The notes beneath the pieces were generated by a model. It searched no databases, was not told the DNA's origin, and saw only the letters and a list, made by a program, of their open reading frames with translations. A stretch of DNA of 63,093 nt, the filler included, from Reticulomyxa filosa (taxonomy: Eukaryota; Protista; Foraminifera), in NCBI GenBank assembly GCA_000512085.1. It is 17 parts of 17 records of this genome, joined end to end, with 100 filler letters (N's around TTAATTAATTAA, not from the genome) between each part and the next. Parts side by side here need not be neighbours in the genome. Positions count along the whole stretch, not along the records: positions 13,803 to 18,696 come from ASPP01011072.1; 16 more parts are not named here. One strand, given 5' to 3'. Shown piece after piece: positions 1-63,093 of this stretch. The position numbers and the translations under genes are program-made. Position 1 is the stretch's first letter, and each line of letters begins with the position of its first letter.

Positions 1-2
1 CA

Positions 3-1695
3 GCAGCATCGACGCAACCACTGATTCAAATTAGCCCAACAGTAATATTAGCATACTTGGAATCCACTCTGAAAGTGGACGTGCCAATCCGGATCCTGTA
101 CTTGGACTTTCTGATCCACGAGCGAGGCAAGACGTCGTCATTGCTGCACGACGAGTACGTGAAGCTGTACTTGATCGAGATTCAGCAGGCGATGCAACTT
201 GAGGAGACGAGCACGGCAGAGTGTCGAGCAAAATACGGATATGCGAAGAACGACTTTGTGGAATTGACGGGGGACTTTGCGTTCAACACCCAGCTCATCG
301 CCACAAAGGGCACTTTGGGCGTGGTGCGCGAAGTGAAGGATCACTATGGGAATCCCATAGTGGACGTGGCATTCCCAGAATTGGGACGAAGTTGTGACGT
401 GCAGAAGCGAATGGTGGTGCGTTCGGAAGTGAAGCGTCAGCTCCCTCCCGAATTGCAAGGCGGTCATGTGGGCGTGTTGCGTACAAAGTTGATTCAGTTT
501 TTGAAGACATCGAAGCATTACAATCCCAAGACCACGTTGGATCTGTTCAAAGATTGTCGCGACACATTGTTGGAGGAGCAAGTGTGGATTCGAGCTCGCA
601 TCCCACAGCACGACCGAGCATTGGAAATTATCTTGTTCCGCTTGGAAGATCCTGCCATGGCCGACATGTACTGTGATCTGGTGTGGACCAGATTGGAAAG
701 CAAGATTGTTGAGGAGGCCAAAGTCATTGCGCGCGATTTGATGATGCTATCCAATGTCTCTTCCACTAATCCTACTGGCGCCACTGCTGGCTCCTCGTCT
801 GTGTTTGAGGCCAAACAAAACTCATACTTTGGTGTTGGTTCGCTGCGCAAAGATAGTGAAGTCTCGTTGAGTACTGGCATGCGTTCTACCATACCTGTCT
901 CCGACAATAAGGACGATTACAACTTTGATGCCGATAGTGCCTATTACGGCTCTCACATGGCCGCCTTTGGTGGACTGCTTGACGAAGACAAACTCAAACG
1001 CGATGGCGCGCTTGACTCGGCCTCTTCCAAGGCCTTGCTTGCCGAAATTATGCAGACCATGAGTCCTGAACTTCGCCAAAAAGCTCTATCCCATCTGCTC
1101 GTCGAAAATGAAAATGCTGCCGCTTATCGCATTTACGAAACTTTATTCGATGTTTATTTAAATGCAAAACCTCTCAATATGTGTCGGCTCACCAATGAGG
1201 CTTTACAATTGCTCACCAAATATCACACTCGTGTCAACACGGAGGCCATCATTGGCAAACTCCCTGCTTCCTTGCCCGTCAAGTTTTGCAAACCTTATTT
1301 GAAAGTTATCTTGAAAACGCTCAGCGAAAAAAAACGTGATTATCAAATCGTCAACAATCTCCTCAAACACACTCAACTTCGCTTGCAACTCAAGAAAATC
1401 AAAATCGAAAGCGATTTCCAATGGGTCACTGAAAACACTGTTTGCAAAAAGTGCGAAAAGTGGATCGGACAAGCTGCTTTCCTCAGATTTCCAAACGGTA
1501 ACAATTAACTTTGCTTTGCATATACGTATACATATATACATATAGATACACATATATATGTACAGATGTTTAATCTAGTTTTGTTTTTTTTTTTTTTTGT
1601 GAATTGCTTTAGGTAATGTTTATCATTTTGTATGTGTCAATTCCAAACATGTTGACCCGATCACAATGAGACGATTTAGCGCTGATGACATATGA
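3..1695 (+). CDS. Vps39/Vam6/TGFBRAP1-like vacuolar sorting protein, 5'-truncated; exons 3-1497 and 1613-1695
   Basis: The frame is open from the contig start. It carries clathrin-repeat-like segments (LLEEQVWIRARIPQHDRALEIILFRLEDPAMADMYC) and a C-terminal Vps39_2/RING-like region. Removing the GT-AG intron 1498-1612 gives CKKCEKWIGQAAFLRFPNG|NVYHFVC..., with stop TGA at 1693-1695. Confidence 0.8.
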
Positions 1696-2488
1696 TCTAC
1701 CTGTGTGTCCAAATCCAAATGTTCACTTACTTCTTTATTTGCATTTTCTTTTAAGTCAAAAGGCCCTTTTTTCATGTTTTATGCGATGCTTTTCAAAACT
1801 TGTCTCCACAATTCTTGCATCGAAAGTTGATGTATTTTGCTGTTTTTTTTCGTAGTAAGTATTACAATTAAAAACTAAATTTTTTGTTAATCTTTTCAAT
1901 CATCAAACAATTTCATTCTTTTACATATTGTCAGTCCAATAAACAGCAGTCAATATAACACTCATTTTTCATTTTTACTTTTTGCGTGCTATTGACCAAA
2001 AATTTGAAGAAAGAACAACATTTGTTGTTGTAACGTCAACGTCAATTTGACTATTAATAGTAGTACCAATAAAAGTTATTTTTTGCATTTTTTTTTTTAT
2101 TAATTGTCGACAGTTTCCGTTGATATGGAGTACTGTGCTTTCAGCTCCAAGATCTCGTCATTGACGTAGTGAAGTGGCCAACCATTACAGACAAAGAGCG
2201 CGAAAAAAATGGGACTGGCTTGTCCCCGTCGAAACAAAATAAATTGACGATTTTTACACTGTCACTTTGAATAATAATTCATAGAAGTTTCGTAATGCAA
2301 TTAATTTGTTTGTAATACAGCAATAAAAGATTGATTCAATACAATATGTTTGGTTGTTTCAAGACAAGAAAACAACAAAAAAGTTTTTTGGCATAATTCA
2401 AATTAACTTGCAGTAACAAAGGTCAACCAAAGAGGCCTGTTCTTACTGTGTCCCTCTCCTAAACTTACGATTTGGTAAGTATCACCAA

Positions 2489-3363
2489 ATGAGTGCAGTC
2501 CTTACGGTGTTATGGTCGGCCTTGCTTGGCTGTGGTTATTCTTTTTCAACGACCCGACCAAATTTTATTTTCCTCTTGACTGATGATCAAGACTTGACTT
2601 TGGGAAGTATTGACGTGATGCCAAACTTGCATCAACTGGTAATTCATGAGGGCATTACATTCAACAATGCATTTGTGGCAACACCAATCTGTTGTCCGAG
2701 CCGTACAGAGACAATGAGTGGTAAATATTTCCACAACGTCGCTCAGCCCGAAGGTGGATGTATGCACGCGTCGGCGATAAACTTTACATTTGCAAACTAT
2801 TCAATGTTTCCATTATTCCAAAGCAATGGCTATCAGACCGCAATGTTTGGCAAGCTGCACAACGACGTGTCTTTCTGGTGTGGCACAAGCCCTCCTATTG
2901 TGCATGGATTCGATCGTATTTTTGCATTTTGTAATCAGCCCAACTTTTACGATCCAATGTTTTGTGACTCTTATTATGTTCCTTCCCCCTTTTTTTTTTT
3001 TTAAAAAAAAAAAAAAAAGAAAGAAAACTCTATTAAAGAAGTTGGAATACGTATACGTTAGCCTAAAACGAAAGGGGGGCTCATAGAACAACATATTTGT
3101 ACACGAGTACGTCCATAAACATACATCTTGCACTTTGCACTTTTTTTTTATTACAAAAAAAAAAAAAATAATAATAATAATAAAAAATGAAAGGTATTTG
3201 GACAAGTATCCAAATGGGACATACCAACTAACCAATTATACACTCTCGCCTTCTTTGTATCAAACATCGATGATTGGCAACGCCACACTTGCATGGCTGG
3301 AATCGTTGGCAGACGTTGATGCGCCATTTCTTGCTTGGATTGGACCTCATGCACCGCATTATG
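2489..3363 (+). CDS. Secreted/lysosomal sulfatase (N-acetylglucosamine-6-sulfatase-like), 3'-truncated; probable intron 2959-3193
   Basis: Hydrophobic signal peptide, RPNFIFLLTDDQD, the formylglycine motif CCPSR..MSGKY, GYQTAMFGK and a second exon with PFLAWIGPHAPH. Confidence 0.88.
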
Positions 3364-3457
3364 GTTTGTTTATTTATTTATTTATTTTTTTTTCATTTTG
3401 CTTTGTTTGAGATTTTCATATTGTCGACAGAATATTTCTTTTTTTTTTTTTTTAATT

Positions 3458-3557
3458 NNNNNNNNNNNNNNNNNNNNNNNNNNNNNNNNNNNNNNNNNNN
3501 NTTAATTAATTAANNNNNNNNNNNNNNNNNNNNNNNNNNNNNNNNNNNNNNNNNNNN
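3458..3557. other. Artificial contig spacer N44-TTAATTAATTAA-N44 (first of 16)
   Basis: Identical 100-nt spacers with stops in all six frames start at 3458, 7336, 13703, 18697, 25428, 30197, 33220, 35691, 38909, 43996, 47526, 49380, 53747, 56839, 59223 and 61447. Confidence 0.99.
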
Positions 3558-4390
3558 TTGAGTAAATACTGATATATATAACGAAGTTTTATCTGACGAA
3601 ATCTAAATAGCGTCAATTGCTGTTTAGAAAATAAAGAAAATTGGTTTTTCAGCAAGATAATGCAACATGCTATAAATCGGAAAAAATTATGAAATAGTTA
3701 AACAAAAAAAAGTGAAAACAATGAATTACTGCAAATTCACCTAATTTAAATCCAATTGAAAATCTTTGATTGATAGTCACATTTAATACTACTGAAGATA
3801 TTTTTTTTAAATAAAAAAAAATTTTGATTAAATGTTGTTTTTTCATGGATAAATACAACTATCTCTATAAGGTGGCATTTTAGGTGTAAACTTTCTTTTT
3901 TATCTTACTGTATTTTGGTTTTTAAAACTTGTGAAACAAACATTCAATTTGAGATTTTGTCGAAAAGTCTCTTTTAAGAAGTACATTCATAATAAATTTC
4001 ACGTTAAAATAACAACAATGTATTGCATTTTTGCAAACACTGACAAAGGCTTATTGTTGATCTATTTTAAGATGAATCCAATTGTACTTTGATTTAAATT
4101 CCGTTTGGCATATGACAAGGCAGCTTTTGAATTGGTCTCAAAAAAAGGTGTGACACTTGCCAAAAGTAAAATTTGTTACAACGATGAGCAAAAGACAATG
4201 TTGAAATTTAAAAACGAACGACAAGAAAGAAAATCGTAAAGCTGATGTAAAATGCTGTTCGAATTACCTAGAAACTGATTTCAAAAAAAGAACAAAACAA
4301 AAAAAACAAAATTTTTATTCACAATTTAAGCACCTCCTGAAAGTTTCTCGTTTTACTGGATTTCTTTTCCCTACTCTGCCAATTAATGCG

Positions 4391-7264
4391 TTACACATCT
4401 ACGTTTTGTAAGTTATTATTTGCATTTTCATTGATTGAAGGAAGAGGTGAGTCCGGTGCTGCTGTTCTTACTTTGCGATGAAAGGGTCTGTTATCGCTGC
4501 TGCTTTTGGACAGGTTCGGTAAGTTGATTCCTATTGAATATGTTGGTGTTGTTAATGGAACCACAAACAGCAATAAATATTTGCCAACTTAATAAATAAA
4601 AAAAAAGACATACCATCACTAGGAGAGTGATTATGTTGATCATTTGCTCTCAGTTGATTTTGAGTAGTGGATTTTTTCATAACGCCAGGACCATTGAGTT
4701 TGGGGTTTCCAACAGGGTCTTCATCTTGCCCAAACATATCAAAATCATTGTCCATCTCTTCATTTTCGATGGTGGCAAGTTCTTGCATGGCCCACAAATG
4801 TTTTTCAAACTGTGCATTTTTGATATCTTGAGCAGACGCAGCCAAAATGGAGTGGGATCTGGAGTCCCTCGGTTTTCCCAATTTCATTTCTGAGCGTGGG
4901 TTTCGACTGTGTCGTCCTCCTCCTCCTCCTTTGCCTCCATCCACATTCGAGTCATCGGCAAAGCTTTTCAACGACCTATTGCGTTGTCTACCCCCAAGTA
5001 CTTTCAAATTGGAGTTGCTGTTGGCAGCCAATACATTGCGTGTCGTGTGAGCTTTTTTCGCGGTGCGCAAAAACCCTTCCTTAGCGCCATTACTTTTATC
5101 GTCAGATCGTTTTTCATTGGTTGGTGCTATACTTGCACTGGGTGTGGTCGCTACACTGATGACGGGTGAATTGGTATCGTTCGTACTTTCAAGTGCGCGT
5201 TGGGCTTCCGTTTCTTTTTCTTTTTTAGCCCGCTCTAATTCTTTTTTCATATATTCCAAATTCAGTTTTACATTATTGTTGAACATAACCCCTTCTCGCT
5301 TTTCTGGCAACAACTCTCCCCACAAATCAAACCATGGCTTAATGACGTGGTTAATGAACCCCGTTTGGCTGGCGGGCAAAGTGGTTTGCGTGCGATCAAA
5401 AGCTGAAGTCACTGAGATTCCCAATTTTTTCTCCGCATCGCCTTGAGCATAAAACTCGTCCATCACTCGATTTGCCCATTGTCGATATATACGCAGCGTC
5501 TTTGTGGGATTACTCAAGTCTCCGGTGTGCACGGCCAGCGGAACCACAATTCCTGCCAATTCCGCCTTCTTGTCAAATACACCAGGAGCTTCCGTTGTTG
5601 TTGCTGTTGCTGTTGCTGTTGCTGGTTCGGTTTTCTCTTCTTTCAGTCTGTCCATTCCCACTGGATCACTCTCCACAACGTCTAAAGCCCACTTTTCCAG
5701 ATACCCTCCCTTTTGATGCAGCTCGTCAATCAATTTTGTCAAGGCCGTCATTTGATCCTTGTGTCTACTCATGTCCGTCGCTAAAATGCTTTGAATTAAC
5801 AATTGACGGAATCTTTTGCGTTCAGTCTTGGAACGGCCTTTTATAGTTGTTTGTTTTTGTGATTTAAGCATTGAATATATACATATACACATATATTTAT
5901 ATATTTTGTAATGTATAATTATGGACAGGGAAATACCTTCCAGAATATTACAGCCAGGCTTTTTCATAATCTCCCATGTCTTTGCGGCATGCATGTTTTC
6001 CAAGACGGACTCGTCGTTATATTTGACAGCAATATCCGACTCGATCGCAATTTCAAAGGCATTGTTGTTGCCAGGATGCGCGACATCATGGCAAGCAGCA
6101 CTCACCAGACAGGCGAGGACATCCAAGTTGTTCAGGCCTTCAAATACATGGGCGTGCATAAAGTAGTTGCAGTTGACCAAGACGTCAACACCATGAAGAT
6201 GGTTGTGATACGGATTGTCGCGATAGCTTTCCGTGATTTGCTCGAAAAAGTTGCAAATGTGAGTGACATTCAGCGACAACTCTTCGACCAATTTTCTGCG
6301 CTCGCACAAGGTGCAAAACACGACCGCCATGACAAACTTGCCGCACAACTGGCCTAATCCAAATACATCAAAGTCCCACTCCTCAACTTTTTTGAGCATT
6401 GCCAGCGCATTGCCATTGCTTCGCCAGCGTCTCACTTTTTCTTCCACTTGGATCTCTCGTGTTGTCGCTGTTTAGGACGCCCGTACAAATCAACACCACC
6501 CCCAATCTTATTACATTAAAAAAGAGAAGATATACCATAGCATTGAATATTTCAATAAACACATGGAATATGTTATATATGTACATATATACATATGTAT
6601 ATATAATATGTGGACATATACATATATATATAAATATATAAATATATATATATGCGTGTGTGTGTGTGGCAATCACTCGTCCTAGTGGCATTCGAAACAT
6701 TGCTGATGGATGAACCTTTACGCGAATGATTCTTTCCATCCGCGTGTCGACTAGAAGGTCTTCTGGAATCATTTACTTTGGGCGACTGAGTCGAGTCAGT
6801 TGGCGTCGGCGTGTCTCGATTTTTACTAATGTCTTGAGGAGAGCGGTCTGCCTCTTCACGCTTTGTTTTGGAGGGCGACTTTTCTTCATGCTCAGGCGCC
6901 TTGTTGCTGCTGCGATCTGAAGCTACTGACTCTGTTCGATCCACTTGGCTGTCTGCTTCGGTGCCGACGTCCGTGTCCGAGTCATTGTCATTATCTTCCG
7001 TATTTTCCACTTTGACAAGGTCATTTTTCGTTGGAAAGAACTGCTCTAATACATGCTTCACCACTCCTCGGTCTTCGTCATCGACATTCTCTTCGTCCTG
7101 CATGGCATCGCGCAAGAATTCCTCTCTTTGCTCCGCTGCCATCGAGGCCGCTTGTGACACGCTGCTCACCGCACTCGCTGCCCCTGTGTCATCCAGTCCA
7201 TCTCCAGGTATCAATGGGTACGCAATAATTCCTGGACCAACTGTCGCTCGAGCACGTCCAACGC
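4391..7264 (-). CDS. Class I 3',5'-cyclic nucleotide phosphodiesterase (multi-exon, 5'-truncated)
   Basis: PDEase_I motifs WDFDVF, NPYHNHLHGVDV, HDVAHPGNNN, ESVLENMH, ILATDM, GDLSNP, EFYAQGD and SQTGFI. The ORF track reads through an in-frame 99-nt intron (5838-5936). There is a low-complexity upstream exon at ~6680-7264 and a last exon ending at 4391. Confidence 0.93.
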
Positions 7265-7501
7265 CTTTTTCATATTTTGGTTGTTTGCATAAATGTTAGT
7301 GTTGATTGTACGTAGTATACATATACATATGTATGNNNNNNNNNNNNNNNNNNNNNNNNNNNNNNNNNNNNNNNNNNNNTTAATTAATTAANNNNNNNNN
7401 NNNNNNNNNNNNNNNNNNNNNNNNNNNNNNNNNNNAAAAAAAAAAAAAAAAAAAAAGCCCCTTTTTTTTTTTTTTTTTTGCTTCTTGTGAAAACAATTGA
7501 A

Positions 7502-10035
7502 TTAAACTTTGAGTTGAACCAATTGCTGAGGATGGGTGTATCCTTCGTCAATAAGCAATTGTTTGAATCGATCAGGCAACTTGGAAGTAATGAAAAAGGC
7601 ATCCATTTCCAAGTAGTCCTCATCTTCTTCGTCTTTGCCTTTGGGCACAGGTCGTGGCGACAGATGATGTTCCTGCTCGATGCTGGTTTGTTCGGAGGTA
7701 AAGTCATAGTTTTTGTTGGAGACTTCGTCCTCTTTGCCAGTGGACACATTGACCGCCTCGAATGCGGAGGACTTGTCTTCCAGTTCCTGTCCAGTTGACG
7801 ACTTGGCAGACGCAAAGCCCTTGGATTTATCTTCCGTGTCGACGGAGACGGACAATGTGGCCGACTCGAATTGCGACGCTTTATCTTCTTGCTCTTGTGA
7901 CATTGACAGCGTGGCACTGGAGAATCCTTCGTCCATTTTCTTTTCTTGAGAAAGGGATATCACCTGGCTCTCAAACTTGGTGGACTTGTCTTCTTCATCC
8001 TTTGTGTTGCATTTTATATGGGGGGGGGGGGGGGGGGGTACATACACACACACACATATACATATATATATATATATATATATTACTTTCACAACTGAGT
8101 TACTAACAAAAAAAAAAAAATTCAACACATTCTCAACTTTAGATACTGAGATCTTTTGACTTCCAAAAGAAAAGGACATGTCTTTTTCTTGCTCGACAGA
8201 CAGCTTGCTGCTTTCAAAGGCGTGCACAACCTGCTCGACTCCTTCCGATTTCTTCTCCGAGGTGAAGGAGGCCTGCTTATCTTCCGGATCCACTCCGGTT
8301 GACATCTTCACCATTTCAAACACATTCTCACGCACGTCCACGCCCGTTCGAATGATCTCATCTTTGAATTCCGAGTTGTCCAAAGGCGGTCGCAACAGCA
8401 GCGGCATTTCAAAATATTTTATTTCCATTGCAAACCCGTCTTGTCCTTTTTCATCCCACCAACTGGGAAGCAACCGACGCATCGCCAAATTCTTCCAAAT
8501 TTGGTCTTTTTCTTTTTCTTTTAACCCTTTATTCTCTTGACAGTACTATTTTTTATTGTTTATTTTTTTTGTAAAGATTGAGTTATTCGCTTTCAAAAAG
8601 TTTATGTGTATGCGAATGGACCATATTTCTAACAAACAAAAAAAAATAGTAAGTAACTTCCAACACTCTCTCGGCATAGACTCTTGGCAAAGGAATGTTG
8701 CGTCTCAGTAGCCATGTGACATAGACATCTCTCCTCGTCAGTGACTTCAAACCGTGTCTCACCATATGATTACAAATTGGAAAGCGGCAATCCACTTCAT
8801 CTTTCAGTACCATATTCCTTTGCATTTGTGTGGATGTATACGTTATGTGTATGTGCATGTATTCAAGTGTGATATAAATATATATACATGCATATGTATA
8901 TAAGTATATGCACATATGTAAATTTTTTTTTTCTTTCCTCTTCTTTTTTTTTTTTTTAAAAAAAAAAAATAATATATATATATATGTATATAAATATATA
9001 TATATGTATATATGTAAATAATTAAATAACTCTTTGTCCCTTTCAAACATGTACACATGATTGATTTTTTTAGTGCTAGAGAAAATAGTCCCCAACACTG
9101 TTGTGAACAAATCTCTCATGTCCTTCAGTACTTTTGTACGCATACGGAGAAACGTTTGTTCTGGCATGGTTCGAAATTGCAGGTGGTAATTGTGTTCCAG
9201 CAATATTATCATACGTGTCAGAAATGAGTCTTTTTGTCCAAATTCTATCAATTCGCGGATCGAGCGGAGATATTTTCTGGCATTTATATGTGTGTATGTA
9301 TGTGTGAAGGGAATTTTTTTTTCATTTTACAAAAAAAAAAAAATGTGATAGTGTATAATAAACTCGATTCTTTGTCTTTGTGCTTTGTCCTTGTCTTGGG
9401 TAAATGGCAACACAATCACATTCATATCCGTTTCAGGCAATGTTGTCATTTTCCAAGGCTTCATCATATCAAACAATTCTAAGAGAATCTGCTCACCATT
9501 GGGTAACGTCTCCGAATGTGTGTAAAAGCGCATATATCTTTCCGATAAGTCTCGAATCATCTTGTTTTACAAACATACAGTTTTTATTCTTTTTTGAAAG
9601 TACCCAATCGATTCAAATTTTGTTATAATAATTTTGTATACATATATGTATACATATATGTATACATATATACATATATATATTATATATATGTATATAT
9701 TAGACATTTTCATCTCAATTTAAATTTTTTTTTTTTTTTTACAAGAAAAATCAACTTACCCATTGCGAAGTCGTTTTTATGTCAATCCAATGTTGAATGT
9801 ACGTATTCCTTAGCTCTACGTCCAATCCAAACACCATTACTCGCAGTAACGGTGCAGACGCGTTCGTTTGGCTCAACCCCTTGTACAACGTGTTGAGGTC
9901 CATCACTGGGATTCCATCTTCCACGGATTCCAATGCCAAATCTGGCCGAGATGCAGCCTTTTCATTCCCCAAATCTGATCTATTCTTCGGATTTCCAGAA
10001 GGAGAAAGAACGCTTGAAGTCTTTTGATGAGACAT
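7502..10035 (-). CDS. Uncharacterised multi-exon protein: degenerate Ras-like N-terminal domain, acidic ~18-aa tandem repeats, SAM-like C-terminal segment; 3'-truncated
   Basis: Higher-GC coding blocks at ~9760-10035, 9365-9600, 9055-9280, 8655-8830, 8140-8530 and 7502-8000 are separated by AT/microsatellite-rich introns. The domain guesses come from motifs only. Confidence 0.6.
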
Positions 10036-10744
10036 TATTATTGTGCTCTCAAAATCCTTCTTGGCTAGTCCCCAGAAGACGGATGTGTTTTTCGTATTTT
10101 GCTTACAAAAAAATGCTATCCGTTTCTTCTTTTATTTTTTACTTTTGTGCAGTTTTATCAAAAGTACGGAAAACCAGATCTCTACGAGGAATGCACAAAT
10201 ACAGTGGCACCACTCTAATTTGTCCTAGCTAAAACTAAACTAAAAACTTTAATGCGTTATCAATGAATTGTGAAATTATTTTGTCACAAAGAAATTTTGT
10301 AAGGAGCACAATCCACTTAATCGAGACATGAAAGCTACCATTAAATGTAAAGCATTATGTATGAAAAGCACTTACTCTATTTTTCGGTTGGCAATTCTCA
10401 AAGATGTTATGTTTATTTTTTGTGACAGCTGTGTTGAGAGAAATGCAATGAAAAGAAAACAAATAAAATTTCGATATTCAGACGCTGCATATTTTTTTTT
10501 TAATATTCGAAATGGAATGATTTCTTTTTTTGAAAACAACAGAACCAAAAAAAAGACAAAACAAGATGAAAAACAAAGAAAGAAGGACAAGTTTTGTAAT
10601 TCACCCTCCCCCCCGCTTGCTCTTCACAATTGAAGATTGGGACATTGACAAGAGTTGTTGAATTTGGAATGAACATGATCCAACAACTTTGACAGAAGAA
10701 TTAGTTAATTATTACATGACAACAAGCAGCCCGTTAACTATCTT

Positions 10745-10805
10745 TCAATTTATCTGGTTCTTTTTCTTCGCGTTTGTCTTTGTTTTTGCTCCACTGGATA
10801 CACAC

Positions 10806-10837
<32 letters not shown>

Positions 10838-12413
10838 GTATATAATAAAAGAAAACCAGCACAAACAAATAGAACAGCGAATGTTTAAATTGAAATGATG
10901 TAAGCATTTATGATGAATATATATATTCAAGACGAAAGAGAAAGAGTACAAAACATAGTCTCGGATAGGCTGAAAATAAGGATGTTCCATGGCTTCTCGA
11001 GGCGTTAGACGTTCTTGGTGATCATAGCGCAACAATCGATCCACCAAGTCCAAGGACTCTTCACAGCAGTACTTTTATTTTCATCGGTGACAAATTTGCT
11101 CCACGGTTTCCGTGCGTATCTTCCCAAGGCACTGTGAATGGAAGAGTTGAGTTTGAGGTCGTATTTATCCAAGTAAGCCAACAGTCCATCTGTGCCCAAC
11201 ACCTTCACGATCTTCACTAATTGGTCGTCGTTGTCTCTGCCTTGGAAAAAGGGCTCCTTTTGGAATATCATCGCCGCAAACATACAGCCCAAGCTCCACA
11301 TGTCCAGGCTATAATCATACATCCGCATATCGACCAGCAGCTCCGGACCTTTGAAAAATCTTGAGGCTACACGGACGTTGTATTCTTGTTTGGGGTGATA
11401 GAATTCGGCCAACCCCCAGTCGATTAGTCGTAGCTTTCTACGGCTGTGGTCTATCATTACGTTGTGAGGTTTCACATCGCGGTGCATTATTCCAAACTAT
11501 GGCAATAGTCCAACGCCTTCGAGCGACATTAAAAGAAAAAAAAAAATTATATACACATATATGTATATATAAATATATATATGTATATGTATTATGTTTG
11601 TATTCAACAGATGTTATCACACTTTGAATATCTTATTACAGTTTATTGACTGATTGGGTGTGTGAGTGATCATCTCCGTTTCTTGATTGGTTTGAAAAAT
11701 GAATATAAATAAATAAATAAATAAATAAAAACTTTGAGAAGCTCGTAGATATAATATCGAATGTCCCAATCGGTTAGAGTGGGATACAAGGTCCTGAAAT
11801 TTAAATTATCGACATATTCAAAGACGAGTGAGGGGACTTTGCTGACAGGATCCTTGACAGTGTCCAAGAGTTGGATAATGTTTGGACCTCCACTCAAATT
11901 TTGCAATATTTTTATTTCACGTTTGATTTTGCTTTTTTTGATCGGTCGCAATATTTTCACGCAGCATGCCTCTTGGGTGTTGCTATTCCACCCTTCAAAC
12001 ACCTCACTGTACTTCCCACGGCCAATTTTTCTCAGTACGTCATATCCATAGGGAGGCTTTTGAAAACGAAACAAGATATATATATATATATATATACACG
12101 ATACGTTTTTCCCATAAACAAGAAAAGTGGCATATTCAATAAATGTGAATGCAAAAGGGGGCGGAAGGAAAGAAAATATGCGAGTGTATATGAGCATATA
12201 TGTTTTCTTATTTGGCATAACATTCCAATCAATGTCAAGATTTTCATAGTCCCAATAATCTCGGGGTCTAGTTGGTTATATATGCGAGGATACAACAGAA
12301 ATTATTACTAACTTTTTTTTTTTTTTTTTTGCAAGGGAATACCTATGAGCATTAACATCTGCATATTCCTTGGCAATAGACGCAACGCTTGGTATGTGCC
12401 TTTTTTTCGACAT
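10745..12413 (-). CDS. CKA1: Casein kinase II catalytic (alpha) subunit, multi-exon; one apparent 1-nt frameshift at a T4 run (11073-11076)
   Basis: [83 protein letters not shown] and [13 protein letters not shown] are diagnostic of CK2 alpha. Confidence 0.96.
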
Positions 12414-13459
12414 TTGCTCGTTCACTGTTTCACTGTCTGCTTCTTCTCCGCTCTTGCTGTTGCTGTCTCTTTTAATTAAACCACTCTCTGGAAATGGGTT
12501 GAAGTCGTGAAGGGGGCGTCTCTCAAATTTTCGAGGAACTAGTTTCGGTTGGTTTGGTGTTGGATTTTTTCGCACACTAATGTCACGGCCTAACTCAAAT
12601 ATATCCGATTTTAACAATTTTTGCCCAAGATTTTGTACTAGATTCAAGATAAAGCCACCGCTTTTGAAGGCCAGCGCTTCTTTTTAGGTTCTATTTGGTT
12701 ACACGGATTTTTTTTACAAAAGCACGTTCACAAAAAAAAAAAATGATTTTTTTTTTTTTCTTGTTGTCACTGCGTTTACTTTGCAAAAACTTGGACGAAG
12801 CTTTCAACTTGCTGAAAGACATAGCTCTTTTAAAAAGGGAAAAAGTAAAAAAAATATTTGCAGTATCAGCGAACTATCTGTTTCAATGAGTGGAACGCCA
12901 TGTTTATACCGCAATCCCCTATTTCGGGTTATGGTTCCAATTCACAACGTTTTGTACTCTCAACCCTAATCTTTCGCTTTGGTGTTCATTTATATACACA
13001 TAAATAATGCAATGTATATTCTCTTTGGTAAATATCTAATTGCATAATTTCGAACCAGTGAAAGAATTGAAACACTTAAAGAACAAAATATCGAAACTGA
13101 AATCAGAATTGGAATCTCAGCAACACTCAATAAGAAAAGTGAAACGGAATCTCAAACGAAAACACCCAACTCACAAAATGACAAAGTGTAAACCCGAAGC
13201 AGACTTTGACGCTGTTGCAGAGGATGCATAGAGTCAGTACGCCACTCTTGCAGACAACAACTTTTTGTCAAACTTCAAGCGAATCTGCACTTGCAAATCG
13301 ATTAGTTTCCGATGGGAGCACAAACACAAAGAGTGATAAAATATTCCAAAACAAACTATGTTTTGATGTAAAACATAAACGGGGAAATCCCAAAGGTTGA
13401 AACTAGAAGTTTTACTCAAGCTGTATTGTTTTTGTTATTGTTTGTAAATTTAAAAAGAA

Positions 13460-13696
13460 ATGAGAGAAGTTCTCACAATTGAAGTCGGTCAAGCCGGCAT
13501 ACAATTAGGCAACGCCATTTGGGAACAATACTGTGCAGAGCACGGAATTGACAACGCTGGCAAAAGAAAAGAAAACTCTGGAAAAGATGATTCTTTTAAG
13601 GTCTTCTTTGAAGAGACAGGTAGTGGCCAATTTGTTCATCACAACCTTGCAGTTAAGTGCTCCATTTGGCGTTTCGCTTTTTCCGCATACGTATAA
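13460..13696 (+). CDS. Divergent alpha-tubulin N-terminal fragment (truncated or pseudogenic)
   Basis: [47 protein letters not shown] matches the alpha-tubulin N-terminus. The conserved VPR reads VHH, and similarity ends at ~13651, just before the contig end. Confidence 0.85.
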
Positions 13697-13870
13697 TAGA
13701 CGNNNNNNNNNNNNNNNNNNNNNNNNNNNNNNNNNNNNNNNNNNNNTTAATTAATTAANNNNNNNNNNNNNNNNNNNNNNNNNNNNNNNNNNNNNNNNNN
13801 NNCTTTTTTTTTTTTTTTTTAAAAAAAAAAGGACATTATTTTCATACCAAAAAAAAAAAAAAAAAATAAG

Positions 13871-14491
13871 TTAACAAATAACAAATGGATAAATAATAAT
13901 AACAATAATAATAAACTTGACAAACAACACCATACAAAAACCACTGATAACGATATCCCAAATGGCGACGAGAATGACGGCCCAATAGGGAGAATGAAAT
14001 GTACATGAATCAAAGACGGTGGACAAACCGTCGATAAAGAACACGCTGATTGCTAGCAACATCAATGCAAAGAGTGCAATGGCGATATGGACAGAGCGTA
14101 GAAAAGTCTTGGAATAGCGGAAGGAGGACCCTTTAAACACCATCTCCACTCGCAGCACAAACACGTTGTACAAAAAAAAACGTCCGAGGATAAAACACCA
14201 CGTCAGTGCTTGGATGCGCACGTAACACAGCTTGCGTGACATATTAAACTCGATCACCGATAGTACACTTACCATCCCAAATGTGACAAACGCCAATATC
14301 GTGCATGCGGGTAACAGTCGGTTATTTGTCCGCATTTGCGAGTGTCCACCCGTCGAACCCGCTAGTCGAGAACACTGATTACGTATCGTTTGACAATAGA
14401 TCGCCAACAGCGAAAATATTACCGTCATTGACAAACTCACTGTTATCTGGTACGACAAGCGTACCATTGGATCTGACCAACTTATTTTCAT
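13871..14491 (-). CDS. Multi-pass membrane protein (7TM/GPCR-like family), TM1-TM5, 3'-truncated
   Basis: Five hydrophobic helices, Cys in the presumptive extracellular loops, and an LRVEMVFKGSSFRYS motif shared with the 19125-20269 protein. Confidence 0.7.
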   Translation of the reverse strand: MKISWSDPMVRLSYQITVSLSMTVIFSLLAIYCQTIRNQCSRLAGSTGGHSQMRTNNRLLPACTILAFVTFGMVSVLSVIEFNMSRKLCYVRIQALTWCFILGRFFLYNVFVLRVEMVFKGSSFRYSKTFLRSVHIAIALFALMLLAISVFFIDGLSTVFDSCTFHSPYWAVILVAIWDIVISGFCMVLFVKFIIIVIIIYPFVIC

Positions 14492-15201
14492 TCTTTTTTT
14501 TTTTTGGACGGAATTAAACAAAATTCTTTTAGAAAAATCTTTTCTTTCAAAGTTGGGTTTACAAAAAAATATCTCAACATAGAAATGAACTTTTAGACTA
14601 TCTATTGTTTCTGCTGTCCTTACAATTAATTTGTTTCACTTTTATCAAGGGAGCAGAACCAAAGAAATAGTAACTAAAACAATATTGTATATTTTCTTTT
14701 TTAATTAAGTTTATCCTAAAAAAATGAATAGTATTATCGAATTATAACACCAGTTGAAACTATAATTATCATTCTACTTTTTTTTCATGCTAAAATTTCA
14801 TCGCTTTTAGAACATTTGATAAAATAATGAATTATGTGTGATTAAAGAGACGAACACTTTTATCCTCTAATCTTGATAATATTATCAATAATTCCTGATT
14901 TATTTAATTTATATTGATACTATAAAATATAATTTTTTGCTCTTTGAATGTAATCAATTGTTTGGTTGTTTCAACATCCCACAATAAATTTTTACAGCAA
15001 GTTTAGAACACAAATATCTGTCATTCCAATATCCCAAAACAAATGAATTTGTCATTTGATGAAGGAAAAATGACATTATCGTAAAAATTTCACACATTCA
15101 TAACTTGAATATCCATTAAGTTATGTCAACGCAAAAAATTCATTCCGTTTCGAAAAAAATATTTTAAAAATAATCTCAAGCTTTACTATTTTTTGCCTCA
15201 A

Positions 15202-17970
15202 ATGGAACAACTTCAAGTCTTGTTCAGCACAATTGAAGCAGAGATTGTTTCAAAAACCTGGAATTTATGTAATGAAAACTTGGATGAGACAAGCATGGTC
15301 CTGAGCTTCATCGCGGAGAATAAGTTAAAACTAGAAATATTTTTTAAAACTGATATTAATAACACATTAATTATAGCACAACTTCCCAACAGCAATTGTA
15401 TTTAATGGAGTTATTAGAAAAATTTGATAATATTGATAAAACGACTATTTTGCGAACATGGAAACAATCTAATCAAATTTATTACGATACAATTGTAAAA
15501 TTAAGGAAGGCTGTTTCTACTTACAACATCAATAAGTTAAAAATTACCACAAAAAAAAAAAAAAAATTATTCGAGAATAAGCGTTATTTATGTATACTTA
15601 GCATTAAAGAAAGGAATGAAATGAAAATTATGAGAGAAGTATGTTTGTATATATTGTGGAATATAATATCTTATCCCACAAATATGAAATATCGTCAAAT
15701 CAGCACAAATTCATTTTATCAAATTTTAAAACGTAAGTGTGATTCATTGAGTGTAAATGTGGATGAATTATTTGTAGATGTGGAATATTTTTTAAAAGAG
15801 TGGGGCTTTCAAAAAGGAAATGATTGTAATTGGTATTATCATGAAGACATTCAATTGCTATTGTTATGGAAATGTTATCAATCATGGATTTACGAACAGC
15901 CAATGTATTATTTGTTTATCTTTGAATTGTCATATCTATAAATAACAAGTGTTTACAAATAAAAACATATTAAAACAAAGTTACAAAACAAGAGTGAATA
16001 TTCCAGGAACAATATGTATGTTATCAAACGGAAAATGGAAAAAATATGAGGTTATATTTGATTATGAATATCGAAGAATTGTGTTATTGAATGGAAAAAT
16101 TTAAAAGTAAAAACATTACAAGTTGGAAATCCAAAGAGATCGTCATTGGAATTCAATGTTCATATTCAATGGTATAATGATTGTTCTGAAATTCAAACAA
16201 GTTGTATCAAATACTGTTGTCTCATTCTTGACCATTCTTGGCATTTACGCACAATAAACTACTTTGACAGAGAACACTTATCGAATTGTTGTTCAGTTGA
16301 GATTTGTTAATTACATTCAATACATTTTATTTGTATTTTTTTTTTTTACATTCATTTATGAATAGGAGTTTAATTCATTTCAAGCTATTCATAACAGAGA
16401 TAATGTAAATATATTTAAAGAGCCGTTGAACCCTTATTCAATGACTTTGAAACAAGGACTTCAATGCTTCAAAGAGAAATTGCAAATAAGACAACAGTCT
16501 CTGACTGGAGAAGATGAACTGGTACGTTTCAACTGTAATTTTGATAAGTGTAAGCCACCAATTCCACTCGATATCAATGAAGATATATTATTGAATGATA
16601 TCTACAAACATCTCCCTCATTATCCAAATATACAAGTTAATTGGAATATATTAAGCTTATTCGTGGTACCTTATAAACATACTATTTGCATTGAAAGAAC
16701 TGACGTACCAAAAAATATTATAAATGAAGATATTGTCAGTTTATCAAATCAAAAACCTAAGTTTAACCCATTATTGTATGAGTGTGACTTTCATAAATTT
16801 AAAATTATTGAAGATACTGTAACTCGAATTTATACATCAAGTAAAAACGAATTGAAATTATTATTACACGAAGTGATAAAAAATGGCTATTTGAGTGATT
16901 TAATCACATGTCAATACAAAAATAATAAAAGAGAGGAAAAACAACGTTATGAAAATATCAAACAACAAATTCATTATAAAGACTCCAATGCAGATGAATT
17001 GATATTAAATGATAAAATATTAACAATAATCAATGAATTGGAGACATTGTATCATGAAGACATTCATAAACAAATAGGATATCCACTTTCATTAGAAAAT
17101 ATTTGTGCAATTTTATTGTATTGTGGAAAAGCATGTAATGTTGAATTTAGTTATGATCAGATACATTTTCAACATTTTAAATGGAAATCTTTGGATAAAT
17201 GTTTGCAAAGTGCTATTATGATTTTGCATACACATGAACGAAGAGAAGAAGAGAACATTGAATTATATTGTGGATTGAAAGGAGTAAGATTGAAGAATGA
17301 AAAAGAAATCAAAGCAGGATTTTTCATAAGTCATATAAGTACTTCTGATGATTTGCAAGTTGCAAAGATGTTTAGAACTGATCAAGGTTGTATTTTACAT
17401 TTTCACTCTTCTATGAGACGAGCAAATCTAATTGACAGCTGTGATGTATCGTGGATATCTCCATACAAACATGAACGTGAAATTTTGTTTGCAAGAACAA
17501 GAACAGAGTTCAATTTTGATGAGAAAAAACATAAAGAACTAATTGCATGGAATGCAAAAATAGAGAGTGAAGATAAAAAAACACAAATGATATTATTAAC
17601 ATGGGCAATGCATGATCAATTCATCCAACAAACTGTGAATATTAGCAAGATTTGGAATCATTCCATTGACTTAAATCTCATTCACATGATTTTATTCAAT
17701 ACTCAAGGAAATGTGGATCTAACTATTCAGTGTTTAGCTACATTTAAAGAATGGAGAATGCAACCAAACAATAAAAAAAAATACGAAGAAATAAAAAATG
17801 AATTTTTAGAAAGACGTTGCTGTAATCATCATATCAATTTTTTTTTTATTTTTTTTGAAAAAGAAGTTCCAGAGTACACATCCATTGAACTAGCCATACT
17901 ATTTACTCTCTTAAATGGATTACCGTTTGAGAAATTCGAAGAGAGTGAAAGGACAACGAATAAAAAATGA
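15202..17970 (+). CDS. Multidomain ADP-ribosyltransferase-family protein (CUE-like x2, PUB-like, PH-like, ART, CUE/UBA-like); multi-exon, with a 1-nt frameshift at the A5 run 16095-16099
   Basis: ART (R-S-E clade) motifs LYCGL...FISHISTSDDLQVAKMF...GCILHF...DVSWISPYKHEREILF. PUB-like NIISYPTNMKYRQI...LKEWGF. CUE-like LQVLFSTIEAEIVSKTWNLCNENLDETSMVL and IDLNLIHMILFNTQGNVDLTIQCL. Short GT-AG introns join the ORF pieces in frame. Confidence 0.75.
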
Positions 17971-18471
17971 AAATTGTACGTTATTTGTTGTATTACAATT
18001 ATAGACAAGTAGTAAGAATTATAAATGCAAGCCAATTACAGAATTCAATATTGTTTTTTTTTCTTTGTCCAAGTGGTTGTCTCTGTCAAAGTATATTTTT
18101 TGTATTGATTGGTAAAGAAAAAAATATTTATAAGCACCAAAAAACATTCATACCAATATAAAAAAAAATTACATTTTTATGTATACAAAAGAATTTTGGA
18201 AATAATGTGTAACTTTCAAAAGGTTAAACACTGAATCAGAAAACACCTTTTGTCATGTTCAAAACGAATATCTTTTGAATCTATAATGGTCTTGCGTCAC
18301 AACTTCGTTTAAAATTTTTTTGCGCCAAGGATATCTGGAATGTCCCTGAAAACTACTAAAATTTGATAGCCTTGATTCGAAACAAAAAATATTTCAAGCA
18401 TGATTTTGTGTTGGATTACATACAAACTTCAAACAAAGTATTTCAAATTTTGTTTTTTATTGATTATTTAT

Positions 18472-18696
18472 TTAAAAAAACCACCATCTTGATGAAGACG
18501 AAGTTTCTCCCCAAATATTAATGGATCTATCAAATGAACCATAACACAAATTATAGCCACAGTCCTTCTTTGTATTTTCATTGTTTTTTTCATTCTTTTT
18601 CAATGGTATAAATTTAATACATGTTATAAAATCCTTTCCATTGATCACATAAAATTCCTTCTTATTTGATCGAATATCCCAAAAACGAATTGTATT
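18472..18696 (-). CDS. WD40-repeat protein, C-terminal fragment
   Basis: The minus strand reads NTIRFWDIRSNK...CIKF...NLCYGSFDRSINIWG with a stop at 18472. This is the same terminal blade as the other WD40 paralogs in the window. Confidence 0.8.
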   Translation of the reverse strand, partial: NTIRFWDIRSNKKEFYVINGKDFITCIKFIPLKKNEKNNENTKKDCGYNLCYGSFDRSINIWGETSSSSRWWFF

Positions 18697-19124
18697 NNNN
18701 NNNNNNNNNNNNNNNNNNNNNNNNNNNNNNNNNNNNNNNNTTAATTAATTAANNNNNNNNNNNNNNNNNNNNNNNNNNNNNNNNNNNNNNNNNNNNTAAA
18801 ATTTCAAAATGAATTTCAAACATTGTTAGTGTAAAATAAGATTCTTGACTTTGCTTCGTTCTCTTTCAAAACAACTTTTCAGTCAAGTTGTGAATGACGA
18901 CTTTGTCTAATTTTTTTTTAGATCAAAATAAATAACTTACTTAGATTGAAAAAAGATGCTGCAAAAAAATTTCGAAAGATAAAAAAAATTAAAATAATAT
19001 TTAAAAACTACACTACTTGTAAATAAAAAGCCCGCACACATGGACGAAAAAACAACCGTTCCTGTACTAGTATTTTTTTCAAGGTCTTCTACGCCCTCTT
19101 TTAAAGAAGATTGTTGTATAAATT

Positions 19125-20269
19125 ATGTCAGAGCTCTTAGCGACGTATATCATTTATTGGGCAGCGACAGTAGTGATACTACTGCTGTTGCTAGTGCATG
19201 TGGTGAATTGGTGTCGTGAAGATACGGAGATGGACAACCGGCAAAACCCATTTGCGTCCTGTGGTTGGTCATTAGGGAGGAATGTGACGTACAGCAGGAT
19301 AATAAATGTGTTGGTGGTGTGTGCAACGTAAGTGGTGTAATATCAATGTTGCCAGTGACATTGTGTCACTACGGGACGGAAAAGGCATGTTTTGATTCAG
19401 GTGAGACGTTGTTGTTGCCATGGATAGCGTATTGTTTCCACAAATACTTTATCTACGAATGTTTGCTGACGAGATTGCAAGCTTCCTTTGCAGGAAGTAC
19501 ATATGCATACAAAGGGTCGTTGCCAATGGCGTTACATGCAATTTTCTTTGTGGCCACAGCGGTGCATTTGTTATGGTTTTTCTTTTTAAAGGACGCTATT
19601 ATCGATACGTACGCACATCAATTGGGCATTGGTAAGCGAAAGCAGTTTTATTTTCCACCGTTGATATGTCTGGGCGTGGTGGACATAGTGCTCAATGCCT
19701 TGCTGGTGTATTGTTTCTCCAAGCCACTGATCAAGTTGACACGACAACAGCACTGGTATATTGTGGGCAAAGAATTCGAACTGACAGCGACGACGACGGC
19801 GACAATGACTGATGGCTTGAGCAATACAAATACCGGCGCTAATGCGAGCAATAATAATGCTCACCGAACAACAGAAACGGAAGCCACAATGGCGGTTCAT
19901 GCATCCCAGGAATCCAAGTCGCATGTCCATGGTACCAGTGAAATGTCATTGAAATCTTTGGGTCGCGAACCATCAGCCAAGACCAAAGAATTTATGGAAA
20001 ATTCAACGCTGTATGATTTGTTGGTACGTGTCAATGTCATCACGTGGACTATGGTACTCGTTACTACGTTCAATTTGCTCATGGTATTCTTCCAAGTCAC
20101 TAGTATCATCTTCGCCATTGACATTGTCCTCAATTGCCTCGGGCTTATGTTCGCCTTTCGGAAATACAGACCTGCCTACCAGGTTATATGTTGTTGTTGC
20201 CATCATACTCTTAGTCAGATCGGTGCCCGTTTCCTGTTTTTAGTCGACCTGGAACCGGTTTCTTCCTGA
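19125..20269 (+). CDS. 7TM/GPCR-like membrane protein with an apparent 1-nt frameshift near 19328
   Basis: Two overlapping ORFs (19125-19331 and 19265-20269) together give about 7 hydrophobic helices, a long Thr/Asn-rich third intracellular loop, and a helix-8-like segment followed by CCCC (palmitoylation-like). Confidence 0.7.
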
Positions 20270-20779
20270 TTACGATTGCTAATACCTAATTCACCCCTTT
20301 TTTTTCCCCCCCCCCCCCTTTTTTGTCACGTTTTTATCTCTTCACATACATCACCGTGTTTAAAAGGCTTTCTTTAATCAGTTTGTTTTTCTTTCTTTTT
20401 TTATATACGGATGTTGTGAGTATACGTAATGCGTATTATCAAAAGACTTATGCAAAGTGAGAGTGTTTGGCAGATTTTTAAGTGATTTTTTTGTATGATT
20501 GAGAAAATATGCGTCTTTAAAAGTCTTTTTATAGCAATGAATATATTTCTTGGGATACACTTGTAAAAAAAAATTCTGCCAAAAAATTTTCCTACCAAGA
20601 TTTTTTTTCTTCTTGTTTGGCAGTATTTTGTCCCTTTTTCTTTTGAAAGTCGCACTAACAATTAGCATTAACTGCTTCTTTTCTTGTACGTGGCAGATCT
20701 TAGGAGAATTTGTTTTCCTTGCAGTATCTTTTTTTTTTGCTTAACAGCTGATTTTTAAAATCATTGTCTCAAAATTAAG

Positions 20780-22185
20780 ATACTTTTCTCAATGTCTTGT
20801 TCAATAATATACACGTCATCACTAAACCAAAACCGAAAGACATTTTTAAAAATGAGTAAGACAGAAGATTAAAAAAACAAAGTGACACGAAAACTGACTC
20901 TGGCGCTCAAATGAGAAAGTAATGATCGGAGAGAATTAGTTAAATCAATTTCTTAGTGAAAACTCAAATTCTTTTCCAGTCGAACAGCATAATAATTGTT
21001 TATATTCTTAAAGTCGATTGGCAAAACGATCTATTGGAGAATTAGATGTATGTCTATGACAATTTGAACAAGATCAAAATCTACAGTTGTCAGCTCAAAG
21101 AGATAAAATAACGAAATGTAATTTTAAGGAAAAATTAAATAAATAGATTATCAGCTGAAAAACTCTTGTTGCTTACAAGTAGTGAAATATTTGATGTAAT
21201 TATACTTGCACAAAATCAAAAAGAATATAATAACAATGATATCAAAAATTAGTGTTGTTTGATGTCTACTGTAGATAGCTACACTAAATGTAATACGAAA
21301 AGGTTTTACTCGAATTTATAGTGGCTTCAGTAAAACAAAGTAAATTAAATAACAAAAATGAATAACTCAATAATTAAGAAGAAAACAAACAATAAGTGAA
21401 GAAAAGTTAGTAGATAAGTTTAACCCAATGATAGCTACTCAGTTCAATAAGTGTTCAGCCATGTGTAATAGGACTTGCCCTGCAGTATATTCGTTTAAAG
21501 TTCTCAAAACATTAAGTGTAGAATAATAATAATAAAAAACATGCGACAAACAAAAAATTGGAATATAAAAAAAATCAAAAAAACAATCTCACAAAGCAAC
21601 AAAAACAAAATAAATGAACAAATAAGCAAAAAAAACTTTTAAAATAAAAAAAATGTCCATTTAAAAACTACACAATTCGCATATTTTCCAAAAAAAATTC
21701 GATTAATATTGTTTTTTCATTGAGAAAATCATAAAGTGACGTTTTATATGTCAAATTTCTTTTTTATTCTAATGTATATTGAAACAATTCATTATACTTA
21801 ATGATATTAACATTATGATATTGTGTAAAATATTGACCAAATAAATTAGTAATACAATATTATCTTGATCAATTGATCAAAGTGTTTGTTTGTTGGATAT
21901 TCGAACTGGCAAACAAATTCAAACATTCTATGTAAGTGATAGTGTATATTCTATTGAATATACTCTATTTATATTAATTCAAATGTAATATGTTCAGCAC
22001 TAGTTGATAATACAATTCGTTTGTGATATTCAAGCAAGTAATTATATGTACATATAAGACAAAAAACAGTTGTTGAATATGTTGTATTAAACTTCTAATG
22101 CCGAAAAAGAAAGAAAAAAGCAAATGTAGCAGATAGTGTACGTCGTGTTATGGCTCTTGCAACGGTCCCATTCGTATTTGTGATA
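20780..22185 (+). pseudogene. Decayed RING/TRAF-like, coiled-coil and WD40 gene
   Basis: Broken-frame remnants: GEN*LNQFLSENSNSFPVEQHNNCLYS*SRLAKRSIGELDV (~20925-21055), DQSVCLLDIRTGKQIQTF (~21875-21930), DNTIRL*DI (~22005) and CYGSCNGPIRI (~22145-22180). Confidence 0.65.
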
Positions 22186-22802
22186 CGCCTTTGCCCAAAA
22201 AGGAATAAAAATATCTAGACTTTTTTCTCTCTCGAAAAACCAAACAAAAGGCATTGTATTTCTGACTTAATTGAATGTATCAGTAAATATTTTTATTTTT
22301 TCCAAACATTAAATAAGAAAACAAAAATTTAGTTTTTTTTGAAAACTCCAAAAGCACTAATTTTTGAGAAAATATTGATTACGTAAATATTGTCAAAAAA
22401 TATAATTTAACCAGAGTATGTTTTGTGATAAAAGTCAAAAAAAGAAAATTTTTTATGGACTAAATGGTTCAGTAGTGAGAGAACAAAGTGCGTAGCCTTG
22501 AAGCAAGCATCGATAAGATAGAATGTATTGGAGAATAAGGAAATTAAAAATTACAAACTATGGTTTTAATCATAACTGTTTAAAAAAAAAAAAAAAAAGA
22601 GGTATAAGTGTGCAATGAGAACTAATTAGTATCAGAAAATTGTTTATGAGTCTTATAGTTTGATCTTGCGAAGGGGTCCATTGACTTTGATTTGTGCCCT
22701 CTGTTGTGTTGAGTTTTGCTAACTTGTTTGGGATTGGAAAAAGAGGAGGATGAGGATTTATTCGCCTCATGTTTGAGGCCATACGAAGAAGAAGAAGATT
22801 GT

Positions 22803-23520
22803 TTATGTGTGTGTTTGCTGTTGTGTTTGTGTGTGTTTGCTGTTGTGTTTATGTGCTTTATCTTTGCTATAGTTTCGTGAATATGAATTGGCTTTTGTCC
22901 TACCATTCCAGCCATTGGTAGCATGTAAGCCTCTTTCCCTTTCTTCTTTCCTCTCTCTCTCTTCATCTTCATCTTCATCATCATCACCATCTTCTCCTTT
23001 TTCTCCCTCTTCTTCTTCTTCTTCTTCTCTATCATCATTTCTTTTTCCTCTCGTTTCCAAAGTGCTTGCATTGGCCTCGTCAGCAAACACGTCTGCGTTA
23101 TCATCCGCGGACGTTTCCAAGCTCAGAGGGGCGTTTTCAAAGCAAACCAGCTCTCCGAACGCAGCCTCCAAGTCATTGTAATTGAGCGAGTCTTTCATTT
23201 GGTCGATTTTGCTCTGGTCGCAGTTGCCGTCTTTGACCAGCCGTTGCGTCACGTACGGCAAATACTGCGGGAACGCCAGGAACATTTGATGACTGGACAA
23301 ATTAAAGAGCCGAGGGATGCTGAACAACTCGTTGTACTGGTGATAGCGGACTTTGCAATAATGGAAAAACTCAATCCTCCCAAATTTGTGCCATTCACTT
23401 AACAGCACTTTGGGATGTTCGATGAGAGTATACTTGAGTTTTTCATGGACAGATAATTCATGGTCGTCTCGTCCTTGTCTTTTGTTTTCATCATTGTCAC
23501 TATCATTTAAAGTTATTGTC

Positions 23521-23558
<38 letters not shown>

Positions 23559-24229
23559 CGATGATGGTGAAAAGATAAAATAATCAGTAAAAATTTAAAT
23601 TTGACGTGAATCGAACGTCGCGAATCAAAAGCGACAATGTAAGGCTCGGATTGCAAGAGAAACAACAACTCAGATTTGTCCAGTTGTAACAAGCGACATA
23701 AGCGCTCGACGTTGGACTGCAAATGGGCAACAGACTTCGATAGCACCAATGGGTTTTTGGTGACTAGTTTGTCCAAATCCATTTGTTCCAACAGTAGTCT
23801 TTGACTCTCGAGCTCAATGAGCTTTTTTTTTTCTTGCTGCTGCTGCGGCTGCCCTTCGAAGAGATTGATCCAATCTCTCTTGTACTCGTTCAACTTGCTT
23901 TCCATCTCCTCTGAGAGCAACGATGGCATCACGGCGATCATGTGACACAAGTCCGCCTTTGGGAACAACTCACGCAACTTGTGCACTTGCCTCTCCATCA
24001 CTGCTTTGTCTTGATACGTCTTATTTGTCTCTCCATATGTCAACAGCTCTTCTCTTTGCACGTCGTTCAATCCGATCCATTTCCAGTACATCGACATCTC
24101 GTCCTTCCAGGTAGCTTCACTCAATGTCGCGTTTCTCCATGATGACAATGTAATAAGATGTTTTCTTAGATTTTGCTGCGTTGAGGACGCTAACACAGGG
24201 ATTCTCAATAATGATCGAAGGCAATACAT
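22803..24229 (-). CDS. mTERF-like mitochondrial protein; intron ~23500-23605 contains a (GAT)n microsatellite
   Basis: Arg/Leu/Ser-rich N-terminal presequence (MYCLRSLLRIPVLASS). Repeated helical motifs IAVMPSLLS, LVTKNPLVLSKS, LLQSEPYIVAF and LIEHPKVLLSEW..RIEFF resemble mTERF repeats. Acidic low-complexity tail. Confidence 0.55.
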
Positions 24230-25608
24230 TTGATTTTATTTCGATTTGAACACAATTTCAAACAACCCCTTCTTTCCTCGGCACAAATTTCGTTGGTGTT
24301 CAAACAATTTGCTCTGAGGAGTTCGTGACTAACTGTGCTTTCACTGCCCTTCTTTGCGTGTATGTTGATAGATACCTTCAGTTATATTTTTGGGAGTATT
24401 GAAAATTAATATTCAACCAAAATGAATTGTACCATAAAATTTAATCAATTTATTTGTTAATATTACAAATTTTATAAATTAAAGTTAATGTGAGTGTTGC
24501 TGTCACTGTTAGGCCTTACGTTGCAAAAGTATCTAAACAAAGCTATTTTTATTTTTTGCACTTCCCAAAAGGCTATGCCTTTTGTGATATAAAACAATCG
24601 CCTAATCTTCAGTTGAAAATAATTTCCTCTTTTCTTTTCAGTTTTTTATTACGCGTTTCATTTCAATATCCTTTTTAAGTCCAATTGCGACTCATTTAAA
24701 GAGTACAAATAGAAGAGTTAAAAATTAAAACAGAAATGCAAATTATTATTGAAATACTTACTACTGCCGAGAAAAAAATTGCAAATCCACTTTTTTTCAT
24801 TTGAATGATCGTCAAACCTTGTGAAGAGTCTTGTGATTTTTCCTATGTTGTGTATTTTCAAAGCCACATGATACCAAAATTTGCGCATTGTTTGTCTTTC
24901 GTTTATAAAGTGCTTTTTGTTTAAACCACACGTATGACGGGGTACATTGTTCCAAAAAAAGGTAAGGAATATGTGGCGCTATTTAATTGTTTGTACTTGA
25001 TGTTTTTTTTATTTTCATCCTAAAGATTGCTTTAGTCCTCAAGACAGATGAGACGGAATTGACAAACAGTCGGAAGAAAAAAAAGAAGCGAGCGAAAAAA
25101 AAAGTATGTAAAAAAAAAAAGTTAAAAAAATAGACCCACGCACGAAATTTGTATTTTAACCAGTTTCATGGCACTTTCGTTGGTAGTCAAAGGTGTTTTA
25201 ACCACCAGGCCATTTTCGAAACTACAGAAAATTGTTTACATGCACAAGCTTATCGTCGACGGCTCTCTTTTCTTCAATCGGTGAGATCAGTGTTATTTAC
25301 TGGATGGGGGGAAGACAGTTCCAAAGTATTATTCGCATTTCGTGTGCTTTTTTTATCTTCACCCTTGGTGGCGTCCCTATTTAAATCAATATCATATTAT
25401 TATTTTATTATTTTCATATCTCTCTCTNNNNNNNNNNNNNNNNNNNNNNNNNNNNNNNNNNNNNNNNNNNNTTAATTAATTAANNNNNNNNNNNNNNNNN
25501 NNNNNNNNNNNNNNNNNNNNNNNNNNNAAAAAAAAAAACAAAATAGTTTTTTTTTTTTTTTTTTTTTTTTTGACATTTGAAAAATTGTTTGTGTGTGTGT
25601 GATCACAG

Positions 25609-27625
25609 ATCCGAACAGGCATCATCACCAACTTTTCAAAAATATTACGCGTCTTCAGTGAACAGAAACGCGCAGAGCATTTGAACACCTTGTGGGAACT
25701 CGCTTCGGAATCGGATGTCAATTGGAGATTTCGACTTTTGTTAGCCGAGTTTGGTTAACACACACACACACACACAATAAAATGATACAAACATTGCAAA
25801 CTGTATTGCACTTATGTTTTTAATTATTGAATTGGACTCGGATTTTGTGTGACAGACAATTGGATGAAATATGTTCGCTATATAAACTCCCGCAGGTCGT
25901 GGAACATATTGTGCCATTAGCACTTCAGCTGTGTGACGATAGAATGGCAGACGTCCGATACGCTGCTGTCGTCCCCATTGCCGAACTTGTCAACTACTTT
26001 GTTCACCAAAACAGTCAGGAACAGCTTGAGGATCTTCTTCTCAAATGCGACACCATTCACGCTGCAAGAACATATTCCAAGCGATTGTTGTTGAGTATTG
26101 CTTTTTTTGTTTGTTTGTTTGTGTAAAAGACTCCCACAAAACTTTTTCTGTAATGTGTATTTCATTGATGAGAACTCCAGGTATGTAAAGCTATGCCAAG
26201 TTTGTTCCTTGAGAATCCCTTCAAACATTTTCCTTCAGCGCTTTCTCCCGAAACTGTTGGAGTATGCCAACGATCGCATTTCAAATGTGCGATATGCACT
26301 GGCGCGATTGCTGACCACGGATTTGCTGAAAAATAGTCTCTGTTCCTCTCGGGAAGACGTAAAAGCGTGCGTTTTGAAACTGAAAAATGACACGGATGAT
26401 GTCGAAGTCAAGCGATTTTTCGCCACAGAAAGCGAAAGTAAAAAAAAAAAAAATTTTGTAATGTGATTTGCTTTGTTGTAATTTTTTTTTTTTTTTTTTT
26501 TGTAAATGACGTGTATTGCTTTGAATACAGTTGAAGCGTTTTTGCAAGCACAGCAAGATGGAACGGTGACAAAAGATCAACCAGACGGACAACACGAGTC
26601 ATCCGAGTCAGAGGGCTATTCATCCTCGGAAAATGAGCACGAAGAAAGCGGAGAAGACGCGACAACGGATGCCAACGGCAAACAGAACAGCGACGTTCAG
26701 ATGCAAACCACTGTTACCAAGCCAGAATTGGCGGGCGTTGGTGAACATGCGAACTCATCACCTCAAGCGGATTCAAACAAGGAAAAGACAGGAAAGAGCA
26801 AAGACAAAAAGCGTAAAGAAAAAAAAAATAAAAAAATAAAAGACAAAGACAAGGAAAAAGAAACGGAAATGGAAAAAGAAACAGAAATGGAAAAAGAAAA
26901 AGAAACAGAAACAGAAATAGAAAAAGAAAAAGAAAAAGAGAATGATGAGCATAATGATGACAAAAATGACAAAGACAAAAATAAAGACAAGGATGATACC
27001 ACACAAGTGATTCAACACTTGGCTTCACTTGACATCAAACAGCCTTTGCAACGACAAATCACACCTGAAGACGAAAGGGAATCAGCCAAAAATGCTGCAA
27101 CCTATGCGGAAATGAAACAAAAAGGTGAAAACTTTGACGCGGTCTTGATCCACCAACCTACTCCTTATCGACTGCCCGGGCTTGACGATCAAAGTGATAC
27201 CGATTCCGACTCTGATGACAACAAGTATGACACGAACGAGTTGGATCAGGAAAAAGAGAGTCCTCTTCAAGCTTCCACTGAAAAAATTGGAGAGATTGGT
27301 CATTTAAACTCTCCCGAAAAAGAACAGATTACAAATCAACAAGTTCATGGTTTAACCTTTTTAACTTTTTTTTTTCTCCTTCTTCCCCCTTTGTTCTCCT
27401 TCCCCCTTTCTCCTCAAAAGAGCTTAAGAAAATGTGTTTTTTGTTATGAATGTTTTTCTTTTAACTAAATTAAAGGTGGATGGAAACGCAAAAAAAGATC
27501 AAGTGTTGAACACAAATCCTGTGGCTGTTGAACAAACAAATACCAATGTTAATGTGCATGACAACCTGCATCAAGTTGGTCACACCGAGGATAAAGGCCA
27601 GCAACCTCAACCGTCTACCCAATAA
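25609..27625 (+). CDS. HEAT-repeat phosphatase regulatory subunit (PP4R1 or PP2A-A-like), C-terminal part with a long acidic/lysine-rich tail; multi-exon
   Basis: SDVNWRFRLLLA, IVPLALQLCDDRMADVRYAA, FLPKLLEYANDRISNVRYALA and LKNDTDDVEVKRF are typical terminal HEAT repeats of PP2A-A/PP4R1. Confidence 0.78.
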
Positions 27626-28604
27626 ACACGTTTGTTTCAACGATTGAGCATTCTTTCATTGTTTGTTGGGGTTTTTTTTCTTTTGTTTTTTTCCCTTCCC
27701 TCTCCCTTGACCCTTTTCGAACCACTAAGAAATGAAATGTTTTATTTTTCATTCGTCATTTCAGCTTACAAGAGACACAACAAATGTGTTGACGTCTGTA
27801 TTTTTGTTTGTTTTTGTTTACTTGTTTGTTTTTTTGTTTTTTGATTCCTTAAAATGTTGCATGGAAAAAGAAAAGAAAGGTTCTTAAATTCCTTGAGTGG
27901 TCCAAGTGCACATTGGCATCATTTTTTTGTCTTCACTTCTTTCCTTTGGATTCGGTTTTGGTTAGTTTGTTTGTATGTGCTGAAGTTTTTTGTCTTGATT
28001 AAACGCTCTTTTTTCCTTCTTTTTATCTAACCTTTGCTTTTCTCTTGTCATATGTTTTCCTCCTCTATGATGTGATAAAAGGCATCAACAGTTTTGTCTT
28101 GTTGTAAAATAAAAAATGAAAAGAGCACCCAAAAGCATCAATCAATAAGTTTGGTACGTAACCCATTGCCAACAAGTAGTAATGTTTTCAAGGAGTATAT
28201 TTCATGTTTGTAGCCAGAAGTTTTACGTTCACAAACAAAAAACAAGCTGCCGAATTTATTTTGTTCAAGTTTTAGATTTACATAATGATTTTTCATTCCA
28301 AGACCACAAAATCGATCCAAATCTGTTTTAAAATTGTCCAAAAACAAAGGCACATTCAACTAACAGTTGAAAGACACAAAACAAAACAAAAAGTGAAAGT
28401 ACCGGGAAAAAATAAAAGTTGAAAATCTAAGCTACGAACCCAAAAAAAAAAAAGATTGAGCCGTGTTAAGCAGTAACAAGAAAATATGGAAGAAAATTGA
28501 AACACGGTTTACTGTACAATCTACTTAGTATGTGCATTCCCGCATGAAAGTAGAGAAAAAGAGAAAAAAATAGAAAAATAATGTTAAAGTGATATTTAAT
28601 AGCA

Positions 28605-30108
28605 TTAAAAGCCAACTCCTTCTTCTACCAACAGTTGATCATAATTATCATTATCCTCAGTTACTGCAGAGGAATTTTTGCGCAATTCACGACGGGCCCA
28701 TTTTGGTAAACCTGTCAATACAGTTGTACATTTTTTGAATATGACCTGTTTCAATACTCGTTTCCAATCCAAAACATCTCCTTCCAGACGTCGGAATCTG
28801 ACCACATGAATGATTTCCGTGGTCTTATTTTCATCTTCATCACTGCCTTGACGCGGTGGACCGTTCAGAAACTCTCGTGAACGGAATACTTGGACATGAA
28901 ATTGAATTAGCGACTCGTTAACTAAATTTAGGCTTTGTAGCTTCACCGAACATAGAAGCTATACAAATTGACATTGACGCACGAAACTTTGCGGTCATTT
29001 AATAAAAAAAAAAAAAAATCCACAGCTTAACAGTATTGTCTTCGAAATTGTAAATCGTATTTCCTGACACCTCATGAACCGCGGAATTGACCGTATTGTA
29101 AACATCTTTCCACTTTGCGGTAGTGTGCGTATCCCACACACCTTCGACTTCGCCTAACGGATAGAGTTCCATCTCTGCTTCATGTTCATCCAATCCTTGG
29201 ATCGAACGTGTGATGCTATCTTGAAAATCTTTCAATTTCTTGGCGTCTTTTCTTCGTTTTTGTTCCATTTGGTGATAGCGGCTTCGCAGCACTTTCACCA
29301 AATCTTTGCCTCTGCAATTCCCCCAGAGTTTGTAATATATCAGAATCTTATGTTTTTTTTAATATTAAAAAAAAACATGAAGGGGAGAGCAAAACTCTAA
29401 ATATTTGCCATTGAACCATTTATGACGCTTGATGTCAGTAATTGAGATACGATCATTGGGATTGTATGCCAACATACGTTGTAACAAATCCTTTGCATCT
29501 TCATCGTTGCTAATTTGGCATCCTGCATGTGACTCCCAAAATTTGCGATAATCACCTTTTGCCAAAGGACGGAACCATTTATCATTTTTGTGGGCTTGTT
29601 CAAATGGAGGATCTGTCGGAGATGTTTATTTGCCCATCAAGTCACAACACTTTGTTCCTTTTGAAAATGATATCTCTCTCTACCCTTCTTTTACTGGTAT
29701 CTTTTCAAATAAACTTAACATCCAGTCAACAAGATGAACAGCACTACACCAGCAGAAAAAACGTCTGCTGAATAGTCATACTGCCGATTTAACAATAATT
29801 CTGGGGCTTGATAGCCTTTAGTGCCAACATACGACGTCTTCATCACAACGCCGTCATCTGCCTTGAAGACTTTTGACAAGCCAAAGTCGGTTATCTGATC
29901 CAACCAAAATGCCGTTCCAAAAAAAAAAAAAAAAATTGGAGGGTAGAAGGGGGGAAAGACTGTGAAAATGCCGTTGTCGACAAAAAAAAAAAAAGGTGGT
30001 TCAAAAGAAAAAAAAAATAACCTTTAAATTGAATTTTGAATCCAACAAAAGATTTTGGGGTTTCAGGTCACGATGAGCCACGCCAGACTTGTGGCACGCT
30101 TCCAGACC
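28605..30108 (-). CDS. Ser/Thr protein kinase (CAMK/AMPK-related) with a KA1-like C-terminal domain, 5'-truncated, multi-exon
   Basis: [71 protein letters not shown], and C-terminal [15 protein letters not shown] (KA1-like). Confidence 0.9.
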
Positions 30109-30321
30109 TATTGAAGCGATAGTGTATGTTGAGTGTTTCAACATTTTCAAAACGTTTTGTATTGCAGACCCAAAAAAAAAAATGGTATATGAAAGTNNNN
30201 NNNNNNNNNNNNNNNNNNNNNNNNNNNNNNNNNNNNNNNNTTAATTAATTAANNNNNNNNNNNNNNNNNNNNNNNNNNNNNNNNNNNNNNNNNNNNTTTA
30301 ATAATAACATAGAGATACAAT

Positions 30322-33219
30322 TTGCCAATCACATCCTTCAAAAAACAGGGGAAAGTGGAAAATGATGCGTCTGGTGATGACTCGAGTTCAACCACGTCAT
30401 CGTCCAACACCTCGACGACCTCCTCCTCCTCCTCATCATCATCCTCTTCGTCCTCAAAGTCAAAATCGAAAAAGGCAGTGAATCGCTTGAAGCCAATCAA
30501 AGAGGAGGAAAAAGAAGTGGAAATGGAGACGGAAGCGGAAACCGAGTACAAGCAAATCGAAGAGCACAATCGATACTTTGAGACACTGCAAATGCCAAAT
30601 CACGAAGATATTGGAGGGATAATGACGGACAAAGAGGACTCACTACCCCCCGTCCCGATGACTGCACAATCGACGCCTCTTCCCGATCACGAAGCAAAGA
30701 AACAGAAAAAAAAAAAAGAAAAGAAAAAAAAGACGAAAACATTACGACGCCAAAAAGATTAAAAAAAGGAATAACAAAAAAGACAAAGACAACAACAGCA
30801 ATGAAATTGACAACAAACCTTTGGGCAATATAAGTGCAAATGTCCAATCTGTCGAGGATTCGAGTAAAATGAAAGAAAAGGAAAAAAAGAAGAAGGACAA
30901 ACATGACAAGGACAGTGACACCAATAGCGACAAGGACACCAATGACGACACAGACACGACCACCGCCAGTGATAACGACAAAGAAAAAGAAAAAGAAAAA
31001 GAAAAAGACAAGGATAAGAATAAGGATAAAGAAAAGGATAAGAGTGAAAATAAGGATAATAACAAAGATAAAGATAAAAATAAGGACAAAGATAAAGACA
31101 GTGATAGTGATAGTGACAGCGATAGCGATAGTAACAGCGACAGTGACAGCAACACAGACACAGACGCCGACAATAAGGCCGGTCCGAATTTCAAGTCCAA
31201 GTGGAACAATCTTGACAAAGAGAAACAAGAGGAGTTTTTGAAAGATCTGGACAAGATTCTGGCGGGCAATGTGGACGAGTTTGTCAATAAATATCATGTT
31301 CGAGAATGCGTCAATATATATATATACATATATGCATATATACATTTATATATGTACATGTACATATACAATAACTTCAGTGACAAAAGTAATAAACATA
31401 TACATATATATATATATATATATATATGTATATGCACACAGACCACAAAGGCAACAGCTACTGGTTTAGACGACTCCGATTGGGCAGTGGCGCAAATGGT
31501 AGTGTACGAAGATGAGTATGAGACAAAAGGGGCAATGAACAAGAACAAGAACAAGAACAAGCAGCAACCAGCGAACTCAGACGAAGACGTAGTAGTCGGC
31601 AACACCCCGTTTGAATTGAAGCGACAAGACTCATTATTCGTGCAACTGGAAAAAGAGAAAAGCTATTGAAGGAAATGATCGAGCAACAACAGCAAGTATT
31701 TCGTCAAATTACTTCCAACAAGCATGCAAGCCATTTGAACATGGGCAAGAAGGAGGAAAGCGGTGCTGTGGCGGCGGCGGCGGCGGCGGCAGATGAACAC
31801 ATTGTTCACGAACCGGACAACAAAGAACAGCCCGAAGAACATGTGCGAAGTTTGTCGCGCAGCGAAAAACGTCGACGCCATCTCAAGTCCAGTCAAGAGA
31901 ATATTCAACAGGTCTCGGAATGGTTGAATGGCATTTCGTCGTCGGCACATAATTCACCCGTGACACATCCCGCTCAACCCCCACAAGTTTGTGTGTGTGT
32001 TTTTTTTTTGTTCTCTTTGATGACACTACAACTATGTAGCATAATGTATATGCACTCACACCAAAAGGGAAAGGATCAATCAAATGCTGTCAGCGACGGC
32101 ATCTCTGTGGATGACGAATTCGATTACTTGCCAGAGTTGGAGATGAAAGAAGAAACACCAAAGCCAAATAGTTCCAATCCTGTCGTTGATAATTCAAAAA
32201 ATCGATTTGACCATGGCCATGTATATGTATATATCGTATATTTGATATATGTACATATATATATATGTATGTATACACATGATTCATATATGATTATGAT
32301 ATTGTTTGTTTGTGGATGGAATGGGGGGGGGGGAAAAAAAAAAAGGATGCAAAAACAATGGAAGCAATGAAAGAGAGACAAAACGTAGCAGAAAAATTGG
32401 AGACTGGCAATGGAAGCGACAATATGAAGCATGCGTCTCTTTCTCCAAACAAGAAAGGACAATTGGAGAAGAATATCACCGAGACCAATGCAAACAGTGA
32501 TAACAAAGCAGGGGATGTGACGGGACGTCCCGTCGTGCATGGCGCTCGTTTGAGTGAGGAAATCGACGCGTCGCTGGGGGAGAACAGTCAAGTAAACAAT
32601 GAGGACGATAACGAAATGACCGGCAGTGAAATATTTGGGGACTCGCAAGGCGTTGTCGACGACGACGACAACCTCACATCTCAAGGCAATCCCAAAGCGC
32701 AAGGAGATAGTGCAGGAAAGCTCCGCGGAAATGGACAAGGTGAAAAAGTGGTGCCACTTATCGATGACGATGAAGAAATACTACCGATAAATGGAATGGA
32801 TGAAAATGACCCGAATTTGTATATACTAGAGCAAACGCCGCACAGAACGGCCGAGCAGATCACCAACACCAACACCAACACCAACACCAACGTCAACGTC
32901 AACATTCGCATGTCGAAGAGTCAAGGGACAAATGCAGAGACGGTAATCGAACACGACAAAAACGAGACGAAGAAAGACATTGACATAATTGACGAAAACG
33001 AAGAGACAAAGCATGACTACGCCATCAAGCATACCAATAACAAAACGCATCCTGCGTCCGATAAAGGGCCTTCGGCAGATGCCGTTCAAAGCGAAGATGA
33101 AAAAGACGATTTGAAAGGCATGCTTTTGGGTACAAGTCATCGTCGACAGTCGACGAGATTATTGTTGGATAGCTTGAAGCCAACCACTACACATGATCAG
33201 AATTTATCGAGTGAGTTGT
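30322..33219 (+). CDS. Large low-complexity acidic/Lys-rich protein (multi-exon fragment, function unknown)
   Basis: Consecutive same-strand ORFs with KD/KE/SD dipeptide runs, interrupted by (AT)n-rich introns. No recognisable domain. Confidence 0.55.
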
Positions 33220-33319
33220 NNNNNNNNNNNNNNNNNNNNNNNNNNNNNNNNNNNNNNNNNNNNTTAATTAATTAANNNNNNNNNNNNNNNNNNNNNNNNN
33301 NNNNNNNNNNNNNNNNNNN

Positions 33320-33361
<42 letters not shown>

Positions 33362-33630
33362 CTATTGCAAATGGATAGATAAATATTTACAAAATGTGAT
33401 GTTGTTTGCCTTTTTTATAAACTTTGTTACACAATGCAATATTGTTGCCAATGTCGAGAAGCAAGACAACCATACCGCTGATGGAACATTGGAAACTAAT
33501 ACCAGTTTAATCTTTCTTTAAACAAACAAACAAACAAAAGTCACAAAGACAAAAAGGACATAATGTTTGTGGAACGACTATTTGTGTCGTGTGAACACAA
33601 TTGGAATGCGTGACCTTGGATTGATTGATA

Positions 33631-33665
<35 letters not shown>

Positions 33666-33699
33666 CCAAAGAAAAGATAAGAGGTGGCAGAAAGAAGAT

Positions 33700-35682
33700 T
33701 TGTATTATGCGCACAGCCATCACACCACGCATGCCATACGAGCACAGCGTGCAAAGGCATTTGTGGACAAAGACGAGTTTGGCAATGTGAATCAAAGCGA
33801 CAATGAGACAGTCAATGACGATGAGAATGAGGTTGAGAAAGGAAATGACAAATCGGACTCATCAAACTATTACAATATCGCGGAGAACATTGACGGAGGA
33901 CTTGTGAGCAATTGGGTGTTCTTGCCTTTTAACCAATGGTGTACCTCCAACATTGAATATCATACCGATCAAGCGGATCAATTGCTCAGTCTCATGAAAC
34001 AAGAAGCATACAAATCGAATTCTGATGTATTTGTCTACTTTGTATTGTCCACTGTTGTCGTTTGTTAGTACAACGAAACAAACAAACAAACAAACAAACA
34101 AACGAATGAACAGATGGAATATGCACTGTCCAACCTACCGTCGAGCGCAGAGATCTCGCTAATTGATAACGAGTTATCATACGAAAGCAAAACGCTGGGC
34201 ACACTGCTAAAAGTGCAAAGACACACAAGGTCGATTCAATCGCAATTTGACACATTTGTAGACAACTTACGTGGGAGACAGATTGAGATATTGGAGATGT
34301 CAAAAGAACTCAAAGAGCGTCATCACATTTGCTCACAGACATTGCAACGACTGACCGAACAGGAAGTATGGCTCATCCAAAACATCACCGAAACTATTGC
34401 CGAACGGGCTGAGAAAATCGATCGTCTCAATAAACAATTGAAACGACATGACGTCCACCAATCCAATGCGAACAACGCTGACACAAACACAAACACGAAC
34501 AATGGCACCGACCGCGTCTTTGTCGAAGCGGAATTGATGAACACCAGGGCATTTGTCGATCAATTGCACAAGGTGATTGTTGAGTTACAACAGATCAGTG
34601 AAGGTAAAAAGAAAGAGGTCAACGCATTGGAGAATGACTCTTCGATTTTGCAAAGTCAAAACGCCAAAATTCGTGAAGCCTCGTCCAATGCTTCCAAAGT
34701 CGCCATGGAGCGTTTGACTGAAGTCAGAACCATTATCGATTGCCGCCCTTTATCAAAGTTTCTTTTTTTTTTTTTTTTTTGGTCTTGTTCTGTTTGCGTT
34801 TCTCGAATTACAAACACATATACATATTATGTACGTGTGTTCATAATAATCAATTCAATGTCAATTGTTTCGTGTAAACAAACAGGGAGAACACGAAACT
34901 ACGCTCCGAACACAGTCCATTCTAAACTCAATTGACACACTTGTCTCCAATGCAAAGTCACGTGACACGTATTCAAAGGCAATGGAGCTGTGGCAGTCAT
35001 GTGCAATATTTAGTGATCAACAAAACAAGGTTTTCTTTAACGAATACGTATCTCTTTGTTGTCAAGCCTTTATTGATGCATCGTTGGCAACAGACTACAT
35101 TTCGAGCAATAATCACGACAATGGTATGTATTGTGTATTCTCTCTCTCTCTCTCTTGCTTTTATCATTTCAAAACAAGTACATCCAAGGAGAGGGATACA
35201 CACGAATCACAGGAAACCAAAACAACTGGTTTCAATTGGGCAGTCGACTGAATTTCACTTCACGAACGAGTGTAACAGAAAATGACTTGCCAACCATGTC
35301 CACCGTTTCAAAACAAACTGAAAAAATGTATGAATTGATCAAGCAATCTCACAGACACAACTTAAAAGGATTAGATCTTGTCATGAATTTGTCAGAAGTG
35401 TTTTGTCGGGAAATTAGCCACGACGTGGAGTACAAACAAAATAAAGAGATATATGACGTGGCAGTGAGGCCACACATGACATCCCATTATTTTGTGTGGG
35501 AAATGTATCATTCATGTCAAAGACAACTACAATCAATTAAGCGATTTACAATCACAAAAAAATGAACTTGATAACATGCTTGATCGGATCATCATTTTGG
35601 GAAAATATTATAACAAAATTCAGCACTTAGAAGCTGTTTTAGCATGCATCGGACAATATGTTACCTTGCAATTCCAACATGG
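33700..35682 (+). CDS. Coiled-coil protein of unknown function (multi-exon fragment)
   Basis: Same-strand ORF series (33700-34068, 34114-34750, 34890-35120, 35180-35680) with heptad-like E/K/Q/L periodicity. Confidence 0.55.
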
Positions 35683-35790
35683 TTATATATNNNNNNNNNN
35701 NNNNNNNNNNNNNNNNNNNNNNNNNNNNNNNNNNTTAATTAATTAANNNNNNNNNNNNNNNNNNNNNNNNNNNNNNNNNNNNNNNNNNNN

Positions 35791-35831
35791 AGCCCTAAGC
35801 CCTAAGCCCTAAGCCCTAAGCCCTAAGCCCT
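35791..35831. repeat. Telomere-like tandem repeat (CCCTAAG)n / (TTAGGGC)n at a contig end
   Basis: About 5.9 perfect 7-nt copies start at the first base of the contig, with the C-rich strand facing 5' as expected for a left chromosome end. Confidence 0.75.
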
Positions 35832-37182
35832 CTTGATCATACAACCGTAAAGTTTTTTCAGTTTTTGTCTCACAAACTTTAAAGTTATCTAAGTCACTCT
35901 AAAGTTTTTCTAAGTTATTATCACAGCAACTTTGTGTCAACTTTTTTTGAATTTTTGTATATTTGCTGTGGTTGTTATTAGTCTATATTCTGATTCACGC
36001 ATTGGTCCATTTGTGTGTGGGTATAGTACGACTTTCCCAAAATCCAAAAATATTTGTTTTCATTTTGGAAAAACAAAATAAATTTTTTTTTAATTAAATG
36101 GAAATCTGATCATTCAGTTTTGTGTTAGAAAATGTGAAATTGTATTCTTTCATGTTTTCCTTAGCTGAAGAATGAAAGGAATTGACATTCGTCTCTATTT
36201 TTTTCACTCTGTTAAAATATTTAATAAGCGCATTTTTAGGCCTTTTAATTTTTGTCTTGTTCATTGTTTATGATTGGATGTTGTACCTCTACATCATAAA
36301 AAGAAGACCGGTCATGCTGTTCTTTTCGAAATATTCTTTAAGGCAATGATTGAATTAATTATGTAAATCAAATTTAGACAAAATTAATTCATGATCAAAA
36401 GAAATAAACAATTTTTTTGAGAGAAAAAACTGTTTTTGCAATTGGATGTGCTTATGTCAAAAAGGATATTATAAAACGCAAAGAAACAGTATTCAAACAA
36501 GCACATCACCGTAACATTGAAAATTTTTCTAATAATGATGTCTAGAACTTCTCAATAATTTTTTTAAACACAATCTATTTGGTAAATTATTCTTTGATTA
36601 TTCTTTTTAAATTAAAAACTGCGTGCCTTTGCATAGAATGGAATAAAAATATGTGAAATATTTGTGGCAATTAATTATTTTTAATATCTCCATTTTCGTT
36701 GTGTTTGTTACAGTTAAGAATGGGCACATCAGTCTCACACCCAGTTTTCTCCTCCTGTGTTTCCTCTGACTCAATGAAGTGCGAGATTAATGAGTAAAAG
36801 CTAGTTACTCCAAACATAAAGTTGGTGACATGGTCACCTTTGCAACAAAAAAAAATCTTTTTCAAATAGATTGGATTTGTGAACTATATGTACGTGAATA
36901 ACTTGACATCAGTTACAAAAATTTTGAGTAACTTAGGCTGTCCTTTTCAATATTTTTGATGTAGCCGCGTAAATATGTGACAAACATTTTTTCTCTTTTT
37001 GTTGAAACTGGAGAGACTCTGAAAAAAAAACTATCCTTTTATTACGTTAAAAAAAGGCCTGTTGGATCGAATATTGAATGAAGATCTATCTTCTCAAAAG
37101 ATACACATAAAATAAAAAAAAATTTTGCAGAAAACGTTATTGGGATATCCACTTGTATAATGTCTCTGCAAAACGTTGAAAA

Positions 37183-37712
37183 TTACTTTCTGTAACCTGA
37201 TACTGCTTTTATAATATCACTCAATCCAGAGCCAGGCTCTTTACTCCAATTTACACTTGCAGAAGAAGATCTGTACGGATCGATTACAATTCCTAAAAAA
37301 AGCACACAAGTTTGTTCTGAAATTTAAACACAAGTAAAAAAAAATAAAATATTTGACCGTCATAGTAATTTGAATTAATCTTGATTGTCACAGGCCCCCT
37401 TTGGTCTTCTTCTGTCAAAAAACAACATTTATAACCATTACTGCAATAATAAGGATCAATGTAATATGTTGCATCATATTTGTCCACAAAAACAACTCGC
37501 CACCAGTCATAGTCAGACATGGCTCCAAAACCTACGGCGTAATCAACTCTTAGACTAGCATTTGTAGTCGCACCATCTCTTACGTTACACCAAGTATATT
37601 GCTGTATTGCGCCGTCCGCTCGAAAGCGATGTTTCACTGTTACTTCTTTTAAATCTTCTCCAAATTGATTTTTCACTCTTACTGTTGTGCTACAACTTGT
37701 ACCATTTCCCAT
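37183..37712 (-). CDS. PUD-1/PUD-2 (Up-regulated in daf-2)-like beta-sandwich protein with an N-myristoylation motif; intron 37293-37357
   Basis: MGNGTS start. VRVKNQFGEDLKEVTVKHRF...YTW...LRVDYAVGF...DWWRVVF...K..LTEED..GPVTIKI follows the PUD1_2 pattern. The spliced second exon ends GYRK*. Confidence 0.7.
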
Positions 37713-38384
37713 TGTCAAAAAAAAGACAGTATTTGAAACAATTTGCAAAGAAAAATAGCCAAAACTAGCTAAAAAAAACTTTTAACCAGTATTTAAAAAG
37801 GAGCGACTAACATAGTCTTTTTTTTAGTGTGGATATTGGATTTGATTAGAGCATTAACATTTACACGAACCACTAAAAAAAAAGTATTAATTTATGTACC
37901 CTCTAATGAAATATTTATTCCGTATCCAATCAGGATGCCCTTCTAATTTTTTAGCCTTTTCCTCTTCTTTTGTCTACATTATTTTTTCCTCTGGTCCAAG
38001 AGTTTGAGGTGTACTGATGTTTGTGTGTTCCCTTTAATTAAAAAACAATTATCACTTTTATTCTCCGCATGTGCAAATCATAAGCAAAATTGTTCACAAA
38101 TACTAAAAAAAGTGCATGCACAAAGCTATCGTACTATTAAAAATGCAAAGATAAAACAGCAATGAACTTTTATTTCGTTATTTTGGGAAGGGGGAAAAAA
38201 AAGTGTCTGTTATCCTTGGAAGACATCGTTCAAGAAAAAGTAAACTCAAAACAAGGAACAAATGCCATTTTTGTTTTTTTTTTTTTTTTTCATACAATAT
38301 AATTTGTGTCAAATCGAATTTAAACTTTGTGTTTGTTTCCCTTCTTTCCCCCCCCCCCCCCCTAAACAAGCTACAATTCATTTT

Positions 38385-38908
38385 GTTGGTCAGTTGGTTG
38401 TGTTGTTGAGCCCTGTTCATTTCCTGCTTCGTCATCATCCACACTCTCTGGAATCTCTTCTCTCATTGCTTCAAAAGCCTCATCGGCAGTAGGCACTAAA
38501 AACTGTTCGTCTGGAAACATGCCTTGAAACAATTGCTTTGCCTTTTATGTATGCATTCATATGTATGATTGTCGAGAACGTATATTGAATGGTCAAAATG
38601 GCACAATCACAAATACATATATGCATGTAATGCTTAAAAAAGACGCACACACACCTGTTGTACAACATGTTCAAAGCTCAATGTTTCATTTAAATCTTCA
38701 ACGACAAATACATGATTTGGTAGACGTTGTCGATTGATATATCGAAACCTTTGTTCGTACAAACAATAAAACAGTGCAATCGGTTTGTTATTGTTTTCTG
38801 TTTCGTTGATTCCGTCACGATAGAATATTTCGAAGCATCGTTTCAAAGCATTGCGTGAGTCTTGAATGTTTTTTTCTCCGGCCAATGTCCACATGTACGT
38901 CAAGTCTG
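38385..38908 (-). CDS. Unknown protein, internal or C-terminal exons
   Basis: Coding-like blocks at 38655-38908 and ~38385-38540 are separated by an AT-rich intron. No domain recognised. Confidence 0.4.
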
Positions 38909-39508
38909 NNNNNNNNNNNNNNNNNNNNNNNNNNNNNNNNNNNNNNNNNNNNTTAATTAATTAANNNNNNNNNNNNNNNNNNNNNNNNNNNNNNNNNNNN
39001 NNNNNNNNATAATTGAGATTAATCAAAAATATTGAATCAAATTGAAATGCAAAATCAAGTTCATATATGCTCCAATGTTAATATTACCAAATGACACCAA
39101 TCACATATTACTATTACGTTTAAAAGGGCATGATATTGACACCTTCCATCACAATAACTAAAAAAATTGACAAATATTCACTACAAAGATACAACTTTAG
39201 ATGTTACGTGAAAAAATATTTTTATTTAAGTGTTTGGACAGTGAAAGGGGGTTTTCAGTTGTTTTTAAAAGTAGTTTTGTCAGTCTTTGTTTTTCTTAAA
39301 CGAAATCTATTTTATCCTTTGCAATAATTGCTTTTGTTAATTTAACTGTCAACGGTTCGTTTATTTTGTTTAGTATTGTACAAAATTTTTAACGTTTTTG
39401 ATTTGTTGAAAATCAGGGTGTCGTTTCTAAGTACACAACACGTTTTCTCTTTGACTGCGTCATCTTTCTGATGAAAAATTGAATGTTCACATAGACAAAC
39501 TTGGCATC

Positions 39509-42500
39509 ATGACAAACGAAATCCAAAAAATGAGAATACCTCTCAGTGATATCACTAATACATATCATTGCATCGGGAATAACGACAATGCAGCAACAAC
39601 TAAAGACACAAGACCACAAAACCGACCATCATCAGGAGAAATTACAGAGGAGGAATGCAAGTTGGCATCGACACAAACAGGACAGGAAGGTGCAGCTGTG
39701 CCATGGACAATATATCAACAACCAACACCAGACGCTGCGCATGGGACAAATTTTTTTCCAGCATACGAGGAATACAATGGTCTCACCCAATTTTTTTTTT
39801 TCGTTTTACAATTTGAAATATCAGAGAAATATTTGAAAACACATCTCAAAAAAAAAGCTCGATCTTTTTTTTAAAACATTTTTGAGCTGAAACACGTGGT
39901 GCAATGATGCATTGTTGTTTTTCGGATTGGGTTTGCTTTGTAGTAAAGAGTGTTCTTGTGATGCGCGATTTATTTGGTTTTTTTTTTTGTCACAGTTATT
40001 GATCCCTATTTTTACGGTACGACTGCCATGCACGATGCAATGGCACCCTTAGCGGGGCTTGGAGGTCAACCGATTGTTGGAACTGCAGGCTCAAATTATC
40101 CTTATTACCCTTCTGCGTCGATGGTTGGTGGAACTCAAGTAACGAGGACAATGAACCAAAGAACACCAATCACGATTACCCATTCGCAAGGCCTGGGCAA
40201 AACGAAGTGCATAAGGGTTGATGGGGTCCAATATTCAGGTACTGAGAGAGCAAAACAAAACAATGAAAAAGAAATCCCAAATAAACGAGCAAATATACGC
40301 ACATTTGTAGGTGGTATCAACAGTGTCTCATGTGATGAAATTGCATTCAAGCCACAGTGGAGTGTTATGTGGGGACAAGAATACGAAGATATTGCAGCTC
40401 GTCTGGAACGTGGGTCTGAGCAGATTATTTGTATGTACAGCTGTTATGACAGTACAGAAAATTTGTGGTATGTTGATAAGCAAAGGTTCTCTTTTAGAGT
40501 GTTGGCTTTATTGATCAAGGCGAAAATAAACCACACATAACACTTAATAGTGACATTGCCTTGCGTATTGCCTGGGCAAGTGAATCTGTGACTAAAACAT
40601 GGTATGTTGTATTACACCACCAACCCTCTATTTTTTTTTTGATTGGTTTGAACTATGAGCAAAAAAAATTGGTTGCGTTTTTGTTACCTCTGAATAGCTA
40701 CTTTTTTGCTCACAAAGTTACGTATCTATAAATTGTTGTCATTTCAGCTTTCCTGAGGCTGTAAGCAAGGATAAGATGAATTTGCAAAAATAGAGAGTGC
40801 TTTGTAACAACAAGTATGGATCACAAATCATCCACTCAGAAATTCTCAAAAATCCCAAGGTATGATTACTTAGCGTTTACGTATACTGTAAACAATGAGG
40901 TTGCAAGAACAACAAAAACAAAAACAAAAAAATTGGCCGAGCACACAAATTGGTTTGTTTGGGTAACAGTTGACAGAATTGACAATTGATGCTCAAGATA
41001 CAACCGCAAGATACTTTATTAATGCAATAAAGTATATGTACGAAGGTAGTATAACCATTGATGCTAATGCGATTGTTCCATTACTTGTCCTCTCGAGCCA
41101 ACTTCGTTTACGTGGCACAATGTGTGGTGAGTTGAGACAAAAGTCATTTGAAGATTATATGAATATTGACAATTGTTTAATGTTCCTAAAACAAGCAAAC
41201 TCGTTAAATTATGCCTCCCTTGTTTATGAATGTTGCCAATTTGCATTGACTAATTTGCGCAAGATTCCTTGTCAGCATTTTGAAACCTACCTACATCGCT
41301 GGAAAGATTTTAAAAGTTTGTTTTTATTTGGATTAAGACAAGAAGCTAATGGTGTGTACTTTGGAGGCGAACTAATTGTATTGTACCTTAAAAGTTTATT
41401 ATTGGTTGACAAGAGCAAAGCCATGTTACGTTACAGCATTTCATCTTAAGCGCACATAAGAGGATCAATCATATGTTCCCAAAAACAAGCAAACGAAAAC
41501 ATGTATGTTTCTGTTCCCAATATTTTAATACAGAACTGCTATTTTGGAATTAAATAATATTGAAGAATTTACAAAATTAACATCGAGTCATGCCCTCGCA
41601 ATGCTTTTGCTTTGCGACAATTTACTTGGAGAAAAAAAGCCATTGGATCGATTTATTTTGACAAAAGTTGGTGTTTATCATTTGATGTTTTCTTCTTTCT
41701 TCTGAAATAATAAAAAAAGAAAGAGTACAAATTGGATTGTGTTTTTCTGAAATAAAGGTCTACCGTATTGCTGTTTATACAATTGCTTGCCAGTTTCCAT
41801 TGGATGTCAATGATTCAATGTGGGAGCAACTTAAATTATTATCAATTGACACATTTGGATTGTTGTTACGTCATGCAGTAATACAAACGCAAAGAGTACC
41901 AAAAGAAAAAGCGTTGGTATTACGACTAATAAATTGCTACAAAATAGCACATCTCGTAAGTGAAAAGATGAACACTTCTCTGGATCAGTTGTTGGACGAA
42001 TTGTTCGGAAAGAGTGAAAATATAAATCCAGATCATTGCGATGAAGATCAAAAAGTAGCTAAAGAGGCACTTTCTGCCACAGGCGTTGAAAATGTCAGGC
42101 TAGGTGATGACACAACACAGCAGCTCAGTGGGGGAAGAGGTAGAACATCAAATGACAAGGATCAGATGATTCTTGCTCATGTGCCGAATGCTCTCAGCAC
42201 TGATCGCAAAGAAAACGACGCCGATACATTGGGCTTTGTTACTCCCAAAATGAAATCCTCTAGTGCTAATCTTTTGGGACCCAATGATTGCAAATTAGCA
42301 GATACACCAGAATTAAGTCGTTTTGCTAAGCATTTTCTATTAGATCAAAGCAGTATGAATACATCAGATGACAGATATTCACATTTATTGCAACAAATGA
42401 GTCCTATTGTGTCACATCAAAAAAACAGCGATATAACCGGCAAATTATTGCAAAGTGATAAAGATATTTTTAGAACATGCAGCAATGACATGTGCCATAT

Positions 42501-43307
42501 TTCATTTTTATCTTCCAAAAATGGAGACACAGAGCAAAAATCAATATTAACTGATGAACATCAAAACACTCCTCGACAACTGCAAGTTTTAATTTCTGAA
42601 AAAGTTGGCTCGGCATCTAGAACAGCTTTAATGTCAAATAGCAACAACAAAATATTTGAAACACCAACGAAGAGTAAACCTGAAGAAAAAGAGGAGGCTA
42701 AGGAATTACAGCGCACACCAATCCAAGAATTTTCTCAAGGTAGTTTTGTTTTTATCTTTGTTTGTGTCGAATTTGGTCAATAATCACAAAATAATTCACA
42801 GGATTTGATGGAAAAGCGAAAGATCAAAGTAATCATTTAACCAAAATGTTATTACAAACACCATTGGTTGAAAATAAATCGGGAGGTCTCACATTATGTG
42901 AGAATTCCATAACCAAAATCCGTCTTCAATCCGAGTCGAGTGATCAATCGCCAGCAAATCATTCGGGACAAAAGATGGCCAGCGCTAATGATTCACCAAA
43001 CCGTAGCAGTCCCAGACGTAAGTGGTTTTGTTGCATATTTGTATTTTATGTTACTCAAAACATTAACTATCCTTTTAAAAATTTGACTTTAGGAAGAGCA
43101 AATGGCGCAACTTGCGTAGAATGTGGAAAATATCGGCATAAATATGATTTTACTAAATCTCAATGGAGGAATCGTCCACGAGACTTCCGCCGCTGCAAGT
43201 ATTGCACCGGTGAAGGCGGCACTGATTCACGAACAAGTTCTTATGATTCCACGAATTATTCCATTCGTGGTTCTTCATACGGCAGCAACATTTTTCAAAA
43301 AAGTTAA
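39509..43307 (+). CDS. BTB/POZ-BACK protein with a C-terminal Stc1-like zinc finger and an N-terminal D-box-like motif (multi-exon; joining into one gene is inferred)
   Basis: FINAIKYMYEGSITIDANAIVPLLVLSSQL...MNIDNCLMFLKQANSLNYASLVYECCQFA (BTB-BACK); CVECGKYRHKYDFTKSQWR...RCKYC (Stc1-type); RIPLSDITN. Confidence 0.7.
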
Positions 43308-44095
43308 ATACTAATTGCTTTTGGCTTTTTTTCTTCCTTTACTCTTGTTTTTTTGGCAAAAAACTCGACAGGTCCCTTCCGCTCACCATACCGGCAGTGA
43401 TGGGGAAAAGCATTTTGTGGAGAGATGTTGCTTCTTTGCATTGATGGGTAAAGTTTTTTTTGGTTATTGGGACATATAGTGATTTCCACTTGGGTGGTTG
43501 TATTTGTCAAATTTCACAAATATCATTCAATCGTTATCTGGAAAGATTTGTTGTCATTTAACAAAAAAATATTTTAATAATTTATTGAAATTTAAAATAA
43601 AAATAAAGGAGATACATGTCAACATTATATCAAAAAATTTTTAAAAAAAGCCAGCAAACTCTTTTCAAAATTCAAGATTTATTGACATGATGGTGATTTG
43701 TAATAAATCCAATTTTTCAAATTTTTTGACAATGAAGAAACTTTTTTAATACAATCGTTTTCCTTGATACAGTTGAAGAAATATTAAGAATGAATTTTCA
43801 TCAATTCCATATGTGATTATATAATTTTTGAAATGAGATCAATCTTTTATTTCACTTGACAATTGTTATTATTTCATTAACACAACAGAAATAATACATC
43901 AAAAATAATTTTAAATGATTCATGTAAAAATTCAATTGATCAATTTTGTTATTTACAATAGTATAAAAAGTGTAATGTATGTGATCAGATCCGGANNNNN
44001 NNNNNNNNNNNNNNNNNNNNNNNNNNNNNNNNNNNNNNNTTAATTAATTAANNNNNNNNNNNNNNNNNNNNNNNNNNNNNNNNNNNNNNNNNNNN

Positions 44096-44370
44096 CAAAA
44101 TAATAGAACCATTAAGAAAATAGCTTATTGCAATATCTACGAAAGAAGCGTTATCAGCATCTGTAAATTATTTAAAAAAGAAAAAAACTTGAATTGGAAA
44201 ATAAAAAATTAAAGTACGAATTGGAAAAAGAAAGTAATAAAACGACATTAGCAAAATTCAAATAGAATTAAAAAAGAAAGTAAATTTCAACTAACAAAAA
44301 GTGGATAATGATACTTTTGTTAATTTATGTTATGGTTCGATCCAAGGTTTAAATCTTGTTTGGGGATAAA
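44096..44370 (+). pseudogene. WD40 terminal-blade remnant
   Basis: Disrupted frames ending NLCYGSIQGLNLVWG*. Confidence 0.45.
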
Positions 44371-44666
44371 TACATTAGTAAAAAGTTTGCTTTGAATGAG
44401 AATTAGTTTATTTTTTCAAATTAATTATCTCTTACATTTCAATTTGATCTAGAACATATCAATTAAAGATAATTAATTGTTACACCAATCAATATACACA
44501 AGTATTATATGTCTAATAAAATGTTTTTTGATTATTGAAAAGTAAGTGGTATATTGATAACATTTGTAGTTTTCATTTCTTTTTTGATGACATTAGAGTT
44601 TCGATCGTCTAAGTCTAAATTTAGTTACAAGAAATATACAAAAATGAAAATATCGTCAGAATACAA

Positions 44667-46527
44667 TTGTTCCAACGACGAAATAGCGATGCCAATTCCA
44701 ATGGCAGTATATCACAAATCCAATTATTTGAAAGTAAAACCAACATCGTATCGGATCGAGTGAGTCCGGCGAAAAAGGACAGCGTGGACGAAAGCACATC
44801 ATCGAAGAACACAAGCAACGGAGGAAAGAGAAAGAAACAGCAATATATCGGCGTGATGAAAAGCGAGCGACAAGAATGGATACGAATGCTAACATTATTG
44901 CAAGAGCAGCTGCGCATTGTCCAGAGTCAAAATTACCGATTGCATCGAAATTGTAAGGAGTTTGCATACAACAAAAAAGTGGGCCAAGCGCAATTGACTC
45001 ATCCGTTCAAAGTATTGAATATGCACGAATTGAACGAGAAAATTACCCAAGTCATTTGCGGGCGCTGTTGCGACTTGCATCAGCAAATGGCCCAAAAGAT
45101 TGCCGAAATCGAGCAAATTGGATTTGGGCAAAGGCGCATTCCAAAGTCACGCAACAATTGTCCAGTCATTGTGACCATAATGCAAGTGGTAGTAATGTGC
45201 TTGCCATTTTCGAGCGAAGAAGAGGGGTCCGATTGGATTGTAATCCTACGGCAATTTGCTTCAGTTGATCGATAATAGCTTGGATATTAGTTTAAGCGAT
45301 ATCGCGGGACAAAGGCGGATTGGCGATGACAACCAACCAACCAACCAACTGTCTTGGACCGAACAACAAGGGACAGAGCACAACGGATAAAAGCCATTCC
45401 AGCAACAGCGAAGGAGATTGCTTCACTCGCTCTTTCGTTCGGTTGAATTATCTCACCCACGTCACGAGGTGGTTCTTCAAACTTCTCTTTCAATTCATAT
45501 ACACTACTTAAATAGGGTCTTTTTGTGTAATATGTGTGTTTCAGCATTCGGTGGCCAATTCCTTTGTTCTGGATCATATGACAAAACAGTTCGTATATGT
45601 GATGTAGAGACCAGCAAACAAATTCAATTATTCAGTGGCCATTCGAGCCACGTGATGGGTGTGAAATTTTCACCATATCATTATCATCACAATCGTCGAA
45701 ATGTCATTTGTTCTTCATCAGATGATAAAACTATTCGTTTTTGGGACGTCAAAGATAAACAACCATTAAAAGTGTTCAATGAACACACTGCTGCGGTTTG
45801 CAGCATTGCATTTTCGCCATTTGGATGATCGACATTTATGTTCTGGGTCATTTGATAAAACTATTCGTTTGTGGGATGTTGAGACATTCAAGTTATTGTA
45901 TGTTTTCAAAGAACATACAGAAACTGTTTGGTATTTGGCTTTTTCGTCATCGCAAGGCAATAAAAATAATGGCGTTAGTATGAGTTGCAGTCCTGGACGC
46001 ACCCTTTTGTTCTGGATCATATGATAAAACTATTCGAATATGGGATATTGAAACCAACAGAGAATTGACTGAATTCAAAGGACATGGTTTGCGGTGAGCA
46101 GTGTAAAATATGGGTCAAATGAATTAAAAAACATTGGTGGTGCAAATACTATATTATCAGAATCATGGGATCAAACTGTTCGTTTGTGGGATGCTCGATC
46201 CAGTCTGCAAACTCACGTGTTCAAGGGACACAAAGATTGGGTGTATGCGTCGAATATTCACCTCTTGTGGCAAACAACAGCAAAATTGGTGGTGGAAATG
46301 TCATATGTTCTGGGTCAAAGGATAATACTATTCGCTTTTGGGACATTCGATCAAGTAAGACTTTGGATGTAATCAAAATTGATGAAGGAGAAAATGGAAT
46401 GCGTTGTCTTAAATTTTTATCACCGAAAACGAAAGAGGTGAAACGAAAAAGCAATGACGAACGTAATGGTAGCATTCATCTCTGCTGTGGTTCAGACAAA
46501 GGCCCCATTCGTGTTTGGGAGCAATGA
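44667..46527 (+). pseudogene. WD40-repeat gene with several frameshifts and stops (upstream coiled-coil ORF 44667-45275 probably belongs to it)
   Basis: WD40 blades (CSGSYDKTVRI, GHSSHVMGVKFSP, ICSSSDDKTIRFWD, SGSFDKTIRLWD, GSKDNTIRFWDIRS, GSDKGPIRVW) are spread over 3 frames with in-frame stops. Confidence 0.75.
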
Positions 46528-46859
46528 TCATTTTTTTTTTACTACGATCTCATTCATTTGTGAAAAGACATCAAACAAAAGTTTGTTTTGAATGAGATTT
46601 CAATGATTTTTTTTTTTTTTGTTTTTTTAGATTTGTTTTTCAATGAGCAAGGAAGGAGATTTGGTTCAATTAATATGAATACTTGGTAATATCTTTTATT
46701 TCAAAATCAAAAGAGGGATACAAAATTTGAATGTATATGATCCCTCTTTTAACGAAAAAACCAAAAGTTCATTCGTGGTTAATAACCTTTCATTTTGCAA
46801 TCAAACATCAAATAAATTGGTTACTTGTGAGAAAAGGACAACTTTAAAATGGTATATTC

Positions 46860-47525
46860 TTTTTCAGATAGCACATTTGCGATTTTTTCTCATATGCAAC
46901 ATATAATCGACCATCCAATGGCAAAGTAATGGCCACATGATGGCAAAAGAAAACTTTCTTCAACAAGATTGATTTCAAAGCTGCCAACAAAAAAAAAAAA
47001 AAAGAAATAAATATACAATGTGTTCATTTTATTTGTGCAAATCATTATGCCCAGATCCGAATTGTTTTGTCACTAGAACATGACGCGATTATATCGCTGG
47101 ATGAAACGATAACATGGAAAATTGAATTAATATGACCCTGCAGTCTCTGAAATATTATATCCAGTTTCCACATTCCACAGGTTGAATTGTATGAACAGAA
47201 CAAGATACAATAGTTTGACCATCTGAAAAAAATTCCACACTCGGCACAAGTTTTGAATTTTCTTGAAATTTCTTTAACTCTGCTCCTGTCTCCACATCCC
47301 ATATTCGAATTGTTGAATCACATGCACATGACACAGCACAATTGCCATCTGGTGAGAATTTTTTGCAGTTAGTACGCTACTCAACTGTTTCAATCTTTCA
47401 CCTGATTGCACATCCCATATACCAATTGTTTTATCTTGGGATGATGATACAATCTTTTGACCATCAGGTGAAAAGTATACATTGCATACATGATCTGAAT
47501 GACCTAACAATACTTTGATTTGCTC
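46860..47525 (-). pseudogene. WD40-repeat gene (second subfamily), frameshifted fragment
   Basis: [31 protein letters not shown] and GHINSI...IASCSSDKTIRIW occur in different frames. Confidence 0.7.
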
Positions 47526-47716
47526 NNNNNNNNNNNNNNNNNNNNNNNNNNNNNNNNNNNNNNNNNNNNTTAATTAATTAANNNNNNNNNNNNNNNNNNN
47601 NNNNNNNNNNNNNNNNNNNNNNNNNAGGAGGAGGAGGAGGAGGAGGTGGGGGAAGTGGAAGTGGAGGCAAAAGAAGAGAGGGAGGGGAAAGGAGGAGAGC
47701 GTCTTTACCGATCAAA

Positions 47717-49357
47717 ATGCAAACGAGTAAAGATGCTCTCCATTTGTACATTACTAACATCGACGACAATGTCAATCACAGTCACGCTCATAGTCACACC
47801 TATGATATCGACAATGACAATATCCACGACCATTTGGAAAATGAGGAGCATTATCTCTATTTCAATCCCACCACCATTGATAACAACAATGATAATTATG
47901 ATCATGAATATGTTGCTACTGGTAATGACAATGAAGAGGTCCATATAGATCATCATCATCACCATCATCAACAACAACAAAATAATGAAGATAGTTATGA
48001 AGGTGAAGAACATCATCCTCGTGGAACAACCAAACGTAAATCCACTTTTACTTGGAATGAATCGCTTTCTTCCCATCCCAATCCAAGTGTGACCAGCGTG
48101 GTGGCCACAATTCGACTGGCGAAGAACACATTGCATCGTCTGCTGCTAATGGTGGTGCATCTACTGCGCAAATGGACAGCGCTATGCTCGCGCAACTTTA
48201 CAATGTTCAATCACAACTACATCACGCTCATCAACGAGATCGTTGAGTGTCTCGAGCTCGAACGACACGAGTATTTGCAGAGTATCATCCAAGACTCGAG
48301 TCTCTTTGAAAATGTCTTCCGCTCCGTCTTCAAGACCTATATCAACAAGGGTGACATCAAAGACCCCATCGTCAACGATTTTTGGGTTCAGTCGTTAACC
48401 TTTCAAAGTTCACACATTAATGATACCCCGGGTTTTTTATCTCAATCTCAACCACAGCTACTACAACCACAACCACAATTACAACAACAACAACAACAAC
48501 AACAACAACATATTGCTTCAATTGAAGTGCAAACTCAAACTCAAAATCAAAGTCAAAATCAAATGCAAACACAACAACAAAATGTGAGTCGATATCAAAC
48601 AGACTTTGAAGAACTGACTGTATTGGGAGTGGGTGCCTTTGGTAAAGTGACCAAGTGTCGCCATCGTCTCGATGGCCGATATTACGCGGTGAAACGCATT
48701 CCCATTCAACAAAGAGGGGAGGAACTACAGAAAGTACTACGCGAGGTGGCCACGTTATCTCGGATGCAAGGTCCTTACATTCTGCGCTATTACTCGGCCT
48801 GGTTTGAGTCCGGAGGCGCAGACAAGTCTGTCGTGGATCTGCTCAACTTCCACACGCAGACAGCCACCATTCAAAAGAAACAGCCCACTCGCACGGCGCT
48901 GTCCAATCCATGGATGAACAACGACGACGACGTCGACCAGTTTGAACAACAGTCGGGCTATTTCTTACCCAATGTCTTTGGTCTGGAACGTGTCGATCAG
49001 CTCATGTCCTTGTCGCAGTCCAATGCCAACACCAAGGGTCAGGGACGTCCACTCCAAGGTGGCAAGGCCAAGGACGACTCCTGGTTCGATCGCAACTCGT
49101 CCCAACAAATACACTCCGAACCCGAACTCTATCTCTATCTCGTCACTGGTTACTGCGAACAGACGCTACGTGATGCCATGCAAGAACAAGGTGCATCTTT
49201 TCTTCACATACACATAATATGTATACTGGATTTTTTTTTTTTTAATAATAATGATAAAAAAAAGGATATCGCTCCGATCCGATGAAAATTTGGAGGATGT
49301 TCCGTCAGATATTGGAGGGCTTGGCGTTCATTCATGAACATGGAATAATCCACCGAG
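47717..49357 (+). CDS. eIF2-alpha kinase (GCN2/HRI-like), kinase N-lobe with a long insert; truncated
   Basis: SRYQTDFEELTVLGVGAFGKVTKCRHRLDGRYYAVKRI, KVLREVATLSRM..PYILRYYSAWFE, an insert, LYLVTGYCEQTL, then after an intron IWRMFRQILEGLAFIHEHGIIHR. Confidence 0.92.
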
Positions 49358-49723
49358 GTCTGAACTAGAGAGAGAGAGANNNNNNNNNNNNNNNNNNNNN
49401 NNNNNNNNNNNNNNNNNNNNNNNTTAATTAATTAANNNNNNNNNNNNNNNNNNNNNNNNNNNNNNNNNNNNNNNNNNNNAATGATAATATATTTTATTGG
49501 ACAGTTAATCGAAATATAAAACCATTGAAACCGAAGATTTAAATCAAAAAAATTTTATGAAGGATGGTATGTAATGATATTTCTAAGCTATCGAATATTT
49601 TTATTATTTGAAATATGTGTTCAATTGAAAATGAGAAGAGAAACGTTATATTGAATTACAAAAAAAAAAAACACAACATTTGAACAAGTTTATGAAAAAG
49701 GATTAAAAGAATTACAAGTACAA

Positions 49724-50335
49724 TTGACAACATATTGGGATTATATTATAGCCATGAAACTTCATTACATTTGTCCAGATTTACTTGATGATTGGAGTTG
49801 GAATATGGTGGATCGTTTAACACCAATATCATCATCCAATAGAGAATATTTTGAAATGAATTTAGTGATTGATCATGAAGATCATTCCATTTATTTGAGT
49901 TTGTGTAAAATATCTACTTATATTTTAATTCGAATTGACAATCGATGGATTAAAACTATTCCATCTGATACTCATTTAAATAAAATTGAATCAACAGGAA
50001 ATAGGGATTGTACATTAATAAAGCCTTATTTAGTTGTATACTTTCCATGTAATGATATAAATGTTAGACATAAGGAATGGTTGAAAAATTATATCAAAAA
50101 TGGATTTATATTGAGAAATAATAAAAGTAATGAGGTTATGAAATATTTATATTGCAGTGATATCTTTACAAGGGAAGGAAAACTGCCATCAATTGACCAT
50201 ATCATCCTGCTCAAGGTAATGCAGAAAATTGTTATTTGCAAAATCATAATATTGGATATCGAATTCGTTTGGGTGATATCATTTATGAATGGTTTTGTAA
50301 TCGAGAAGGTGAAAGTTTTGTATAAGTATGAGTGA
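49724..50335 (+). CDS. Hypothetical protein or pseudogene fragment
   Basis: 203-codon ORF in very AT-rich DNA with no recognised motif. Confidence 0.3.
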   Translation: MTTYWDYIIAMKLHYICPDLLDDWSWNMVDRLTPISSSNREYFEMNLVIDHEDHSIYLSLCKISTYILIRIDNRWIKTIPSDTHLNKIESTGNRDCTLIKPYLVVYFPCNDINVRHKEWLKNYIKNGFILRNNKSNEVMKYLYCSDIFTREGKLPSIDHIILLKVMQKIVICKIIILDIEFVWVISFMNGFVIEKVKVLYKYE

Positions 50336-51810
50336 ACAAAAAGAAAATTATTGAACAAAGGATATCTGAACTTTATTATTTTATGTTATCCTACAATTTC
50401 AAAGCAAAGATTTATTATTTGAATAAAAAGTATTAGTTGAACACGTAGTCGTTTAAAAAAATAAACCTAGAAAGAAAATTATTTCAATATTTGCATTGTC
50501 TAAAGTCAGACGATTGATATGTTTAAAATTTCTTTGCTTTGTTTTTCCTTTTTTTTTGTTTGTGCTCCTTTGTCTGTCAAAGTTCTTGTGTTATTAGTAT
50601 ATAATTATTGTTGTGAAACGCATTCCATTTCTATGAACCGGAAATACCATAGCTGTCTTTCGCCAAAAGAGGGCATACATTAAAGTATGCCATTGCATCT
50701 ATCCACATTTATTTTGAAAATTGAAGTAAGTGTGATAAGAAAACAAATCATCACTTCGAACATGGTATACCTTTTTTTTTTTTTAGTTGCATTATTTACG
50801 ATATCTCAAGATACTGATTCAATTTCAATTTTAAAATTCGTTTTCACAATTTTATTGTGAGAGTTGCAAGAGTGAGTGCGATTGAAGTGTAATACGAATG
50901 GAATTTTTTTTTGTATCAATACACATCTTGTCCTAACATAGCAACATATTTTCGTTGGTGATGACCAAATCAGAATCATTCAATTCCTATCCAAAAACTG
51001 TTAAGCGATATTACTGCGCACTCGACCATTTCTGGAGAGTATCAATAGGATGTATTTCACTCCTTCCAAATGCATTACCATATGTTCCGCTTCTCGTCTT
51101 TCAGTTTTCCCGACGCACATGTGCTTTGATTTAGACAACATGCACAATTCGACCCTTTCTCTGCTGATTTCAAAAGTTGGTTCAACATATTCTTCATTTC
51201 GATAACGAGGATAGTTTTCCATGATTTAAAAGGGTATCTGATTAAACTACCAAACGTTCAAGTAGGTCATGTTTGACAAATGCCAAAAGATAACATATAT
51301 CCATAACTTTTTGTTTTTGATAAAAAAAAACAGTAAAATAAGTTTGTTAAAAAAAAAGTGGAACATATCAAACAATTTGAAGTCATCACTGTTGTAAAAG
51401 TTGAAAGACAGTATATTATCAATATCAAAACAGTGAGCCCACATATGTCACAAGTTCCACGTTTCTTGAAAAGTTGTGTATTATGCCTTCAAATGGTCAA
51501 AGGGCAGGAATTACTTGTAAAACAAACTCGGCATATCATACTACAATCACAATTCTGTGGATTGCAAAATTGATACTTGTTTGAACAAGATGTACGAGTG
51601 CACCCACCAGATATTATCCAATTTTTTGGATAACTCTCCCTTCACTGATCTTGATATTAAAAAGTTCAAATATTTTCATCTTTAAAAAATCGAAAGAATG
51701 ATAAATCTTGGTAATGAAAAGCAACTTTCAACGAAATTAACACGTGTAAGATTTCTTTAAAACTTTCAAAAGCTTGTTAACTAGGGTTTGATATGTACTT
51801 TGTGAACCAG

Positions 51811-52185
51811 TTGGAAGAAGAAAAAGTTCAAATAATTATTCAACATTGGATTAGGACATTACATATTAGATTCGGATGGATCAACAATTTTGACAAACTT
51901 GTTATCAACTATATTATGTTTTATTTCATATGACAAATATTTATTTGTTGTTATTATTTAATGCAGACAACCACTATATTCATCCCAATTACTTAATACA
52001 CTCACTGAACATACCAGTTGGATTTATAATATTGATTATTTAACATCTGGTGATAATCAATTCATTTGTTTTGGATCGGATGATAAAACAGTTCGTATAT
52101 GGGATATTGAGAACAACAAACAAATTAAATTATTCAATGGACATTCAGATGCTGTGTGTTGTGTAAAATTTTCATCATATTGCAA
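51811..52185 (+). pseudogene. WD40 gene N-terminal remnant with the helical WIR..LGW..FDK module
   Basis: EEEKVQIIIQHWIRTLHIRFGWINNFDKLVINY, then a degenerate intron and LTEHTSWIYNIDY...ICFGSDDKTVRIWDIENNKQIKLFNGHSDAVCCVKFS. Confidence 0.7.
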
Positions 52186-52584
52186 ATGGTAGCTATGATA
52201 ATATATGAAGAGATTAATGTAATATTTTTAATAAGTATTGGAATATTTATTCTTAATGTTGCTAGTAAAGCTTTGGTTCTACCATTTGGAAATGACACAT
52301 ATACTTATATTTGGTCTTGGCTTTGTTTTATTACTGGTATCATTTTTTTTTTTTTAAATTATACAAAAATACATTTTACATTGAAATGATAAAATAGATC
52401 TGGTTGGTATATTTTTTATGCTTGTAGTAGTGTCTTATGCACCAACAGTGAATGGGTATACATACGATTTAATGGTAATCATATTTTACTTCAAGTTATA
52501 TGTTGTCATTATTCCATTTGTTGCATGGATTATCATCACTATTTTCCTCCCAACACTTTATTTTTTCGCTATGACAGAAAATTT

Positions 52585-63093: not shown

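Follow-up and report, generated by a model that had tools for sequence, protein, structure and literature searches.

Introduction
ADP-ribosyltransferases (ARTs) of the R-S-E type are customarily defined by an Arg in their beta-1 strand. Their helix-3 motif N-x-x-L-R contacts NAD, and the first Glu of their E-x-E motif is linked to arginine acceptors. The Legionella effector SidE ADP-ribosylates Arg42 of ubiquitin. In the ARTC family the beta-1 Arg positions NAD, according to PMC8120803, and mammalian ARTC3 and ARTC4, which are without parts of the motif, are described as inactive in PMC10928986. Characterised eukaryotic ARTCs are secreted or luminal, a UIM is found among PARP domains, and DTX3L couples an ART to ubiquitin, as set out in PMC10789625.

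Two ubiquitin-system domains also concern us here. According to PMC6995525 and PMC4017264, binding of PIM peptides by PUB domains needs the motifs YxxN(x)9Y and K/RxxN, and the PUB domain of SPATA2, which does not have the first Tyr, binds no PIM. The PNGase PUB has a second face that binds ubiquitin or UBL domains (PMC4017264). Ubiquitin binding by CUE domains needs the MFP and LL motifs, and some CUE domains bind non-ubiquitin partners or other folds, according to PMC6688830.

Full-text literature searches turned up no account of this family or of the architecture reported below, although the expansion may be mentioned in the Reticulomyxa filosa genome paper, in a 2015 review on how ARTs evolved or in the supplements of either. 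One paper dealing with Reticulomyxa and ADP-ribosyltransferases mentions the genus only for PARPs.

Gene structure of RFI_15148
The window, meaning the whole 63,093-nucleotide stretch of DNA that was analysed, consists of small contigs concatenated with N spacers (16 spacer pairs). The gene is RFI_15148 of R. filosa and lies on a 4,894-bp contig of its own (window positions 13803-18696), so neighbours past the contig ends are uninformative. Comparison with paralogs yielded a model of five exons and four GT-AG introns (53-76 nt, GC 15-20%). The last exon, which encodes 534 aa, matches RFI_15148 at 100% identity. The features of this model are as follows.

15202-15323, + strand: exon 1, encoding a three-helix unit that is the first of the CUE/UBA-like ones (aa 1-40; helices H2-7, H13-22 and H27-39, pLDDT ~95)
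15324-15376, + strand: intron 1, 53 nt, GT-AG
15377-15535, + strand: exon 2, encoding the second CUE/UBA-like unit (aa ~44-92), a homologue of unit 1 by HHalign (probability 95%)
15536-15601, + strand: intron 2, 66 nt, GT-AG, in frame; retained in the public model
15602-15904, + strand: exon 3; PUB-fold domain with a non-canonical PIM pocket (I-x-x-N-x9-Y, no K/RxxN)
15905-15980, + strand: intron 3, 76 nt, GT-AG
15981-16295, + strand: exon 4; PH-fold domain broken by the frameshift (best Z 8.0, rmsd 2.6, 80 aligned)
16095-16099, + strand: A5 run with a one-base shift of the frame, which may be a real lesion or an error of sequencing
16296-16365, + strand: intron 4, 70 nt, GT-AG
16366-17970, + strand: exon 5
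16366-16683, + strand: likely ubiquitin-like beta-grasp domain at the start of exon 5 (Z 7.4, rmsd 2.7, 82 aligned)
16762-17610, + strand: ARTC-fold ADP-ribosyltransferase domain (PF01129; ART2.2 Z 14.0, rmsd 3.3, 202 aligned)
17266-17274, + strand: beta-1 motif Y-C-G, with Cys (codon 17269-17271) replacing the Arg of the R-S-E triad
17338-17346, + strand: S-T-S motif
17473-17481, + strand: E-R-E catalytic motif
17650-17763, + strand: third helical unit of CUE/UBA-like character, whose homology to unit 1 is weak (HHalign probability 77%)
17764-17970, + strand: C-terminal helical unit (predicted model) and stop codon

The one-base frame shift lies in exon 4, in the A5 run. Read as it stands, the spliced sequence reaches a stop after 235 aa; with an X placed at the break it is open over 834 aa. 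The frames on both sides of the break match the intact paralog P0103, at 76% and 77% identity. In alignment to paralogs, the 834-aa model outperformed the public annotation in all six cases tried. We rejected the public model in two places, where it retains intron 2 and where it invents an intron around the frameshift. The retained intron is disordered in the AlphaFold model of the public protein (pLDDT<50), and the motif spliced out by the public annotation occurs in all but one of 34 proteins with a PH domain (33 of 34), the one without it being that annotation itself. A preliminary description had held that splicing short GT-AG introns and correcting one homopolymer frameshift gives one large protein, and the predicted gene model agrees with this. 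The order of nine segments is complete in 6 of the 83 family models, and eight more miss a single segment. At the level of gene models, this conserved order supports the reading of the locus as one gene.

Domain folds
An AlphaFold2 model was built with 86 sequences on the public RFI_15148 protein, which is mis-spliced in the PH region, and was compared against 48,161 solved chains (pLDDT 87.9, pTM 0.89). The ART domain has the split beta-sheet ART fold and is of the ARTC/toxin type with E-x-E. It matches ART2.2 (Z 14.0), HopU1 (13.5), Tre1 (12.9) and XopAI (12.9), and exon 5 scores 22.9 bits against Pfam PF01129, above the cut-off of 22.3. The ART domain proposed in the preliminary description, with its S-T-S and E-R-E motifs, is confirmed. 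No signal peptide or membrane segment was found in RFI_15148, whose maximum hydropathy is 1.19.

The segments earlier called PUB and PH-like were likewise recovered as folds. Exon 3 adopts the PUB winged-helix fold, with PNGase PUB as a close match (Z 10.8, rmsd 2.1, 87 aligned) and UBXD1 at Z 8.4. The same fold is seen in the model of a paralog (Z 9.9), and the Pfam PUB score is 21.3 bits, below the cut-off of 34.3. Residues 224-319, the region mis-spliced in the public model, match many PH domains at Z 6.8-8.0. Phosphoinositide binding by PH domains involves a basic beta-1/beta-2 motif. This motif is absent from the family, which reads C-M-L-x-N-G-K-W-K-x-Y there and has no Arg at the usual place.

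Between the PH and ART domains, residues 320-412 match a 128-aa U11 snRNP chain (Z 7.4), which we take to have a ubiquitin-like fold. Their elements run strand-strand-helix-strand-helix-strand, the beta-grasp order, and the top Atlas neighbour is a ubiquitin-family cluster at TM 0.46, below the bar for naming. The predicted model makes this segment a likely ubiquitin-like beta-grasp domain. The domain string given earlier (CUE-CUE-PUB-PH-like-ART-CUE) is largely right and is conserved in paralogs, but it missed the beta-grasp domain, and its CUE assignments are weak.

An ART active site without the beta-1 Arg
The beta-1 strand of the ART domain reads Y-C-G, and a profile of the relatives aligns its Cys to the Arg of V-Y-R-G in ART2.2 (E 0.11). 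This profile alignment agrees with the fold match. The triad in RFI_15148 is C-S-E and not R-S-E, contrary to the 'R-S-E clade' membership first proposed. Among 63 R. filosa copies, the position is Cys in 54, Ser in four, Tyr in three, and Arg and Phe in one each. Among 61 distant, mostly foraminiferan relatives it is Ser in 39, Thr in 21, Cys in one and never Arg. These relatives retain the triad Ser (62/62) and both Glu residues of E-x-E (61/61). Judging by these alignments, the loss of the beta-1 Arg is clade-wide and old. 'R-S-E' does not hold as a mark of this group, which may still work in an ARTC-like way. That Ser and E-x-E are invariant across a clade that lost the Arg early argues for function.

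Other parts of the predicted NAD site are also changed. The helix-3 Arg, kept in 58 of 60 distant relatives, has been lost on the R. filosa branch, where 42 of 57 copies have Ile. The N-x-x-L-R contact reads S..QI in R. filosa and C..QR in relatives, in a register taken from a weak ExoT alignment. We identified no basic residue that would compensate for these changes. A K/R is conserved six residues after beta-1, but ART2.2 already has an Arg at the aligned position.

Both S-T-S and E-x-E are intact in 41 of the 54 fully covered R. filosa copies, including RFI_15148, and are also kept on divergent R. filosa branches (P0034, P0039 and P0051). At least one catalytic residue is lost in 15 of 57 copies, and the losses are correlated (Fisher p 2e-6, a value that ignores kinship). 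Ranked by conservation over 269 columns in R. filosa, E688 is 85th, S641 116th and E686 135th. Considering that most copies are intact, yet the catalytic columns are mid-ranked and 15 copies carry losses, the R. filosa family likely mixes active and dead copies.

PUB pocket and CUE-like units
The PUB pocket departs from the p97-binding type. Within the family, the first Tyr of YxxN(x)9Y is found in none of 49 sequences (Ile in 41), while the Asn is kept in 46 of 49 and the second Tyr in 51 of 51. The basic position of K/RxxN is Asn in 29 and Ser in 18 of 53 sequences, in which no Asn is conserved two to three residues further on. As the PUB has neither the first Tyr nor K/RxxN, canonical binding of the p97 tail appears unlikely.

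The CUE-like fold is modelled with three helices at high pLDDT. Of 86 family members, two have a Pfam CUE match at E<=0.05, the better one at E 0.002, and the RFI_15148 protein itself has none. The N-terminus of a paralog matches UBAP1 SOUBA (Z 6.3) and the EF-Ts N-terminus (Z 5.2). Atlas neighbours of the N-terminal units include CUE clusters below the naming bar, and several paralogs are annotated 'CUE domain-containing' in a public source. No CUE or PUB relative came up when PDB sequences were searched with a profile of the N-terminus, with the exon 2-3 frame or with a paralog, and no solved CUE domain was among the fold-search matches listed, where small helical bundles are easily missed.

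The ubiquitin-binding motifs are present in part. In this copy the MFP/hFP motif is incomplete, with L-F-S in unit 1, K-F-D in unit 2 and no FP in unit 3. Across the first units of the family, the Phe is invariant (28/28), the Pro is present in 17 of 28 and the preceding residue is mostly polar. The LL/iL motif of helix 3 is present, as V-L in unit 1 and with Leu in 26 of 26 family members. A complex prediction for residues 1-95 with a ubiquitin 73/76 identical to that of the PDB, run without an alignment, scored 0.00, a value that counts neither for nor against binding. The helical units proposed earlier at both ends of the protein, two N-terminal and one C-terminal, are present in the model, but they do not have a full MFP motif or Pfam support, and their identity as CUE/UBA domains is weakly supported.

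Family expansion and distribution
R. filosa gene models make up 83 of 88 homologue clusters, and about 60 span the ART core. Many are partial or split, so 83 should not be taken as the number of copies. Searching 1.84 billion representatives with a profile gave 674 clusters (50% identity) at E<=0.001. From the 88-cluster search and the best 150 of these 674 clusters, 62 relatives were chosen as the distant set. By source, 21 distant relatives include 11 from Bolivina argentea, three from Nonionella stella, one from R. filosa and one on a 945-bp contig labelled as a bacterial bin. A quick tree of 66 ART cores keeps all 32 sampled R. filosa rows to the same side of one branch (SH-aLRT 95), and 31 of them group at SH-aLRT 97. 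By this tree, the R. filosa copies are a lineage-specific expansion.

All 33 matches to the N-terminal 420 residues are R. filosa proteins (467-1488 aa), so the full architecture so far comes from one species. In other foraminifers, the modules before the ART in the 62 distant relatives include PH in six (E<=0.01), SAM in one and, in P0165, a ubiquitin domain with a RanBP-type zinc finger. P0085 has a weak UBA-like match beside the ART (E 0.13). Some paralog models carry Kelch, WD40 or TPR tails, which were left out of the architecture because they may be gene-model fusions.

A pattern search of 185,579 prokaryote genomes gave one match, a 0.9-Mb Bacteroidota bin. Its two ORFs of 2,381 and 2,601 aa carry an Arg-less ART, have bacterial-looking neighbours and sit on a long tree branch. 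In one of them the ART is followed by TPR, NACHT and pentapeptide repeats. Ten pattern matches on viral contigs included no relatives, and metagenome contigs yielded one uninformative 1.5-kb fragment (33% identity over 80 residues).

Discussion
We tentatively favour, at somewhat below an even chance, the reading that RFI_15148 is a cytosolic, active member of an Arg-less foraminiferan ART clade, recruited or gated by ubiquitin-system-like domains. NAD chemistry would survive without the beta-1 Arg, as the clade-wide invariant Ser and E-x-E suggest, and by the E-x-E rule the enzyme would be a mono-ADP-ribosyltransferase with arginine as its acceptor. The full-length protein is modelled at pTM 0.89, against 0.56 for the three N-terminal domains of a paralog folded alone, which suggests that the domains pack together. 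In this prediction the CUE-like, PUB, PH and putative ubiquitin-like domains sit against the enzyme, possibly in a closed resting state. Their folds suggest that the ubiquitin system recruits or gates the enzyme, which these domains may direct or restrain where ubiquitin marks or membranes are found. An expanded family in which some copies are probably dead is also suggestive of conflict. From the expansion we infer a possible role in defence, and the enzyme may serve defence or signalling.

Counted in favour of an active, gated enzyme were the relatives with PH, with ubiquitin and a zinc finger, or with a UBA-like match beside the same ART, and the Bacteroidota ART placed before TPR and NACHT. 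Counted against it were the missing beta-1 Arg, inactive ARTC3/4, the lost helix-3 Arg, the mid-ranked catalytic columns, the lack of a compensating basic residue, the incomplete CUE and PUB motifs, the precedent of CUE domains with non-ubiquitin partners and the frameshift in the assembly.

The main rival is that the R. filosa branch is a family of pseudo-enzymes. Its ART would not bind NAD productively and would act as a scaffold or decoy, for example as bait for bacterial effectors, in a compact multi-domain adaptor. We regard this as somewhat unlikely. The two Arg positions that bind phosphate have changed, as has the Asn of helix 3. The catalytic residues are not found in the best conserved columns, 15 of 57 copies show correlated losses among them, and ARTC3/4 offer a precedent (PMC10928986). 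Yet S-T-S and E-x-E persist in 41 of 54 copies, long branches included, and the wider clade holds its catalytic residues invariant despite the missing Arg. The altered NAD site with a retained catalytic Glu would also suit a gated effector that depletes NAD as a glycohydrolase rather than transferring ADP-ribose. Such an effector would fit the place of the same ART before NACHT in the bacterial protein, and ARTC5 may act mainly as a hydrolase (PMC10789625). The first Glu of E-x-E, the residue linked to arginine acceptors, is however invariant in 61 of 61 relatives, and we consider a glycohydrolase very unlikely. Whatever the family does, this particular copy could be a recent pseudogene. The exon 4 frameshift brings a stop after 235 aa and many family models are partial or split, but the shift coincides with a homopolymer run, the remaining sequence keeps an open frame with its splice sites and motifs, and the two flanks each share 76-77% identity with a paralog that is intact. 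Presumably, homopolymer errors are plausible in the R. filosa draft assembly, and we judge a pseudogene unlikely.

The preliminary description suggested that the enzyme may target ubiquitin or ubiquitylated/p97 substrates. On this reading it would ADP-ribosylate ubiquitin or p97-bound substrates in the manner of SidE, with the PUB docked on the p97 tail. The PUB fold is closest to PNGase and UBXD1, the succession of PUB and beta-grasp recalls UBXD1 (model residues 118-416 aligned, though at rmsd 10.2), and E-x-E and the weak CUE resemblance would fit. Against this stand the first PUB Tyr, absent from all 49 sequences (Ile in 41), the absence of K/R at the K/RxxN position, and SPATA2, which shares the Tyr loss and binds no PIM according to PMC6995525. 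SidE ranks under many other ARTs (Z 8.6), and the model leaves over no segment of phosphodiesterase size. Two p97-tail determinants are missing from the PUB, and the CUE-like units have no full MFP. We found no support for ubiquitin or p97 as the substrate, the SidE analogy reduces to the shared fold, and the proposal seems highly improbable. An active, gated enzyme could be elaborated differently. In Reticulomyxa the CUE-like units might hold the enzyme shut by gripping its internal ubiquitin-like domain until it is opened by ubiquitin chains, carried by microbes or by vacuoles that have been invaded, and dead paralogs might serve as decoys. This would amount to a large foraminiferan intracellular ADP-ribosylation arm with an Arg-free NAD site, a picture we hold to be distinctly unlikely.

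The locus is notable for its Arg-less active site as much as for its domain string. A clade of hundreds of sequences with Ser and E-x-E invariant and no Arg offers a direct test of how far rebuilding of the R-S-E NAD site can go. In Reticulomyxa, the architecture would link a cytosolic ARTC with folds of the ubiquitin system. It would also offer a handle on cell-autonomous defence in Rhizaria, of which, to our knowledge, little is known.

Comparison with known systems
The ART domain resembles the ARTC/R-S-E mono-ARTs (rat ART2.2, HopU1, Tre1, ExoS/ExoT) in fold, including the N-terminal helical lobe (Z 11.8-14.2), and in its S-T-S and E-x-E motifs. It differs in its beta-1 Cys (Ser/Thr in relatives) and altered helix-3 N..LR, at 15-21% identity. 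Unlike those enzymes, RFI_15148 is without a signal peptide and sets its ART among at least six non-catalytic domains. Its modelled three-helix units recall CUE/UBA domains (Tollip, Vps9, UBAP1 SOUBA), as do the family's invariant Phe and FP in 17 of 28 first units, and the tandem units of a paralog match UBAP1 SOUBA at Z 6.3. There is, however, no Met or other hydrophobic residue before FP, the motif here is L-F-S, and all matches fall below confident thresholds.

The PUB domain has the fold of PNGase (Z 10.8) and UBXD1 (Z 8.4), together with the pocket Asn, second Tyr and GF motif of the PNGase/UBXD1/SPATA2 group. The first pocket Tyr and K/RxxN are absent, as in SPATA2, which does not bind PIM. 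As in UBXD1, a beta-grasp domain, here a likely one, follows the PUB, but here a PH fold lies between them, and the PUB is fused to an ART instead of a glycanase or a UBX scaffold.

The mART of Legionella SidE/SdeA shares the ART fold with E-x-E (Z 8.6), but is not the closest ART. Smaller domains account for all residues of RFI_15148, which has no phosphodiesterase domain and is encoded by a eukaryotic, intron-containing gene. Animal PARP10 and PARP9-DTX3L embody the same concept of an intracellular ART tied to ubiquitin recognition. Those enzymes are of the H-Y-E (ARTD) type, whereas RFI_15148 joins an ARTC fold to unrelated accessory domains.

Gene model and surroundings of the ART gene

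The public model of the ADP-ribosyltransferase (ART) gene, RFI_15148, retains a genuine intron (window 15536-15601) as coding sequence and introduces a spurious one at 16051-16100, which skirts the frameshift. This spurious intron removes the best-conserved PH motif from the annotated protein.

The window (1-63093) was strung together from 17 small contigs, with an N44-spacer-N44 linker at each junction; neighbourhood across the linkers is artificial. Besides the ART gene, the following features were recorded:

13871-14635, minus strand: multi-pass membrane frame, seven-helix receptor look by eye
18472-18696, minus strand: fragment of a repetitive WD40 gene family
19220-20269, plus strand: multi-pass membrane frame, seven-helix receptor look by eye
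45391-46527, plus strand: fragment of a repetitive WD40 gene family
58837-59274, minus strand: fragment of a repetitive WD40 gene family
59275-61206, minus strand: long frame

The first membrane frame shares a contig with the ART gene, in head to head orientation. Neither membrane frame matched a Pfam family at E<0.1. The long frame has motifs reminiscent of RNF213-type, dynein-related AAA+ proteins. RNF213 in animals is a ubiquitin ligase with an antibacterial role, which makes this frame of interest alongside the ART family.

Members of the same WD40 family are appended to some paralog models (P0091, P0093 and P0097), where they may be either mobile neighbours or the product of gene-model fusion. 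Between 54001 and 56200, GC content rises abruptly to 52% and the frames look like bacterial rRNA on the reverse strand. The contig covering this stretch is a possible bacterial contaminant.

ART relatives outside R. filosa

Some relatives from other foraminifers (P0086, P0129 and P0147) carry a tandem pair of ART modules. The foraminiferan-type ART lacking the arginine was also found in a 0.9 Mb Bacteroidota bin, in two giant ORFs (at G001:C10 and G001:C3) with hydrophobic N-termini and flanking repeated genes of ~590 aa. One of these ORFs fuses the ART with TPR-NACHT-pentapeptide repeats. Both look like secreted NLR-like proteins of an intracellular bacterium.
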